Notes: generated from the letters alone by a model not told the origin. 64,000 nt of DNA from a bacterium (GCA_021463485.1 JAJTYJ010000001.1:1378-65377); one strand, 5' to 3'. Numbered from the stretch's first letter, positions 1 through 64,000 are shown. Translations and numbers: made by a program.

Positions 1-1035
1 TTTGGACCGAAAACGATCATGATATTACCCGGTGAAGAAGCAGAGAACGGCACTCCTAACATTACGGCAAACTTTGCCCCTTCAACGCTGTTTGTCGATG
101 ACATTATTTATCTTAGCCAGAACGCAAAATTAATCGATCAGCCAGTCGATTACGCTACTTTTATCGGTGGCCTAGTTTCTAAGGGCACAACAAAAATTAG
201 CGGTTTACCTGTTGGCATCACACCGGGAGCGGCTGATTTATTTAGCGTTGTCATAAAAGAGGGTGAAGGTATTTCTCAGGAAAACGTCGATAAAAAAGAA
301 AAAGTTATGGTTATTTCAAAAAATGCCGCGGAAAAACTGGGCGCTACCATCGGTGACGAACTCTCAATTGGTGCTAATAACTTTAAGCTGACCGGTGTAT
401 TTGAGATCGAACAAGAGCTAAACCTAACATCCAGTAGCGGAGATATGTTTCTAATACCTGTTACCGTTGCTAATGAGATCAACCAATCAGAGCAAGTTAA
501 TCGAGTAATTGTTTACGCAAAAGATATAAACGAGGTAGATAAGGCTCGTGAGGAAGTAAAGAATTTACTTACAGCCAAACACGGCTCCACTGATTTTACG
601 GTATTAAAACCGACTGATTTGCTCGAAACGATTAACCAAATTACTGATGTTTTAGCATATATGGTAGTTGGTATCGCTTCAATCTCGCTGCTAGTGGGTG
701 GGATCGGGATCTCAAATATTATGCTTGTAACCGTTGCTGAGCGAACTCGCGAGATCGGAATCCGGAAAGCCGTCGGCGCCACTGAAGGCGCAATTTTGCT
801 CCAATTTTTAATAGAGGCGGTGCTCCTAACAGTGATTGGCTCAGTTATCGGTCTTTTAATGGCCTACGGCACCTCTTTACTGGCAGCAAAATACTCGCCG
901 CTCGAACCGTTAATTACACTACAGACTATTGGGATCGCTTTGAGTATGGGTGGGATTGCCGGTATCGTCTTCGGGCTATTCCCGGCGATTCGCGCTGCTC
1001 GCAAGAACCCTGTCGAAGCGCTCCGATTCGAGTAA
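1..1035 (+). CDS. ABC transporter permease, FtsX/MacB-like (C-terminal part; 5' end lies outside the window)
   Basis: The ORF is open from base 1 in frame 1. It contains a large extracytoplasmic domain followed by the FtsX-type 4-TM bundle, with the motif 'VAERTREIGIRKAVGA', and a C-terminal 'NPVEALRFE'. Confidence 0.8.
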   Translation, partial: FGPKTIMILPGEEAENGTPNITANFAPSTLFVDDIIYLSQNAKLIDQPVDYATFIGGLVSKGTTKISGLPVGITPGAADLFSVVIKEGEGISQENVDKKEKVMVISKNAAEKLGATIGDELSIGANNFKLTGVFEIEQELNLTSSSGDMFLIPVTVANEINQSEQVNRVIVYAKDINEVDKAREEVKNLLTAKHGSTDFTVLKPTDLLETINQITDVLAYMVVGIASISLLVGGIGISNIMLVTVAERTREIGIRKAVGATEGAILLQFLIEAVLLTVIGSVIGLLMAYGTSLLAAKYSPLEPLITLQTIGIALSMGGIAGIVFGLFPAIRAARKNPVEALRFE

Positions 1036-1036
1036 A

Positions 1037-1813
1037 TTACTGAACGCTTGACGGTGGGGTCGATGGCGGCTGGTTATTACCTAATACCATATTCTCATCC
1101 ACTAACGTTGCTGGCGGATCTTGTACGACCACTTCTTCTAATGGTTGGGTAGCTGCGGCTGGCGCTGGTGGCACCTGAGCAGCGATAGGCTGCGCTGGAT
1201 CGTTCATATCGTGAAGCGTCGTCGATGATTCTTGGAGTTTCTTAACGCGTTTTCGCGTATCAGCGACTAGAATCAGAATTAAAACATCGAGCAACAATAG
1301 CGGGAAGAGTAAAATTGGCCACAACGTTCCGCCGCCAGTACTAAACACTCCGCTACCCAACGTTGTTTCTTGTTTAGACGCGCCAGCAGTATCGGTGGTG
1401 TCACCGAGCTGAACACCGGTACCGTTCGTGCTTGGAGCTGTTCCGGTGTTCGTACTACCGCTCCCTGTACCGGTTGAGCCGGGCTGTGTATTACTTGTCG
1501 TACCAGAGCCGGTTGTAGAGCCACTAGTATTACCTGTGGTTGAGTTAGTAGTGTTACTGTTTGTATTTGAGTTGGTAGTTGAGTTGCTCGTGCTATTGCT
1601 GGTTGTATTATTACTCGTGTTACCGGTGTTGCCAGTATTGTTATTGGTAGTTGTGCCGCAGTTTGGATCGGGTGATTCTTCCCCTTCAACTACAACCACG
1701 CACGGCTCAGTTGTGGTTGTGTTACTGTTGTTCGTTGATCCGCTACCAGTGCCTTGTGTTGTTTGCCCCTCACCACCTGGCTCAGTTGCCACCTCAGCTC
1801 GGAAGATCCTCAT
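1037..1813 (-). CDS. Ser/Thr/Asn-rich low-complexity envelope protein with a hydrophobic anchor segment
   Basis: The 258-aa ORF is dominated by T/S/N/G repeats followed by 'LWPILLFPLLLLDVLILILVADTRKRVKK' (TM plus basic tail). The in-frame upstream codons, up to the stop at 1907, encode 'LNNKLILPITAVAVAVAIIVFVFSS', a signal/TM-like segment with no ATG/TTG/GTG, so the start may be non-canonical. The opposite-strand ORF 1428..1910 looks like a complement shadow. Confidence 0.45.
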   Translation of the reverse strand: MRIFRAEVATEPGGEGQTTQGTGSGSTNNSNTTTTEPCVVVVEGEESPDPNCGTTTNNNTGNTGNTSNNTTSNSTSNSTTNSNTNSNTTNSTTGNTSGSTTGSGTTSNTQPGSTGTGSGSTNTGTAPSTNGTGVQLGDTTDTAGASKQETTLGSGVFSTGGGTLWPILLFPLLLLDVLILILVADTRKRVKKLQESSTTLHDMNDPAQPIAAQVPPAPAAATQPLEEVVVQDPPATLVDENMVLGNNQPPSTPPSSVQ

Positions 1814-1956
1814 TGAGGAGAATACAAAAACGATAATCGCAACTGCGACCGCTACGGCAGTGATTGGTAGTATTAATTTATTATTCAGTTCCCCCCTCGC
1901 ATTTTCTTAATGCTAACCAATCAATAACAATTAGACAAGCTTGGGGAGTTTTTATC

Positions 1957-1985
1957 TTGACGCTGTGTAAAGTTTACTTTACATT
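1957..1985 (+). promoter_or_regulatory. Sigma70-like promoter of the HTH-Hsp20 gene (-35 TTGACG, 17-nt spacer, -10 TACATT)
   Basis: TTGACG is at 1957-1962 and TACATT at 1980-1985, with an exact 17-nt spacer. The ATG follows at 1999, so the leader is very short. Confidence 0.55.
1966..1983 (+). promoter_or_regulatory. 18-bp perfect palindrome TGTAAAGT-tt-ACTTTACA in the promoter spacer, overlapping the -10
   Basis: The sequence reads directly as an inverted repeat with 8-bp arms and a 2-bp centre. A near-identical copy occurs in the dnaK promoter at 63294..63311. Confidence 0.6.
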
Positions 1986-1998
1986 ATTCCTAGAAACG

Positions 1999-2697
1999 AT
2001 GACAAAATTTCGGTTATTACTTCGAGAACTGCGGCAAGCGAACGACTTGAGCCAAGAAGAATTGGCTCGAGCACTTCAGGTATCGCGACAGTCGATTATC
2101 TCACTTGAGCGCGGGGAGTATCTACCGAGTATGCCGGTACTGATCTCGCTAATTGAGTTTTTCGACTGTCCGATCGACCAGCTGATCGACGGCGTCTCAC
2201 CGAAAAATAATCAACAATTTGTAAACCAAATCGAGAAAGGGGGTGAAAAGCAGATGCAACTAACGCCATGGAGTCCGTTTCAAGCGATTGATCATATGCA
2301 AGAAGAGATGAATAGTATGATCGAACGAACGTTCGGTCGCGGAGATTGGTCTAACGCTCTACAAGCAACGACCGGTGCGATGAACATTCACGAGAGCGAA
2401 AAAGAGTACGAGATCGAATTCCAGGTTCCGGGTTACACGGAAAAGGAAATTACAATCGAGATGACCGAGAATACCCTAACAGTTTCCGGCGCCAAAGAAG
2501 AGGAGAAAAAAGAGGGTAAAGATGTTGTTCGACGAGAATGGCAACACAGCCAATTCAGACGCTCTATCCGCTTTACCCACCCGATCAAAGAGGATAAAGT
2601 CGAGGCGAAAATGGAGAACGGTACGCTCAAAATCATCGCTCCAAAAATAGAGCCAACAAAACCAAAAGTAAAAAAGATCGAAGTTAAGAAAGGTTAG
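1999..2697 (+). CDS. Fusion protein: N-terminal XRE-family HTH domain plus full-length Hsp20/alpha-crystallin small heat-shock protein
   Basis: The N-terminus 'MTKFRLLLRELRQANDLSQEELARALQVSRQSIISLERGEYLPSMPVLISLIEFFDCPIDQL' is a classic Cro/C1-type HTH. Downstream, 'LTPWSPFQAIDHMQEEMNSMIER' matches the sHSP N-terminal region and is followed by an alpha-crystallin domain ('EIEFQVPGYTEKEITIEMTENTLTVSG...REWQHSQFRRSIRF...ENGTLKIIAPK'). The ORF track begins at 1864, but the ATG at 1999 sits right after the promoter. Confidence 0.8.
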   Translation: MTKFRLLLRELRQANDLSQEELARALQVSRQSIISLERGEYLPSMPVLISLIEFFDCPIDQLIDGVSPKNNQQFVNQIEKGGEKQMQLTPWSPFQAIDHMQEEMNSMIERTFGRGDWSNALQATTGAMNIHESEKEYEIEFQVPGYTEKEITIEMTENTLTVSGAKEEEKKEGKDVVRREWQHSQFRRSIRFTHPIKEDKVEAKMENGTLKIIAPKIEPTKPKVKKIEVKKG

Positions 2698-2716
2698 GAC
2701 CTAACAACTTCTAATG

Positions 2717-2741
2717 AAAAAGGCGCTCAGAGCGCCTTTTT
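2717..2741. terminator. Bidirectional rho-independent terminator
   Basis: aaaa-GGCGCTcagAGCGCC-ttttt lies between the convergent genes ending at 2697 (+) and 2742 (-). Confidence 0.6.
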
Positions 2742-3035
2742 CTATTGCGACTCTTCGAGTTGTTTCTGCCAGTCTTCTTTGTACGCTTCGGGATCACTAA
2801 TTACGCCGATACCGGGGATAAATCTAGTTGTGTAACTATACGTTTTTTCCCCTTTACGTTCTGCTTCCTCGATTGCTAATTTCCGCTCGATTATCATCGG
2901 CGATACTTCACCGTTTGAAGCAACTGGTTTTCGCACACTAAAATACTGGGTTGCCCCGATCATCAAGATAATTGCTCCGACCGCCGGGGCAATTGAAGAA
3001 AATCGTGTTAATGCGTCTACTACTTTCTCTTTCAT
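2742..3035 (-). CDS. Small single-TM protein, last gene of the secreted-paralog operon
   Basis: The 97-aa ORF abuts the stop of paralog A (3036). It has one hydrophobic segment, 'IAPAVGAIILMIGA'. Confidence 0.4.
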   Translation of the reverse strand: MKEKVVDALTRFSSIAPAVGAIILMIGATQYFSVRKPVASNGEVSPMIIERKLAIEEAERKGEKTYSYTTRFIPGIGVISDPEAYKEDWQKQLEESQ

Positions 3036-3626
3036 TTATTGGTATCTACCTTCAACTCGCCAGCGCAACGGAATCATGGCACCAGATTTCATAATAGTTC
3101 CTCCGTCAGTATTCTCATACTTACCGTGTGCCCAGCCGTAAATTCCTGTAGTGGAGATGTTATTTGTGTTGGCGTTATTCATTCCACCTAGCACACCCTG
3201 ACCCCAAGCGTAACCGTGATTCTGAACAAAAAGATCAGCAGAATCAGGGTTAATAAGCTCAAATGTCCAACTGGTATGGGCTTGATCACCTTCAAACGCA
3301 ACTGCCCACAAGTAGTCTCTTGCCATTTGGCTACCCGCGCCACAAAGACCGTAATTTCTGTAACAGTCCGGCAGCGCTGGGAGTTTCCAGGTTGAAATGT
3401 ATTTAGGGACAGAGTTCTCCTCGTAAGTTACCTGCCACTCACCCGGTCCAATTGCAAACTTTTTCTTTGTTGTGCCTAGTTCCGTTCCAGGGTTGTTATT
3501 GACGTTGATCGTTAACAACTTCATCGCTTGCCATACGGTGTGAGTTGGTACGGCGGCAGAACCGATTCCAGGCGCGATCAAAAGTAACAATGATAATGCG
3601 ACTAAAATACTCGATTTATTCTTCAT
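3036..3626 (-). CDS. Secreted Trp/Cys-containing protein, paralog A of an uncharacterised family
   Basis: It has a signal peptide, 'MKNKSSILVALSLLLLIAPGIGSA'. Family motifs are FAIGPGEW, TWKLPALPDCY, AWGQG, GIYGWAHGKY and IPLRWRV. It overlaps paralog B by 11 nt. Confidence 0.7.
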   Translation of the reverse strand: MKNKSSILVALSLLLLIAPGIGSAAVPTHTVWQAMKLLTINVNNNPGTELGTTKKKFAIGPGEWQVTYEENSVPKYISTWKLPALPDCYRNYGLCGAGSQMARDYLWAVAFEGDQAHTSWTFELINPDSADLFVQNHGYAWGQGVLGGMNNANTNNISTTGIYGWAHGKYENTDGGTIMKSGAMIPLRWRVEGRYQ

Positions 3627-4236
3627 AGCTTACTCCTGTGACATCCCAACGAAGAGGAATCATAACACCCGACCATACGAAACCACCACGATCGCAGTTA
3701 CAGTATCTGGCGTGTGACCAACCGTACGTTCCAGTAGCGATCACATTGTGACTGTTGTCACTATTTTTTCCTCCCAGTACTGCCGAGCCTCGTACGTGGC
3801 TACTAATGTTTGAGAATAAACCGGGATTTAATGGCTCCAGTTCCTGAAATGACCATCTCTGAGGATCGTTTGGATAGTCGGAATAGCTCGTTGCTAGTCC
3901 CCATAAATAGTTATTCACCAGAGCACCGCCTGGCTGGCAGGCAGCGCGACCAGCAGAGGTGTAACAATCTGGTAGCGCCGGAAGTTTCCAAGTTTCCTCG
4001 TAAATTGGGGTGTAGTTGCCACCCGATGCCTGCCGTTCATATTTTACGTACCACTCGGATGGACCAATCACAAACTGACGCTTAGTTGTCTCTAGTTCAC
4101 CGCCGCCGTAGCCGTTCGTGTTAACGACTAGCACTTTTTTTGTTTGCCAGGTGGAACTTATATCCTGAGCGTTGACCGTTGCTACATTGCTCAAAGATAG
4201 GAAGATAGCACCGGCTGCTAACAATAGTTTAATCAT
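3616..4236 (-). CDS. Secreted Trp/Cys-containing protein, paralog B
   Basis: Signal peptide plus FVIGPSEW, TWKLPALPDCY, GTYGWSHARY, GGFVWSG and IPLRWDVTG. The ATGA overlap with paralog C indicates translational coupling. Confidence 0.7.
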   Translation of the reverse strand: MIKLLLAAGAIFLSLSNVATVNAQDISSTWQTKKVLVVNTNGYGGGELETTKRQFVIGPSEWYVKYERQASGGNYTPIYEETWKLPALPDCYTSAGRAACQPGGALVNNYLWGLATSYSDYPNDPQRWSFQELEPLNPGLFSNISSHVRGSAVLGGKNSDNSHNVIATGTYGWSHARYCNCDRGGFVWSGVMIPLRWDVTGVSYEE

Positions 4237-4868
4237 AAAATATCACCACTTACCTTCCATTCAGTTGGTAATAGAAAGCCTGCCCATACAAAACCACCAC
4301 GTCCCCCAACATTGTAGCGACCATGAACCCATCCATATGCGCCCATAAGTGACAAATTATGAATGTTTCGACCGTCTTTTCCTGATATTGTTCCTTGTCC
4401 CCAAGCTCGACCGTTATCCCTGATAAATAGCGCGGGATCATCGGGATTCATTAACCCAAACTTCCAAGTTCTCGCCGGACAGCTAGAAACGTTGGTATCA
4501 CAAACTATTCCCCAAATAAATTTTGAAACGTTCGCACCGCCAGGACTACAGCTGGCAGCGTCAGCATAACAATCAGGCATACTAGGCAATGTCCAAGTTT
4601 CTCTGTACTTCTCTACACCACTTTCAGAGTATGATACTGTCCACTCACCTGGGCCAATCGCAAAGTTTCGTTTACTCCTGCCGAGTTCGTTACCGACATT
4701 ACCCTGAGTATCGATAGTTAAAACTTTCGTTGCTCGCCAATCTTCAACGACGTCCGGGGCGGTTTGTGCGCTAATTCGAGAACTATTTTGGTTCGAATAT
4801 ATAAGAAAAACACCAAGCGCAGCTAATATAAATCCGAGAGTATATTGCAGTATAACTTTCCCTCCCAT
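4233..4868 (-). CDS. Secreted or anchored Trp/Cys-containing protein, paralog C
   Basis: N-terminal signal anchor plus FAIGPGEW, TWTLPSMPDCY, GAYGWVHGRY and GGFVWAG. Confidence 0.7.
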   Translation of the reverse strand: MGGKVILQYTLGFILAALGVFLIYSNQNSSRISAQTAPDVVEDWRATKVLTIDTQGNVGNELGRSKRNFAIGPGEWTVSYSESGVEKYRETWTLPSMPDCYADAASCSPGGANVSKFIWGIVCDTNVSSCPARTWKFGLMNPDDPALFIRDNGRAWGQGTISGKDGRNIHNLSLMGAYGWVHGRYNVGGRGGFVWAGFLLPTEWKVSGDIL

Positions 4869-4911
4869 GTCTCTTTTAATACTGTCGGATTTTAATGATT
4901 AGTCAAGCGAG

Positions 4912-5490
4912 CTACTCTATAGTAATTGATTGAATACTGTCACCAACTGAGATTTGTTTGACAACATCCATACCACCGGTGACTTTGCCAAAAATCGTGT
5001 AATTCTTTGGTAGCGAGTCGTTGTCGGCGAGCATAATGAAAAACTGACTGCTATTGGTATTAGGCCCGCGATTAGCCATAGCCAGCACACCTTCTTTGTA
5101 CCCGTTTTTATACGACGGCGTGTCCTCGTTTAGCTCATCTTCGAACTCTGATCCGTAAATTGAGGCTCCGCCGGTACCGTTACCGTCCGGATCGCCGCCT
5201 TGAATAACAAAACCTGGCTCAACCCGGTGAAACGTTAAACCGTCGTAAAAGCCGTTCTTAGCAAGCGTTGCAAAGTTTGTTACCGTTTTCGGCGCGTCTT
5301 GTGGATAAAGCTCCAACCGGATATCACCTTTTTTTGTTTTAATAGTCGCCTTGGTTGCAGAAACTTGTTCAAATGTTGTTGGATCACCTGTCATTTTTTT
5401 AACGCCTCCTTGTTTATCTTCTGACTGCGGAATTAGTAAAAATACGCCAACCACCGCTATAACACCGATAATGATATGTGTAATTTTCAT
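4912..5490 (-). CDS. Cyclophilin-type peptidyl-prolyl cis-trans isomerase with N-terminal membrane anchor
   Basis: N-terminal TM 'IIIGVIAVVGVFLLIP' followed by cyclophilin motifs 'FHRVEPGFVIQGGDP', 'GGASIYGSEFEDE' and 'FFIM'. Confidence 0.85.
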   Translation of the reverse strand: MKITHIIIGVIAVVGVFLLIPQSEDKQGGVKKMTGDPTTFEQVSATKATIKTKKGDIRLELYPQDAPKTVTNFATLAKNGFYDGLTFHRVEPGFVIQGGDPDGNGTGGASIYGSEFEDELNEDTPSYKNGYKEGVLAMANRGPNTNSSQFFIMLADNDSLPKNYTIFGKVTGGMDVVKQISVGDSIQSITIE

Positions 5491-5508
5491 TGTGCGCCCG
5501 TTCAGGAT
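5491..5508. repeat. 18-nt direct copy of the tRNA-Val 3' end (TGTGCGCCCGTTCAGGAT)
   Basis: It is identical to 5558..5575, which covers the tRNA-Val 3' acceptor strand and T-arm. It lies immediately upstream of the cyclophilin start codon, 48 bp from the tRNA. Confidence 0.6.
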
Positions 5509-5559
5509 AGTCGACTAACGTCGCCTTCCTTCACTCTAATACTTTTTATGTTTGTCATG

Positions 5560-5631
5560 TGCGCCCGTTCAGGATCGAACTGAAGACCCCTTCCACGTCA
5601 AGGAAGTGCTCTACCGCTGAGCTACGGGCGC
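5560..5631 (-). tRNA. tRNA-Val (anticodon GAC)
   Basis: The minus-strand sequence 'GCGCCCGTAGCTCAGCGGTAGAGCACTTCCTTGACGTGGAAGGGGTCTTCAGTTCGATCCTGAACGGGCGCA' folds by hand as a cloverleaf: 7-bp acceptor, GCTC/GAGC D-stem, anticodon loop TTGACGT, T-loop TTCGATC. CCA is not encoded. Confidence 0.8.
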
Positions 5632-5683
5632 CTGGCTAATTAACCAGTTAATTTTACTGAAAAATTAGTAGCGTGTGAAGTTG

Positions 5684-6337
5684 TTAGTTCGTAACCGTCC
5701 CTGTAACAGTCCACTTAAGAGGCATTAGCGTTCCGGAACCTAGGAAGCGAGCTCTACTATCAAAACCTGGCTCGTACCAGTGTTGGAACGTGTACGCACC
5801 GCTTTGCATAATACATTCATCTTCGTCGCCATTTCTTGGCGAAGAAATACAGCTAACAGTCTTTTGAGTGCCGGTACCGCCGTTTAGACGATTTTTCGTG
5901 CTAGTAAAGTCGTTTGGCGCTCGAACAGCAAACGTATAAAGCATACTATTTGTGCCGCCAAGAGCATTCTGTTGCGTAAAGCAACCCGCCATTATCTCAG
6001 CCGTGTTAACACCGCTTATATCGCAGCCCTTTTCGTCAGTATGAGCAAGCATCTGGATATTGGTAATACTCGGACCCGCCCATGTTTCGGTGAAGGTTTT
6101 CGAGCCAACAGTACCGGTGACAGTCCAGCCCCAAACACCGATCCCCGCTTGACCAACTTGCGAACTACCAACACGAACGTCAGCAGTTAGGACATTATTG
6201 GCCGTCCACGTACTTGTATACGGCGTAGTGCCCTGCGCAGAGGTTTTAACGTCCCCCTTAGACACGTAGAGCATCGCAGCGCCAGCCAGCGCCAAAACAA
6301 AACCAATTCCCATATGTAACAACGTTGTTCGATTCAT
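5684..6337 (-). CDS. Secreted protein, divergent fourth member (paralog D) of the same family
   Basis: Signal anchor 'MNRTTLLHMGIGFVLALAGAAMLYV'. It shares 'TW.ANNVLTADV' with 'TWQTKKVLVVNT' in the others, and its C-terminal 'GTLMPLKWTVTGTV' matches their 'MIPLRWDVTG'. Confidence 0.6.
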   Translation of the reverse strand: MNRTTLLHMGIGFVLALAGAAMLYVSKGDVKTSAQGTTPYTSTWTANNVLTADVRVGSSQVGQAGIGVWGWTVTGTVGSKTFTETWAGPSITNIQMLAHTDEKGCDISGVNTAEIMAGCFTQQNALGGTNSMLYTFAVRAPNDFTSTKNRLNGGTGTQKTVSCISSPRNGDEDECIMQSGAYTFQHWYEPGFDSRARFLGSGTLMPLKWTVTGTVTN

Positions 6338-6388
6338 ACTTTTATATTCACGACAATCGGCATGGCTGTCAACTTTTGATTACGAAGA

Positions 6389-6417
6389 TTGATTTTCGAT
6401 CCTGTTAAACGTAAAAT
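6389..6417 (+). promoter_or_regulatory. Promoter of tRNA-Glu (-35 TTGATT, 17 nt, -10 TAAAAT)
   Basis: TTGATT at 6389-6394 and TAAAAT at 6412-6417; the tRNA begins 10 nt downstream. Confidence 0.5.
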
Positions 6418-6426
6418 ATTGCTATT

Positions 6427-6500
6427 GGTCCCGTCGTCTAGTGGCCTAGGACGCCTGGTTTTCATCCAGGAAATCACGGGTTCGACTCCCGTCGGGACCG
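6427..6500 (+). tRNA. tRNA-Glu (anticodon UUC)
   Basis: 'GGTCCCGTCGTCTAGTGGCCTAGGACGCCTGGTTTTCATCCAGGAAATCACGGGTTCGACTCCCGTCGGGACCG' gives a full cloverleaf by hand with anticodon loop TTTTCAT. CCA is not encoded. Confidence 0.85.
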
Positions 6501-6530
6501 CAAACAGAATACACACCCGTGTTGCCTTGC

Positions 6531-6561
6531 AATCACGGAAACGACTCCCATTGGGACAGCA
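6531..6561 (+). pseudogene. Degenerate direct copy of the 3' third of tRNA-Glu
   Basis: 'AATCACGGAAACGACTCCCATTGGGACAGCA' versus the tRNA 3' portion 'AATCACGGGTTCGACTCCCGTCGGGACCGCA' (about 6 mismatches in 31 nt). It lies 30 nt downstream of the tRNA. Confidence 0.5.
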
Positions 6562-6567
6562 AAAAAA

Positions 6568-6600
6568 TGTGGCTAACCTAGTTAGCCACATTCGGGTTTT
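6568..6600. terminator. Bidirectional rho-independent terminator (10-bp stem TGTGGCTAAC/GTTAGCCACA)
   Basis: The hairpin is flanked by AAAAAAA upstream and TTCGGGTTTTT downstream. The stop codon of the minus-strand gene lies inside the stem. Confidence 0.7.
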
Positions 6601-7007
6601 TCGGAAGTCTGTTGATCGATTCGCAGGTCTAACTCGTGTTCGCAGTTAGCAGCTGCCTCATCACAAGCTTCGATAGCGAGTCGAGTTGGCAGGGACAAAT
6701 TACGAGTTTCGATTATGCGCTGTTTTTCACGAATAGCCTGTGCCTTAAGCTCTCCGAGAATTGCCTTTACACCCTCGTCCTGCTCAAACTGAATTTTAAG
6801 GTCGATCTCAATGAGCCGCTCATCGAGGATCTTGATTCGAGCGTCATCTCTGAGATCAATCTCCGCCGCGCGCTCTGAGTATTGCTTGTTCTTGTGCCTA
6901 TTCAGAATCCATAACACACCAGCAATTGCCGTAGAGGTAATTCCGATCCCCCACAACATCTTGGTATCGAGTTTCTTTCGCTCTATCTCACGCTTACTCA
7001 AGTACAA
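6582..7007 (-). CDS. Hypothetical membrane-anchored coiled-coil protein
   Basis: The 141-aa ORF has one TM ('MLWGIGITSTAIAGVLWIL') and a charged helical remainder. Confidence 0.45.
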   Translation of the reverse strand: MYLSKREIERKKLDTKMLWGIGITSTAIAGVLWILNRHKNKQYSERAAEIDLRDDARIKILDERLIEIDLKIQFEQDEGVKAILGELKAQAIREKQRIIETRNLSLPTRLAIEACDEAAANCEHELDLRIDQQTSEKPECG

Positions 7008-7063
7008 ATACCTCCAATAAGGAATGTGTTGATATTAGCATTAAAATACGCAACGCTACATAT

Positions 7064-7708
7064 ATGTCTAAACGCGGTTTCACCTTAATTGAGGTACTAA
7101 CAACAATTACGATTATCGGAATTTTAGTCGCTATTACGACGATGGTTTATAGTAGCTCGCTTAAACGTTCTCGAGACGGTCAACGTAAAACGGACTTAGA
7201 CAGTATCAAAAACGCGTTAGAGCAATACTATCTCGATAATCGTAGTTACCCGTCGTTTAACAGCACTCGTGGCAATATTTACAACGCTCGCTGGCAATTC
7301 GAAGCTGGTTTAGTTAGTAATTGCGCTTCAAATCGGGCAGCGCTAGCGCCGCTGATTCTCCCTACGATACCCGAGGATCCTATTAATAAGCTACCGGCCT
7401 CAGCAGGCGGATGTAGCGAACTAACTGGTAATAATATGTCCGGAGAATATATCTACTTTGTCGCTGGGAACACCATACCGCCAAACAGCGATCCGCGCCC
7501 AAAAGCAGGCTATTATCTTTTGGCAAAAATGGAAACAGCACCTAGCGTTAATATTAATAATAACGGCGCTAACGATTCGTCATCGATTACCTTTATCCGC
7601 AATAGAGTCCAGGGATGGGGATATGATTTATCGGGAATAGTAATCGGTAACGGAATAAGCGGATCAGTCACTCACAATTACTTCGTTAACTCTAAGCCAA
7701 ACAACTAG
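7064..7708 (+). CDS. Type IV pilin / GspG-ComGC-like major pseudopilin
   Basis: Prepilin N-terminus 'MSKRGFTLIEVLTTITIIGILVAI', followed by the characteristic 'RDGQRKTDLDSIKNALEQYYLDNRSYP' motif. Confidence 0.8.
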   Translation: MSKRGFTLIEVLTTITIIGILVAITTMVYSSSLKRSRDGQRKTDLDSIKNALEQYYLDNRSYPSFNSTRGNIYNARWQFEAGLVSNCASNRAALAPLILPTIPEDPINKLPASAGGCSELTGNNMSGEYIYFVAGNTIPPNSDPRPKAGYYLLAKMETAPSVNINNNGANDSSSITFIRNRVQGWGYDLSGIVIGNGISGSVTHNYFVNSKPNN

Positions 7709-9219
7709 TCTTTCACTAGCACACCGCTAGGAATCGCGGTTTTTTTGGTGACGTTAAAGACGGTAAATGGCTTATTAAATAACATACGCGTCTGCGAATC
7801 GATCGCCGGAATCGCCGAGAAAAATATGCCGCTAACCGGAAGCAGGATTGGCGCTAACAACCACTCTTTAATAATTGTAAGAATGTAGACCGAGCGCTTA
7901 CCAGGACGTGGTGGCACTAGTAGAGATGCCACGAGCATGTTGGCGATCATACCAGTCCACGCTGCTATCAGAAATGTTCTATAAACAGTAGGAAAGTTAT
8001 AACCGAGCACACTATCTCGAAAATCCGGGTTCACGACTATCGGTAGCCAACCGATTAGCAAAATAAACGACTGGGTAGCAAGCGAGTAGTGGGATTCGAA
8101 CAGCCGTAAAAATTGCAGCCATTTGTAGAAAAACGGAATTCTAGGATTACCAAAAGAATGCCGAAAGACGTACGGAACGTCGGAAACCCCCCAAAACCAG
8201 CGACGACGTTGAAGATACTGCTCGCGAAACGTGTCCATAATATCTTCGCCCTGAACTGCGTCCATATAAACCGGCACAAATAGCGGAACCACGTGGTGAT
8301 TGCCGTCAAATCTGAAGTACGAACGCCAGTACTGATGCCCATCTTCAACCACCGTCGCAACCGACCAGAAATCTGTTTGTACTAGGGCTTCGAAACTCTG
8401 AGCGTGGGCGGCGAAGTTACGCGAGTAGTGCGGTCGCATCGCCTGTATGAGTTGCCAGAATGATGAGCCGAGTGCTGTCAGTTTTACCGGTAACGGCACT
8501 TGCCAGATATTATTGAAAAACATCGGCAGGGGCTGGAAGCTTTTATGAATTGGGTCTGGGTCGGCGCAGTACGACCAAGTAAGGTTGGCAAAATAGTCAC
8601 GATCGACCCGGTTATCGGCGTCGAGTGTTGTGAGAATTGCGTCAGAATACTTAATTTTTTTCTCATCAAGATATTCCTTAACCCGACGCGCCGCCCAGGT
8701 AATGTTTGGCCCCTTGCCGCGAACTTCACCTTCAATATCTGCTGGGTGGCTGGTAGCCATAAAATGGAAAAACGCATGTTCGTACTCGTGCGTTAAGATC
8801 TTGGCATACTCCGGCGCTAACTCTTTTTCACGCCCTTCAAACGCCGCAACAACAATCAACCGATCAGCTGGGTAGTTGCTCATTTTTATGGCATCGATGG
8901 TGTGCCGAAGAATTGAGATATCCTCTTTATACGTTGGCACAATGGCGACGTGGTAAAACCTATTCTGTGCCTCGGGATAATCGTTGTTGAGTTTAGTTAG
9001 CCAATCAATTTTACGCTCACGGTTATATCTAGCAAAACCGGCTAGTAAGTATCCAGTGATGAGAAAGACTTTAATTAACCAGTAGATCGCGTAAAGCAAG
9101 ACTAGCATCGTTAGGACAGGCGGGTTAAAAATTGCAAGCAATATTAATCCAGTTAACGTCGTCCAGGTTAGTAATCCCGGAATAATCTCCCAAACTCGGC
9201 TTCGTTGATACCCCAGCAT
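7705..9219 (-). CDS. Processive family-2 glycosyltransferase (cellulose/chitin-synthase-like membrane GT)
   Basis: Multi-TM N- and C-terminal regions flank a GT2 core with 'ILTTLDADN' and the Q-x-x-R-W motif 'QRRRWFWG'. Confidence 0.75.
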   Translation of the reverse strand: MLGYQRSRVWEIIPGLLTWTTLTGLILLAIFNPPVLTMLVLLYAIYWLIKVFLITGYLLAGFARYNRERKIDWLTKLNNDYPEAQNRFYHVAIVPTYKEDISILRHTIDAIKMSNYPADRLIVVAAFEGREKELAPEYAKILTHEYEHAFFHFMATSHPADIEGEVRGKGPNITWAARRVKEYLDEKKIKYSDAILTTLDADNRVDRDYFANLTWSYCADPDPIHKSFQPLPMFFNNIWQVPLPVKLTALGSSFWQLIQAMRPHYSRNFAAHAQSFEALVQTDFWSVATVVEDGHQYWRSYFRFDGNHHVVPLFVPVYMDAVQGEDIMDTFREQYLQRRRWFWGVSDVPYVFRHSFGNPRIPFFYKWLQFLRLFESHYSLATQSFILLIGWLPIVVNPDFRDSVLGYNFPTVYRTFLIAAWTGMIANMLVASLLVPPRPGKRSVYILTIIKEWLLAPILLPVSGIFFSAIPAIDSQTRMLFNKPFTVFNVTKKTAIPSGVLVKD

Positions 9220-9221
9220 AT

Positions 9222-9563
9222 TTAGATAATGGCAGATCGGGCGACGATGTAGTACCCGATCACCGCCAGTTCAAGCATGATGATGATGGTTAAAAGTAGC
9301 GTTTTAACCGCAGGCATTTGACGATATAACATGAAAAATACCACGCTATCCACGATAAACAGACCGAGCGAGTAGTAGTAAACCGACATTCCGGCCGCTA
9401 ATTGAGTACGGGCAAACAAACCAGTACCAAAAATAACCACAGCAGCAACAAGCCAAACAATTAACGCCTTTCTTTCTGGGATTGGTTGGGAAGAGTACCA
9501 GCTTCGCAGTCGAGTTATCATCCTTTGTTTCCACAGGATACTCGAGAATCTCGAGAATACCAA
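9222..9563 (-). CDS. Small polytopic membrane protein (possibly GtrA-like GT accessory protein)
   Basis: 113 aa with 3-4 hydrophobic helices, lying directly between the GT2 gene and the large surface protein gene. Confidence 0.35.
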   Translation of the reverse strand: MVFSRFSSILWKQRMITRLRSWYSSQPIPERKALIVWLVAAVVIFGTGLFARTQLAAGMSVYYYSLGLFIVDSVVFFMLYRQMPAVKTLLLTIIIMLELAVIGYYIVARSAII

Positions 9564-9574
9564 GAGCTATTTAA

Positions 9575-11614
9575 CTAGTACCTACTAAATAGACGCTGGA
9601 ATCTGCGGCCATTTGACGCCACGAGCAAGCCGAGCGAGCTTAATAGCACCGTGACAATATTCTGATGTTGGCTCGGTATCGAGCCAACAGGCTCCGGATT
9701 ACTGGTTTGGTTGGCGATCGGAGTAATTTTTTTAGTCGCGGCTGCCACTACAGCTGGCGCTGGAGTTGATTTTGAGACGGCCGGTTGAGTAGTTCTTTTA
9801 ACTGGTGCGGGTTGTGGTTTCGGCGACTCAGTTTTAGTTGTTTGCACCCTGCTAACTACGACTGATTCAGGAAATACCCAGGTCTCCACCGCCTCGCTGG
9901 CTGAATTCCAGTCGACGATCGCCGAAAACTGTATCGAGTCCCCCACGCTTAAGTATTTTTTACTCTCAGTTAGATGCGCTTTAATCCGCGCCAACTGAGA
10001 GCTAAGTGTAAAATAATCGCTCTCAACGTCGGTAGCTGTACTATTGAGCGCTACTTTTTCACCGAGTCGTTGCTGGAGTTCGTCTGACATTGAGACGTCC
10101 GCCGGATCGATAGTAGCAATCCCTCCAATTATCGCGTCATCTGGTGCGTCGATAATTATTCTTTTCGTTTGACTCGAGCTTAGCTCGCCGGTTACGAGCG
10201 CTGTTTTATCTTTAATATTTGGGATGACACCCTTGGTTCTACTTAAAAATACTTGAATACCAGCTGTTTGATCTTGTAGGTAAAATGCTTCGTCAGAAAC
10301 CTGCCCCTGATCGGCCGTCACAACACCAGATACCTCAAGGAGCGTCCCCGCTAACGCCAGACGCGCCTCACGAACAGAGAGTTGATGCGTTGGTTTCGTC
10401 GGAAGGGTTGCCCTAATCCAGCTAGTGAGCGTTGCCGTTCGATACAGATTGGGGGCCAAGCTGCTGTTTAGTAGTAGCAGAAAAACCTCTTGATTATGCT
10501 CCAGCAACGCTTTGAATTTTGCCGATCGAGCCCAAGAGCCATTACGCAGCGAAAAGCTTAGGCCATCTGCTGAGAACTGGATATCAGCGCTTTCGTATTT
10601 CCATAGCACAACACCACTACTTAGTTTATTAGCACGGTCGTAACCCGCCGAGATTGTAGCGGGCAGCCAACTGCCGAATTCTGTCGATAGCCAATGTTCG
10701 CTCCCGCTTTGAAAATACAGCCAGTTTGCACCTTCGACCGCCACTAATTCACCGCCCTCAGTTGGAGCCGCAGTTAGCTCTGGAATAGCCCGCCCGTAGT
10801 CTAACTCGTGTAATCGGCCTTCTATCTCTAGAAATACTCTACTCCCCAATGTCCTAGCAGAGAGTATCGGTGAGGAAATCGAGAGAGTGAGTTCGATCAG
10901 TTCGTTCGGCGTCAGAATTACGACGATAACGATATCAGTTTTCCCAACAAATACCGAGAGCGTGTCGGAGCTAGACAAGAGTGATAATTGGGCGCTGCTT
11001 AGCTGAATGAAGGTGTTGCCAGTAGAAAGCTGAAAGAGTTTGCCGTCACAAACGACTGTTGGCAACAGTGCAGTTACGCGAGTAACTTCTAAGCAATCTA
11101 ACTCGTCTAAGTTACTCCAGGCTTCCCCAGCCCAACCGAAAACCGTCACTTTACTAGCCTGTAGATCAAGATAATAAAATTGGTCGCTAGATAGATAAAA
11201 CTGATCTAATTTTGATCCGACAATCGGTTCTGTTATTTCAGTAAATTCACTCCCAGCATAAAACAGTATCTTATTGTTTGTCCGAACCAATAACGGTGCC
11301 TGGCGGCTATACTCCAGTATCGGCTCATCCATTAACCCGGGCACAGGATAATAACCGAGACCATCCTTTGATCGAAGTAGTAATTTCTCTCCGATCCTAT
11401 CCACCACAACAAATAGTTCCCCATTAATTAAGAACTGCTCTAAAACCGTCCCGTTAATAACAGCGAGCTGAAACGGCTTCGAATTTGCCCGTAAGCGATA
11501 CTGTTTTTCGCCAGCTTTGATCACTAGCTTATTTTCAACTCTTTCTAAATCGGCCGCCAACGAGACAGTTGGGAGAAAAAGAAAAAGGATGAAGAGCCAA
11601 ACTTGCCGCTTCAT
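9575..11614 (-). CDS. Large secreted surface protein with Pro-rich stalk and C-terminal TM anchor
   Basis: Signal peptide 'MKRQVWLFILFLFLPTVSLAAD', a Pro/Thr/Ser-rich linker near the C-terminus, and a final 'IVTVLLSSLGLLVASNGRRFQRLFSRY' hydrophobic segment with basic tail. Confidence 0.55.
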   Translation of the reverse strand: MKRQVWLFILFLFLPTVSLAADLERVENKLVIKAGEKQYRLRANSKPFQLAVINGTVLEQFLINGELFVVVDRIGEKLLLRSKDGLGYYPVPGLMDEPILEYSRQAPLLVRTNNKILFYAGSEFTEITEPIVGSKLDQFYLSSDQFYYLDLQASKVTVFGWAGEAWSNLDELDCLEVTRVTALLPTVVCDGKLFQLSTGNTFIQLSSAQLSLLSSSDTLSVFVGKTDIVIVVILTPNELIELTLSISSPILSARTLGSRVFLEIEGRLHELDYGRAIPELTAAPTEGGELVAVEGANWLYFQSGSEHWLSTEFGSWLPATISAGYDRANKLSSGVVLWKYESADIQFSADGLSFSLRNGSWARSAKFKALLEHNQEVFLLLLNSSLAPNLYRTATLTSWIRATLPTKPTHQLSVREARLALAGTLLEVSGVVTADQGQVSDEAFYLQDQTAGIQVFLSRTKGVIPNIKDKTALVTGELSSSQTKRIIIDAPDDAIIGGIATIDPADVSMSDELQQRLGEKVALNSTATDVESDYFTLSSQLARIKAHLTESKKYLSVGDSIQFSAIVDWNSASEAVETWVFPESVVVSRVQTTKTESPKPQPAPVKRTTQPAVSKSTPAPAVVAAATKKITPIANQTSNPEPVGSIPSQHQNIVTVLLSSLGLLVASNGRRFQRLFSRY

Positions 11615-12207
11615 CCTTCTTCGCCAACCAACGCCCGGTGCATCTCGAGGATCACGCGGGCAAGTCGATTCGGGTCGGGTACATCGGTGATAGTAAAGTA
11701 ACCTTGTAAGCCTGGTTTGTGCGGATCATCCGTGGTGCCGCCGCCCGCAGTTTCAACGATGAGTAAGCCGTAATTAAAGAAGCTTTGTAGAAACCCAGTA
11801 ACCTCAGCCGAGACGTTTTGAACTTGTTTTAACGATAGCTCAGAGGTTTTACGACTCAATAGCCCTTCTTGAGACACGTTAATTAGTCGCTCGTTGGTGA
11901 TAAAGATAATGTCGTAATAAAAATTAATCCACGAACCAAACAGAAACGTTAGCAGAAAGATGTAATAACCAGACAATAGCACGGTAATAATGGGAACGAA
12001 GTCCGACACTCCGTTAGTAAAGCCGATCCCGATCGCAAACAACAGAAAAAGTGGGAAGAGTCCCATCGCTAATACAATTAGTAGCGTTGTTAAAAAGCCG
12101 GCCCAGTGATGTCGCACGGCGTACTTAATTTCTTCTCCAGGATGAAGGTTAAGATACAAAAACGCTGGGTCGTTACTGTTTATATGTTCTTCGATTAGAT
12201 GCGGCAT
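11611..12207 (-). CDS. Membrane protein with bacterial PH domain (YdbS/YdbT-like, bPH_2)
   Basis: Two TM helices followed by 'FITNERLINVSQEGLLSRKTSELSLKQVQNV...YGLLIVETAGGG', which is typical of the DUF304/bPH_2 fold. Confidence 0.55.
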   Translation of the reverse strand: MPHLIEEHINSNDPAFLYLNLHPGEEIKYAVRHHWAGFLTTLLIVLAMGLFPLFLLFAIGIGFTNGVSDFVPIITVLLSGYYIFLLTFLFGSWINFYYDIIFITNERLINVSQEGLLSRKTSELSLKQVQNVSAEVTGFLQSFFNYGLLIVETAGGGTTDDPHKPGLQGYFTITDVPDPNRLARVILEMHRALVGEEG

Positions 12208-12398
12208 TACTTAATCCCGATATAAATACCGCTAAATATCAATATCAATAGCACCAAGAGTATATGTGTCGATAATACCGGTATCGAGGCATCGCCGGGC
12301 AAGCGGTACTTAAAAACCTGAAAAAAGTACAGCAAATTTACCACAAGCATAATCGCTAAAAATAGACCGTAGCCAATTAAGATGTAGCTATTAAGCAT
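12207..12398 (-). CDS. Small two-helix membrane protein
   Basis: 63-aa hydrophobic ORF in an ATGA overlap with the bPH gene. Confidence 0.3.
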   Translation of the reverse strand: MLNSYILIGYGLFLAIMLVVNLLYFFQVFKYRLPGDASIPVLSTHILLVLLILIFSGIYIGIK

Positions 12399-12399
12399 T

Positions 12400-13569
12400 T
12401 TACGGGCGGATGTATCGCGGTGTTCCCCAATTGCTTGGGTTTATTCTCCGCTGCGAGTATTTTTTAGCCGGACTCCAGTTATATTCCGAAACCAAGATAT
12501 CGCTTGACGAGTAGACAGCTTCGACAACCGCAACGTGTCCCCATTCGTCACCCGGGAATAGCGGTCGGTTCCAGGACACGACGTCACCGACTCGAGGCAA
12601 CCCGCCGTACTGGACTTTATACCCTTGATCTGTGGCTAGCGCCGGCCAGTTGTATGCACTACCGCTACCGGGTCTGGTGTTATTAAATGGTACTCCGTGT
12701 ATCTGAAGGAACTTCCATGCAGCATACGATGTACACTGACAAGTGTAGTACAGCCAGTTATCTACACGATCACAGCTACCTGCCCATGGGTATCCTCCTG
12801 TGCCACCGGAGTTAGTAAATCCGCCAGCAGCAAGACGCGCCTGGTAGATATCGTTACTAATTTGTGCAGATTGTTTTTTAATTTGCTCTAATAGTTCCTC
12901 ATATTTCGCCTGCTCACCCTGGGTTTGGTTGAGAAGGTAATTCTTTTGGTTTTTCTGACTCGTTAGCGTACCCCTTGATCGATCAAGCTCTTGTCGGAGG
13001 GTTTCGAGGCTTGCCTTTTGGCTTTCACTATCTGTTTTCTTCTTTTCGAGATCGGTCTTTAACGCGTTAACGGTGTCGATATTTTTTCGCAGATCAGTTT
13101 GAATCGCTTGGATATACTCCGCTTGCGAGAGCGCTTCTTCAAGATTAGGGCTCTGGAGTAATAACTCCATCGTACTAGTTTGTGAGAGCTGGTAGAGATT
13201 TACGTATGCGCCCTTGAGTTTAGCCGACAAGACATCAAGCTCAGTCTGTTGCTTCTGGATATCTTGAATCAAAAGATTAATAACACTATTTGTTGCCGCG
13301 ATTTGCTCTTCGGTGTTTTGAATTCGGCTTGAAGTATAACTAATGTCTCCATCCAGATCTCCAATCAACTCTCGCAAGTTACTTGCTTCTCGTTTTTTCT
13401 GCTCAAGGGCTTTTCGGTTTTGCTCTTCTTTTCTCTTTAATTCTGCTTGACGCCTTAGTAGCTCGTCGAGCGTCTCAGCTTGCGCGCTCATCGGCGCGAG
13501 CGTTGCAATTCCAAGCGTTAGTACGAGAAAAAAGCTAATAAGTCGCACAGCTAACGATTTACTCATCAT
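12400..13569 (-). CDS. PcsB-like coiled-coil peptidoglycan hydrolase with C-terminal CHAP domain
   Basis: Signal peptide, long coiled-coil and a C-terminal CHAP domain ('CQCTSYAAWKF...GHVAVVEAV'). It lies immediately downstream of ftsE-ftsX. The start is placed at the internal ATG (13569) after an AGGA motif, because the longer ORF would overlap ftsX. Confidence 0.75.
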   Translation of the reverse strand: MMSKSLAVRLISFFLVLTLGIATLAPMSAQAETLDELLRRQAELKRKEEQNRKALEQKKREASNLRELIGDLDGDISYTSSRIQNTEEQIAATNSVINLLIQDIQKQQTELDVLSAKLKGAYVNLYQLSQTSTMELLLQSPNLEEALSQAEYIQAIQTDLRKNIDTVNALKTDLEKKKTDSESQKASLETLRQELDRSRGTLTSQKNQKNYLLNQTQGEQAKYEELLEQIKKQSAQISNDIYQARLAAGGFTNSGGTGGYPWAGSCDRVDNWLYYTCQCTSYAAWKFLQIHGVPFNNTRPGSGSAYNWPALATDQGYKVQYGGLPRVGDVVSWNRPLFPGDEWGHVAVVEAVYSSSDILVSEYNWSPAKKYSQRRINPSNWGTPRYIRP

Positions 13570-13603
13570 ACCTATCCTAGCATGCCGCTTGTCGGTTGCA
13601 ATG

Positions 13604-14530
13604 TTAGGCTCGCAAATACCGACGCATCGAGATAACACTAACAACTACGCCTAGAATTACACCGATAAGCAGCTGAAAACCGATAATTTGCCAGATGTAA
13701 TGGAGTACGTACGCGCCGAAACTTAAGTTCAAAACGTCGGCGGTGATACTAATATATCCGCTGGCAATTTGTGAAACCAACACAATAAACAGGGTAGTTA
13801 TTATTGTGCCAAGCACTCCGTAGAGTACCCCTTCAACTATAAACGGGCCGCGGACAAAGGCGTTTGACGCACCGACGTATCGCATAATTTCGATCTCATC
13901 TGAACGGGCAGAGATGGTGATGCGAATAATATTAAGAACGTTGAATATGGCAATTATTCCAAAGAAAATACTCAAAAACAGCCCAACCCGCTGTACTAGC
14001 CGAGTAATACTAACGAGCTTGTTAACTGCGTCTTTGTTTTTAACGTACGACACGCACTCGTTACAGATGAGTTTCTCGGTATCGGCGATTTCGATACTAC
14101 TCACTACTCCCTGTATTTCGTCTGGGTCGGTTGTATCAACCTGGAGACTGCGGGGCAGCGGGTTGTAGGAGTCGCTCACTGGCTTTTTAACGTCCTCATT
14201 AATCGGCAGCCGCTGCCAGATTTCTAGCGCTTGTTTCTTGTTCACAAAGATAACTTCCTGAATGTTTGGCTGCGATTTAATTCGATCGGCAAGTGCCATA
14301 ATTTTCTCGTCTGCCACGGCGTCATCGGTAAAGTAAATGGTGACGTCGATCTTCGAACGAATCGCCTCCGCGGTATCTCGAACGATAAACGAGAAGAGCA
14401 GAAAGACGCTAATCATCGTTAGCGTTAGCGTCATTAAAAGTGTCGCCCCGAGCGTTAACCAGCGGTTTCTCCAAAAATTATTTAGGCCGAGTTTTACAAT
14501 CCGCAACACGGTTTCGAGTTTATATGACAT
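13604..14530 (-). CDS. ftsX: Cell division permease-like protein FtsX
   Basis: N-terminal cytoplasmic segment, one TM, large extracytoplasmic loop and a C-terminal 3-TM bundle. It overlaps ftsE by 11 nt. Confidence 0.85.
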   Translation of the reverse strand: MSYKLETVLRIVKLGLNNFWRNRWLTLGATLLMTLTLTMISVFLLFSFIVRDTAEAIRSKIDVTIYFTDDAVADEKIMALADRIKSQPNIQEVIFVNKKQALEIWQRLPINEDVKKPVSDSYNPLPRSLQVDTTDPDEIQGVVSSIEIADTEKLICNECVSYVKNKDAVNKLVSITRLVQRVGLFLSIFFGIIAIFNVLNIIRITISARSDEIEIMRYVGASNAFVRGPFIVEGVLYGVLGTIITTLFIVLVSQIASGYISITADVLNLSFGAYVLHYIWQIIGFQLLIGVILGVVVSVISMRRYLRA

Positions 14531-15290
14531 ACTTACCTCCGTGCTGATCGCTGACGATTTTCCCAGACTTCATCAGTACTACTCGCTTCTGGATACGATC
14601 GACAACTTGGCGGTTGTGCGTGGCAAGAATAATTGTTGTTCCTTTCTGATGAATTCGGTACAACAATTCGATAATTTCCCAGGTATTAACTGGATCTAGG
14701 TTCCCCGTTGGCTCATCGGCGATCAATATTTTTGGGGAGTGAACTAGGGCTCGAGCGATCGCGACGCGCTGTCGTTCGCCGCCAGAGAGTTCGTGCGGAT
14801 AATTCTTTGCCCGCCGACCCAAATTAACCAAATCAAGCACTTTTTCTGTTCGCTTCGCGATCTCAGCGTTCGAAAAACCACAAACCTCCATGGCAAACGC
14901 CACATTTTCCCAAACAGTTTTCTGGGGCAGTAACTTAAAGTCCTGAAACACTACTCCGATTTTTCTTCGGTAGAGCGGCACTTCTTTACTACGCAAATCC
15001 GCCAAGTTCCGGCCGGCGACGTACACCTCCCCGGTAGTCGGGGATTCCTGAATAGTCAGAAGCTTAATTAGAGTTGTTTTACCAACACCGCTTTGACCAA
15101 CCAAACAGACAAACTCGCCCTCGCGGATTTCCAGATCAACTTCTCTTACCGCCAGCCGACCAGGGTACTGCATCGTTACTTTTTTAAATTCGATCAACGG
15201 CCTTGAAGACGTATTTATTTTCCGCTCGGATTTAGCCGGCGCCCCGATGCGAAGAATTTCCTGGTCAGCTTTTTGTATGTCGGTTGTCAT
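14520..15290 (-). CDS. ftsE: Cell division ABC ATPase FtsE
   Basis: Walker A 'GQSGVGKTT', signature 'LSGGERQRVAIARAL' and Walker B 'ILIADEPTGNLD'. Confidence 0.9.
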   Translation of the reverse strand: MTTDIQKADQEILRIGAPAKSERKINTSSRPLIEFKKVTMQYPGRLAVREVDLEIREGEFVCLVGQSGVGKTTLIKLLTIQESPTTGEVYVAGRNLADLRSKEVPLYRRKIGVVFQDFKLLPQKTVWENVAFAMEVCGFSNAEIAKRTEKVLDLVNLGRRAKNYPHELSGGERQRVAIARALVHSPKILIADEPTGNLDPVNTWEIIELLYRIHQKGTTIILATHNRQVVDRIQKRVVLMKSGKIVSDQHGGKYVI

Positions 15291-15325
15291 CCGAGTTTGA
15301 GCATAACAAGCTTTTACGCCTGCTC

Positions 15326-16570
15326 CTAGAGCAGAATCAGCGCTATCAGCGCAGTAGACATAATGAAGAACGTCGCGTAGCCAACGATGTTGGTTGCCAG
15401 CGAATTAGTGAACTTTCCCATAATTTTTTTGTTATTGGCGACATGAAGAATAACAAAGATAAGAATTGGCGCCGTACAACCGAAGAAAATGCCGGTATAA
15501 ACTAACGCTTTAATCGGATCAACACCAAGTAATGGGATTAATAATCCTACTAGTGTCGAAATAATAATTATTAAATAAAATTGAGGCGCTTGGTGGAACT
15601 TTTTATTCAGACCCTCCTTCCAACCAAATGTTTCAGCTAGCGCATATGAGCTTGCACCAGCGAGTACCGGGATAGCTAGAAATCCGACGCTAACTACACC
15701 TAGAGAGAAAATAACATATGCTAAATCTCCGGCAAAAGGACGAAGCGCTTCCGCCGCTTCCTTTGTAGTGTTAATCGTTGTAATACCGTTTGAATTCAAC
15801 GCCACCGCCGCTGTCACGATAATAAACCACATAACGATATTAGAAAGTAGCATTCCAAGCGTGACATCCTGTTTCATATCGTTTAACTCACGTTTACGGA
15901 TAAACCAATGCGCAAAGAGCCGCTTAATTTTAGTCTTCTTATCTTCCACCTCCATCGAGGTCTGCCAGAAAAATAAATACGGCGAGATTGTTGTGCCAAA
16001 AATTGCGACAATAAGAGCAAGAGTTTCTTTCTTAAACTCTAAGCTTGGTACTAAGGTACCGCGGATCGCGCCGGCCCAATCTGTCTCTGTGAAAAACGGC
16101 ACTGCCACATAGACAAGCAACGTTAACGCCACCCACTTGAGAACGTTCGCGATAGTTTGATACGAGCTGTAAAGTAGGGCGATGAGAATAAGTACTGTGT
16201 AGAAGATCGCTAAAATCGGTTCGGGTATCGGGACTAGTAGGTGTGTAGTAGCCGCCATTGCCGAGAGATCGGCACCGATATTTAACGTATTACCGGCAAC
16301 CACTAGTAGCATCAGCGTAACAAGAAGTGGTTTTGAGTAGTTACGTTTTAAATTCCCAGCCAGACCGTGACCGGTAACCAAGCCAATCCTAGCGCACATT
16401 TCCTGAACCACTGTCATTAGCGGGAAAGTTAGAAGCGCCGTCCAAAGCAAGCTAAAGCCTGTCTGGGCACCAACTTGTGAATAAATCGCGATGCCCGACG
16501 GATCGTCGTCACTAGCACCAGTTACCAGCCCTGGACCGATTTTCCTCCAAAAAGAACCTAAGCGAGACAT
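15326..16570 (-). CDS. mntH: NRAMP-family divalent metal (Mn2+/Fe2+) transporter
   Basis: 'GPGLVTGASDDDPSGIAIYSQVGAQTGFSLLWTALLTFPLMTVVQEMCARIGLVTG' is the NRAMP consensus region; about 11 TM helices. Confidence 0.85.
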   Translation of the reverse strand: MSRLGSFWRKIGPGLVTGASDDDPSGIAIYSQVGAQTGFSLLWTALLTFPLMTVVQEMCARIGLVTGHGLAGNLKRNYSKPLLVTLMLLVVAGNTLNIGADLSAMAATTHLLVPIPEPILAIFYTVLILIALLYSSYQTIANVLKWVALTLLVYVAVPFFTETDWAGAIRGTLVPSLEFKKETLALIVAIFGTTISPYLFFWQTSMEVEDKKTKIKRLFAHWFIRKRELNDMKQDVTLGMLLSNIVMWFIIVTAAVALNSNGITTINTTKEAAEALRPFAGDLAYVIFSLGVVSVGFLAIPVLAGASSYALAETFGWKEGLNKKFHQAPQFYLIIIISTLVGLLIPLLGVDPIKALVYTGIFFGCTAPILIFVILHVANNKKIMGKFTNSLATNIVGYATFFIMSTALIALILL

Positions 16571-16604
16571 CTCTATTTACAACGATGAAGCACAAAGCTG
16601 CTTT

Positions 16605-17408
16605 CTACAAGAGTGACTCTAACTCGACTTGAATGTTTTTAGCGGAGCGCGGATCGATCCTTTTCAACCCTTGTTCGAAGAGCACTCCAAACCTCACGGC
16701 CTCTTTTTCTTTAGCGATATGGGTGCAGATCACCGAAAGTAATCCGTACAGTTGGGTCTGTCGGTAATCGTAGCGCTCACCGCCGTGGTCGGCCGAAAAC
16801 CATCCGAGACTTTGCTCGGCTATTTCGTATGCCTCAAGATACTCTTTTTTCTTTAAATGGAGTGAAGCGATAGATAACAACGTTGTAGCTAGGTAGAAAC
16901 CTTTCGTCGGATCTTTTTTAAAACAGTCGAGGGCTTTCTGATAATACTGGTTGGCGGGATCGAGATCGTTGTGTGCGAGATAATAGTCGCCAAATTTTGT
17001 ATACGTTGCGCCGAGCTCGCCGAATTCGTCGCCCTGCTGTAACTCAACGATGCTCTTCTGGAAATAATCTAGCGCCTGCGAGCTTAAGCCTGCTTTAGCA
17101 AACGCACTTGCGCCATCTCTGTAAATTGTGCCTAGTTGCACAGTTTCGTCGATCGAACGGAACACTTCTGCGGCTTTGTGGAGATAATTAAGTCCGTCTC
17201 GGAGGTAACTCGACTCTTGATTATTACTATCAGCGCTTTGGAAGGCAGCTATCGCTGCGCCGTGCAGGGCTCTACCGAGTTCAAAATTATTTCCCTCTAG
17301 CTCGGCCGCTCTGGCAATCGTCGCGTACGCTTCGATCGCTTGATCGACTTTGCCAGAATTGCGAAGATTATCTGCCTTTAAAAATTCTGACTCAAAGTCG
17401 ATCGTCAT
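16605..17408 (-). CDS. TPR-repeat protein
   Basis: Repeated 34-residue helical pattern with the A/Y/L periodicity of TPR units. Confidence 0.55.
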   Translation of the reverse strand: MTIDFESEFLKADNLRNSGKVDQAIEAYATIARAAELEGNNFELGRALHGAAIAAFQSADSNNQESSYLRDGLNYLHKAAEVFRSIDETVQLGTIYRDGASAFAKAGLSSQALDYFQKSIVELQQGDEFGELGATYTKFGDYYLAHNDLDPANQYYQKALDCFKKDPTKGFYLATTLLSIASLHLKKKEYLEAYEIAEQSLGWFSADHGGERYDYRQTQLYGLLSVICTHIAKEKEAVRFGVLFEQGLKRIDPRSAKNIQVELESLL

Positions 17409-17425
17409 GTTTTTAGCATACCGTA

Positions 17426-20011
17426 CTACTGGCGGTGATGCGGCGCGTTAATTAAGCCGCATTTTTTATACTTGTAGACCTTACCCGTAACTGGATCGAT
17501 CGCTCCGCACGGGCACGGATCGTTTCGACCGATTTTATTTGTTTGGCTTTGGGGCTGAGTAACTTCTTCCTGCTTATTGTACGCCACCCTCTGATTCGTC
17601 TGCTGCTCTGGGGGCGCGGAACCGACGTTGACGTGTAGAAGCATTTCAACAATTTGTCGATTAATCGTATCCTGGAGCTCAGAAAATATTCGGTAGGCTT
17701 GTTGTTTATACTCTACGAGCGGTTCACGCTGACCGTACGCTTGTAACCCGATACTCTCACGTAAATCTTCGAGGTTTTTAAGATGCTCAACCCAAAGTAC
17801 GTCGATAGCGCGCAATACTACAGCTCGCTCAACTTCAAATCGTAGCTGCGTTCCCCAATCTTTCGAACGAGCTTCGTACGACTTTTGCTGCTCTTCAGTG
17901 AAAAGCTGTACTAGCTCATCGTGAAATTCGATGGCCGCTTCGTCGCTAAACGTTGATCGGACTATCCGCTCTCGACGCCGATAGATCGCTTCGCGATGCT
18001 TGTTCATAACGTCGTCGTATTCAACAAGTTGTTTACGAATATCGAAGTTGTGAGTCTCCACCTTTGACTGGGCTTGTTCGATGGCCCTTGAGAGAAGTTT
18101 GTTATTGATACTCAGGTCTTCTGGGATATTAAGCCTTTCCATAATCGCTTTCATTCGATCGCCGCCGAAAATTCTCATTAAATCGTCCTCCATCGAGACA
18201 AAGAACTGACTAACACCTGGGTCGCCTTGACGGCCGGCTCGACCACGCAGCTGATTGTCGATACGTCGCGACTCGTGTCGTTCGGTACCGATTACGTATA
18301 ATCCCCCTCTTTCCAATATCTCTTGGTGTCGCTTCTCCCAGATCGTAAATTCTTGTTTGGGCGCATCGCTCGACGGCGGTGGACCGCCCAGTACGATGTC
18401 GACGCCACGACCAGCCATATTAGTCGCAACCGTTACCGACCCAGGCAGTCCAGCTTCGGCTACGATCTCGCCTTCTTTCTGATGGAATTTAGCGTTAAGA
18501 ACGCGGTGCTCAATTTTTTCGCTTTTCAGTAGTTTGCTGATCACTTCAGACTTGGCGATCGAGACTGTTCCAATTAACACCGGTTGACCGTTTTGCTGCA
18601 ACTCCCGAACTAATTCCGCTACTGCCTTAAATTTTGCTCTCTCTGTTTTATACACTACATCAGCTAAATCGCGTCGCTGCGACGGCCGATTTGTCGGTAT
18701 CGAAACAACTTCTAGGTGGTAAATCTTCGAGAATTCTTCTGCTTCCGTGCTTGCTGTTCCGGTCATACCGGCAAGCTTGAAGTAGAGTCGGAAGTAGTTT
18801 TGGAATGTAATCGTAGCGAGCGTAACCGACTCCTCTTGTACTATCACCCCTTCTTTAGCTTCAATCGCCTGGTGAAGTCCACTTGAGTATCGACGCCCGT
18901 GCAGTAATCGCCCAGTAAATTCATCAACAATAACTATCTGCCCGTCTTTAACTACATAATCCTTATTTTTCTTAAATAAAGCATATGCTTTTAAGCTCGT
19001 ATCAGCATAATGGACCAGTTGGGCATTAGAAGGATCGTAGAGGTTGTTAACACCGGCTGCTTTCTCGAGTTTCTGTATACCTTCGTTGGTTAGCGACGCG
19101 CTTTTGGCTTTCTCATCTACGATAAAGTCTGTTTGTGGTTTTAATGTTTTAATGTGTTTGGCAAATTCTTTATAATAGCCAGCTGATTCTGATGATGGTG
19201 CCGAGATTATCAACGGCGTTCGAGCTTCATCAATTAAAATTGAGTCTACTTCATCCACAATAGCATATGCTAGTTCTCTTTGTACAAGCTGCCTTGCATC
19301 CTGAAGCATGTTGTCGCGAAGGTAGTCAAAACCGTACTCATTATTTGTGCCGTAGGTAATGTCGGCAGCGTACGCTTCACGTCGCTCGACTGGGCGCAAC
19401 CGCTGAAGTCTCCAGTCGTTCTCGCCGTTATCGAAAGAGGAATCGTAAACAAAAGAAAACTGCGGTCCGATTACACCAACAGTTAGTCCAAGGAAGTCGT
19501 AAATTTGGCTCATCCACCCCGCGTCTCGGCGGGCAAGGTAATCGTTGACTGTAACCAAGTGAACGCCAAGTCCTGTCAACGCGTTAAGGTAAAGTGGCAA
19601 CGTCGCTACTAATGTCTTACCTTCTCCTGTCTGCATCTCAGCGATCTGCCCTTGATGGAGAACGACGCCACCGATAATCTGAACGTCGTAGTGTCGCAAC
19701 CCGAGTGTTCGTTTAGAAGCCTCTCGCACTAACGCAAAAGCATATGCTAATTCTGGTTCAAGTATATTGTTTATCAACTTCTTACGAGTTGTGTTTTGTT
19801 CGACACGGTCAGAAATGGGTTCAGTTTCGGCGATCACCGTAGCCACTGCTACCCTGATCTTGTCGCGCAACTCAAGCGACTGTTTGCGCAACTCTGCATC
19901 CGTTTTCTTCTCTAGAACTGGTTCGAGTGCGTTAACTTCGTCAACAGCTTTCTGATATTTGCTGACTTCTTTCTCGTTTGGGTCACCAAAAATTTTTTGA
20001 AAAAAACCCAT
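17426..20011 (-). CDS. secA: Preprotein translocase ATPase SecA
   Basis: Canonical N-terminus 'MGFFQKIFGDPNEKEV'; DEAD motor motifs 'MQTGEGKTL' and 'DEVDSILIDEARTPLIIS'; C-terminal zinc-binding tail 'CPCG...KKCG'. The ORF track extends 20 codons further upstream, but this ATG avoids overlap with serS. Confidence 0.95.
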   Translation of the reverse strand: MGFFQKIFGDPNEKEVSKYQKAVDEVNALEPVLEKKTDAELRKQSLELRDKIRVAVATVIAETEPISDRVEQNTTRKKLINNILEPELAYAFALVREASKRTLGLRHYDVQIIGGVVLHQGQIAEMQTGEGKTLVATLPLYLNALTGLGVHLVTVNDYLARRDAGWMSQIYDFLGLTVGVIGPQFSFVYDSSFDNGENDWRLQRLRPVERREAYAADITYGTNNEYGFDYLRDNMLQDARQLVQRELAYAIVDEVDSILIDEARTPLIISAPSSESAGYYKEFAKHIKTLKPQTDFIVDEKAKSASLTNEGIQKLEKAAGVNNLYDPSNAQLVHYADTSLKAYALFKKNKDYVVKDGQIVIVDEFTGRLLHGRRYSSGLHQAIEAKEGVIVQEESVTLATITFQNYFRLYFKLAGMTGTASTEAEEFSKIYHLEVVSIPTNRPSQRRDLADVVYKTERAKFKAVAELVRELQQNGQPVLIGTVSIAKSEVISKLLKSEKIEHRVLNAKFHQKEGEIVAEAGLPGSVTVATNMAGRGVDIVLGGPPPSSDAPKQEFTIWEKRHQEILERGGLYVIGTERHESRRIDNQLRGRAGRQGDPGVSQFFVSMEDDLMRIFGGDRMKAIMERLNIPEDLSINNKLLSRAIEQAQSKVETHNFDIRKQLVEYDDVMNKHREAIYRRRERIVRSTFSDEAAIEFHDELVQLFTEEQQKSYEARSKDWGTQLRFEVERAVVLRAIDVLWVEHLKNLEDLRESIGLQAYGQREPLVEYKQQAYRIFSELQDTINRQIVEMLLHVNVGSAPPEQQTNQRVAYNKQEEVTQPQSQTNKIGRNDPCPCGAIDPVTGKVYKYKKCGLINAPHHRQ

Positions 20012-20015
20012 TAAA

Positions 20016-21218
20016 TTACTTGAGCTCACTCGGAAGGTTGACAGTACCGTCTTCTTCTTGGTTATTCTCAATCAGTGCTAAAAGTAGACGTTCGGTCGCT
20101 AGAGTACCGTTTAGCGTATGTGCGAGTACGGTCGTTTGACCGTCTGAAACTTTTGTTTTTAACAACCGTGCTTGAAAATCACCGCAGTTACTCGCCGAAT
20201 GGGTTTCGCGGTACTGACCTTGCGACGGAAACCATGTCTCGATATCGATTTGCTTCATTGCAATATGGCTTTGGTCGCCGCTCGAAAGTAGTACTTTTTG
20301 ATATGGCAGATTGAACCGCGAGACAAACTCTTCCTGCATAGAAACGATAAGTTCGTGCTCTTTTTCTGAATCATCCGGGTGGCAGATCGAGACTAGCTCT
20401 ACTTTGTCAAATTGGTGCATGCGAAACATTCCTTTAACGTCACGACCGTACGAACCGGCCTCTTTACGGAAACAACTTGAGTAACCAACGAAGCGCATTG
20501 GTAAATCGTTCCGGTTATAAGTTTTATTCGCCGCGAGCATTAGTAACATCGGCTCCGATGTCCCAACTAGGTATTGATCGTCCCCAACCCGAAACGTGTC
20601 TTCCGCACCACGCGGGAAGAACCCGGTCGAAAGCAGCGTCTCGCCGCGACTAATTACAGGTGGCACGACGTAGGTGAAACCTTTCGACTCGGCGAACGCG
20701 ATTGCAGTGGTGAATAGTTGTCGATGCGCTTTTGCCGCTTCACCGATCAAATAACGGAAACGTGCGCCGCTCGCTTTGGCGGCCGATTCTAGATCGAGCC
20801 AACCAAGGTCCTTCATTATTTCCTCGTGCGGCCGACCGTCTTTAACTGTAATCTTGCCGTTGGTAGCTAATACTTTATTACTCGTAGCATCCTTACCAAC
20901 TGGTACGTCTGGCGCGAGTATATTCGGTAGTACCGAGACGGCAGAGTGCAACTCAAGCTGACATTCGCGTACCTCGCCCTCAGCCTGATCGATCATTTTT
21001 TTCAAAGCTACTAACCTCGAGCGATGCTCTTGGGCTGACTGTTTAGTTTTGGTGAGACCGTTTCGCTCGGCCTGCAATGCCTCGAGTTTTTGTACGGCTG
21101 TGCGCCACTGTAGATCAAGTTTTAATAAGGAGTCGACAACATCGGGGTTATCGTTACGCTTCCTTAACGTCTCTTTTATCTCTTCTGGTTTACTGCGAAG
21201 TAACGCGATATCAATCAT
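20016..21218 (-). CDS. serS: Seryl-tRNA synthetase
   Basis: N-terminal coiled-coil arm 'MIDIALLRSKPEEIKETLRKR', and a class II core with 'FRKEAGS' and 'RMHQFDKVE'. Confidence 0.95.
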   Translation of the reverse strand: MIDIALLRSKPEEIKETLRKRNDNPDVVDSLLKLDLQWRTAVQKLEALQAERNGLTKTKQSAQEHRSRLVALKKMIDQAEGEVRECQLELHSAVSVLPNILAPDVPVGKDATSNKVLATNGKITVKDGRPHEEIMKDLGWLDLESAAKASGARFRYLIGEAAKAHRQLFTTAIAFAESKGFTYVVPPVISRGETLLSTGFFPRGAEDTFRVGDDQYLVGTSEPMLLMLAANKTYNRNDLPMRFVGYSSCFRKEAGSYGRDVKGMFRMHQFDKVELVSICHPDDSEKEHELIVSMQEEFVSRFNLPYQKVLLSSGDQSHIAMKQIDIETWFPSQGQYRETHSASNCGDFQARLLKTKVSDGQTTVLAHTLNGTLATERLLLALIENNQEEDGTVNLPSELK

Positions 21219-21263
21219 CGGTCAAAGTGTAACAGACCTTACCTGGAGTATTCCAGAGCCCTG

Positions 21264-21725
21264 TCACGCAACCGAAATAATTTCGTAGATAACGGAACCG
21301 TCAGGAGTCTCTACTTTGACTTTGTCTTTAACTTTGTGACCTAGTAAAGCTTGCCCAACTGGCGAATCAACTGAAATTTTGCCCTTTTCCGGATCTGACT
21401 CTGTCGGTCCGACTAGCTCAAAACTATCTTTATCGCCGTCAACACTAAAAGTAACAGTTGTACCGATACCGATCGTACCAGTGTGGTTTTCGGCGACAAC
21501 TTTTGCCTGCTTTAGAACTTGCTCGATTTCCTGGATACGCCCTTCGACAAACGATTGCTCCTCTTTGGCTGATGTGTATTCGGCATTCTCACTCAAATCG
21601 CCGAGCTCTTTTGCTACTTTGATACGATTAACGATCTCTGGTCGTCGGATAGTCGTTAATTCATGCAACTCTTGTTGCAACTTGTCTAAACCCTCTTGTG
21701 TAATAAGAATCTCTTTCTTGGGCAT
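21264..21725 (-). CDS. greA: Transcription elongation factor GreA
   Basis: 153 aa; N-terminal coiled-coil ('GDLSENAEY') and a C-terminal FKBP-like domain. Confidence 0.9.
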   Translation of the reverse strand: MPKKEILITQEGLDKLQQELHELTTIRRPEIVNRIKVAKELGDLSENAEYTSAKEEQSFVEGRIQEIEQVLKQAKVVAENHTGTIGIGTTVTFSVDGDKDSFELVGPTESDPEKGKISVDSPVGQALLGHKVKDKVKVETPDGSVIYEIISVA

Positions 21726-21860
21726 AGTGCTCTCCTACATCAGTGGCGGCAATAAAAAAAATAAAACGCCGACCAACTTGTTAATTACTAATACAGAAAT
21801 TCTAGCGCATCCGCCCCTTCTGTCAATACTCTACCTTCCAATACTCTGTAATTTCGTTAA

Positions 21861-21878
21861 TTTGTAACAAATTACAAA
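21861..21878 (+). promoter_or_regulatory. Inverted repeat TTTGTAA-N4-TTACAAA in the greA / histidine-kinase divergent region
   Basis: 7-bp arms read directly from the sequence; it lies about 75 nt upstream of the kinase start. Confidence 0.3.
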
Positions 21879-21954
21879 TCGTGCCGCTCGAAAGCTATAC
21901 AATAAGAACACGTTGTCATAGGTTAAAGAACGGTAAACGACTATACTTCTTGAG

Positions 21955-23571
21955 ATGAGAGATGAACAAACGCCAAAATCTACAGCACTCTGGGAACAGT
22001 GGCTACAGCGCTTGAGCGGAATAGAGCATCACGAAGCGGATCTCTTCCGAGTAGAACTGCTCGAATTAGTAGCCGACAGCCTAACTGACACCGATCAATT
22101 CTTTACAAGATTTGGAACGATTGCCCAACGATGCCTAGCGGTTCCGGTTTTACTTGTGCAAAGAACCGATAAGAATCAGGTTTTATTCTCTAATATTAAC
22201 CGCGCTCGCGAAGCTAAAATCGTTCAAGTACTGCCAGGGTCATCAGAATCAAACAATACACTGACTGAACGACGCCTTAAAACAGCGATCGCGACTGATT
22301 TCTTAGAAGAGCCGCTACGAATTATCTATCAATTACCGCTCCAGCACGGGCAATCACCAATCCTATTAACTCTGTTAACTACCAATCCAATTAGCGTTGA
22401 AAAAAGGAAGTATTTGCATTTCGTCAATTTACTACTAGGAATTCGGCGACGACGGCAGCTTTTGCAAAATCAGCTAGCTCAAGAGCAACAGCGACTTGCT
22501 GCCCTTACCCATCATTTGAGCGAGGGGTTGATCGTATTAACGCAACAATTAGATATAACAATATGGAATCGGCCGCTCTACCGACTTACTGGCTATTCCG
22601 TCAAAGAAACTCTAGGCAAACCCCTAACAGATTTCCTCCAGATTCCTGGCAACAATCGCTGGCTAACTTCGTTAATTGCAGAGTATGGCCCGCAGACAAC
22701 CAAAAATACGTTCGCCAGCGACGTACAAATATTAACTAAGCAGCGACAAACGAAGTGGGTTAATATTTCCGGCTCGTTCATCCGAGATGATAACGGGGAG
22801 ATAACTCAAACTATCATTTTGGTTCGAGATATCTCTCATCTTAAAGAGCTAGAGCAGCGCAAGAACGAATTTATCTCTATCGCCACCCACGAACTTCGTA
22901 CGCCCATCACCGCTGTAAAGGGTTACTTAAGCTTACTTAGTAAAGACACGAGTACCTTCAGCGAAAAACAGTCTGGTTACTTGGCACGAGCAACTGAAGC
23001 GAGCGAGCGGTTAGTTCGATTAGCTGAGGATTTACTAGAAGTAGTGAGAGTCGAAGAGAACCGTATGCAGTTTACGATTAGACCGGTTGACGTTTCGTTA
23101 GTTATTAAGAAAGTCTGTAACGATTTTAGTAGTAAGGCCACCCAAAAGAATGTGGAGATTAACTTCACAGCGCCGGCCGAGCGTGTTCTAATTGCTGCTG
23201 ATCGCATTAGGGTCGAGCAGGTTTTTGCAAACCTGATCGATAACGCCCTGAAGTACACCAAAAGAGGTGGTGTAACTATTACACTGTCCCATCCAATTAC
23301 CGCTAATAAGCGGTTCGTTTCCGTTGAGATTAAAGACACCGGTGTTGGCATCGACCAAAAGGACATCGCCGGCATCTTCGAAAAGTTCCATCGCACCAGA
23401 ACCGCTGCCACGAGCCGGGAGTCGGGCGTCGGCCTGGGTTTGTACATTGTAAAATCGTTCATTGAAAAACAAGGCGGAACGATTACTGTCCAGAGTAGGG
23501 TCGGTCGCGGCAGTACGTTTACAGTTACTTTCCCGGCACTAAAAACTAATAAGAAAACTAGAAAGAAATAA
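21955..23571 (+). CDS. Cytoplasmic sensor histidine kinase (sensor domain, PAS, HisKA, HATPase_c)
   Basis: No TM helices. H-box 'ATHELRTPITAVKGY', N-box 'NLIDNALKYT', and G-boxes 'DTGVGID' and 'GVGLGLYIV'. Confidence 0.85.
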   Translation: MRDEQTPKSTALWEQWLQRLSGIEHHEADLFRVELLELVADSLTDTDQFFTRFGTIAQRCLAVPVLLVQRTDKNQVLFSNINRAREAKIVQVLPGSSESNNTLTERRLKTAIATDFLEEPLRIIYQLPLQHGQSPILLTLLTTNPISVEKRKYLHFVNLLLGIRRRRQLLQNQLAQEQQRLAALTHHLSEGLIVLTQQLDITIWNRPLYRLTGYSVKETLGKPLTDFLQIPGNNRWLTSLIAEYGPQTTKNTFASDVQILTKQRQTKWVNISGSFIRDDNGEITQTIILVRDISHLKELEQRKNEFISIATHELRTPITAVKGYLSLLSKDTSTFSEKQSGYLARATEASERLVRLAEDLLEVVRVEENRMQFTIRPVDVSLVIKKVCNDFSSKATQKNVEINFTAPAERVLIAADRIRVEQVFANLIDNALKYTKRGGVTITLSHPITANKRFVSVEIKDTGVGIDQKDIAGIFEKFHRTRTAATSRESGVGLGLYIVKSFIEKQGGTITVQSRVGRGSTFTVTFPALKTNKKTRKK

Positions 23572-23987
23572 TGAAAAAAATACTACTTGTTGAAGACGAA
23601 CCACTATTAATCGACTTATATAAGGAGGCTTTTAGCGAAGACGTTTTTGATTTACACGTCGCCACTACTGGCAGTGAAGGGCTGAAGGCCGCTAGATCTA
23701 ACCCCGATTTAATACTGCTCGATATTTTACTACCTGAGATGAACGGTTTTGAAGTGCTACGATCGATCAAAGCTAATAGTAAAACGAAGCACATCCCAGT
23801 TATTGTTCTCACTAACCTAGGTAGCGAGCAGACCGATAAAGACAAACAGCTTGCTTTATCGCTTGGAGCGATCGACTACTTAGTGAAGTCGTATCACACT
23901 CCAGATGAACTAGTTTCCATCGTTAAAAAACTACTAAAAATTACCCTCCAACAAACGAAGAATTCAACTAGCCAAAAATCTGCCTGA
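23571..23987 (+). CDS. Stand-alone receiver-domain response regulator (CheY-like, no output domain)
   Basis: 'KILLVEDEPLL', phospho-acceptor 'LILLDILLPEMNG', and 'KHIPVIVLTN'. It is 138 aa and forms an ATGA overlap with the kinase. Confidence 0.85.
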   Translation: MKKILLVEDEPLLIDLYKEAFSEDVFDLHVATTGSEGLKAARSNPDLILLDILLPEMNGFEVLRSIKANSKTKHIPVIVLTNLGSEQTDKDKQLALSLGAIDYLVKSYHTPDELVSIVKKLLKITLQQTKNSTSQKSA

Positions 23988-25119
23988 ATCTCAGGGCTAT
24001 ATACAGCGAGACGGCGTCCTCAAAACTTCTCGGATCCTTACCGAGTAATTCCTCAATTTTATCCAGGCGATAAATTACAGTGTTGCGATGGACCTTCAGT
24101 ATCTCTGCAGTCTGAGTAAGATTTAGGTTTGCATTAAGAAACGCTTGAAGTGTCACAAGCAGCTCTTCGTCGTTCAACTTTCGCAGAACCTCCTCAGCAA
24201 ACGTTCTTTTGCTCTCGGTGGAGTTCGAGAGGAGCATTGGGATAATCCCAAGCCCTTCCTTGCGGTACACTTTTTTACTCGGGTCTACACGCTCGCCGAT
24301 CTCAAGAATTTCTACCGCCTCACGAGCGCTCGGTATAAGCTCGTCGATCGAATTTGCGGCGCTACTAATTGAAACTTTTACATCAGTGATGTGCACGTTC
24401 TTTAATGCATCAGTAATCTCTGAGAGATGTGTCGTAATAAGTTCGCAGAATCTCTGGTAGTCAGTTGTTGAGAGATCTTTCAGCACCAAAAACGAGTCAT
24501 TGCCTATATAACCGATAACGTTATCTTGATTTTTACTAAAAAAACTAGTTAACGCTTGTTCGATATCGTGTTTTTTGGCGGCAATTAAATTTTGTTTTTC
24601 TCCTAACGGCTGCCCGACGCTTTGCAGATAATTATCCCAAAATCCGCTAAGCTTCAAAACCATACTCGCTCGTTGTAAATCGAGCCGAAATCCGAGTGCT
24701 GCCATCTGCTGCTCAAGCTCTTCTGCATCGATCGTACTCGGACGGTACGCCAATCGAGTCATCAATAAATCGACCGCATCTGGTTTTGGTTTGTGAGTAT
24801 CTACAAATTGTTGGATGATCAATTCTGCTAGACTCAGCAACACTTGAATAGTTTGGCTGTCCTCCTCTGAAGTTTCGATAACGAGTAACCCGGACAACTT
24901 CCCTTGCTGAAACAGCGGTAAGGCTCGGAGATGGGTTTTACCGTCGACGGCAACAGAGCGTTTTTCTGGAGAAATCGTATCTCGAATCGGGAACTCCTTA
25001 ATTGGGGAAAAATCGTTAGCGCTCGGGTAAGGTTTACCGTTGCGATCGATAATCGCAATCGATCTAGTGATGACTTGCTTTATTTGCTGATACAGTTGTT
25101 GTACTAGTAGCGGTGACAT
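23968..25119 (-). CDS. PucR/CdaR-family transcriptional regulator
   Basis: C-terminal PucR-type HTH 'LVTLQAFLNANLNLTQTAEILKVHRNTVIYRLDKIEELLG'. Confidence 0.7.
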   Translation of the reverse strand: MSPLLVQQLYQQIKQVITRSIAIIDRNGKPYPSANDFSPIKEFPIRDTISPEKRSVAVDGKTHLRALPLFQQGKLSGLLVIETSEEDSQTIQVLLSLAELIIQQFVDTHKPKPDAVDLLMTRLAYRPSTIDAEELEQQMAALGFRLDLQRASMVLKLSGFWDNYLQSVGQPLGEKQNLIAAKKHDIEQALTSFFSKNQDNVIGYIGNDSFLVLKDLSTTDYQRFCELITTHLSEITDALKNVHITDVKVSISSAANSIDELIPSAREAVEILEIGERVDPSKKVYRKEGLGIIPMLLSNSTESKRTFAEEVLRKLNDEELLVTLQAFLNANLNLTQTAEILKVHRNTVIYRLDKIEELLGKDPRSFEDAVSLYIALRFRQIFG

Positions 25120-25131
25120 GTTCCCCCTTTA

Positions 25132-25218
25132 TATGTTTATACAAAAAAATATACTAATTTAGTATCTGTAAACCAGAATATCTAAATAAGTAAGTAAATA
25201 AACTGTATGTTTATACAA
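25132..25218. repeat. Two 13-bp direct repeats TATGTTTATACAA (25132-25144 and 25206-25218) in the AT-rich PucR-like promoter region
   Basis: Exact repeats spaced 74 bp apart, upstream of the regulator start at 25119. Confidence 0.4.
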
Positions 25219-27201
25219 TTATTCCGTTGTGACCGCTGGAACAATTGGCGTTAACGGTAATCGAAAATACTGCTCAAAGATATTTTTCGCAACTGGAGCG
25301 GCTACAGAGAATCCTTCACCACCACCCTCTACGATAACCGAAATAGCGATCTCAGGATTATCGAACGGCGCAAAAGCAGTAAACCAAGAGTGGGTTTTCT
25401 CTTTCCCAATACTAAACTGTGCTGTGCCGGTTTTTGCTGCAATCGGGATCGGTAACGTTAAAAACGAGCGCGCCGAGCCACTAAGAACTGTTTGTCTCAT
25501 CCCTTCTCGAACGACCGAGAGCGCTTCCGAGCTCACAATCTGATTAGCTTGTTGTTTTGGCGCAAAGTCTCTAGTTTCAGTTTCGTCTGACGAGAGGACC
25601 GACTTAATAAACTTGGGTTGGTAGAGTGTGCCGCCATTAGCGATGGCAGCAGTTGCACGCGTTAACTGGAGCGGCGTAAGCAGAAAGTCTCCCTGCCCAA
25701 TCGCCAAATTGTAGGTGTCGCCGATATACCACGACTCCTTTTTCACCTTCTTTTTCCAATCCGGCCTCGGCACTATGCCTTTAGTCTCCCCTGGAAGGTC
25801 GACACCAGTTGACTTACCAAAACCGAATTTTTCGAGATAATTTGCTAGTCGTTCAACTCCGAGCCCACCGATATTCTTATGGCCGCCGCCGATAGTGTAA
25901 AAGAAAATGTTATTACTCTCAGCAATTGCCTGTTTCACGTCGGCCACGCCATGCGTCTTCCAGTCTGGAAACGTCCACTGGCCGATAGTGATTTTACCTT
26001 CTGATGTGTCGATCTTTGTCGTCGGTGTAATCACTTTTTCTTGCAACGCTGCGGCAGCAACTACCGGCTTAATTGTTGAGCCAGACGGATACTGGCCGCT
26101 AATTGCACGGTTAACTAATGGCGAAAGTGGATTAGCTAGTACCGCTTTTCGCTGCTCTTGGTCGACGGCTCTTGAAAAAATATTGTTATCAAAGAAAGGC
26201 GCGCTCACCATCGCTAATATGTCACCGCTTCTCGGATCAAGTGCAACGGCGGCGCCGCTGGTTGCGCCGTTTTTCTCGATCGCTTCTTGGAGCGATTTTG
26301 CCGCCACTTCTTGAACAGCAGCGTCGATCGTTAATACTAGAGTCTGGCCGGGTCTGGCCGGCTGAACGCCGACAGATCGAATTTTCCGACCAAGCGAATC
26401 GACTTCGAGCGTTTCGATGCCGGGACGTCCTTGCAATTCACGATCGTACGTTTGCTCTAATCCAGTCTTGCCAACGAGCGATGTCGGCAAGAGATCGTCT
26501 CGTTGCTCTAGATCATCAGCGTCAACTTTACCGATGTAGCCTAATATGTGGCCGAGACCGGGAACCGACGAGTAAAGACGGCTAGGGGTTTTAACGACAT
26601 CAACTCCCTCAATACCATTAAGACGGAGCTCAACAGAAAGCGCTGTTTCTCGATCTAACCCTTCCAATAGCGTCACGGCATCTCTGGTTTTGGTCTCTTC
26701 TACTGTTTTTTTGAAAACAGTAGATTCTATTTTGAGTGCGCTCGACACCCGAGTAATAAATTCTTCTCTCAATTCTTTTTTGTTTGGTACTTCTTGAGGA
26801 GAAAGAACAACAGAAAAATTTGGAACGTTTTTGACAAGAACAACGCCGTTACGATCAAGGAATAACCCCCGAGCCGGAATCACTGCTTCAGCTTTAAGTC
26901 TATTACCTTCTGCAAGTTGATAGTTGGCTTGCCCCTGAGATATTTGTAGCACCGTCAACCGCAAGACAACACCAGCAACAATTAGCACAAGAATGAGTTT
27001 AAACGGCATAAACTGACGTCGTTGCATTACTTGTTCGGAGAAAAAAGGATCAGCCTCTTCGGCGATTCGATCAAAGCTTTGCTCGTCGTCAACTTTCTTT
27101 ACAGAAGCAATTGGTAAAAACGGGTCAAATAACCCCGTATCTGAAGATCTCAGATTTTGCTTACCGAATAACTGCTGTAACCATCGAAAAAAACTTTTCA
27201 T
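25219..27201 (-). CDS. mrdA: Penicillin-binding protein 2 (elongasome transpeptidase)
   Basis: N-terminal TM, dimerisation domain and a transpeptidase domain with 'STIKP', 'SNN' and 'KTGT' motifs. Confidence 0.9.
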   Translation of the reverse strand: MKSFFRWLQQLFGKQNLRSSDTGLFDPFLPIASVKKVDDEQSFDRIAEEADPFFSEQVMQRRQFMPFKLILVLIVAGVVLRLTVLQISQGQANYQLAEGNRLKAEAVIPARGLFLDRNGVVLVKNVPNFSVVLSPQEVPNKKELREEFITRVSSALKIESTVFKKTVEETKTRDAVTLLEGLDRETALSVELRLNGIEGVDVVKTPSRLYSSVPGLGHILGYIGKVDADDLEQRDDLLPTSLVGKTGLEQTYDRELQGRPGIETLEVDSLGRKIRSVGVQPARPGQTLVLTIDAAVQEVAAKSLQEAIEKNGATSGAAVALDPRSGDILAMVSAPFFDNNIFSRAVDQEQRKAVLANPLSPLVNRAISGQYPSGSTIKPVVAAAALQEKVITPTTKIDTSEGKITIGQWTFPDWKTHGVADVKQAIAESNNIFFYTIGGGHKNIGGLGVERLANYLEKFGFGKSTGVDLPGETKGIVPRPDWKKKVKKESWYIGDTYNLAIGQGDFLLTPLQLTRATAAIANGGTLYQPKFIKSVLSSDETETRDFAPKQQANQIVSSEALSVVREGMRQTVLSGSARSFLTLPIPIAAKTGTAQFSIGKEKTHSWFTAFAPFDNPEIAISVIVEGGGEGFSVAAPVAKNIFEQYFRLPLTPIVPAVTTE

Positions 27202-27683
27202 AATCTTCGCCCCAACCAGCGCTGTAGTAATTTATATCGAACAGCAAACACATAGTACACCAGCGATCCAAACAGAATACTGTAAAAAAGTGAGAAGATT
27301 GCAGCTGTTGTGAGGATTTGACGCGCCGAAAGTGCAATAATTATCTCCCACAACACAAGTTGGAGACCGAGCACTAGTAGCGACTGAGAGAGCGAGGACA
27401 GCTCGAAAAAGCGGTCCTTTAATTGGTTGGTCAGATACGTCAAAAGTACCAACACAGCCACCCAAAACCCAAACGGCAGAAAACTAACGAAATCCAGTGT
27501 TAAACCGAGAATAATCGCCCAACGATACGCGATCTGGATATTTCCAAACCACACAAATGCCCAAATAGTTACTACTACCAAATTTGGTGCGCCGTACCCT
27601 GCGAGCGTAAAGTGACTAACAGGACCGAGCGTCAGACTGGCGACGATTAACGCAGCCAGAACAAGAAAAATATAAATCATCAC
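27198..27683 (-). CDS. mreD: Rod shape-determining protein MreD
   Basis: 161-aa polytopic membrane protein in the mreB-mreC-mreD-pbp2 order, overlapping both neighbours by 4 nt. Confidence 0.7.
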   Translation of the reverse strand: MMIYIFLVLAALIVASLTLGPVSHFTLAGYGAPNLVVVTIWAFVWFGNIQIAYRWAIILGLTLDFVSFLPFGFWVAVLVLLTYLTNQLKDRFFELSSLSQSLLVLGLQLVLWEIIIALSARQILTTAAIFSLFYSILFGSLVYYVFAVRYKLLQRWLGRRL

Positions 27684-28462
27684 TTAATCACAAAAACCGT
27701 TTGAATATTTCGGATATTAATCGGCGAGGCGATACGCGCAGAAACGAAGATCTCCTCTTTAGTAGAAGTTACCTCTTCGATCGTGCCGACTGCGATTCCC
27801 GCCGGGTATAAACCCTCCATCGAAGATGTAACAACCAAATCACCGACTTTTACCGCGGCGTCAACTGGAATGGTGTCGACAACTAACCCGCGAATACCGC
27901 CCTTTAATATCCCCGAAGTTTTGCCCTCAGTTAATAGGACGGGGGTGAGAAGATTTCGATTAGATAATAACCACACTTCCGAGGTTGATTCGCTGACTTT
28001 CTTTATCTTTCCGATTAGATAGCCGTTTGAGACAACCGCTTGTTCAAGAGCAACGCCGTCTTTTGTGCCACGGTTAAGCGTCAGGGCTTGGAAAGTTCCG
28101 GCCGGTGAATAATTAAGAATTGTGGCTGGCAGCAGCGTGAGATCGCTACGCGTCTTTGAAAATCCGAGATCTTTCTTTAATAATTCGTTTTCGTTTTTCA
28201 GTGCTGACAAGTTTGAGAGCTGCGCACGCAGTTCGTTATTTTGTTGTTTTAGTTCAGCGTTTTCTTTCGATAACTCGGTAATTGAGCCGATTAGCGAAAA
28301 AAACGTGCGGACCTTACGAACTGATGTGTCGAACGCAATTACTGGGGCAGCGATCGCGTTACGGGCCACATCGCGTACTGGTTTGAACAACGCAAACTGA
28401 GCAACAACGATTAAGAGAATAACAATAATAATTGCAGTCGGTCGACGACGGAATCGCCTCAT
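27680..28462 (-). CDS. mreC: Rod shape-determining protein MreC
   Basis: N-terminal TM, coiled-coil 'ELKQQNNELRAQLSNL', and a beta-rich C-terminal domain. Confidence 0.85.
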   Translation of the reverse strand: MRRFRRRPTAIIIVILLIVVAQFALFKPVRDVARNAIAAPVIAFDTSVRKVRTFFSLIGSITELSKENAELKQQNNELRAQLSNLSALKNENELLKKDLGFSKTRSDLTLLPATILNYSPAGTFQALTLNRGTKDGVALEQAVVSNGYLIGKIKKVSESTSEVWLLSNRNLLTPVLLTEGKTSGILKGGIRGLVVDTIPVDAAVKVGDLVVTSSMEGLYPAGIAVGTIEEVTSTKEEIFVSARIASPINIRNIQTVFVIK

Positions 28463-29499
28463 CGCAACGCGCTACTAAGCAGTACACTGTCTAACGTTTC
28501 TAGGTCTTCCAACACGACCCCAGTGCCGCGGGCCACAGCGGTTAGCGGTTCGTCAGCGATATAAACTTTCGTCTGCGTTGCTTGCGAGATCAGGGTGTCG
28601 ATGTCTTTAAGTAGCGCGCCGCCGCCGGCCAAAACGATACCGCGATCCATAATATCCGCAACTAGCTCTGGTGGGGTTTCCTCAATAGTTTGTTTTACTG
28701 ATTCAACGATGATCGTTATCGACTTAGCGATGGCTCGTCGAACTTGTTCGTCGTTGATAATAACCTCTCTTGGCAAACCGCTAACTAAGTCTCGGCCGCG
28801 CATCGGACGCTCGAGTTTATCTTTTAATGGATAAGCTGACCCGATCTCAATTTTAATCCGTTCAGCCGTTCGCTCGCCAAGCAGTAAATTAAAGTTATCT
28901 CTAGCAAAGTCGATAATATCTTGGTTCATTTCGTCGCCAGCAGTCCGCACCGAACGCGACGCGACTATTCCGCCCATCGAAATAACAGCGACCTCAGTTG
29001 TACCGCCTCCGATATCAACGATCATACTGCCCGTAGCTTCCTGTATCGGCAGACGGGCGCCGATCGCCGCAGCGACTGGTTCCTCGATCAAGAAAGCTTG
29101 ACGAGCGCCAGCGTTCATCGCAGCTTCTTCAACGGCACGTCGCTCAACCTCCGTGACGCCGTACGGGATACCGATCAGCACTCGGGGACGAGGGAGAAAA
29201 GAAAACCGCTCCTTATGAACGCGATCGATAAAGTACTTCAACATTTGCTCGGTTATTTCGAAGTCGCTAACGACGCCGTCGACTAACGGTCTAGTGGCGA
29301 CGATATGACCTGGCGTTTTTCCAACCATAATTTGCGCCTCGTGACCGATTGCTAGCACTTGTTTTGTTTTTTGGTTAACCGCTACAACCGACGGCTCGTT
29401 GATGACAATCCCTTTACCGCGTACGTACACTAGGGTGTTAGCAGTACCTAAATCGATGCCGATATCATGTGAAAATGCACCGAAAAAGCGGTTAATCAT
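28459..29499 (-). CDS. mreB: Actin-like rod shape protein MreB
   Basis: 'DIGIDLGTANTLVYV', 'MIVDIGGGTTEVAVISMGG' and 'LAGGGALL' motifs. Confidence 0.95.
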   Translation of the reverse strand: MINRFFGAFSHDIGIDLGTANTLVYVRGKGIVINEPSVVAVNQKTKQVLAIGHEAQIMVGKTPGHIVATRPLVDGVVSDFEITEQMLKYFIDRVHKERFSFLPRPRVLIGIPYGVTEVERRAVEEAAMNAGARQAFLIEEPVAAAIGARLPIQEATGSMIVDIGGGTTEVAVISMGGIVASRSVRTAGDEMNQDIIDFARDNFNLLLGERTAERIKIEIGSAYPLKDKLERPMRGRDLVSGLPREVIINDEQVRRAIAKSITIIVESVKQTIEETPPELVADIMDRGIVLAGGGALLKDIDTLISQATQTKVYIADEPLTAVARGTGVVLEDLETLDSVLLSSALR

Positions 29500-29546
29500 T
29501 GTGATTGAATTCTATGGTATGAGGGTTCGAAAATCAATGACGAGTC

Positions 29547-30302
29547 CTAGCGGTACACCAGGATGTTACGACTGCCGGTGGTGATGTCGCCGGCCGTGTA
29601 GTCGTGGATGGCGTTTAATAAGTCGTTCTTCTGGTAACGAAAGTGCTCACCTCGTCGCGTACCGGGATCGTTAGTAATAAACTCGTCGCTATCGTAACCG
29701 ATCACCACCAGCATATGATAACGCGGTCCCGGAGGAGTAAAATACGGATTTGGTAAAAGACGGCCAGCCGCTGGTAAAATTACTGGATTGCCATCGACGA
29801 TCTCTTGCTCAATTTGTTCAGCAGTTGGGTTTTTTATAATTTCAGCGCCGTCAAAACCAAGATACGAACGTGCGGCGTCACGGAGTTCTTTGACTGTCAC
29901 ATCGTACCCGTATCCGCTCAACGTCTGCCACTCCACAAAGTTGATTAACTTTCGATCGAGCGCTTCAAGCTCCATCGCCGGCTCCTTTTTCTTATAGGTG
30001 TAGACCATTAACAGACTTGCTTCTTCACATGTTTCCTTGTGAATAGCGCCCCACCGCCCAAACGGAGCTTGCGAATAAAAGGGCACCTCAAGCAGCGCGC
30101 TGGTTGGGAGCGGCTTCTTTACTTCTGGTTCTTTTTTCTCTTCGGGCGGTGGATTTACGACTGTCGGCGTGTTGCTTGTTGGTGTAGTTGTAAACGTCGG
30201 TTTTATATCTTGCTTACGTGTACCAAGATATAAAACCGTACTGCTAATACCAATAAACAGACCAATTGCCACAACATAAGCAAATTGAGAACTCTTATAC
30301 AT
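29547..30302 (-). CDS. Membrane-anchored papain-like peptidase, C39_2 (YvpB/BtrH-like) family
   Basis: TM anchor and Pro/Thr linker, then 'FYSQAPFGRWGAIHKETCEEASLLM' (the catalytic Cys context of C39-like domains). The start is set at Met14, which gives a 1-nt ATGA-type overlap with the upstream stop. Confidence 0.6.
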   Translation of the reverse strand: MYKSSQFAYVVAIGLFIGISSTVLYLGTRKQDIKPTFTTTPTSNTPTVVNPPPEEKKEPEVKKPLPTSALLEVPFYSQAPFGRWGAIHKETCEEASLLMVYTYKKKEPAMELEALDRKLINFVEWQTLSGYGYDVTVKELRDAARSYLGFDGAEIIKNPTAEQIEQEIVDGNPVILPAAGRLLPNPYFTPPGPRYHMLVVIGYDSDEFITNDPGTRRGEHFRYQKNDLLNAIHDYTAGDITTGSRNILVYR

Positions 30303-32194
30303 CAGTACACCACCACTCCCGCCCGGCTTAATCTCGCCCAATTACTGTCAAATTCCGCTGCTTTCCAAGTAACTCGCCCGGCGATCGGGTCGTTAACGAT
30401 AATTGCTGTTGGCGACTGAACGTTGCCTTTATAACCGATCACAGTCCGTGCGTGCTCGCCTTTCCAAGCCGGGATAGTTTTACCACTCGGCGTTACCCAA
30501 GGATCATAATATGCTCTACCCTGAGTTCCCCAAACAACGATCGGATTCCCGGCGTCGATCTCTCTTGCTAAATCCTGAAGCGTCATATTTGTTTGCGCCT
30601 TAGCAGCTCGGTAGCTCGACGCGGCTTTTGCAATCGGCGCCCAGTGAACCCCGTATCCAGTACTATTTTGTGAGCCGTTAATATCACCAACAAATGCTAG
30701 GTCTGGATCGCCCCAAACATTCCCAGACCGAGTCGTTGGGTCATAACCGATATGACTCATGATCTCATCTTCGCTCACACGAACTCCCCGATACGCCAGC
30801 GCCATTTTCAACGCAGCGGCTTCGCACGAGAGCGCCCGATCTTGTTTATCAAGTGTTACGTTAAGCGTAATGATCTTCTCTTCAGTTGAAAATGTACTAG
30901 TAACCGCCGATCTCATCGTCTTTTGATAACGGCTCGCCGCACTTGATCCGATCGAAACTGTGTATTGAGTTGAGTACTCAAGTGACGCGGCAGGAATTAG
31001 TTGAAGCGTAACGTCGTCTTTCCAGTTCTTGGAGTAAATAATGGTTGGCGAGATACTGACGGCGCGTTCGACCGAGCTTCTATCGACCGGTTGGTTGAAT
31101 TTTATCGTGACAACAGACAATCTCGAGACACCGGTTGATTTTGAGGTCGGGACGATACTACGAATCTCTAACGGCCCGACTGTGGAAAACGAATACGTCC
31201 CGGCACTAACGATCGTGCTTCCTTCGGACGACGATAGTCCTGGTTGAACTGTTAATCTGTAAGTGGTTTCAAATTTGAGGCGCTCGTTAAACAGATACTC
31301 TGCAACCTGCCCACTCGCCAGAACCCAGCTTCCAGCAGTTTTAGGCTCTAAACTAAGAAAAGTGATTGCCGATTCAGACACGTCTTGAGCAAATGTTACA
31401 GTCAGCTTCGAGAGATCGGGTAATACGTCTGCTCCTTGAGGCGAAACAGCAGCAATCCCTAGCGGCTCAGTTGTAGTAAATTGCTTTGTAATTACTTGTT
31501 CGCGTGCACCTCTCTGTATGACTTTTTGCAAACCGGTATCGTACCGAATAATCTCTCGATCGACAGTCAATTCGTACGTAACCCCTTGTTGTAACGGTGC
31601 CTTCGGAGTTAATAGAAATTGACTCTGGTTTTTTGCGCTCACTACATCAAACTCAAACTCTGGTTTGAACGAGAAAAAGTACTCGACAACGCGCTCGGCA
31701 GGGAAATCAAGGTCGACAACAACTGGCTCAGTTATTTTATGCGGCGAGCCGACGGTAATATTTTTGATCGATGGCAATGGTTGAGTCATAAAACTTACGG
31801 TGTGTGCTGTGCCGTCACTGGAGCTAAGTACCCCACGGATACCAGAAAGAGTAACGGTATACGTGGTGTTCGGCTGAAGCGCGCTGGTTGGCTCGAAAAC
31901 GACTGTGCGGAATAACCGACCGGCGATCACCGGATCTTCCCAGTGCCAACGCCCCTCGGTCTCCGGCGTGATAACCGGCGTAAAACTTTCGCGTGAGACC
32001 GGTAAAGAAAATGAAACTCTAATATCGGTTAATAGCTCCGCGCGGCTATTTTGTGACGCGATCAGCGTTTCTTGAACCTTGGGCGACACAAACGATAACA
32101 TCACACCAACGACAGCTAGAATAGCTAGCGCTCCCAGCGATAACTGGACAACAAACGCTCGAGGATGCTCAGCCCATGAGCGCCAAAGTTTCAT
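30302..32194 (-). CDS. Large envelope protein: TM anchor, tandem Ig-like domains and a C-terminal C39_2-like peptidase domain
   Basis: The C-terminal region 'LSCEAAALKMALAYRG...PIVVWGTQG...WKGEHARTVIGY...VNDP' is paralogous to the 29547..30302 product. Upstream are repeated beta-rich segments of about 100 aa. Confidence 0.6.
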   Translation of the reverse strand: MKLWRSWAEHPRAFVVQLSLGALAILAVVGVMLSFVSPKVQETLIASQNSRAELLTDIRVSFSLPVSRESFTPVITPETEGRWHWEDPVIAGRLFRTVVFEPTSALQPNTTYTVTLSGIRGVLSSSDGTAHTVSFMTQPLPSIKNITVGSPHKITEPVVVDLDFPAERVVEYFFSFKPEFEFDVVSAKNQSQFLLTPKAPLQQGVTYELTVDREIIRYDTGLQKVIQRGAREQVITKQFTTTEPLGIAAVSPQGADVLPDLSKLTVTFAQDVSESAITFLSLEPKTAGSWVLASGQVAEYLFNERLKFETTYRLTVQPGLSSSEGSTIVSAGTYSFSTVGPLEIRSIVPTSKSTGVSRLSVVTIKFNQPVDRSSVERAVSISPTIIYSKNWKDDVTLQLIPAASLEYSTQYTVSIGSSAASRYQKTMRSAVTSTFSTEEKIITLNVTLDKQDRALSCEAAALKMALAYRGVRVSEDEIMSHIGYDPTTRSGNVWGDPDLAFVGDINGSQNSTGYGVHWAPIAKAASSYRAAKAQTNMTLQDLAREIDAGNPIVVWGTQGRAYYDPWVTPSGKTIPAWKGEHARTVIGYKGNVQSPTAIIVNDPIAGRVTWKAAEFDSNWARLSRAGVVVY

Positions 32195-32835
32195 CGCTCG
32201 TACAATGACTTAGCCGCCGAGTAGATCGGGCCAAAGAAAGCACCGAACAACGCCACCACAATTAATTCTTCAAGCGGTAGCCCGGCTACTGTTGCGCCGC
32301 TTAGCCCCTCGGTAAACCACAAGCTACTAAGCGAGCCAGATCCGTGGGTAATAAGCGAAAATAGTACCGCGTACAACAATCCTGTACCGATCGCGGAAAA
32401 CATCGCGTCCCAAAATAGATCTGATCGTAATAGCATAAGTAGAACCACGTTTATCGCTAATCCTATTATCACCGCTACCACCAACGGAACGACTCCAAAT
32501 AAGAATAGCGATAAGCCAATCATTAAGCCGATCAGAAATACTGATAGGTGCTGTCGCGTCGATGAGCGCTTCTTTGTAAAATGTGTCGAAAATACTAGTT
32601 CGTAGATAACCGCTGAAAGACCACCAAACAGAAACACGATCAGCGCTTGAATTAGAAAATATTGATACAGCTGCGTTGTAGTTAGCTGTTCGAAATACCC
32701 AGTTCTTAACAACGGATCGATAATTACTAACGGCAGGGCACAGAGCCCCCCAAGTACGTAGTGTTTTCGAATCTCTCGGTTACGAGTTAATATCGTCACG
32801 CTTACTATTATTAATAGAGCAACAGCATATGCCAT
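32191..32835 (-). CDS. Polytopic membrane protein, unknown function
   Basis: 214 aa with 5-6 hydrophobic helices. Confidence 0.4.
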   Translation of the reverse strand: MAYAVALLIIVSVTILTRNREIRKHYVLGGLCALPLVIIDPLLRTGYFEQLTTTQLYQYFLIQALIVFLFGGLSAVIYELVFSTHFTKKRSSTRQHLSVFLIGLMIGLSLFLFGVVPLVVAVIIGLAINVVLLMLLRSDLFWDAMFSAIGTGLLYAVLFSLITHGSGSLSSLWFTEGLSGATVAGLPLEELIVVALFGAFFGPIYSAAKSLYER

Positions 32836-33758
32836 TAGAAATACTGTCTAACCTTAGCCCGATGCTCCTCGTAGGTTTTTGAAAAAATCGTCTCGCCTTT
32901 CGCGTGAAAATAATAGAAGTAATCGTGAGTTTCTGGGTTTAGAACTGCTTTAATACTCTCTAGCCCAGGATTAGCGATAGGACCAGGAGGCAAGCCGTCG
33001 TTGAGGTAAGTATTATACGGGGAGATAACATTACGATAATCATCAACGGTTACGATCGATTTCGACGACCCCTTGGCGTATTGTATCGTCGCATCAGCCT
33101 CAAGTCTCATACCCTTTTTTAACCGATTCACGTAAACTCCTGCGATCGCAGCTCGGTCGCTCGGACCCTTAGCTTCGCGCTCAATTATTGAGGCCAATAT
33201 CACTACGTCCGGGTCGACTCGTAACTCCTTAGTACGCAATTCAAAGTTATCGCGTAAACGCTCGATCACCCCCTCGATAGTTTCGTCGATCTTGAACTCG
33301 TAGGTATCAGGAAAAAGATAGCCCTCGTATTGTTTGGCAGCGGCGGCAAATCCGACCATCTGCTTTAGACCCTTCTGCTCAACGAGCTCTGTTTCAATAT
33401 CGCTTGCCCACCAACCTTCTTTGATAGTAATACGGATGACTTTAAATTTGCCTTTGTTGAGTTGCTCAAGAATTGTACTGGCTGAGTCTCCGGCTGACAG
33501 CTCGTATGTGCCAGGAATAATCACACCTTTTACGAGCTTACTGTATACAAAAAAAGCAAACTGACTTTTAATAAGCCCTTCGGATGATAGCGTCTGAGCG
33601 ATACTCGCTCGCGACATACCGGCGACAATTTTTATTTCTTTTTTATCTGTATTACCGGCGTCTTTCGGGCCTAGTAGATAAATAAAAGTCACTGAAAAAA
33701 TCAGCAGTAGAGCTAGTAACACTAATGCGCCGCGCTTAAGAAACACCATTCTCTTCAA
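32835..33758 (-). CDS. mltG: Endolytic murein transglycosylase MltG (YceG-like)
   Basis: N-terminal TM and YceG domain with the 'KGPSDRAAIAGVYVNRL' motif. Confidence 0.85.
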   Translation of the reverse strand: MKRMVFLKRGALVLLALLLIFSVTFIYLLGPKDAGNTDKKEIKIVAGMSRASIAQTLSSEGLIKSQFAFFVYSKLVKGVIIPGTYELSAGDSASTILEQLNKGKFKVIRITIKEGWWASDIETELVEQKGLKQMVGFAAAAKQYEGYLFPDTYEFKIDETIEGVIERLRDNFELRTKELRVDPDVVILASIIEREAKGPSDRAAIAGVYVNRLKKGMRLEADATIQYAKGSSKSIVTVDDYRNVISPYNTYLNDGLPPGPIANPGLESIKAVLNPETHDYFYYFHAKGETIFSKTYEEHRAKVRQYF

Positions 33759-34170
33759 AGTATTGCTGTAAAATTAACTGCGCCGATACCTGGTGAACCC
33801 GCTCTTTGGCGTTAGTTACAGAGATTCCTTGGGATTCCAGAATTTCCTGCGCCATAAAACTAGTTAACGTCTCATTAACAAAATGAACCTGACAGTTTGT
33901 TTTCTTCTCTAGCTCAGCCACAAACGATGAGATCTTCTTTGACTCTTCTGTATGTTTATTGCGCTCATTGACAGGTAGCCCAACAACAAACGCGCTCGCC
34001 TCTTCGATCTCAAGTAGTGTTTGTAGCTCCGCAATCGCAGTTTTTTTAGTCTCACCGAAATAGAACGATTCGTTCTTTTTACAACTTAACGTTGTTAATT
34101 CAGTTGCAAGCGCTTCGCCAACCGCCACTCCGATGTATCGACTACCAATATCTAAACCTAAGTAACGCAT
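33736..34170 (-). CDS. ruvX: RuvX/YqgF-family Holliday-junction-resolvase-like ribonuclease
   Basis: 'YLGLDIGSRYIGVAVG' N-terminus; about 144 aa. Confidence 0.85.
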   Translation of the reverse strand: MRYLGLDIGSRYIGVAVGEALATELTTLSCKKNESFYFGETKKTAIAELQTLLEIEEASAFVVGLPVNERNKHTEESKKISSFVAELEKKTNCQVHFVNETLTSFMAQEILESQGISVTNAKERVHQVSAQLILQQYFEENGVS

Positions 34171-35937
34171 TTACTCGATCGGTTTTTTATTACTAAATCC
34201 GTACTCGACCCGTATTGCGCCTTCCAGTAATGGCAGACGTGCGATCCACCAACTCGGCGAGATACTAACCTCAACTGAATCAGCTTTGTACGTCTCTATG
34301 ATCGAGTTTTTGGCAGAATCGACACTTTTATTTTTAACCGAGCGAGCGATTGTGGCTTTGTCGATCTTCTCAACCATATAGCCGCTCCCCGCTACCTCGA
34401 TTGTTAGTTTGGTCTTATCATCGGTAATACCTTTTGTTGTTATCGATGGCTCTTTGCCATCCTCAAATACCAACTCCTGAGTCTCGGTCAAGGTAGAGGA
34501 TAGCTTAGCTCTGAACTGGTCGTCTACAAGTTTTTTCTCGAAGGCTAGGCTGGCAAATTCTATCTTTAGAGTTAAATTAACGCTCTGTGCTTCCTCATCT
34601 ACTTTCTTATCGGTTGTTTGCTCTTTCACTGTCTGCCAAACAGCATCAGGAAGAATTAATAGACCCTTTGCTTTTTCCGCCAAATCGGCTTTTGCTTTCG
34701 TTTCCATCTCCGCCTTAGCGGTGGCGACGGCGGTATCGAGATCTTGTTGTGAAAGAACAGTAATTTGTTTGGTTAACCCGCCCGAAAACGCTTCAGTACT
34801 TTCGATAACGGTATTATCAAGCGCGCCCGCCAACGTAAACGACGATTTAGGAATATTGTAGCTCTCGCCCGGCTCGACGGCAGTGACCTTTACGGTTTTT
34901 GTGTCGTAAATAGGTTGCCCGTTGTTTGGGTTGAACGTAACTCTCGAAACGGTCACCGCATTATTAAGAGTGAAAACTTTTTTTGTAGAGACATCTGTCG
35001 CCTTCGTTCCGGTGGCAAATGTCTGGTCTTTACCGGCCCCAGACCCGTCACGGTACTTATTGGTGATACTAATAGTACCCGTAGCTTTACTGCCGATATC
35101 TTTTTTACCGGTCGCCGTGATAGTTGTACTCGAAGACTGCTCACTGGTGACAACACTACCCTTTACCGCGCCTTCGGCAGTTTCCGTTTGCACCGCCAAT
35201 AACAACGTATCGCTAACTGGCTCAGCTGGTAAGACAACAGTGATTGTGGCTTTCGGCAACAGGAAAAACGTTACTGTGGTTAATACTATAAGAATTCCCA
35301 GCGCGATTAACGCCGCCTTCCAGGGAAATTTAAACGGTTCCGAGGCTCGTGGAGCGCCGACTCGAGTTACGATCGGCGGCAGCGATGCGCCGTCAGCTTC
35401 CTTGGGCTGCTCCTCGGCATCAGGCTGCTTATCGTCAGTAGTTTCGATTGATGATGGGGTAGTAACCGTAATGATTTTTTCCTCGGTATCGGCATCGGCC
35501 GTCGCCTCTGACTCAGAAAACTCTTCGAGTTCGCTACTCTCATGCTCCGCAACCGAAGTTGCACCGCCCATAACTGGGCGGTTGGGATTATACTGGCGAA
35601 CCGGAACACCGTCGATCGTCGTGTCTACAGTTGCTGGCTCTTCAGGCGCTGTCGATCTAACCGGTTGCTGGGGCGAGTTTGCGATAGCACCGAGCGAAGC
35701 GTATGTCGGTACCCCTACTTGTTTTGCGAGTCTCGTACCGATCTTGTTTCCAGAGATAATTACTACCTCTTTTTGGAGATTCTTTGCCTCTTTTGCTAAG
35801 AGTTTTAAATTAACCAAGCTCTGGAAAAGCGAGCTATTTTTCGGGACAACAAGCGCAACGCTTCCGTCGCCTTCGGCGCCGATTTTCTCGATAACTGAGG
35901 TTATTTCCTCGTCTGGTTCTAAATAAATCTGTTTCAT
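34171..35937 (-). CDS. Hypothetical bitopic protein (N-terminal cytoplasmic domain, TM, extracytoplasmic T/K-rich domain) translationally coupled to ftsA
   Basis: 588 aa, with its start codon overlapping the ftsA stop. It has an about 85-aa N-terminal globular region, an acidic linker and a TM ('AALIALGILIVLTTVTFFLLP'). The long opposite-strand ORF 34922..35926 looks like a low-complexity complement shadow. Confidence 0.5.
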   Translation of the reverse strand: MKQIYLEPDEEITSVIEKIGAEGDGSVALVVPKNSSLFQSLVNLKLLAKEAKNLQKEVVIISGNKIGTRLAKQVGVPTYASLGAIANSPQQPVRSTAPEEPATVDTTIDGVPVRQYNPNRPVMGGATSVAEHESSELEEFSESEATADADTEEKIITVTTPSSIETTDDKQPDAEEQPKEADGASLPPIVTRVGAPRASEPFKFPWKAALIALGILIVLTTVTFFLLPKATITVVLPAEPVSDTLLLAVQTETAEGAVKGSVVTSEQSSSTTITATGKKDIGSKATGTISITNKYRDGSGAGKDQTFATGTKATDVSTKKVFTLNNAVTVSRVTFNPNNGQPIYDTKTVKVTAVEPGESYNIPKSSFTLAGALDNTVIESTEAFSGGLTKQITVLSQQDLDTAVATAKAEMETKAKADLAEKAKGLLILPDAVWQTVKEQTTDKKVDEEAQSVNLTLKIEFASLAFEKKLVDDQFRAKLSSTLTETQELVFEDGKEPSITTKGITDDKTKLTIEVAGSGYMVEKIDKATIARSVKNKSVDSAKNSIIETYKADSVEVSISPSWWIARLPLLEGAIRVEYGFSNKKPIE

Positions 35938-37250
35938 TACTGTTTAAGTCCCGCTACTGCCTTCTTCATAACACTTTCCAGAATACTGGATTCTCCGATT
36001 AAATCTAAGGCGACGTTCGCCAACGCTAACGGCGTCACTTCCGACACGTCGGATAACTGTTTTGTCTCATCGACCATATTAGCGACGTCACTTGGTTTAA
36101 TAAATTGAACATCGGGCTGCCTGGCAAACGGTAAACTCTTATACCAGTCGCTGCTTTGAAGTGCCTGCTTTATTTCTGGTAAGTTACTCCCACCGCCACA
36201 AAGTAGAATCTTTGAAGGTAACAAATCGCCCTCACCAAACTCTTCAAGAGAGATCTCGAGCGCCGAGAGCCAAACGCGAACATCCGCTTTGAGAGCATGT
36301 TTAATTAACTCAGCCTTTTCGGCTTCAAGAGTAGCGGCGCTGTATTGAAGTTTAGCTTCTTCGCCGATCTGGAACGTTTCGCCAAGCGCCGCCGCAACGC
36401 GTTTTGTAAACGCTCGGCCGCCGATTGCAAACATCTTAGTCCCCTCAACGCCGCCGTTTCGTACGACCGCTACGTCGGTGGTGCCGCCGCCGATATCGAT
36501 AAAAATCGCGGCAAAGTCGGTCGATTCTTCGTCGATGCAGCGGGCCACCGCGTATGGCTCGGCCGCGACGGCTAAGAGCTCTAATCCGAGCTCTCGAACG
36601 ACTGTTTCGATCGCCCCAAGTTGAACGATCGGCGCAAACGAATTATAAACACCGACAGCCAGCTGCTTCCCTTGATAACTCATCGGGTTCGCGACTTTGT
36701 AGCCGTCGATAACAACGCTAACGATTGCGGCGTTTACTAGTTGAACGTCGATCTCATCTTGACCGGTTTCGGCTGCTAGTTCTGCGCGCGCCTGGCGAAA
36801 CGCCTCGGCTTGAACTTGATTGACGATGTCTTGAAGCTCGCTCATCTGGATCTGCTGTTGCGGTTTGGTTCGATTCACCTTGATACTAGCTGTGGTTCCT
36901 TTAACAAGTTCGCCGGCGATACCTACGATCACTTTATCTGGTAAAAATTTGGCTTGCTCAGCTGCTTGCTCGATCGCTTTCTCACAGTTAATCGCAACGC
37001 CGTGAATATCGGTTACGCCGCCGCCTTGCATATCAGAAAGTCGCTGTCTGGCTCTACCGGCGCCGCGAACAATACCCTTACCATCAATAACTTCAAAAAC
37101 CAAAGCTTTTACGTACTCGGTACCGATATCTAAGCTAATCGCCCAGTTACTCTGCTTCTTCTTCCCTCCAAAAAGTCCCATTCGTATCCTCAAAATACCA
37201 GTTTGACCCTGGACAAGCAACGTAATTATCAGTAAAATTACCTCGTTCAT
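35937..37250 (-). CDS. ftsA: Cell division protein FtsA (actin-like ATPase)
   Basis: 'ISLDIGTEYVKALVFE', 'IFIDIGGGTTDVAVV' and 'LLCGGGSNLPEI'. The start may be the internal Met at about 37181. Confidence 0.8.
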   Translation of the reverse strand: MNEVILLIITLLVQGQTGILRIRMGLFGGKKKQSNWAISLDIGTEYVKALVFEVIDGKGIVRGAGRARQRLSDMQGGGVTDIHGVAINCEKAIEQAAEQAKFLPDKVIVGIAGELVKGTTASIKVNRTKPQQQIQMSELQDIVNQVQAEAFRQARAELAAETGQDEIDVQLVNAAIVSVVIDGYKVANPMSYQGKQLAVGVYNSFAPIVQLGAIETVVRELGLELLAVAAEPYAVARCIDEESTDFAAIFIDIGGGTTDVAVVRNGGVEGTKMFAIGGRAFTKRVAAALGETFQIGEEAKLQYSAATLEAEKAELIKHALKADVRVWLSALEISLEEFGEGDLLPSKILLCGGGSNLPEIKQALQSSDWYKSLPFARQPDVQFIKPSDVANMVDETKQLSDVSEVTPLALANVALDLIGESSILESVMKKAVAGLKQ

Positions 37251-37265
37251 ATTTAGGAGAAAATT

Positions 37266-37817
37266 GTGTCTGCAAAACTGGAAATACTGGAGTTCCTTAA
37301 TAACTCACTGCAATCGCCACCACTCGACATTCTATGTTCATACAGTGAAGAGGTCTTTGATCGTGCTACTACCTCTCAAGACCTAATCAAAGGAGATATT
37401 GAGGGGCAGGTTAGGCTGTGGTGTCGACGTGGATCATTCTTCAAAAACCTTGCCCAATCAGATCTCGAGAATCTTCGAGATCAAAAGGCGGGAGCTGCTC
37501 GATCAATCTTATACTCACGACTTTGTGTTACCTTGTTGGGCCACCGACCAAATTCTATAGAGATGGCTAACCTTTTCGCAGGAGATAAGCCGATCGCTAA
37601 AAGAATCCTGGCGAGTACCAACCCTGAAGCCATAAAGATTCGTGAACACCTGGCTCCCGCTATGATCACTATGGAATTGTTTGGACTCGCTGAAGTACTT
37701 GCACTTCGAAACATAAACTATGAAAACGAAGTAGAGGTTGCTCAGGCAACTGAACGATTTATGCATCGTGCTGATCGCCTAACCGAACTGCTTGTCTTCA
37801 GACGCAGCGTGCTTTGA
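37266..37817 (+). CDS. Hypothetical protein
   Basis: 183-aa ORF convergent with alaS; no recognisable motifs. Confidence 0.35.
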   Translation: MSAKLEILEFLNNSLQSPPLDILCSYSEEVFDRATTSQDLIKGDIEGQVRLWCRRGSFFKNLAQSDLENLRDQKAGAARSILYSRLCVTLLGHRPNSIEMANLFAGDKPIAKRILASTNPEAIKIREHLAPAMITMELFGLAEVLALRNINYENEVEVAQATERFMHRADRLTELLVFRRSVL

Positions 37818-39483
37818 TCCGTCGTACACCTTGGGAGGAAGCTTCCTCTTTCAAGATTTCAAACCGGCCTAACTCGCCGGTTTTTTTTACGTGCGGTCCA
37901 CCGCAGAGTTCCTTAGAAAAGTCACCGATCGTGTACACGGAGACCATTTCGTCGTATTTGGTGCCGAACTCGGCTTGGGCACCGCTGGCAAGCGCTTCGA
38001 CTTTACTCATTTCTTCTTGAACAACAGGCAAATCTTCTGCAATCTTTGCGTTCACAATTGTCTCAACCTCTTTTAACTCTTCATCGGTTAACTTGCGGTC
38101 AAAATTAAAATCAATTCGCAACCGCTCACTCGTTACGTTCGAGCCTTTCTGAACAACATCGTTTCCGAGAACTTTCTGTAAGGCAGCAAGTAACAGATGG
38201 TGCGCCGTGTGGTGTTTGATTGTTTGGGGTTCGTGATCGGCTAAGCCACCTTTAAACTGTCCGGCCAGACCCGCTCGAGAAACTTCTTGGTGTTGGGTGA
38301 AGAGCTTGGCAAAATAACTTGTGTCAACAGAAAGTCCTTGAGTCACAAGGTACTCAATCACTAGTTCTTTTGGAAAACCGAACGACTCGTACATATAGAA
38401 CGCCAGTTCGGTAATAGATTTCTCACGAGTAATTATTTCTGAGTCAGTGTGAACATCCAGCCATTTCTCAAGATACAAACGGGCTCGCGTGAGATTCTTC
38501 TCAAATTGTTCGTGCTCTTTTTTATAAACTATCAGGACTTCTTCTAAGTCTAATAGCTGATACTGTTCGGAGTAAAATGTTCTAACTTCAGCAAGAATTG
38601 TTGCTGGAATTTGAGGATTGCTTTCAAGAAAGCTAACTTTACGAATTAACCTCCTTAAGATATAGCCTCGGCCTTTATTACTTGGCTCGATTCCAGCACT
38701 AATTAAAAATAATGCTGCTCGCAAGTGATCAACGATAATTCGACTTTCGTATTCTCTTTCTGGATCAACCAACTTGACCCAATTAGCATATGGCTCGATC
38801 TGCCATACCGACGTTTTTCCTTGCAATGTTGCCGCCAGGCGTTCTAGGCCCGAGCCAGTATCTAGTCCTTGACTATTTAATTCAACAAAACTCCCCTCTC
38901 GATCTTTGTAGTACTGATTAAACACCAGGTTCCAAACTTCAACGCCGTCGATATAAATCTCGCTCGTCGGTCCGCACGGACCTTCGTCGCCAGTCGGTCC
39001 CCAAAAGTTATCTTCCCGTCCGGCTTTTTCAACGCGAACGCCGAGTTCTGCCCAAACTTTTTCCGAATCAGTATCCGCCGGCGTTGTGTCGTCGCCCCTG
39101 AACACTGTTGCGTGTACGCGTTCTTTTTCAACACCCAGCTCCAAATTCACAAACTGCCAAGCTTCTTTAATTGCTCGCTCTTTCATTTCGTAGGATTCTG
39201 CCTCGCCGAATCTAAAGTTGCCAAGCATCTCGAAGCTAGTTAAGTGCGTATCATCACCGACTTCGGCTATATCAGATGTTCGAATTACTGGCTGCACTGT
39301 CGCTACCGCTGATGCTGGCGCCTCAGAGGGATGCGAGTAAAAATCTTTAAACTGTTGCATACCAGCAGTAGTAAATAAGACGCTCGGATCGTTTTCTGGT
39401 ACAAGCGAAGATCCGGGCAATACTTTGTAGCCCCTACTCTGAAAAAACTGTAAAAATTTTTCTCGAACTGTCGCTAATTCCAT
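37798..39483 (-). CDS. alaS: Alanyl-tRNA synthetase, short form lacking the C-terminal (C-Ala) domain
   Basis: Catalytic core 'FFQSRGYKVLPGSSLVPENDPSVLFTTAGMQQFK', and editing-domain zinc motifs 'HHTAHHLL' and 'CGGPHV'. It is only 561 aa, whereas canonical AlaRS is about 870. Confidence 0.85.
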   Translation of the reverse strand: MELATVREKFLQFFQSRGYKVLPGSSLVPENDPSVLFTTAGMQQFKDFYSHPSEAPASAVATVQPVIRTSDIAEVGDDTHLTSFEMLGNFRFGEAESYEMKERAIKEAWQFVNLELGVEKERVHATVFRGDDTTPADTDSEKVWAELGVRVEKAGREDNFWGPTGDEGPCGPTSEIYIDGVEVWNLVFNQYYKDREGSFVELNSQGLDTGSGLERLAATLQGKTSVWQIEPYANWVKLVDPEREYESRIIVDHLRAALFLISAGIEPSNKGRGYILRRLIRKVSFLESNPQIPATILAEVRTFYSEQYQLLDLEEVLIVYKKEHEQFEKNLTRARLYLEKWLDVHTDSEIITREKSITELAFYMYESFGFPKELVIEYLVTQGLSVDTSYFAKLFTQHQEVSRAGLAGQFKGGLADHEPQTIKHHTAHHLLLAALQKVLGNDVVQKGSNVTSERLRIDFNFDRKLTDEELKEVETIVNAKIAEDLPVVQEEMSKVEALASGAQAEFGTKYDEMVSVYTIGDFSKELCGGPHVKKTGELGRFEILKEEASSQGVRRIKARCV

Positions 39484-40224
39484 TTAATTTCCAGGGAGGA
39501 AAACTCGCCACAGATCGTTGACGCCGCTAGCATCTTCAGCTGGCTCTTGATCTGAAATAGGATTCGACAGGAGTCCGCGCCAAAAATCGATTATCGGTAC
39601 AGTCGTGATTAAACTGATATCGGTTTTGGGCTGGACGTTAAAGCTACCCGTCTCACCGGCAGGGTTTTCCCACCACTTGCCGTAGATCTTATCATACGCG
39701 CGCCACATTGCCAGAATTTTGTCGGCGTAACCGACCGTCCCGCGTACCGGTGTGCCACGCTCGTAAGCGAGTACTGCTCCGCCACCGCCGTTATAGGCGA
39801 TTAGACCCTTCTTCATATCGCCTTTATAATCTCGAATTCTCGTACAGATGTAATACGCCCCGAATCTAATGGAAAGATCAGGATTTTTCGTTAGATCGCT
39901 CGGTGTAAACGGGGAAACACCTAAGCGTTTAGCCGTGGCAACCGCGGTCGAGGGGATAAACTGCGTCAAGCCAACTGCACCAGCGTACGACTTGGCGTTC
40001 TCGCGCCAACCGCTTTCGGTCATAATTAGCGCTGCCAGGAAGTTCGGAGTAACAGGAAGACCCTGGCAGTATTCTTGCGTCCATTTAGCTACCGAGGCTC
40101 GATACTTTTCAGGCAACGGGTAGCTCACGCTGGCAAACAGTACCGGCCCGAGAAAAAAGACTGTCACGCCAGAAAGCAGCAGAATTCCTGTAATTAGTAA
40201 CGTAATTTTCTTACGCATCGCCAT
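39484..40224 (-). CDS. Lytic transglycosylase (SLT-domain) with N-terminal TM anchor
   Basis: 'ALIMTESGWRENAKSYAGAVGLTQFIPSTA' is the SLT catalytic Glu-Ser motif. Confidence 0.8.
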   Translation of the reverse strand: MAMRKKITLLITGILLLSGVTVFFLGPVLFASVSYPLPEKYRASVAKWTQEYCQGLPVTPNFLAALIMTESGWRENAKSYAGAVGLTQFIPSTAVATAKRLGVSPFTPSDLTKNPDLSIRFGAYYICTRIRDYKGDMKKGLIAYNGGGGAVLAYERGTPVRGTVGYADKILAMWRAYDKIYGKWWENPAGETGSFNVQPKTDISLITTVPIIDFWRGLLSNPISDQEPAEDASGVNDLWRVFLPGN

Positions 40225-40250
40225 TTCGTCTAGTGTACCAGAGATAGTTA

Positions 40251-40328
40251 GTGCGCGAGAGAGGAATGTCGCTACGCTCCTTCTCCTTCACTTCGTTCAG
40301 TCGCAGTGAACCTTAGGTTTAAGTCGCT
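40251..40328. repeat. Repeat module 1: a 15-nt copy of the tRNA-Leu(GAG) 3' end plus a shared ~63-nt element
   Basis: 'GTGCGCGAGAGAGGA' is identical to the tRNA-Leu(GAG) 3' end. The next 47 nt, 'ATGTCGCTACGCTCCTTCTCCTTCACTTCGTTCAGTCGCAGTGAACC', are identical to module 2, followed by a similar GGTTtAAGtCGCT tail. Confidence 0.6.
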
Positions 40329-40334
40329 CTGTAG

Positions 40335-40418
40335 TGCGCGAGAGAGGACTTGAACCTCCACGGGGTTGCCCCCACAGCCACCTCAAGGCTGCGTGTATAC
40401 CAATTTCACCACTCGCGC
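40335..40418 (-). tRNA. tRNA-Leu (anticodon GAG), type II with long variable arm
   Basis: Minus strand 'GCGCGAGTGGTGAAATTGGTATACACGCAGCCTTGAGGTGGCTGTGGGGGCAACCCCGTGGAGGTTCAAGTCCTCTCTCGCGCA'; anticodon loop TTGAGGT; CCA is not encoded. Confidence 0.85.
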
Positions 40419-40430
40419 ATAATGTTAACA

Positions 40431-40508
40431 GTGCCGGAAAGAGGAATGTCGCTACGCTCCTTCTCCTTCACTTCGTTCAGTCGCAGTGAACCATGGGTTC
40501 AAGCCGCT
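40431..40508. repeat. Repeat module 2: a 16-nt near-copy of the tRNA-Leu(CAG) 3' end plus the shared element
   Basis: 'GTGCCGGAAAGAGGA' versus the tRNA 3' end 'GTGCCGGAGAGAGGA' (one mismatch), then the same 47-nt sequence as module 1 and a GGTTcAAGcCGCT tail. Confidence 0.6.
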
Positions 40509-40554
40509 ACCGAAAGAGCGAAACGCCGCCACCTCTGGTGGCAACATCTCGCTG

Positions 40555-40639
40555 TGCCGGAGAGAGGACTTGAACCTCCACGAGCCGTAAGGCTCACTGG
40601 CACCTGAAGCCAGCGTGTCTACCGTTTCACCACCCCGGC
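40555..40639 (-). tRNA. tRNA-Leu (anticodon CAG), type II
   Basis: Minus strand 'GCCGGGGTGGTGAAACGGTAGACACGCTGGCTTCAGGTGCCAGTGAGCCTTACGGCTCGTGGAGGTTCAAGTCCTCTCTCCGGCA'; anticodon loop TTCAGGT. Confidence 0.85.
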
Positions 40640-40682
40640 AAATTACACCTGATAATTTTACCAAAGAAGTAGCTATTTTTCA

Positions 40683-41975
40683 CTACTTGACCGACCATTG
40701 GCTGATCGATTGCCAGCGATCACGAAGCGCCAGCGGTAGCCATGGCTCTTTATAATTAATCGAATCTTTCAAAAGGAATGATTCCTCTTCCTGCTCTAAA
40801 ACTAAGGCGACACCCAAGTCTTTAAGAAGAATGTGCAAAGAATTAATCATCTCGCGTCGCTTTGCCGGACTTAATTCTCCTTGAATCTGAGCGATAAGCG
40901 TATCAACTTGCTGGTCTTTAACGCCGCTAATATTGTTCGACGGCGGTCGGAGTTGGCTGGAGTGCCAGACGTAGTACGGATCGAGTTCGGCGCCGTACTC
41001 TACTCCAACCAACATCGCCTGAAAATCTCTTGAAGGGCTAATTTTGTTAATTATCTCTTCCTGAGACTTATACTCGACAGTAGCTGGAACGTTTGCCGCT
41101 TGCCATTCGGCGCTGAGTTTAGTGGCAATACTTTTATACGGCTCGACATCCGGAACAGTTAACGTGAATGGCTTAGTTAGGCTCTGGGTAAATAATTGTT
41201 GTCGCGGGACTAACTCTCGGAATGGAGCGCGGTTGATATTTAGAACCAGTACGTAATATCGCGGTAGTTGGAACGATTTTTTTTCGTAACCATCTGGCAC
41301 TGCGTCAATAGCTGAGAGCGTACCGCCGTCGATATTCTTTTTCTCGAAAGCTTTCTTCAGTGCTGCCTCGTCGGGAAAAGTATGGACAATAATCTTATTA
41401 ATATACGCACTTTGCGCTTTGGCTCGCGTATTTCGAGTAAACACAGTAGTTTTTTCGGTCATCTTTCCGACCTTGTACGGCCCGTAATCAAATAATGGCT
41501 GTGCTAATAACAGAGGGAGATTGCTATTTGGTGTAATCAACTCAACCGTTAATGTGTTACCCTCCAATAAATTAAGCTGTGACGGCCCGATGAGATCAAG
41601 ATTTTCGTTAAGACTCTGGAGAATCTCCTCTCCATCAACCTCGGGCGCGATTTGGAAGCTGTACAGCGTTTTCTCCGGATTAACTTCCCATTTGGTAATA
41701 AGCTGATTCTGTAAATTCCCTTGAGCATCGATAGTAAACAGTCCGCTTTTCGTCAACTTTGAGGCGATTGTTTGAACCTCGCGTTCTCCGCCCACTATTC
41801 CGTCTACATAGGTGCCACCGATCGTTGGCGACGATCCTTGTGAACCAGCAAATTGGCGGAACCAAAAAGTACCGCTAATTACGATCACTACAGAAAGAAC
41901 CGCTAGAAGAATTTTTTCGTACTGGGCGACAAGTGAGCTAACTTTATTAGCTACCCGCGCAACGATGCGCAACAT
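40683..41975 (-). CDS. Membrane-anchored solute-binding-protein family 5-like protein (orphan; no ABC partners adjacent)
   Basis: N-terminal TM. 'GPYKVGKMTE' and 'YYVLVLNINRAPFRELVPRQ' resemble the SBP_bac_5 core, but divergently. Confidence 0.45.
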   Translation of the reverse strand: MLRIVARVANKVSSLVAQYEKILLAVLSVVIVISGTFWFRQFAGSQGSSPTIGGTYVDGIVGGEREVQTIASKLTKSGLFTIDAQGNLQNQLITKWEVNPEKTLYSFQIAPEVDGEEILQSLNENLDLIGPSQLNLLEGNTLTVELITPNSNLPLLLAQPLFDYGPYKVGKMTEKTTVFTRNTRAKAQSAYINKIIVHTFPDEAALKKAFEKKNIDGGTLSAIDAVPDGYEKKSFQLPRYYVLVLNINRAPFRELVPRQQLFTQSLTKPFTLTVPDVEPYKSIATKLSAEWQAANVPATVEYKSQEEIINKISPSRDFQAMLVGVEYGAELDPYYVWHSSQLRPPSNNISGVKDQQVDTLIAQIQGELSPAKRREMINSLHILLKDLGVALVLEQEEESFLLKDSINYKEPWLPLALRDRWQSISQWSVK

Positions 41976-41978
41976 CGT

Positions 41979-42194
41979 TTACAAGAAGAGTTGGGCAATT
42001 GCTGAAACAACAAAGACGGCTGCAAAAAGTATAGTCGTTCGAAATAGCAATCGCTCAACGCCTCGACGAGACCGATATGATAGATCTTCACCACCGAACG
42101 CTCCCCCTAAACCGGTACCACGATGCTGAAGAAGTATTGAAACGATCAAAATTACCGCAGCGATAATTTGGATCACCTGGACAGTATTGGCCAT
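41979..42194 (-). CDS. secG: Preprotein translocase subunit SecG
   Basis: 71 aa; 'IIAAVILIVSILLQHRGTGLGGAFGG' and a second C-terminal TM. Confidence 0.7.
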   Translation of the reverse strand: MANTVQVIQIIAAVILIVSILLQHRGTGLGGAFGGEDLSYRSRRGVERLLFRTTILFAAVFVVSAIAQLFL

Positions 42195-42242
42195 GTGTGC
42201 AAAATATTAGCCTTCTCCAGAGAGTAAGTCAAGGTAAAACTG

Positions 42243-42314
42243 AGGCCAGAAGGGGATTTGCACCCCTGTAAAACGGTTTTGCAGACCGTTCCCTAACTAC
42301 TCGGGCACCTGGCC
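42243..42314 (-). tRNA. tRNA-Cys (anticodon GCA), probable
   Basis: Minus strand 'GGCCAGGTGCCCGAGTAGTTAGGGAACGGTCTGCAAAACCGTTTTACAGGGGTGCAAATCCCCTTCTGGCC' has a 7-bp acceptor, anticodon loop CTGCAAA and T-arm AGGGG/CCCCT. The D-stem has only 3 bp and position 55 is G, so this should be confirmed with tRNAscan/ARAGORN. Confidence 0.6.
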
Positions 42315-42419
42315 AATTACTCGATGATTATACCTGTATTTTCTTCAGCTAACGAGCTGTTTTAGATCATATTTACTTTTGCTACACTTCCGACATCAAC
42401 TGAAGGAGGTTGAAGCACC

Positions 42420-43607
42420 TTGGCAATTAAATATTTGAATGATCGACTCTACTTCCAAATCCCCGTCAGCAACGACGATCTTCGCCTATACCAGACTAGG
42501 GAAATGACCCGACTTAGAGAAGTGTCTCTCTCAGCCATCCCACCTTGGGTTCTGCCCTGCGGGCTATGTGCTACGAAGTTTGAGCACTCCGTTGGTGTCG
42601 AGTACTTAGCACGAATTGTCTGCGAGCAACACGGATTCAGCGATCAGGCGATTAATATCCGATTCGCTGCGCTTGGCCACGATGTCGGCACGCCGCCGTT
42701 TTCGCATATGTCCGAGTACTATCTCAAACTACTTCACGGCAAGGATCACGAAGAGTTTGCAGAAGATGTACTGCTAAACTCTGAGCTGAGCGAAGAAATG
42801 ACACGTCAGGGTGGAAATGTCGAGACAATTACTCGAATGATCACTGGCAAATATCCGCCGCTTAGCGATATCGTTAACGGATCGATTGACGTCGACAATC
42901 TAGATAACTCTTTGCGGTATTGCATCAGTATGGGCCTAGTGAACCACCCAACATACAGCCCTGTTACTTTGGCTAGTAGCTACCGGTTTTCTGAGTCCAG
43001 AGGTATATATCTAGACGAACGTGCCCTACCGGAGCTACCAGGCTGGGAAGAATGTCGATCACGCACATATAGCTTTGTGTACTCGGATCGCAATCTTGCT
43101 CCGGGCAGTATGCTCCACCGAGCAATGGATCTTGCAACTAGGATAGGGGTTGACGAGATTCCACCAGAGTTTTTCCGAATGACTGATTCAGCCGCATATC
43201 AGTGGTTACTCACTAAGTGCAACAGCAGAACAAGGAATCTAGCTGAATGTGTGCAACACTTCCAACAACATGAATTGGTTGTATCTGCGACATTGGATCA
43301 TGAAGACGAGGCGTTAGCTGAGCTAATTAGCACACCGTGGTCGCGAGGAATCCTTGCCGATGAGGTGGCAGATGAGCTCTCAATTTCACCTGAAAGCGTC
43401 TCCGTATATCACGGCAAGAATAAGGGTTATAAAGCTATCCACCTACCGATCCTGGACGACGCAGGCTCTGCCTTGCCTATGCACCAATCGATCCTGCATG
43501 AAAGTTGGTATCTCCGAATATTTGTAGATCCGGCTAAAATCAACCAGAGGACTAAGTCAACAATACGGAGGTTGCTAGAGAAAAAACTCACATCATTACA
43601 ACTATAA
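42420..43607 (+). CDS. HD-domain phosphohydrolase, dNTP triphosphohydrolase (dGTPase/SAMHD1)-like
   Basis: 'HSVGVEYLARIV...ALGHDVGTPPFSH' is the HD metal-binding motif in the arrangement seen in dGTPase-like enzymes; 395 aa. Confidence 0.65.
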   Translation: MAIKYLNDRLYFQIPVSNDDLRLYQTREMTRLREVSLSAIPPWVLPCGLCATKFEHSVGVEYLARIVCEQHGFSDQAINIRFAALGHDVGTPPFSHMSEYYLKLLHGKDHEEFAEDVLLNSELSEEMTRQGGNVETITRMITGKYPPLSDIVNGSIDVDNLDNSLRYCISMGLVNHPTYSPVTLASSYRFSESRGIYLDERALPELPGWEECRSRTYSFVYSDRNLAPGSMLHRAMDLATRIGVDEIPPEFFRMTDSAAYQWLLTKCNSRTRNLAECVQHFQQHELVVSATLDHEDEALAELISTPWSRGILADEVADELSISPESVSVYHGKNKGYKAIHLPILDDAGSALPMHQSILHESWYLRIFVDPAKINQRTKSTIRRLLEKKLTSLQL

Positions 43608-43630
43608 CCCGGCGATCGCCGGGTATTTTT
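43607..43630 (+). terminator. Rho-independent terminator of the HD gene
   Basis: CCCGGCGATCGCCGGG hairpin followed by TATTTTTT; it abuts the convergent tRNA-Gly. Confidence 0.6.
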
Positions 43631-43631
43631 T

Positions 43632-43704
<73 letters not shown>

Positions 43705-43737
43705 CAATTCAACCAATATTCTATCTGCTGAACTCGG

Positions 43738-44085
43738 TTGTGTAAAGGAGAAAACTCGGTTAGTATCCAGTTAGAAATGAGTAAAAAATCTAAGAAAAAC
43801 CTACAAAAGATACTGGCTAAGCGGCAGCAGCTCCAACAGCTTAAACCAAGTTCGCCGGCCGAAACGCTGTTACCCGTGCCTGAAAAGCACGTGGCGCTGC
43901 CAGCCGAACCTAAGCCAGCAACCCAACTACCAGCTTACTCTCACGGACGCGAGCTAATCCGCACTTCAGTCAGTATCGGTATTATCACTCTGTTGTTAGT
44001 TGCGATAATCATTTTCGATCAGCAGAGAAACGATTTAGAGACGTTTGGCAATTGGCTATACCAGGCACTTCGGCTTGATCAGTAG
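43738..44085 (+). CDS. Hypothetical small protein with C-terminal TM
   Basis: Lys-rich N-terminus and 'IGIITLLLVAIIIF' helix. The start may be the internal Met at about 43777. Confidence 0.3.
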   Translation: MCKGENSVSIQLEMSKKSKKNLQKILAKRQQLQQLKPSSPAETLLPVPEKHVALPAEPKPATQLPAYSHGRELIRTSVSIGIITLLLVAIIIFDQQRNDLETFGNWLYQALRLDQ

Positions 44086-45501
44086 TTAAAGAATCGGCTC
44101 TTCTTTCCAAGAAAGAATTGCGTGAGACCCGGTTTTAGGAAATAGCGGCGGCGGGTTAAGCGTTAGATACGGGTCGTACGTTTGCGTTGTATTTTGGTAC
44201 CCGGAAACTACCGTGCCGCTCCCGTTTACCCAACTCCACGTCCACCAGGAATTACTAGCGATACCGCCGTAGATACTAATACTATTCCGGACATTCCCGG
44301 AATAAAGCGGACGGAAAACTTTTCCTTTCTGCGAAAGCAGATACGCGTCTAATACTAAATCGTTCTCGCTATTAGAGTTAACCCGGATATCAGATTGGCT
44401 AACGATCCCAAGCGCCACACTACCGTCCTTAGCGGCGTAAACAATATCGTTTTGCAAATAGACGCTAGTATTAGTTGAAGTAGTATCTGGTAGCCTACCG
44501 GAAGCGACTGTTAGTCTTGAAGTAATTGTTCCCCAAATCCAGGCGTTATCGGCAACGTAAATAATGCCGTTATTCGGTAATGCGGTCGCGGTAGCATCCC
44601 ACACAACAGACTGTATCAACGAATCGGCTCGACTGTGCGCCGTACAGGTACCCCCCGAATTACCGGCGTCGCGACTAGCAGTAACCTTCCCGATCAGCAC
44701 CGTCCCGTTGGCGTTGAATTGCAAGGCGTAACCGCTATATGTTTTTCTTCCTTGGTTGTCGACTAACGTCGGCAGGTGGATACCGTCGTCAATCGCCGCC
44801 GTTTGCAGCGCGCTGAGGTCAGTCGTAATTTGGTTAAAGTCGATTTGTGGAACCGGGAAATTCCAGTACGTTGTCGGTCCGCCGGTACCCCAAACACCAC
44901 TTTTCACGCTGCCGTCGCCGCCAAAACAGGTAGAGGGCGTATATGTCGAAACAGCAGCCGTTACCAAACCGTTAGCCAAACCGTCGAAATGAATTCCCTT
45001 ATTTGAGTGCACCAAACCATTAGTCGTTTCCGTGTTGCCAAACCAAGCTTCTGAGTTAGTAACAAACGAGTATTGCGCGAATGACGGAACGCCAAGACTG
45101 GCAAGAATGGTCCGTTTCTCCCCCGTTACGGTCTCGCCGACGGATCGAACAGTAACAGTATTACCGCCAGAAACAGGCGGAGTAATCGTTAGCTCGTATT
45201 CACCTAAGATATTACCATCGACGTCTTTGTATTGGTGTGTGTACGGCCCGAACGGTCCGTTCCCGGTGCAAGAATTACCGTCACAGTAATCTTGGCTGTT
45301 GTGCGAGAGATGCCAGAGGTAATAGTTTATCCCTGCTTCCGCTACGTTTAGCGCTGTTGTCGATTGGCCTTGTTTTTTAACGATTCGAAAGTTACTGAAC
45401 GCCAACGAAAGAATTGCAGTTGTGATAATAAACACAACTGCAGCGATCGTCATGATTAACGGCAAGTAATACCCAGACTTTTTTCGTAGGAATATCTTCA
45501 T
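44086..45501 (-). CDS. PilX-like type IV pilus minor component
   Basis: N-terminal TM followed by 'TTALNVAEAGINYYLWHL' (PilX N-terminal signature); large Gly/Thr-rich beta region. Confidence 0.55.
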   Translation of the reverse strand: MKIFLRKKSGYYLPLIMTIAAVVFIITTAILSLAFSNFRIVKKQGQSTTALNVAEAGINYYLWHLSHNSQDYCDGNSCTGNGPFGPYTHQYKDVDGNILGEYELTITPPVSGGNTVTVRSVGETVTGEKRTILASLGVPSFAQYSFVTNSEAWFGNTETTNGLVHSNKGIHFDGLANGLVTAAVSTYTPSTCFGGDGSVKSGVWGTGGPTTYWNFPVPQIDFNQITTDLSALQTAAIDDGIHLPTLVDNQGRKTYSGYALQFNANGTVLIGKVTASRDAGNSGGTCTAHSRADSLIQSVVWDATATALPNNGIIYVADNAWIWGTITSRLTVASGRLPDTTSTNTSVYLQNDIVYAAKDGSVALGIVSQSDIRVNSNSENDLVLDAYLLSQKGKVFRPLYSGNVRNSISIYGGIASNSWWTWSWVNGSGTVVSGYQNTTQTYDPYLTLNPPPLFPKTGSHAILSWKEEPIL

Positions 45502-46091
45502 AAATTAGTTTTAAAATTTCTTAGCGTGGCTTTTGTGGTAACTGTTATCGGGTTAGCTAGCATACCAGTAATATCAAGACAACTTGGTAATACCTCGATA
45601 ACCCTCACCTCCGAGAGTGAGACCGGTACAGGCAATAACGTGTTCTCTTCGTTGTAGTACTTAAATAGAGGTAGAAGATCGCTATTTGTAACCTTTGGTA
45701 GCAGGGTAAACGTTTCAGTGTCTTGAGGGTCGTAGGTGTAATTTGGCGCTGTACCGCTGGCTGGGGTTACATCGTATCTAACAGCTTGCTCGCCGTTATG
45801 GGAGGCGATTCGGTAGTAAATCTCGCTAGGCGCGGCGTCGCCGACGTTACGATACGCCCGCACTCGTAATGTTGTATTAGTTGCTTCCAATATTTGGGTG
45901 GTACTTCGTAGTACTTTATTAATATTATCTACCCCTAGATTAATATCACGTTGGACTAGCGAGGTCGCCTCCACCCGACGATTATCTGAGAGACTCTTTA
46001 CGACCACCGAAATAACGATAGCGCCCAGAATAGAACCGAGACCGGCAACAACTATCAGCTCAATAATCGTAAACGCCCGACGGCTGCCCAT
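45498..46091 (-). CDS. Type IV minor pilin / pseudopilin
   Basis: Prepilin-type N-terminus 'RRAFTIIELIVVAGLGSILGAIVI'. Confidence 0.65.
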   Translation of the reverse strand: MGSRRAFTIIELIVVAGLGSILGAIVISVVVKSLSDNRRVEATSLVQRDINLGVDNINKVLRSTTQILEATNTTLRVRAYRNVGDAAPSEIYYRIASHNGEQAVRYDVTPASGTAPNYTYDPQDTETFTLLPKVTNSDLLPLFKYYNEENTLLPVPVSLSEVRVIEVLPSCLDITGMLANPITVTTKATLRNFKTNL

Positions 46092-47467
46092 CAGGAAACG
46101 GTGAAGCCGCCGACTTGTGTAATAACCTTGCCCGCGGCATCAACAACGATATCCCAAACCCCAGTAGCAACTCCGCTAAGATTTAGTGTTACGGTAATTG
46201 TCTTTTGGTTTGCATCTACAACTATTGTGGTTGGGTTTACATCACTATAACCCGCTCGCGAAAGTTTCACTGTGGTACTACCAGGAAAACTATCTCCCTC
46301 AATCACAATTTCAACTGTACTCCCCGCCACGCCAGAGGTCGGGCTAACGGTTGAAATAATCGGCCAGCTACTAGCAGTGGTAGCAGTCATGGCGACATTA
46401 GTCGTTGCGCTTGGCACCACCGACACGGCTTGATACGGGCTGGTAGTAAGAATGGTGTAGCCGGACGGAACACTTAACGCGTAGCTATCCCACTCGATAT
46501 TATTGAACGTTGCGATGCCGCTGGCGTTGGTTGTTTGGTTATAAACATTCTTCGGCAACTCTGGATTGAACTGTGTTATTTTTGTGCTCGTTGCCGTAAC
46601 TTGTATGCCGCTCACCGGCTGGTTTAATTCGTTAACAACAGTTACAGCCATATCGGCTAAATAATCGATCGCTAAGTTCTGGATAGTAATTTGCTGCTGG
46701 TTAATATCGACGTCGGGCTGAACTTGATTCGGGTTTTGAGCGGTGCGCGGTGTCGTAAAATCACTCGAGTAACCGTCTTTAGTAACCACAATGTGATATC
46801 CGTTCTGGTTATCAGGCGGTACATTAGCCACGAACACACATCCTTGGTTATTTGTTATTCCTTGAACGTTCACGCCCAACACCGTATTAGTTATCGTTAC
46901 AGTCGCATTCGGTACAGCTAGGCCTTGGGAGTCATTAATACAGACCAACAACATACCCGTGTTTGATGGCGTTTCGGCTGCTTTCGCCGCAGCGTTACTT
47001 GCGAGCGTCGCAAGTACGGTTGGGTTATTGAGCTGAGTAACGGTAATCTGTATACGTTTGTAATCAACCGGTACTGTGTCTTGTTGCGTTGAGGTCTGTC
47101 CGTCGGTACATTCGTACACTCCGGCACCAGCTGGAACTGCACAACCGTCGTACGGATCATCGATTGTAATAATGATAGTTGAGAGGGTAAAGTCTAACCC
47201 GCTTCGATTAACAGTTTGGGTGTCTGGGATATCACCTTGCGGTAGAATCGTTCCGTTTTGCGTCGCTAGATCGTTGTACGGCAAGTTGCGCAGCGTCTCC
47301 ATCTGCTCGTTTGCCAACAGCGTCGCTGCAGTCCTGGCCTTACCGGCGCCAACTACATTTAGTACTAGGATAAAACTTGTTACTAGTACGCCAAAAACGG
47401 CCGTAATAATAAACGTGTCGATAACGATTTCCAGTATTGTGAACGCTCGACGGTTTTTTAGTTTCAT
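46091..47467 (-). CDS. PilV-like minor pilin with Ig/carboxypeptidase-regulatory-like and IPT/TIG-like domains
   Basis: Prepilin-type N-terminus 'RRAFTILEIVIDTFIITAVFGVLV' and C-terminal 'PIISTVSPTSGVAGSTVEIVIEGDSF' (IPT-like). Confidence 0.6.
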   Translation of the reverse strand: MKLKNRRAFTILEIVIDTFIITAVFGVLVTSFILVLNVVGAGKARTAATLLANEQMETLRNLPYNDLATQNGTILPQGDIPDTQTVNRSGLDFTLSTIIITIDDPYDGCAVPAGAGVYECTDGQTSTQQDTVPVDYKRIQITVTQLNNPTVLATLASNAAAKAAETPSNTGMLLVCINDSQGLAVPNATVTITNTVLGVNVQGITNNQGCVFVANVPPDNQNGYHIVVTKDGYSSDFTTPRTAQNPNQVQPDVDINQQQITIQNLAIDYLADMAVTVVNELNQPVSGIQVTATSTKITQFNPELPKNVYNQTTNASGIATFNNIEWDSYALSVPSGYTILTTSPYQAVSVVPSATTNVAMTATTASSWPIISTVSPTSGVAGSTVEIVIEGDSFPGSTTVKLSRAGYSDVNPTTIVVDANQKTITVTLNLSGVATGVWDIVVDAAGKVITQVGGFTVS

Positions 47468-47508
47468 CCCCTCTTACTCATCATAGTACAGAAGCAGCTG
47501 TAGGCAAG

Positions 47509-49005
47509 TTAAGCTTCAAAGCGATATTGAAGCGCTTCCGAGACGTGCGGACTAGTTATAACCTCGTGTCCCGAGAGATCGGCGATAGTTCTTGAGACTT
47601 TCAGTACTTTATGAACCCCACGACCGCTTAAGCCGTATACATCAACCGCTTTTTTTAGAATTTGCTCCGCCGTTTCATCGATCACGCAAATAGTATTTAG
47701 CGCTTTCGGCGGAATCCGACTATTAAGGCAGCCGTTTCTCTTAATCTGCAGTTGACGTGTTTTAGTAATGAGCGAGCGAATTTGCGCCAATTCACTACGC
47801 CCGTCTTTTTCTGTACGGAGCTCGTCGTAAGTCATCGAAGGGAGTCGCATCGAGATATCGATACGATCAACGATCGGCCCGCTTACTTTCTTCTGATATT
47901 TTTGAATCTGTTGAGGAGAGCACTGACACTCTCTCTTTTCAGACCCAAACCACCCGCAGGGGCAGGGATTCATCGTCGCAACGAATAAAAATTCTGCCGG
48001 ATACCGGACCGACCCCTCAGCTCTGGCAACTGTGATTACCCCGTCTTCGAGCGGTTGTCGTAACGATTCAAGAATGGAACGGGGGAACTCCGGCAACTCA
48101 TCAAAAAACAACACTCCACGATGCGCATACGAGATTTCGCCCGGATGCGGTGGCGAGCCGCCGCCGACAACCGCGACAGGGCTAGCGGAGTGGTGTGGGT
48201 TGCGAAACGGTCGCTCAATTGTTAGATGATCGTAGTTACGTTTTGTTTGTAATCCGTGAATTTTTAGCATTTCAATTTGCTCATAGATGTTCAGCGGCGG
48301 CAGCAGTGCTCGGATGCCTCGCGCTAGCAACGTTTTACCAGCGCCAGGTTCACCATGTAAAAGAATATTGTGATTACCGGCAGCTGCAATCACTGCCGCC
48401 CGTTTCGCTTGCGACTGACCCCTAACTTGTAACCAATCGTCATCGTGCTCGTTAATGGTTGCTCGTTTAACAGCGGGAGTTGGTGTTTCGATCCCATCAA
48501 AATACGCAATTACATCTTTAAACGTCTCAACCGGAATGACATTAATAGTTTTAATTAATGAGGCTTCTGCGTAGTTCTCAAGTGGTAGTACAACGTTCTC
48601 AAACCCGTTTCTTGCCGCCCAGTCAGTTAATATTAGCGCCCCAAAAACTGGCTGGATGCGTCCGTCAAGTTGTAAACCTCCGAGCAGCAACGTCTTTTCC
48701 CAACGTTCGCTTTTGGCGATCTGCTCGTCGGCAACTAAAACTGCTAGTGCGATCGGCAGGTCAAAGTGAACTCCGCTTTTCTTCACCGCTGACGGCGCTA
48801 GATGCACAGTAACCCGGGCTATCGGTAATTTATATCCGCTGTGTTTAAGCGCTGAGCGAATACGTTCTTTACTCTCGTCGACAGACTTATCGGCAAGACC
48901 AACGATCGTAAAGCTCGGCAATCCTTGAGCGACGTCAACTTCGACTCGAACCGCCAGGCCGTCAACCCCATCTACTGTCGCAGAACGGAGGGTTGAGAGC
49001 GCCAT
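47509..49005 (-). CDS. comM: ComM/YifB-family Mg-chelatase-like AAA+ ATPase
   Basis: Lon-like N domain, Walker A 'GEPGAGKT', Walker B 'GVLFFDEL' and the C-terminal Mg-chelatase helix-bundle. Confidence 0.9.
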   Translation of the reverse strand: MALSTLRSATVDGVDGLAVRVEVDVAQGLPSFTIVGLADKSVDESKERIRSALKHSGYKLPIARVTVHLAPSAVKKSGVHFDLPIALAVLVADEQIAKSERWEKTLLLGGLQLDGRIQPVFGALILTDWAARNGFENVVLPLENYAEASLIKTINVIPVETFKDVIAYFDGIETPTPAVKRATINEHDDDWLQVRGQSQAKRAAVIAAAGNHNILLHGEPGAGKTLLARGIRALLPPLNIYEQIEMLKIHGLQTKRNYDHLTIERPFRNPHHSASPVAVVGGGSPPHPGEISYAHRGVLFFDELPEFPRSILESLRQPLEDGVITVARAEGSVRYPAEFLFVATMNPCPCGWFGSEKRECQCSPQQIQKYQKKVSGPIVDRIDISMRLPSMTYDELRTEKDGRSELAQIRSLITKTRQLQIKRNGCLNSRIPPKALNTICVIDETAEQILKKAVDVYGLSGRGVHKVLKVSRTIADLSGHEVITSPHVSEALQYRFEA

Positions 49006-49008
49006 CGG

Positions 49009-49659
49009 CTACGGGCCAAAAATAATAACTGAGAAACCAACCAAACAGATCGCTATCACACCCCACCCGAGTAAAATAACGGGTAATTTCCGACCAAGTA
49101 CAGCTAGGACTGTTCCTGCCAGATAAGTAACTGCCAAAAGTAGCAACGTCAGCACGTTCGGGCCGGTGGACGGTAATGTTTGGGTACTGGCTGCCTGGTA
49201 ATTCAAGTTACTAAGCGACGCCATCACCATAACAAATAGTCCGCTAATCGAGAGAATACCGGTTGTTGCTTGGGTTCGAGTTATCGCGCCGATCGCTGCT
49301 GGAGTGCCAGGCTGATTATCGATTTGCCACTGAGTATACAGGGCTAGTTGACCGCGCGGGAAAAATTGTCCGTTACAATCGGGACAACTCCAATACTGTC
49401 CGGATTGCGGATTTAAATCGTGGTCTGATCGTTCAAGTAGAGTGTTATCGTTCGGACAAACAACATCCGAAGCTTGTACTGAGTAGTTTGGAGCACCTGT
49501 TTCGAATTGTTGAACGCTCGTTATATCTAACCGATCGCCTAGCGGACGCGGAAACCAAAAACCGTTGCACTGCGTGCATCGCTTGGCTTCAACTGTTCGA
49601 GCGCCGCTACTTCGTAGTATAACCGGCTCGGAGTCGCTGTCGCACAGCGGACACTTCAT
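49009..49659 (-). CDS. Double zinc-ribbon membrane protein
   Basis: Two 'CPxC...CxxCNGxFFP' ribbons followed by 3 TM helices. Confidence 0.5.
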   Translation of the reverse strand: MKCPLCDSDSEPVILRSSGARTVEAKRCTQCNGFWFPRPLGDRLDITSVQQFETGAPNYSVQASDVVCPNDNTLLERSDHDLNPQSGQYWSCPDCNGQFFPRGQLALYTQWQIDNQPGTPAAIGAITRTQATTGILSISGLFVMVMASLSNLNYQAASTQTLPSTGPNVLTLLLLAVTYLAGTVLAVLGRKLPVILLGWGVIAICLVGFSVIIFGP

Positions 49660-49683
49660 TAATTTTTCCCCTCACACATACCA

Positions 49684-50469
49684 CTACTTTACGTTTTTTT
49701 CTCGGTGATTCAAGAATTCATCCACTGCCATATTCGCTTGTTCGTCAGTCGAGCACTTAACTAAGACGCCATGATGTCGCCACCAAGTGAGTTGTCGACG
49801 GATATAGGCTCGACTTGACCGCTGAAACTGGTCGATCGCCAGCTCACGATTCATCGCTCCGGTAATATACTGCGTCGCAAACCGGTAATCTAATCCGATA
49901 TCAAACAGCCAGTCAGCGCTTACTCCGCTATTTAGTAACTCCTGTGTTTCGATTACCAATTCGTTAAATATACGCTCAAACCGCTGATCAGATTTTCGGT
50001 ACAGCCACTCACGATCTTTGTCGATATAAAGTGTTAGCTGTTCGAATTCCACCGATTTTCTATTCTTTGAATTACGCCCTCCTCCGAGCTCGTAGCCATC
50101 GAGCAGCGCACTAACGTACAAACCAGTTCCCCCGACGACAATAGGTAACAAGTTTGATTCCCAGATCTGCTCGATCGCCGTGTTAGCGCTTTCCAACCAA
50201 TCAGCAACAGTAAAACGCGTGCCCGGCTCAGCGCAATCAATTAGCAGCTGCGGTACCCTGTCGATGCATCTGGCGTTGTACCCGCGCCAGTCGCACGGTT
50301 CGCCCTCTTTATTTGTGCCGACATCAAGACCCCTATAAACCTGTCGGGAGTCGGCAGAAAGAAGCACTCCGTTGTATTTCTTTGCCAAATTCACAGCGAG
50401 CACCGTTTTACCAGAACCGGTCGGTCCGACTACGGCGATAACTCTCTTGCGTATTTCCATTGAACCCAT
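49684..50469 (-). CDS. miaA: tRNA dimethylallyltransferase
   Basis: P-loop 'VVGPTGSGKT' and 'LLSADSRQVYRGLDVGTNK'. Confidence 0.85.
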   Translation of the reverse strand: MGSMEIRKRVIAVVGPTGSGKTVLAVNLAKKYNGVLLSADSRQVYRGLDVGTNKEGEPCDWRGYNARCIDRVPQLLIDCAEPGTRFTVADWLESANTAIEQIWESNLLPIVVGGTGLYVSALLDGYELGGGRNSKNRKSVEFEQLTLYIDKDREWLYRKSDQRFERIFNELVIETQELLNSGVSADWLFDIGLDYRFATQYITGAMNRELAIDQFQRSSRAYIRRQLTWWRHHGVLVKCSTDEQANMAVDEFLNHREKNVK

Positions 50470-51206
50470 ATTATGGGTTCAGACAAATGTTGAAAATAGA
50501 CAAGCTTGTGAAAGCCTACCAATTTCGTCGCGAAACCGTACCAGTTCTTCTTAATATTTCGCTAGAAGTACCGAGAGGTAAAATATTTGGGTTTCTTGGC
50601 GCTAACGGCGCCGGTAAAACCACAACTATTAAAGTGATCGTCGATTTACTCTTCGCTGACAGCGGAACGGTAACGATCGATAATGTACCGCATAGCTCAA
50701 TTAAAGCTAAGCGGCTAATCGGATTTATGCCTGAGCAGCCTCAGTTTTACCACCACCTGAGTGCGCGCGAAGTGTTGCTATTTGTTGGGGAGCTCTTCGA
50801 GCTTGAACCAAAAGATGTAGAGACAAAAGCCAAGAATTTACTACGACAAGTCGGGCTAGCCGACGCAGAGAATACTGTAGTTCGACGATTCTCTAAGGGA
50901 ATGCACCAACGACTCGCCTTTGCTGTCGCGCTGATGAACAATCCAAAACTACTCATTATGGACGAACCGCTTGACGGCCTCGACCCGCTTGGACGCCTCG
51001 ATTTTAAACGACTATTTCTCGAGCAAAAAAAATTAGGTACTACAATATTTCTTAGTTCCCATATCCTTTCGGATGTTGAAGAGATCTGCGACGAAGTAGC
51101 GATTATTAATAAAGGACAGATCGTGAAACAAGGAACTCCTCAAAAGCTACGCGGCACCTACCCAACGCTCGAAGAGTACTTCGTCAGTACGGTTCAAAAG
51201 CAATGA
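50460..51206 (+). CDS. ABC transporter ATP-binding protein
   Basis: 'GANGAGKTT', 'FSKGMHQRLAFAVAL' and 'LIMDEPLDGLDP'. Confidence 0.9.
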   Translation: MNPYYGFRQMLKIDKLVKAYQFRRETVPVLLNISLEVPRGKIFGFLGANGAGKTTTIKVIVDLLFADSGTVTIDNVPHSSIKAKRLIGFMPEQPQFYHHLSAREVLLFVGELFELEPKDVETKAKNLLRQVGLADAENTVVRRFSKGMHQRLAFAVALMNNPKLLIMDEPLDGLDPLGRLDFKRLFLEQKKLGTTIFLSSHILSDVEEICDEVAIINKGQIVKQGTPQKLRGTYPTLEEYFVSTVQKQ

Positions 51207-51976
51207 AACTCAACGCATCGATAATCAAAAGTATCGCCATAAACACGTTCCGCGAAACTGTTCGTGACAAACTTCTTTATTCACTGCTCGGATTCGCAGT
51301 GTTAACGATCGCGGCGAGCCTACTGGCAGGTTCGGTGTCGCTCGGACAAGACGCTCGGGTCATCCAGAATTTCGGCATAACTGCGCTACTCGTATTTTTA
51401 TTAATTATCACTATTTTTATCGGCACCCAGCTTGTGTACCGAGAAGTCGAACGAAAAACGATTTATCTGACGCTCTCAAAACCGTTAACCCGCGAATCAT
51501 TTTATCTCGGAAAATATATCGGGCTTTGCCTAACGATTGCCGTTAGCGCTTTAGTGATGGGCGTTGTCTTTCTAGCGGTCTTACGCTGGAAAACCGGGCA
51601 ATTCTCTACACCAGTGATTTGGGCGACTAGCTTCGTTGTTTTGGAGGCATGGTTATTAACGGCTGTGGGGTTGTTGTTTAGCAGCTTCACTAGCGCCTTA
51701 GCCAGCGCCGTTTATACGTTTGGAATTGTACTTATTGGCCACTCGGCAACAACTATTTGGATACTTAGCCAGAAATCCCAGGGAATTTTGCGATACGTCT
51801 TGGAGGTGATTTACTATCTCTTCCCGAACCTAGAGAAATTTAACTTACGCAACGAAATCGTTTACAACTTCCAGCCAGATCTTCAGCAAGTGTTACTAGT
51901 CATAGCTTATTTTATCGCCTACACCGCTGCCGTTTTATTTGCTGGCTTAGCGATTTTTCGCCGGGATGAGTTTTAA
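51203..51976 (+). CDS. ABC-2-type permease
   Basis: 6-TM hydrophobic protein in an ATGA overlap with the ATPase. Confidence 0.7.
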   Translation: MKLNASIIKSIAINTFRETVRDKLLYSLLGFAVLTIAASLLAGSVSLGQDARVIQNFGITALLVFLLIITIFIGTQLVYREVERKTIYLTLSKPLTRESFYLGKYIGLCLTIAVSALVMGVVFLAVLRWKTGQFSTPVIWATSFVVLEAWLLTAVGLLFSSFTSALASAVYTFGIVLIGHSATTIWILSQKSQGILRYVLEVIYYLFPNLEKFNLRNEIVYNFQPDLQQVLLVIAYFIAYTAAVLFAGLAIFRRDEF

Positions 51977-52814
51977 ACAACTACAATTCGAGCGGATATC
52001 TTGGTTACTACCGATCGCGCTACTGCTTTTCTCGTACGTTGCGCAAATCAACTACGACGTCTGGCGCCGCTACTCAGCACCCAAAATTCAAACCACTTAT
52101 AATTTGTATATTGAGCCTCAACCGCTCTCGACCGAAAGCTCTAAGGCGGTTAGTTTCGGCGCTAAGGAATTTGTCGCCGATCTGTACTGGCTTAAACTAA
52201 TTCAGTATTACGGCGGCGGCGACCCAAACGGTAAATACCGCAAACTAGCAGAGTTGTTTACCACTATCACAGATCTTTCGCCGAGGTTTACCGCCGCTTA
52301 TCAAGCTGGACTCTTAATACTACCAGGCGAGGGTTTTATTAACGAAGCAATCGCACTTGGTGAGAAAGGGATTAAAAATTTACCCGATCATTGGGAGATG
52401 CCGTATTACACTGGCATCGTTTACCACATCTATAAAAAAGACTACCTCACCGCCGGTAAGTACTTCGAAGACGCTGCCAAGTTACCGGGCGCACCCGAGA
52501 ACGCCAAATACTTAGCCGCTATCTATTACAATAAAGGCGATCAGCGCCAAACCGCTTACGCCTTGTTTAAAACTGTCTACGACGGCACACGCGATAGTTT
52601 TATTAAGGAGCGAACTGCTAAGTATCTCGCCCACCTCGAAGGGATTTTTTTGCTCGACGCAAAAATTGCTGAATTTAAGCAGCGGTATAACCGGTTGCCA
52701 AGAACATTAAACGAACTAATATCCACAAAATTGCTGGACAGTATCCCCGTCAGTCCGCTTGGGCTTACGTACCAATACGACGCCGAAAACGGCAAAATTA
52801 TTGAGACAAAGTAG
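51966..52814 (+). CDS. Hypothetical anchored helical-repeat protein, third gene of the ABC operon
   Basis: N-terminal TM then Tyr/Ala-rich helical repeats; overlaps the permease stop. Confidence 0.4.
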   Translation: MSFKQLQFERISWLLPIALLLFSYVAQINYDVWRRYSAPKIQTTYNLYIEPQPLSTESSKAVSFGAKEFVADLYWLKLIQYYGGGDPNGKYRKLAELFTTITDLSPRFTAAYQAGLLILPGEGFINEAIALGEKGIKNLPDHWEMPYYTGIVYHIYKKDYLTAGKYFEDAAKLPGAPENAKYLAAIYYNKGDQRQTAYALFKTVYDGTRDSFIKERTAKYLAHLEGIFLLDAKIAEFKQRYNRLPRTLNELISTKLLDSIPVSPLGLTYQYDAENGKIIETK

Positions 52815-53763
52815 CCTCGCCGGTAAATATCTGCCAAATTGCGTTGGCAAGTTTGCGCGCATCGTGGTATAGCGGCGAGTGTTCGTCGATTAAATCCGCA
52901 AGCACGATCGGAATATCAGCGATTTCAGTTTTATTCGTAGTGATATTTCTGATCGTACCCAGCTTCCCCTCTTGGCCGCTACTCTCAACAATTCTTGAGT
53001 TAACCAGAGCTGCGTCAAATCGAGTGCCGTTCACGTACTCACGAAGTTTAGTGATGTGATCGTCAACGCTATACCCCTCAGTTTCGCCGCGCTCGGTCGA
53101 TGCGTTACATACGTAAATTTTTCGAGCAGACGATTCTTCAAAGGCAGTACGCAAATCTTTAATTAAAAAATTAGGAACGATACTTGTGTAAAAGCTACCC
53201 GGCCCGACGACAATCAAATCGGCGTTTTTAATAAAGTGCAACGCGGTCGGGTGAGCGTGGGCATCTTCGGGTATGATCGAAACTCGCTTTATCCCAAACC
53301 TGTGACCCTGGATTGCGGTATCAACTTCACCGAGCGCCTGCTGCCCGTTCTTTAGTTCGCTGATCAAACTGACGTGCTCGAGCGTCGATGGGATAACCTC
53401 GCCTTTGATCGCGAGAATTTTACTGCTAGCTCGGACAGCCGACTCAAAATCCCCAGTGATATCAGCGAGCGCGATTAACAGTAAATTACCAAGCGAGTGA
53501 CCGCTCAGTCCCCGCCCTTTATTAAAGCGATACTCAAACAGTTTCGTCAGCAACTGTTCGTCGTTTGAAAGCGCCGCTAAACACTTGCGGACGTCACCGG
53601 GCGGTAGTACGCCCATTTCACGACTAAGCCGACCGCTCGATTTACCGTTGTCGGTCATCGTGACGATACCAGACAAACTAATTGGAAAATGCTTTAAGCC
53701 ACGTAAAAGCGTTGAGAGTCCACTTCCGCCACCGATAGCAACTACTTTAGGTTTCTCAGTCAT
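52798..53763 (-). CDS. yvcK: YvcK/UPF0052 gluconeogenesis-factor (CofD-like) protein
   Basis: 'VVAIGGGSGLSTLLRGLK...IVTMTDNGKSSGRL' N-terminus. Confidence 0.85.
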   Translation of the reverse strand: MTEKPKVVAIGGGSGLSTLLRGLKHFPISLSGIVTMTDNGKSSGRLSREMGVLPPGDVRKCLAALSNDEQLLTKLFEYRFNKGRGLSGHSLGNLLLIALADITGDFESAVRASSKILAIKGEVIPSTLEHVSLISELKNGQQALGEVDTAIQGHRFGIKRVSIIPEDAHAHPTALHFIKNADLIVVGPGSFYTSIVPNFLIKDLRTAFEESSARKIYVCNASTERGETEGYSVDDHITKLREYVNGTRFDAALVNSRIVESSGQEGKLGTIRNITTNKTEIADIPIVLADLIDEHSPLYHDARKLANAIWQIFTGEATLSQ

Positions 53764-54263
53764 GGAACCAGAGGGTGGACGTACCGATCATCCCCCTGAT
53801 CACTTGTATCCGCTGACCACGGCTGCAACGCAAATACTTGGGCCGCTTCCGAAGTTTTTGTATCCGATATCGCAACAACCGCCGTCTTGATAACACCTAG
53901 GTAGTTAAAGTCGCTAAGCTTGTATTTCATTGTGTAGCTGCCGTTAGCGTCTGCTTTGGCGTGGGTTGTTTGTGGATTATCGATCGTGCCATCGGGATAT
54001 GTAGTTACAATATCAAGCTCAGCGAACGGGACGGTCTCAATCGTCATTTCTTGAACCTGACCGAGCTTCATTACTGGTCGGGAAAACGAGATAGAGAGCG
54101 GAAAAACCTGTTCGTCAATGCCGAGCGATTGCGACGCTAAAACCGAGCGACCGATCGCGACTGGGTCGTGCTGACGGGCGACTTCTTTATTCCAATACAG
54201 TCCGAGGGTTGTTAACCCAAGCGCCACTACGGTAAAAACTGTATTTCGCAGAGCTTTCATCAT
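53760..54263 (-). CDS. Hypothetical secreted protein
   Basis: Signal peptide 'MMKALRNTVFTVVALGLTTLGL' when started at the internal Met; the longer ORF would overlap trxB. Confidence 0.4.
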   Translation of the reverse strand: MMKALRNTVFTVVALGLTTLGLYWNKEVARQHDPVAIGRSVLASQSLGIDEQVFPLSISFSRPVMKLGQVQEMTIETVPFAELDIVTTYPDGTIDNPQTTHAKADANGSYTMKYKLSDFNYLGVIKTAVVAISDTKTSEAAQVFALQPWSADTSDQGDDRYVHPLVP

Positions 54264-54357
54264 CTTGTACCAACATTGTAGCAAGCCGTAATCCAAAATG
54301 AAGCGACTTTCAAGGGTTGCCGCTTCGACCAAAACCCGGTACGTTCGAAAGTACGAA

Positions 54358-55302
54358 ATGGAAAAACAGGTTGATACTATAATTATTGGTTCAGGTGTAG
54401 CGGGGTTAAGTGCGGCGTTATACGCGGCTCGCTACGAGCTTTCGACGATTGTAATTGGCGACATGCTCGGCGGCGCTACCGCCTCGGCGTGGATTATCGA
54501 GAACTACCCAGGATACGAATCGATCGACGGTTACGATCTCGTTGTTAAGATGCGCGATCAGGTTGAAAAAATAGGCGTTGAGATTGTCGCCGATCGCGTT
54601 ACCGATATCAAAAAGACTGGCTCGACGTTTGAGCTCACGACCGAGACTGGAAAAACATTTGGCACCACAACCGTCATTTTAACGATGGGCGCTGCCAGGA
54701 AAAAGTTAGGGCTAGCTCGTGAAGATGAGCTAGCACTCGGAAAAGGCATCCATTACTGCACTACCTGTGACGGCCCGCTCTACAAAGGAAAAACGATCGG
54801 GATCGTCGGCGCCGGCGACGCTGCGGTAAAGGGAATGAGCCTTGCTGTCCAATACGCCGATAAAATCTATTCGTTCGTTCGCGGCGACCAATTCAAGGCC
54901 GAACCAGTTAATTACGAGCGGATCAAAGGACATATCGACAGCGGTAAAATTGAGGTGATGTTTCACGAAGAAGTTGCTGAGTTCTTGGGCACGGAGCGAC
55001 TAAACGGCGTCAAATTAAAAAGTGGCAAAGAAGTCGCGCTCGATGGGCTCTTTATTGAGATCGGCGCCACTCCTGAGGTAGAATTAGCCGTTAAGATGGG
55101 GGTTGAGTTAGATAACTACGGTTATATCAGCGTTAATAATATGATGGAGACCAACGTTGAGGGCATATACGCCGCTGGCGACACTACCAACTTTTTTGGT
55201 CACTTCAAACAAGTAATTACTGCTAGCGCTATGGGCTCTGTCGCTGCCACTAGCGCATTCAAGCACGCTACCGGCAACATCGCGCAGGTTGAAGGCGACT
55301 AA
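54358..55302 (+). CDS. trxB: Thioredoxin reductase
   Basis: FAD site 'IIIGSGVAGLSAALYAAR', redox-active 'CTTCDG' and NADPH site 'IVGAGDAAVKG'. Confidence 0.9.
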   Translation: MEKQVDTIIIGSGVAGLSAALYAARYELSTIVIGDMLGGATASAWIIENYPGYESIDGYDLVVKMRDQVEKIGVEIVADRVTDIKKTGSTFELTTETGKTFGTTTVILTMGAARKKLGLAREDELALGKGIHYCTTCDGPLYKGKTIGIVGAGDAAVKGMSLAVQYADKIYSFVRGDQFKAEPVNYERIKGHIDSGKIEVMFHEEVAEFLGTERLNGVKLKSGKEVALDGLFIEIGATPEVELAVKMGVELDNYGYISVNNMMETNVEGIYAAGDTTNFFGHFKQVITASAMGSVAATSAFKHATGNIAQVEGD

Positions 55303-55342
55303 ACTTGCATCACACCTACACTCGGAGTATGCAGGGAATGTG

Positions 55343-56542
55343 ATGCGAAGATATTTTATTACCGCCCTTTTCATACTCTCGCTCGGCTGGACAGTTCCAG
55401 CTGCTTACGCCGAAGAAAACCTTATCCCGAATAATTCGGTCGAGAATTCAGTTAATAGCGCTCCGATCGATTGGCACCCCGGATACCTATGGGGAGATTT
55501 GGATGCTCAGTACGAGTATGTAAGCGTTGGTTACCAAGGTAGCTACGCCGTGCGCACCACAATTACTCGCTACAACTCAGGAGATGCCAAATGGTATTTT
55601 ACGCCACAACCAATTATCGGCGGACAGCTGTACCGGTTTTCCGATTATTACTTCGCCGATACAACGAGCCGCGTTGTAGCAATGGTTCAACATCAAGATG
55701 ACTCAATAACCTATACAGAGTTGCGCTCTGCAGCGCCGAGTTCAAATTGGACGTTATATAGCGATGTGTTTACTACACCGCTATCTGCAAAAATGGTTAG
55801 CGTTTTTCACTTAATCTCAACAATCGGTTCATTGACAACAGATTCGTTCTCGTTAACTCCTGAGTCAATAAGTAACTCAGGATTTGAGCGCGGACTCGTG
55901 AGCGTTACTTTTGATGACGGCTGGCAGTCGATCTACCAAAACGCGCTGCCGATCCTTGAACAAAATAACATTAAGAGTACGCAGTATATTGTTACCGGTT
56001 TCATCGGCACTCCTGGCTACATGTCGTTAGCAGAAATTAGTGATTTTTATTCCAAGGGGCACCAAGTAGCGTCGCATACCGTCAATCACTACGACTTAAC
56101 TACTTTATCCAGGAAGAAGCTCATTACCGAACTAGCGCAATCGAAATTATACTTGGAGCGATATGTGGGGGGAGTTGTGACCGATATCGCGGCGCCGTAC
56201 GGCGCGTACAATGCTGCCACCACAACGCAAATAAAAAAGTACTATCGCTCACAAAGAACCTCAGATGTCGGGTTTAATACCAAAACCAATTTCAATCAAT
56301 ACCAGTTACGCTCACAATACCTAACTCCCAACACCAGTATTGAACAGTTCCGATCATGGCTAACAACAGCCCAGACAGAAAAATCTTGGCTGATACTCAT
56401 GTACCACAACATTGACTACTCTGGGTCGGCATACAGTGTGACACCAGAAGCACTTGCTACTCAATTAGCCGAAATCAGAGAAAGCGGATTAATTGTTGAA
56501 ACTATTAACCAGGCTCTTGAGGAAATTTTCTCTCAATTGTAA
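55343..56542 (+). CDS. Secreted polysaccharide deacetylase (NodB domain) with N-terminal beta-sandwich domain
   Basis: Signal peptide 'MRRYFITALFILSLGWTVPAAYA'; NodB motifs 'VTFDDGW' and 'HTVNHYDLT'. Confidence 0.8.
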   Translation: MRRYFITALFILSLGWTVPAAYAEENLIPNNSVENSVNSAPIDWHPGYLWGDLDAQYEYVSVGYQGSYAVRTTITRYNSGDAKWYFTPQPIIGGQLYRFSDYYFADTTSRVVAMVQHQDDSITYTELRSAAPSSNWTLYSDVFTTPLSAKMVSVFHLISTIGSLTTDSFSLTPESISNSGFERGLVSVTFDDGWQSIYQNALPILEQNNIKSTQYIVTGFIGTPGYMSLAEISDFYSKGHQVASHTVNHYDLTTLSRKKLITELAQSKLYLERYVGGVVTDIAAPYGAYNAATTTQIKKYYRSQRTSDVGFNTKTNFNQYQLRSQYLTPNTSIEQFRSWLTTAQTEKSWLILMYHNIDYSGSAYSVTPEALATQLAEIRESGLIVETINQALEEIFSQL

Positions 56543-56551
56543 GTGTCTATG

Positions 56552-56624
56552 TGGGCCCGGTGGGACTCGAACCCACGACGCTCGCCTTAAAAGGGCGACG
56601 CTCTACCGACTGAGCTACAGGCCC
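56552..56624 (-). tRNA. tRNA-Lys (anticodon UUU)
   Basis: Minus strand 'GGGCCTGTAGCTCAGTCGGTAGAGCGTCGCCCTTTTAAGGCGAGCGTCGTGGGTTCGAGTCCCACCGGGCCCA'; anticodon loop CTTTTAA. Confidence 0.85.
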
Positions 56625-56638
56625 GCAGTTACCCATAG

Positions 56639-56667
56639 ATTTTACTACATCCACCCCAAAACCTCAA
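56639..56667 (-). promoter_or_regulatory. Promoter of tRNA-Lys (-35 TTGAGG, 17 nt, -10 TAAAAT)
   Basis: Read on the minus strand; the -10 ends 14 nt upstream of the mature tRNA 5' end. Confidence 0.5.
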
Positions 56668-56739
56668 TCTGTTAATACGTCGTAATTTGACCCGCAGCCG
56701 TTTTTTGTTACGTTTTTACTAACACCAGGAGGGTGGACA

Positions 56740-56865
56740 TTGCACTTACTTACTCGCAAACCTAAGATCTCGAACGCACACATGGTTGCCCGATGGGCAC
56801 GACGATTTCAGCGGCCGCAAGGCTACAGCGACAAACGTCGTGGCAGGCGTTGCCGAGCGAGATAA
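56740..56865 (+). CDS. Candidate 41-codon Arg/Lys-rich small protein (TTG start; internal ATG at 56782 gives 27 aa)
   Basis: AGGAGG at 56727-56732 is followed 7 nt later by TTG. The product is '(M)HLLTRKPKISNAHMVARWARRFQRPQGYSDKRRGRRCRAR', and the stop is immediately followed by a GCCGGG-ctcga-CCCGGC hairpin. It is too short for the ORF track. Confidence 0.3.
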   Translation: MHLLTRKPKISNAHMVARWARRFQRPQGYSDKRRGRRCRAR

Positions 56866-56871
56866 CAACAT

Positions 56872-56896
56872 GCCGGGCTCGACCCGGCACTTTTAG
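56872..56896. terminator. Hairpin terminator between the small basic ORF and the convergent CvpA-like gene
   Basis: GCCGGGCTCGACCCGGC stem followed by ACTTTT; the U-tract is weak. Confidence 0.4.
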
Positions 56897-57420
56897 TAAT
56901 CTGAGCTTCTACCCTTACCGAGTCCGCCCGTTGCTATTAGCGCAATGAGCGGCGCTATCATCCACCAAACTTCCTTGTTAATTATAACTCTCGCCACACG
57001 AGAAGTTTCGGCAAACGCGGTTTTGGCTTCGGGTGTCATGAACGAGAAAACCGCAGCCAAAATTAACGCTGAATTTAAAAAACTAAAAATCGCCAGCTCA
57101 AATGCAGTTAATTTCCCGCGCGATGACGAGCCGATTCCCAGCCCAGAGCGTATCGTCACAAGAATAATAGTAAGTAGGAAGACGCCACTCTGAATCGAAA
57201 ACGGCGAGGCGTTGGCTCGAATGAATAACTGGTTCGCAACGGTTTTGTCGCCGTTAAAGAACGCTTGTAACGGTCCACCGAGAATATTGGCCATCACGAT
57301 ACCAACATATATGGCGAGAAGTGTCACAACTACCTTATCTCGCTGAAGCACAAAGCTGTACCCGATGCTAACGATGAAAAAGATGATTAAAAATAAATCC
57401 CAACTTGGAACGGTTTGCAC
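56893..57420 (-). CDS. CvpA-like polytopic membrane protein
   Basis: 175 aa with 4 TM helices and overall CvpA (colicin V production) topology. Confidence 0.4.
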   Translation of the reverse strand: MQTVPSWDLFLIIFFIVSIGYSFVLQRDKVVVTLLAIYVGIVMANILGGPLQAFFNGDKTVANQLFIRANASPFSIQSGVFLLTIILVTIRSGLGIGSSSRGKLTAFELAIFSFLNSALILAAVFSFMTPEAKTAFAETSRVARVIINKEVWWMIAPLIALIATGGLGKGRSSDY

Positions 57421-57496
57421 CCTTTGTCCTCCTATAAATTAGTATCTAAAGAAGCGGCTCGAGTGTCAAATCTACAAGTCGTGTTACACTACCCAC

Positions 57497-58552
57497 ATGA
57501 GCGATGCTGTTGAGCTCGTCAAAAACCCTGTCGAATCTGCAAAAGAAGCTGGTTTGCGCTATTTTACCGACTCAAAACTAACAATCTCCCGCCTTAAACA
57601 CGGCGAAGGCTTTAGGTACGTAGATAAAGACGAGCAACCAATTACTGATAAAGAAACGATCGTTAGGATTAAGTCGCTAGTGCTACCGCCTGGCTGGACA
57701 AACGTTCGGATCTCACCAGTAGCTAACAGCCATCTTCAAGCAATTGGCGTAGATGAAAAGGGCCGCAAACAATACCGCTACCACCCCGATTGGCTTAAAT
57801 TTCGCGATCAAACCAAATACGACAAGCTAATCGATTTCGGCAAAGCCCTACCAAAAATTCGTACTCAGGTCTCAGAAGATCTCGCCAAGCACGGCCTGCC
57901 GCGCGAGAAAGTGTTGGCCACAATCGTTAAATTACTCGAAAAAACGATGATTCGAATCGGTAACGAGCAGTACGCTAGAGAGAATCAGTCGTACGGTTTA
58001 ACGACGCTCCAAAATCGCCACGTGGATGTCGGCACTCAAAAAGTAACGATCAATTTCAAGGGCAAAAGTGGGCAATTCCACACCATCGAACTCGAAGATC
58101 GCCGGCTTGCTCGTCTAATTGGCCGGCTTCAGGACTTGCCCGGCCAGGATTTATTCCAGTTTATCGACGAAGACGACAATCTCCACTCAATCGACTCATC
58201 AGACGTTAACGAATATATCCAAGATGCTGCCAACGACTTATTCACCGCCAAGGATTTTCGGACTTGGCGCGGTACCGTGTTAGCCGCCTGGTTTCTAGCA
58301 GACGCTGAGCGCGCCAGAAGCGAGCGAGAAAACAAGCGAATTGTTTCGCAGATTGTTAAAGAAGTCGCCAAAGAGCTCGGTAACACCCCAACAGTCTGTC
58401 GCAAGTGTTACATTCACCCAACCGTTATCGAAACGTTCTTGAGCGACTCTGGTCTAACAATTAAAGAAATTAACACCATTGAAATCGACACGGTCGATTT
58501 ACTGCCGGAAGAAAAAATTGTTTTAGAGTTCTTGAAACAAAATACGGCCTAG
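57497..58552 (+). CDS. Bacterial type IB DNA topoisomerase (poxvirus-like TopIB)
   Basis: 351 aa; 'GFRYVDKDEQPI', 'YRYHPDWLKFRDQTKYDKL', 'IRIGNEQYARENQSYGLTTL', 'FKGKSGQ' and C-terminal 'CRKCYIHP' matching the TopIB catalytic R-K-R-H...Y arrangement. Confidence 0.8.
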   Translation: MSDAVELVKNPVESAKEAGLRYFTDSKLTISRLKHGEGFRYVDKDEQPITDKETIVRIKSLVLPPGWTNVRISPVANSHLQAIGVDEKGRKQYRYHPDWLKFRDQTKYDKLIDFGKALPKIRTQVSEDLAKHGLPREKVLATIVKLLEKTMIRIGNEQYARENQSYGLTTLQNRHVDVGTQKVTINFKGKSGQFHTIELEDRRLARLIGRLQDLPGQDLFQFIDEDDNLHSIDSSDVNEYIQDAANDLFTAKDFRTWRGTVLAAWFLADAERARSERENKRIVSQIVKEVAKELGNTPTVCRKCYIHPTVIETFLSDSGLTIKEINTIEIDTVDLLPEEKIVLEFLKQNTA

Positions 58553-59152
58553 CTATCTATCGAGACTTTTAAGCTGTTCGTAAAGTTCGCGCTGCTCGCG
58601 AGTGAGGCGCTTCGGGATTTCGACGTGCAGCACAACAGTTAAATCACCACGACCGCGACGGGTTTGCTGACCCTTACCACGGAAACGAAAGGCCATACCA
58701 TCTTGGGCACCGGCAGGAATTTTTAACTCAATCTCATCACCAAAGTTAGTTTTAAATCGGACTGTATCTCCGAGCACTGCTTGGGGGATAGAGATGGAGA
58801 GCTGGACTTGAACCTGCGAGAACGCAGATTCAAATAAGTCCTCGAAAATTGAGCCAAAGCCGCCGGCCTGTCCGCCGAATCCCGCTCCAGAAAAATCAAA
58901 TCCGCCAAAACCTTGTCCGCCGGCCTGTCCGCCGAATCCGCCATGCGTTCCAGCGTGGCCGAACTGGTCGTACTGCGCTCGTTTCTGCGGATCCCCAAGT
59001 ACTTGATACGCTTCGTTTATTTCTTTAAATTTTTCGGCATCGCCACCTTTGTCTGGGTGTAACTTATGCGCCTTACTTCGGTAGGCTTTTTTAATCTCTG
59101 CTTCAGACGCAGTTTTTGAAACACCAAGAACGTCGTAATAGTCTTTAGACAT
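58553..59152 (-). CDS. DnaJ-like J-domain co-chaperone lacking the zinc-finger domain
   Basis: J-domain '[32 protein letters not shown]', a G/F-rich region '[22 protein letters not shown]', and a single C-terminal DnaJ beta-domain; no CxxCxGxG repeats. Confidence 0.8.
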
Positions 59153-59789
59153 AGTTAAGCTTTACTTTTCCATTGTGCACTACCAAGAAACTTGCCAGAC
59201 CTGGTCGTAAGAATATCCCAGAGTTAGCAAATCTAGTCGCCGCGTCAATCTCGGGGAGGTGGCTGTGTCCGCAAATTAACCACTTTTCTGACTTATTACT
59301 TTTATGCCAATTTTTCATCCTCTGGTTGCTGGTTTGGTATACATTTAGATATGGTCTCCCGATAAATCTTATTAGCAACCGTTCTAGTACTGAACCAAAA
59401 TACAAAATCCACTTAGGTAAGTTTGGATGTCGCATATCTAGCGTTGGATCGAGTAGATCGCCATGCGCAACGTAGAATTCTGTACCAGCTTGCGAAAACT
59501 CATAGCTCGTCGCTACTCTCTCGGAAAGAATTGAATAATCCTCTACGCTTTTCGGATCGTGGTTACCGAACAAATATACAGCGTTTTTCTGTTTAAAAAG
59601 CGGAAATAACTCTTTCCATCGAGAATCTAAAAATTCTTGCAGGCTCATGCCAAAACCTTCCCACAAATCCCCGTTAATTATTAGCTGATCTGCGTCCGAG
59701 ACAATATTCTTGATTAATTCAAATTTGGCGGGCTCAAACCGCTTTGTTAAATGTAAATCAGAAATAATTACTATTTTCTCGGTAGACAT
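59145..59789 (-). CDS. Calcineurin-like metallophosphoesterase
   Basis: 'IISDLHL', 'INGDLWE', 'LFGNHD' and 'CGHSH' metal-binding motifs. Confidence 0.75.
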
Positions 59790-59812
59790 CCAGCAATATT
59801 TTACCTCAAAAA

Positions 59813-59830
59813 AGTAAAGTTTGCTTTACG
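59813..59830. promoter_or_regulatory. Third copy of the GTAAAG-N4-CTTTAC palindrome (aGTAAAGtttgCTTTACg) in a 56-bp divergent promoter region
   Basis: On the plus side it lies 4 nt upstream of a TACAAT -10 (59834-59839) that would make the 59846 ORF leaderless. On the minus side it lies 10 nt upstream of a TAAAAT -10 (59798-59803) for the phosphoesterase/DnaJ-like operon. Confidence 0.45.
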
Positions 59831-59845
59831 TGCTACAATGTTTTT

Positions 59846-60076
59846 ATGAATGAAGTGCGAGAAGTTAATATCAACGTCCCGAAAAAAGCGATCGTTATTA
59901 ATAAATACGCCGAGAACGGCGGCGGCTGGATTTGGTGCTTAGGTTTTATCGGTGCCATCGTTTACTATTGGCAGAACGCCAACGGCTTTGGAGAATACTT
60001 TTTTGGATTTCTAAAAGCCTTGGTTTGGCCAGCCTATATGGTCTACGACCTGTTTAAGTTTTTGGGTGTTAACTAA
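59846..60076 (+). CDS. Small two-helix membrane protein, probably leaderless
   Basis: 76 aa; the ATG lies 7 nt after a TACAAT -10; hydrophobic segments 'WIWCLGFIGAIVYYW' and 'FLKALVWPAYMVY'. Confidence 0.35.
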   Translation: MNEVREVNINVPKKAIVINKYAENGGGWIWCLGFIGAIVYYWQNANGFGEYFFGFLKALVWPAYMVYDLFKFLGVN

Positions 60077-60738
60077 TCTTCTTTGTTTTTAAAAACTCCA
60101 CTGCAAACATCTGGGTAATCTTTTTTAAACTCGCTATCAGCAGGAACAGCTGCCCAAATTGCATCGATCCTCTTGCGAGAATCCGCGTCGAAATAGCCCA
60201 TCGGGCATAACCGATCGATAAGTAGTGACGAAGATGCTAGCTCCCAGTGAATCTGCCCGGAGCCGTCTTCTTTAGTTGGTGCACGTTGAAGTATCTCCTT
60301 GCGGCCGGTATAGCCAAGTAGCTGACCCTTCTTTATTTTGGCCAGTGGTTTGATTTCTGGTTCGATTGTATTTAGCTCCTTGTACTCAATTTTATAAAAA
60401 CCGCTATAGATCGTAACATCAATTGACCCCGCTTTGGTCTTACTGGCAGTAAAAATACGCCCATCAGCTGAAGCAATAATCGGCGTCACACCCATAAAAC
60501 CAAAATAGATACCTGGGTGACCGTTCGGGTTACCGTTGGCTTCGTTATGTTCTATTTTTTCGCCCATTGGAATTAGGCTAACCCGCGAGTCGTATTCGGG
60601 AGTAAACGGTAATGAAATTTCGATATGTTTGTGCGGTAAATACGCCCAAGGCTGGAATAGAAATAACGCCAATAGTAGTACGATTGCGCCAACCGTAATC
60701 CCCAACCATTTCAGCAATCTCATTCTTACTGTAAGCAT
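60073..60738 (-). CDS. Membrane-anchored LytM/M23-like domain protein (possibly degenerate, non-catalytic)
   Basis: TM anchor then 'GHPGIYFGF...IIASADGRIFTAS...IYSGFYKIEYKEL...GQLLGYTG...GQIHWEL', resembling the M23 HxxxD...HxH scaffold with substitutions. The start is set at the internal Met. Confidence 0.4.
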   Translation of the reverse strand: MLTVRMRLLKWLGITVGAIVLLLALFLFQPWAYLPHKHIEISLPFTPEYDSRVSLIPMGEKIEHNEANGNPNGHPGIYFGFMGVTPIIASADGRIFTASKTKAGSIDVTIYSGFYKIEYKELNTIEPEIKPLAKIKKGQLLGYTGRKEILQRAPTKEDGSGQIHWELASSSLLIDRLCPMGYFDADSRKRIDAIWAAVPADSEFKKDYPDVCSGVFKNKED

Positions 60739-60782
60739 GGCAGAAAATAAAAAAACGCGAAGGGGATGCCTTCGCGTGTCGG

Positions 60783-60995
60783 TTAGCGGCGCGCGGCGTC
60801 GTACGCTTGCCGTTCTTCCTCTGATGACGGACACGGTTTTACCAAATTACCGTAGAAGTATTTTCTTCCGAAATACAGCAACGGATTATCGGTAGCTCCG
60901 CAGAGAACGCAAACTTCGTCGTAGAGCGACGAGTCGGAGTAACGAGTTCGGTGCGTTGGGTGGCACCGGTCTTGGTATTCATTAGTGATGTCCAA
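60783..60995 (-). CDS. Hypothetical small Cys-containing protein
   Basis: 70-aa ORF with C...C...C spacing; no recognisable motif. Confidence 0.25.
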   Translation of the reverse strand: MDITNEYQDRCHPTHRTRYSDSSLYDEVCVLCGATDNPLLYFGRKYFYGNLVKPCPSSEEERQAYDAARR

Positions 60996-61067
60996 ACTGG
61001 ATATTTATCGCAAACAGTACAACGTATGTCTAGTCGACAAACGTTGACGTAATGACGGACTACCTCC

Positions 61068-61096
61068 TTGAGTAGTGAGAAGCTAGATGGTAAAAT
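61068..61096 (+). promoter_or_regulatory. Promoter (-35 TTGAGT, 17 nt, -10 TAAAAT) for the zf-HC2-like ORF
   Basis: TTGAGT at 61068-61073 and TAAAAT at 61091-61096. Confidence 0.4.
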
Positions 61097-61108
61097 GGCG
61101 CCGGAGCA

Positions 61109-61315
61109 TTGCACATGGATCAACAAAATTTAGCAACCCTCAGACGCCCCTTGGCCTGCGTTAGCCCCGAGCGAATTCGTGAGATGGCTCAGTCTGGCGA
61201 CCGCACTCAATTTCGCGCAGAAATTCTACATATGAACAGCTGTGACAAGTGTCGAAGCGCCCTCAACGAAGCCGAGGCATCTCACAAACGCGGCCGGCCT
61301 GGATACGTCGGCTAA
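61109..61315 (+). CDS. Small protein with H-x3-C-x2-C zinc-binding anti-sigma-like (zf-HC2) motif
   Basis: 'ILHMNSCDKCRSAL' fits the ZAS/zf-HC2 pattern. The ORF begins with TTG (61109), with an alternative ATG at 61115. Confidence 0.4.
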   Translation: MHMDQQNLATLRRPLACVSPERIREMAQSGDRTQFRAEILHMNSCDKCRSALNEAEASHKRGRPGYVG

Positions 61316-61328
61316 GTACACTCCCCTT

Positions 61329-61368
61329 ACGGCTCGGTTTGGACTCGTTTCAACCGAGCCGTTTTTTT
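61329..61368. terminator. Rho-independent terminator (ACGGCTCGGTT...AACCGAGCCGT plus TTTTTTT)
   Basis: 11-bp stem followed by 7 T on the plus strand; the U-tract overlaps the dnaK stop codon. Confidence 0.55.
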
Positions 61369-63256
61369 ATTTTGTTTCTTTTGGCTCGTCTGAAGATGGT
61401 TCTTCGGACTTTTTCTCATCACCTGGAGCTGGATCGGCAGACTGTTCGTACATCGCTTGACCAACTTTTTGCATCGCAGATGAGAGTTTCTCTGCTTCGG
61501 CTTTAACTTTTTCGACGTCGTCGCCACCTAAGGCTGCACGTGTCGCGGTGATCGCATCTTCGACTTCGCGCTTATCTTCTGGTTTTACTTTGTCGCCGGC
61601 GTCTTTGAGTGATTTTTCGGCAGTGTGGATAAGAGCTTCGGCCAGATTGCGCTGCTCAACGAGTTCTTTTTTCTTTTTGTCTTCTTCAGCGTGTTTTTCG
61701 GCTTCAGCTTTCATTTTTTCGATTTCGTCGTCAGACAAACCGCTGGAAGACGTGATAGTAATTTTTTGCTCTTTGTTAGTTGCTTTGTCTTTGGCCGAAA
61801 CGTTAAGAATTCCGTTAGCGTCGATATCAAACGTAACTTCGATCTGCGGAACACCGCGCGGCGCAGTTGGGATGCCATCAAGATGAAACTTACCGAGTGT
61901 TCGATTGTCGCTTGCCATCGGTCGCTCGCCTTGTAGAACGTGAATTTCAACTGAGGTTTGATTGTCGGCGGCGGTTGAGAACGTCTCGGTTTTTGAAGCC
62001 GGAATCGTGGTGTTGCGGGCAATCAACGGTGTCATCACGCCACCTAATGTTTCGAGTCCGAGCGTTAGCGGCGTTACATCGAGTAAGAGAATATCTTTCA
62101 CTTCGCCCGACAGAACACCTGCTTGTAGCGCGGCGCCGAGCGCAACCGCTTCGTCTGGGTTGACACCCTTTGACGGCTCTTTTCCGAAAACTTCTTTAAC
62201 CGTTTCTTGAATTAACGGCATTCGGGTCATACCACCAACTAAAATAACTTCGTCGATATCGCTCTTCGAGAGCTTGGCGTCTTTAATCGCTGATTCGCAA
62301 ATGGCAACAGTTTTTTTGATGAGTTCGCCGGTTAGCTGTTCGAGCTTAGCACGGCTGAGTGTTGTAACTAAGTTTTTTGGACCGTCGGCATCGGCTGCGA
62401 TAAACGGCAGATTAATCTCAGCTTCCTGTGTGGTTGAGAGTTCGATCTTGGCTTTTTCAACCGCCTCTTTAATCCGTTGCATCGCCATCGCATCGCCGCG
62501 GAGATCCATACCTTCGGATTTGTTGAATTCTTCAACAACCCAGTCCATAACTTTTAGATCGACATCGTCTCCGCCTAGGTGGGTGTCGCCGTTAGTGGAA
62601 AGTACTTCGAAGCTCGACTCGCCGTCGGTTTCGCCGACTTCGATAATAGTGATATCAAACGTACCGCCACCGAAGTCATAAATCGCGATTTTCTGATCTT
62701 TTTTAGTTTCTTTACCGAGCCCGTACGCAAGTGCGGCAGCGGTTGGCTCGTTGATGATTCGTTTAACTTCTAAACCAGCAATAGTACCGGCGTCTTTAGT
62801 AGCTTGGCGCTGCGAATCGTTAAAATAAGCCGGGACAGTTACAACTGCGCCGTCGACTTTTTCGCCGAGATAACTTTCGGCGTCGGCTTTAATCTTAGCC
62901 AAAATCATCGAGGAAACTTCTTGTGGTGAGTAATCTTTGTCGCCCATTTTTACTTTGACAGCGCTGTCAGATTTAACGATTTTGTACGGCATAAGTTTAA
63001 TGTCACGCTGCACTTCGTCGTCTTCGAACTTGCGTCCAATTAATCTCTTAACTGAATAAATGGTGTTCTCCGGATTCGTAACTGACTGACGCTTTGCCAA
63101 CTGACCAACAAGTCGTTCGCCTTTTTTATTAATGGCCACGATTGATGGCACTAAATTTCCGCCTTCGGCGGTCGGGATCATTTTGGCTTTGCCGCCTTCC
63201 ATAACAGCCGCAGCTGAGTTAGTTGTTCCTAAGTCGATACCAATTATTTTACCCAT
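61367..63256 (-). CDS. dnaK: Molecular chaperone DnaK (Hsp70)
   Basis: '[22 protein letters not shown]', 'DLGGGTFD' and '[22 protein letters not shown]'. Confidence 0.95.
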
Positions 63257-63291
63257 GTAATTCCTCCGTTAGATTTTGCATTACACAAAAA

Positions 63292-63319
63292 ATTGTAAAG
63301 TTTCCTTTACATTTGTCAA
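63292..63319 (-). promoter_or_regulatory. dnaK promoter: -35 TTGACA, 16-nt spacer, -10 TACAAT (minus strand)
   Basis: Read on the minus strand as 'TTGACAaatgtaaaggaaacttTACAAT'. A GGAGG Shine-Dalgarno lies 6 nt upstream of the dnaK ATG. Confidence 0.6.
63294..63311. promoter_or_regulatory. 18-bp palindrome TGTAAAGTTTCCTTTACA in the dnaK promoter spacer, overlapping the -10
   Basis: It differs from the 1966..1983 element at one central position. The geometry is the same: the terminal TACA of the repeat is the first four bases of the -10. Confidence 0.6.
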
Positions 63320-63338
63320 GAAATACTGCTCTAAGTAA

Positions 63339-63713
63339 TTGCCTCTGCGGGAGAATATGGTACAATTCTCGCACAACTGGAGGTGCACTTTGGAGTTGGG
63401 GCCGAATTCAAGGAGAAACTACGACTACTTCGTAGCGAACTTCCCACGACTGAGGCATTTTATCGAGATCACCTACTCGACTTGCCCACACAGGGCAACG
63501 CGCATGATCTTCGGGCTTCTCCGGGCAACCAGGTCGCCGGGCACGTACGATCCCACAATATCACGCATGAGTAATAACGAGATAATCTCGCCCGAGACCC
63601 GATCTCGTCTGGAAGAAGTCAGAGGAATCGGGGTGGGATGCGTGGTGCTCTTCGACGAGGTGACCAAACAGTGGCGAGAGGAATATCCCGAGGACTTTTC
63701 GTCGGAAGACTAA
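63339..63713 (+). CDS. Hypothetical protein divergent from dnaK
   Basis: 124-aa ORF with a TTG start (ATG at 63357), followed by a terminator hairpin. Confidence 0.3.
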   Translation: MPLRENMVQFSHNWRCTLELGPNSRRNYDYFVANFPRLRHFIEITYSTCPHRATRMIFGLLRATRSPGTYDPTISRMSNNEIISPETRSRLEEVRGIGVGCVVLFDEVTKQWREEYPEDFSSED

Positions 63714-63747
63714 GTTTGAGAGCAATAAGGTATGTAATGTAATTGGT

Positions 63748-63790
63748 CCAAATGCCGCCTTTTACCTTTCGGGGAATGGCGGCGTTTTTC
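63748..63790. terminator. Terminator hairpin (GCCGCC...GGCGGC plus GTTTTTC) between the 63339 ORF and grpE
   Basis: 'atGCCGCCttttacctttcggggaatGGCGGCgtttttc'. Confidence 0.5.
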
Positions 63791-63794
63791 TTTA

Positions 63795-64000
63795 ACTCTT
63801 TGAGACCCGGACCTTAGCTGGGCGAATTACTTTACCATTAATCTGCCAGCCGGATTCAACCTCGTCGATGATATGCTCAGCCGGAACTTCGGTGCTATTT
63901 TCGTACGAGATCGCCTCGTGCAAGTTGTGGTTAAACGGTTGGCCTTTAGTCGGGATACGTTCCAGCCCGGCTGCGGCCAGTGTCGCTTCGAGCTGCTGTT
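63795..64000 (-). CDS. grpE: Nucleotide exchange factor GrpE (C-terminal part; 5' end outside the window)
   Basis: The minus-strand translation ends '...LEATLAAAGLERIPTKGQPFNHNLHEAISYENSTEVPAEHIIDEVESGWQINGKVIRPAKVRVSKS', the GrpE beta-domain. The stop is at 63792-63794. Confidence 0.85.

Follow-up and report, generated by a model that had tools for sequence, protein, structure and literature searches.

A palindromic operator shared by dnaK and an HTH-Hsp20 fusion gene points to a candidate heat-shock regulon in Berkelbacteria-like Patescibacteria

Towards the end of the window – the whole stretch of DNA that was analysed, 64,000 nucleotides long – lies a dnaK gene with grpE upstream of it, an order likewise found in the relatives L154-L159. 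The spacer of the dnaK promoter holds an 18-bp palindrome that recurs at two other places in the window, one of them the promoter of a gene encoding a helix-turn-helix (HTH) domain joined to a small heat-shock protein (sHSP). The features on which the argument turns are these:

1957..1985, plus strand: fusion-gene promoter TTGACG(1957)-17-TACATT(1985), a 9/12 match to the consensus
1966..1983, palindrome: putative operator O(self), TGTAAAG-TTTA-CTTTACA = TGTAAAGTTTACTTTACA, inside the fusion-gene promoter
1999..2697, plus strand: candidate regulator of 232 aa, an XRE/Cro-C1 HTH joined through a linker to a complete sHSP
58553..59789, minus strand: likely regulated operon, in which a domain search finds a metallophosphoesterase (59145-59789) and a short DnaJ with a J domain and DnaJ_C (58553-59152)
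59813..59830, palindrome: third copy of the putative operator, AGTAAAG-TTTG-CTTTACG = AGTAAAGTTTGCTTTACG, with the exact 12-base core
61367..63256, minus strand: dnaK, 629 aa, ATG at 63256, which looks monocistronic
63263..63267, minus strand: dnaK Shine-Dalgarno sequence GGAGG, read from the sequence
63292..63297, minus strand: dnaK promoter -10 hexamer TACAAT, bases 1-4 of which are the terminal TACA of the putative operator
63294..63311, palindrome: putative operator O(dnaK), TGTAAAG-TTTC-CTTTACA, core GTAAAG-N4-CTTTAC at 63295-63310
63314..63319, minus strand: dnaK promoter -35 hexamer TTGACA, from a promoter scan, with a 16-nt spacer
63798..64000, minus strand: 3' part of grpE, cut by the window end, found by tblastn with GrpE

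Read on the minus strand, the DNA upstream of dnaK runs ...TTTC-TTGACA-AA-TGTAAAG-GAAA-CTT-TACAAT-TTTTTGTGTAATGCAAAATCTAAC-GGAGG-AATTAC-ATG, and a hairpin follows immediately 3' of the dnaK stop codon. The preliminary description had placed the palindrome inside a promoter of the form TTGACA-16nt-TACAAT, and the sequence agrees with it at every coordinate; a promoter consensus scan scores this promoter (63319..63292) as an 11/12 match. Two finer points need adjusting. The dnaK and fusion-gene copies, described as 17/18 identical, are so when plus strand is set against plus strand, whereas in gene direction the central 4 bp are complementary (GAAA vs TTTA); the 14 half-site bases are identical in either direction of comparison. 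Likewise, the promoter geometry said to be identical is the same in its overlap with the -10 hexamer, but the -35 hexamer stands one base nearer in dnaK (16-nt vs 17-nt spacer). At the fusion gene, the ATG (1999) lies 13 nt 3' of the -10 hexamer and no Shine-Dalgarno sequence is present; at this distance, the fusion mRNA would be nearly leaderless.

The copy at 59813-59830 had been overlooked in the preliminary description. On the minus strand it is arranged as at dnaK, though its hexamers are weak, TTGTAG (59838..59833)-16-TACTTT (59816..59811), and it is flanked by a small plus-strand ORF and by the minus-strand phosphoesterase-dnaJ operon; the promoter at this third site is weak, and which strand it controls is uncertain. 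The exact core GTAAAG-N4-CTTTAC thus occurs three times in 64 kb, against an expectation of ~0.004 (64000/4^12), and the pattern with up to two mismatches gives three matches vs 0.28 expected, a count reached by none of 100 shuffles, so that chance can be excluded. On a rough gene map all three copies are intergenic, with one upstream of each of the window's three chaperone loci.

What kind of protein is the fusion? Pfam assigns residues 8-62 to HTH_3 (PF01381; E 4.4e-16, 59.1 bits vs a cut-off of 23) and finds HSP20 (PF00011) at E 2e-20, with profile positions 2-102 of 102 covered. The sHSP parts comprise an N-terminal arm (about 85-123), an alpha-crystallin domain (ACD; 125-216) and a C-terminal K-I-E-V, which conforms to the I-x-I/V type of oligomerisation motif. 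The AF2 monomer model, whose reach does not extend to dimers or oligomers, predicts a five-helix HTH at residues 5-65 (pLDDT about 90) and a beta-sandwich at 125-216 (pLDDT about 88), with the linker and arm (69-123) at low confidence. An alignment of 33 family members shows an invariant recognition helix, SRQSIISLE, a conserved arm of the form PW.PFQAID..H.EM...VE.TFGRGDW, and a conserved C-terminal I-x-V, which appears as K-I-E-V, I-A-V, I-T-V or I-S-V. The closest solved relatives of the sHSP half are plant, yeast and archaeal sHSPs, with wheat Hsp16.9 the best PDB match (E 1.4e-11). Given the HSP20 match, the conserved arm and I-x-V, and the confidently predicted ACD fold, this half looks like a bona fide, intact sHSP.

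The HTH+HSP20 architecture is common to 131 homologues, and those with a named source (Candidatus Berkelbacteria, Patescibacteria or metagenome-assembled genomes labelled Saccharimonadales) are annotated as no more than 'Hsp20 family protein'. When 1.84 billion cluster representatives were searched exhaustively with a profile, 73 proteins came out at E <= 1e-30, of which ~50 are full-length fusions in a single stretch. The family, though small, is diverse.

Scanning one genome per species yielded 29 loci that encode fusion orthologues at 31-96% identity, 28 of them with upstream DNA. Together with the window, this makes 29 promoters across 31-100% protein identity, and the exact core stands at the same promoter position in all 29. 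They keep TTGAC(A)-N3/4-TGTAAAG-N4-CTTTACA(T/A)T directly 5' of the gene, with variation in the central 4 bp and in the flanks. The start codon follows the -10 hexamer by 6-20 nt, from which the orthologous mRNAs would also be leaderless or nearly so. Throughout 576 kb of fetched flanks, no further core with 0-1 mismatch was found in the Patescibacteria loci, and the extra near-matches are one-mismatch sites in two Glutamicibacter loci only. The flanks of the fusion loci (L001-L029, ~20 kb each) hold one other chaperone gene, a clpB directly downstream of the fusion in L026, and therefore neither support nor contradict a regulon; fusion-clpB operons are found in L026 and L041.

Seven DnaK orthologues were picked by similarity alone (97, 82, 81, 80, 74, 72 and 72% identity), and the operator is present in the dnaK promoters of all seven (L154-L160): six copies are exact, within TTGACA...TACA(A/T)T, and the seventh, in L160, has a single mismatch (TGTCAAG-TTTA-CTTTACA). 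The preliminary description had named absence of the motif from orthologous dnaK and hsp20 promoters as the finding that would count against it; the motif is there in 7/7 dnaK and 29/29 fusion promoters. Comparison of the window with its 97%-DnaK relative L154 shows how sharply conservation is confined: the 65-nt promoter-operator block is 98% identical and the 3' end of grpE 88%, and the DNA between the end of grpE and this block is unrelated. At (phosphoesterase-)dnaJ, L154 carries an exact copy of the site, and L155 and L159 each carry one with a single mismatch. Operons picked by GroEL similarity alone carry the exact operator in 3/3 groES-groEL promoters. The spacer and -10 geometry is the same in 29 fusion, 8 dnaK and 3 groES promoters, none of which were selected by geometry.

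Two of the seven DnaK orthologues share contigs with fusion loci, L003 and L013. A fusion gene and a target gene are thus found together on one contig or in one genome in the window, in JALHMV010000001.1 (L003, L155), in JBBUAP010000001.1 (L013, P0158) and in the closed genome CP066697.1, where the operator stands on both the fusion gene and groES-groEL (L166 and L162).

The grpE gene behaves differently. Allowing up to two mismatches, no promoter-associated site was found at grpE in L154-L159, the window's nearest relatives, where the one two-mismatch match near the gene lies ~90 nt upstream, in L157; for this reason we do not count grpE among the members of the regulon in the lineage of the window. 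A grpE with a site is found only in other lineages (L051, L057, L062, L071). The expectation that the motif would recur upstream of grpE, groESL and clpB is borne out in relatives, but fails for grpE in the closest ones, and the regulon is consequently not uniform.

A complementary approach starts from the motif itself. A metagenome collection scanned for TTGAC-N3/4-TGTAAAG-N4-CTTTACA gave at least 122 matches in at least 120 stretches, with the following downstream genes:

dnaK as first gene, often then dnaJ: at least 20 matches
grpE as first gene: at least 4 matches, three of which run on into dnaK-dnaJ while the contig of the fourth ends early
groES-groEL as first genes: at least 10 matches
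clpB as first gene: at least 1 match
clpP as first gene: at least 1 match
DUF3467 as first gene: at least 1 match
HTH-ACD fusion as first gene: at least 17 matches
probable fusion (incomplete or divergent) as first gene: at least 7 matches
small membrane protein (often DUF2178), then an XRE of 65-80 aa: at least 39 matches
small XRE as first gene: at least 6 matches
no assigned downstream gene, mostly short of downstream DNA: at least 16 matches

Among the matches listed, the DnaK proteins reached in this way are 66-84% identical to that of the window, which implies that the wiring spans a deep clade. On the conservation of the site and the genes that follow it, the palindrome is almost certainly the operator of a conserved chaperone regulon. 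The operator is, however, not unique to the heat-shock regulon: modules of a membrane protein and a small XRE, without any heat-shock link, use the same promoter-operator in unrelated bacteria with genomes of 25-70% GC. With at least 45 such modules, the DNA motif alone cannot identify the fusion. This membrane-protein/XRE class resembles CylR1/CylR2.

Since the palindrome can form a 7-bp hairpin and is fused to the -10 hexamer, one might read it as an RNA thermometer or hairpin, or as a special promoter consensus, rather than as the operator of a protein. We consider this scarcely credible. The palindrome lies upstream of any transcription start site predicted from the -10 hexamer, and hence would not be transcribed; shuffled sequences fold as well as the dnaK leader does (z = -1.6), and a search of Rfam returned no match for the leader region. 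In ~160 operator copies the sequence of the half-sites is invariant, without covariation, whereas the 4-bp centre is free to vary, the signature of a dimeric DNA-binding protein; nor is TGTAAAG, the left half-site, an element of sigma-70 promoters. The RNA-element reading was rejected on folding, Rfam, position and covariation together.

If a protein binds the operator, which one? The closest solved HTH to that of the fusion in a PDB sequence search is CylR2 of Enterococcus faecalis (E 1.5e-7, 33% identity; PDB 1UTX, 2XIU), a homodimeric repressor acting at its own promoter; the recognition helices read VSRQSIISLERGEYLPS in the fusion and VSRQTINGIEKNKYNPS in CylR2. According to a review (PMC3709268), CylR2 binds the cytolysin promoter and thereby represses it. 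The cyl promoter region, on an E. faecalis plasmid, contains a perfect repeat, TTGTCAAGTG-T-CACTTGACAA (TGTCAAG-N5-CTTGACA), each half-site of which differs by one base from that of the present operator, and the TGTCAAG variant turns up in the L160 dnaK and L159 dnaJ sites. In the work of Rumpel et al. (2004, EMBO J), CylR2 reportedly contacts precisely this repeat. The two proteins differ in that CylR2 is a 66-aa single domain, without an sHSP domain or a chaperone regulon, that regulates a toxin operon through quorum sensing via a membrane protein (its partner CylR1), and in a half-site spacing of N5 at its site vs N4 here. With the CylR2-like XRE subfamily, the fusion shares the recognition helix and a repeat of TGT(A/C)AAG half-sites in its own promoter; it departs from the pattern of a small protein with a membrane partner, having 232 aa, a C-terminal sHSP and no membrane-protein gene in its operon.

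Small XREs that have the identical operator share the helix SRQ(S/T)I..(L/I)E...(Y)xPS, and those with the helix SRQTI..IE..KY.PS carry this operator in their own promoters, an autoregulatory signature. That so many small XRE proteins use an identical promoter-operator could mean that a separate, CylR2-like small XRE encoded elsewhere in the genome binds the operator, and that the HTH-Hsp20 gene is just one more member of the regulon; the part of the genome inspected is 64 kb, and the close relative L154 does have an extra 68-aa XRE near dnaK. Several observations make such a binder improbable. The fusion gene encodes the sole HTH of the CylR2-like subfamily, and the sole ACD, in the window. 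All 29 fusion genes have the operator in their own promoter, the same autoregulatory signature as in the small membrane-partner XREs. The recognition helix, invariant in the fusion family, recurs unchanged (exactly VSRQSIISLE) in a Glutamicibacter small XRE, whose own promoter, a leaderless one, contains a TGTAAAG site. As for the extra XRE of L154, its helix (VVRQTIAY) and its upstream repeat both differ and the window lacks it, so that we regard it as an unlikely alternative binder. We posit that the fusion both binds the operator and represses, which we hold to be probable.

The position of the operator suggests how repression would work. It fills the spacer between the -35 and -10 hexamers and takes in bases 1-4 of the latter, in strong sigma-70-type promoters with near-consensus hexamers, and its half-site centres are 11 bp apart, so that both face the same side of the DNA. 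Bound to TGTAAAG-N4-CTTTACA as a dimer, the fusion would lie over the spacer and the first bases of the -10 hexamer and would exclude RNA polymerase; repression by promoter occlusion of this kind appears well supported by the promoter architecture. On the other hand, the -35/-10 spacer is also where MerR-type activators bind, and the fusion might instead act as an activator that remodels the spacer in the MerR style. This is very unlikely. MerR-activated promoters have over-long spacers of 19-20 nt, whereas the present ones have optimal spacers of 16-17 nt and near-consensus hexamers (11/12 at dnaK); four bases of the -10 hexamer lie under the site; the fusion is XRE-type, not MerR-type; and CylR2, its closest characterised relative, is a repressor.

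Returning to the fusion as a repressor, the same module before its own gene would provide negative autoregulation. Its targets would be dnaK and the dnaJ operon in the window, and groES-groEL, grpE-dnaK-dnaJ, clpB and clpP in relatives. Heat or unfolded proteins could then act on the sHSP moiety, either directly, the moiety being a thermosensor whose oligomer/dimer equilibrium shifts with temperature, or by sequestering it on denatured clients, and with the repressor off the DNA the chaperone genes, including the fusion gene, would be switched on; once DnaK and ClpB had cleared the clients, free fusion protein would rebind. Whether the sHSP part is indeed the sensor we hold to be evenly balanced, and it could be a mere oligomerisation module.

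The notion put forward in the preliminary description, that a common operator at the regulator gene and at dnaK points to a heat-shock regulon under the control of the fusion, is supported by the conservation of the site and by the gene set, and we infer the fusion to be the binder. Across the clade, the regulon takes in dnaK, groESL, grpE, clpB, clpP and the regulator's own gene, and is most likely run by the fusion. Taken as a whole, the explanation that we favour – a heat-shock regulon of Berkelbacteria-like Patescibacteria, members of the Candidate Phyla Radiation (CPR), with the fusion as candidate repressor and an sHSP-linked release – seems likely to us.

How does this arrangement compare with those already described? 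Bacterial heat-shock control is explained by few systems: sigma-32, HrcA/CIRCE, HspR/HAIR, CtsR and RheA. HrcA/CIRCE is the class I heat-shock repressor system of Bacillus and many other bacteria, and hrcA usually heads the dnaK operon. We found no CIRCE (TTAGCACTC-N9-GAGTGCTAA, up to three mismatches) in the window and L001-L161 (1.35 Mb; 24 dnaK/grpE and 10 groES promoters), nor, in the same 1.35 Mb, any HAIR (CTTGAGT-N7-ACTCAAG, up to one mismatch). As a positive control for the CIRCE search, the groES of the Parcubacteria outgroup L165 has a CIRCE-like site, TTAGCACTC-N9-AAGTGCTAA, with one mismatch (by eye), and no palindrome. No hrcA stands beside grpE-dnaK in the loci L154-L160, where the neighbours are ComEC, MBL and YebC genes. 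Judging from these promoters, the present operator takes the place held elsewhere by HrcA/CIRCE.

As in HrcA/CIRCE, we would have here a repressor and a conserved inverted repeat in the sigma-70-type promoters of dnaK and groESL; unlike it, the operator has another sequence and the regulator is an XRE HTH with an sHSP rather than an HrcA-type protein, and where HrcA receives feedback via the chaperone GroEL, the presumed chaperone sensor here lies within the same polypeptide. HspR/HAIR (Streptomyces, Mycobacterium, Helicobacter) offers a second parallel, an autoregulated repressor of dnaK, clpB and groESL whose repeat overlaps the promoter. HspR is, however, MerR-type, encoded in the dnaK operon and served by DnaK as a non-covalent corepressor, whereas the fusion has an HTH_3 domain, is separately encoded and is covalently joined to its sHSP. 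RheA/hsp18 of Streptomyces albus and archaeal HSR1/Phr, whose regulon includes hsp20, are dedicated heat-shock repressors linked to an sHSP gene, and RheA is a thermosensor. In these systems regulator and sHSP are separate proteins, with regulators of unrelated families; here they form one polypeptide, and the predicted regulon spans the major chaperone machines.

The regulator architecture and the operator are probably new, as is a covalent form of chaperone feedback; full-text searches of an incomplete literature collection returned no description of this regulator or operator, and an earlier one may exist. The fullest version of our proposal is that one polypeptide serves as both chaperone and master heat-shock repressor, its sHSP half sensing temperature or unfolded load, and that it has replaced HrcA/CIRCE in a genome-reduced CPR clade, having been built by recruiting a CylR2-type HTH together with a ready-made promoter-operator cassette. 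For so composite a scenario, read from sequence, we see the prospects of being right and of being wrong as much the same.

Much of bacterial diversity falls within the CPR, most of whose members are uncultured, and to our knowledge nothing is known of how heat-shock genes are controlled within it. Here, a concrete and testable CPR regulon is at hand, with a defined 18-bp operator, a candidate regulator gene and a set of targets. The operator-promoter cassette is compact, strong and – as the same module is found in genomes of 25-70% GC – portable, and may help to flag heat-shock genes in CPR metagenomes, while the cultivable Glutamicibacter, with its small XRE of identical recognition helix, offers a tractable model for DNA recognition. 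Chaperone titration in the HrcA/GroEL, HspR/DnaK and sigma-32/DnaK pairs uses non-covalent partners; if our reading is true, the covalent fusion of repressor and chaperone would be the most direct form of it yet.

Between grpE and dnaK, the window (63320-63797) and its relative with a 97% identical DnaK (L154, 3385-3935) carry intervening DNA that is unrelated, with the exception of a 65-nt promoter-operator block. In addition, this relative carries an insert (L154 7254-8369) that is missing from the window: two genes, for a small XRE protein and a DUF6159 protein, that separate dnaK from the M23 peptidase gene. This additional XRE protein (68 aa, helix VVRQTIAYLE) has an inverted repeat of its own, ATGTTATA...TATAACAT, which is unlike the operator TGTAAAG-N4-CTTTACA.

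Within the operator, the central 4 bp are biased and strand-flipped between the two promoter types (window 63301-63304 at dnaK and 1973-1976 at the fusion gene; alignment): in gene orientation, the promoters of the XRE-HTH/small heat-shock protein fusion have TTTN, and most dnaK promoters have GAAA or GGAG. This pattern could stem from DNA bending or from an ancient inversion of the cassette. The two promoter types also differ downstream. Fusion mRNAs are leaderless or almost so, with 6-13 nt from the -10 hexamer to the ATG and no Shine-Dalgarno sequence upstream of the gene (window 1980-2001; orthologues L023, L024, L027 and L029), whereas dnaK has a leader of ~35 nt, counted from the predicted TSS, with GGAGG. 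In two distant lineages clpB lies directly 3' of the fusion gene (L026 10001-13428; L041 3690-6436); the regulator gene and clpB apparently form one operon that the same operator controls.

Elsewhere in the window, the gene divergent from the fusion gene (1037-1813, minus strand) encodes a low-complexity, Thr/Asn/Ser/Gly-rich protein of 258 aa with one hydrophobic segment, and is kept in the fusion-orthologue locus L001. Four tandem paralogous genes (3036-4868 and 5684-6337) encode products of ~200 aa with signal-peptide-like N-termini and common motifs, such as TWKLPALPDCY and GxYGWxHGRY. One further gene faces the dnaJ-like gene tail to tail, with the two stop codons side by side:
57497-58552, plus strand: bacterial type IB topoisomerase (Topoisom_I and Top1B_N_bact)

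The same promoter-operator extends beyond chaperone genes. Among the matches listed from our metagenome scan, at least ~45 two-gene modules stand under an identical TTGAC-N3/4-TGTAAAG-N4-CTTTACA arrangement, in unrelated bacteria with a GC content of 0.25-0.70:
within L040-L152 (class-2 set, for example L066 115-141, L075 and L055); also L031 9436-10186: a small membrane protein (often DUF2178) with a 65-80-aa XRE HTH protein

This pair is similar in make-up to CylR1/CylR2, the membrane protein and repressor of Enterococcus faecalis. A cultured case is Glutamicibacter protophormiae JCM 1973, in which a leaderless 172-aa membrane ORF is followed by a 65-aa XRE protein whose recognition helix, VSRQSIISLE, is the same as that of the fusion. 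Genes for a DUF3467 protein (L043, match on the minus strand) and a glutamate dehydrogenase-like protein (L114 48-75) also lie downstream of the promoter-operator; these may be additional regulon members or matches by chance.

In the Parcubacteria outgroup, the TGTAAAG palindrome is missing from the groES-groEL operon, where a CIRCE-like element, TTAGCACTC-N9-AAGTGCTAA, stands at L165 ~2105-2135; this suggests that HrcA/CIRCE has been replaced in a lineage-specific fashion within the CPR.
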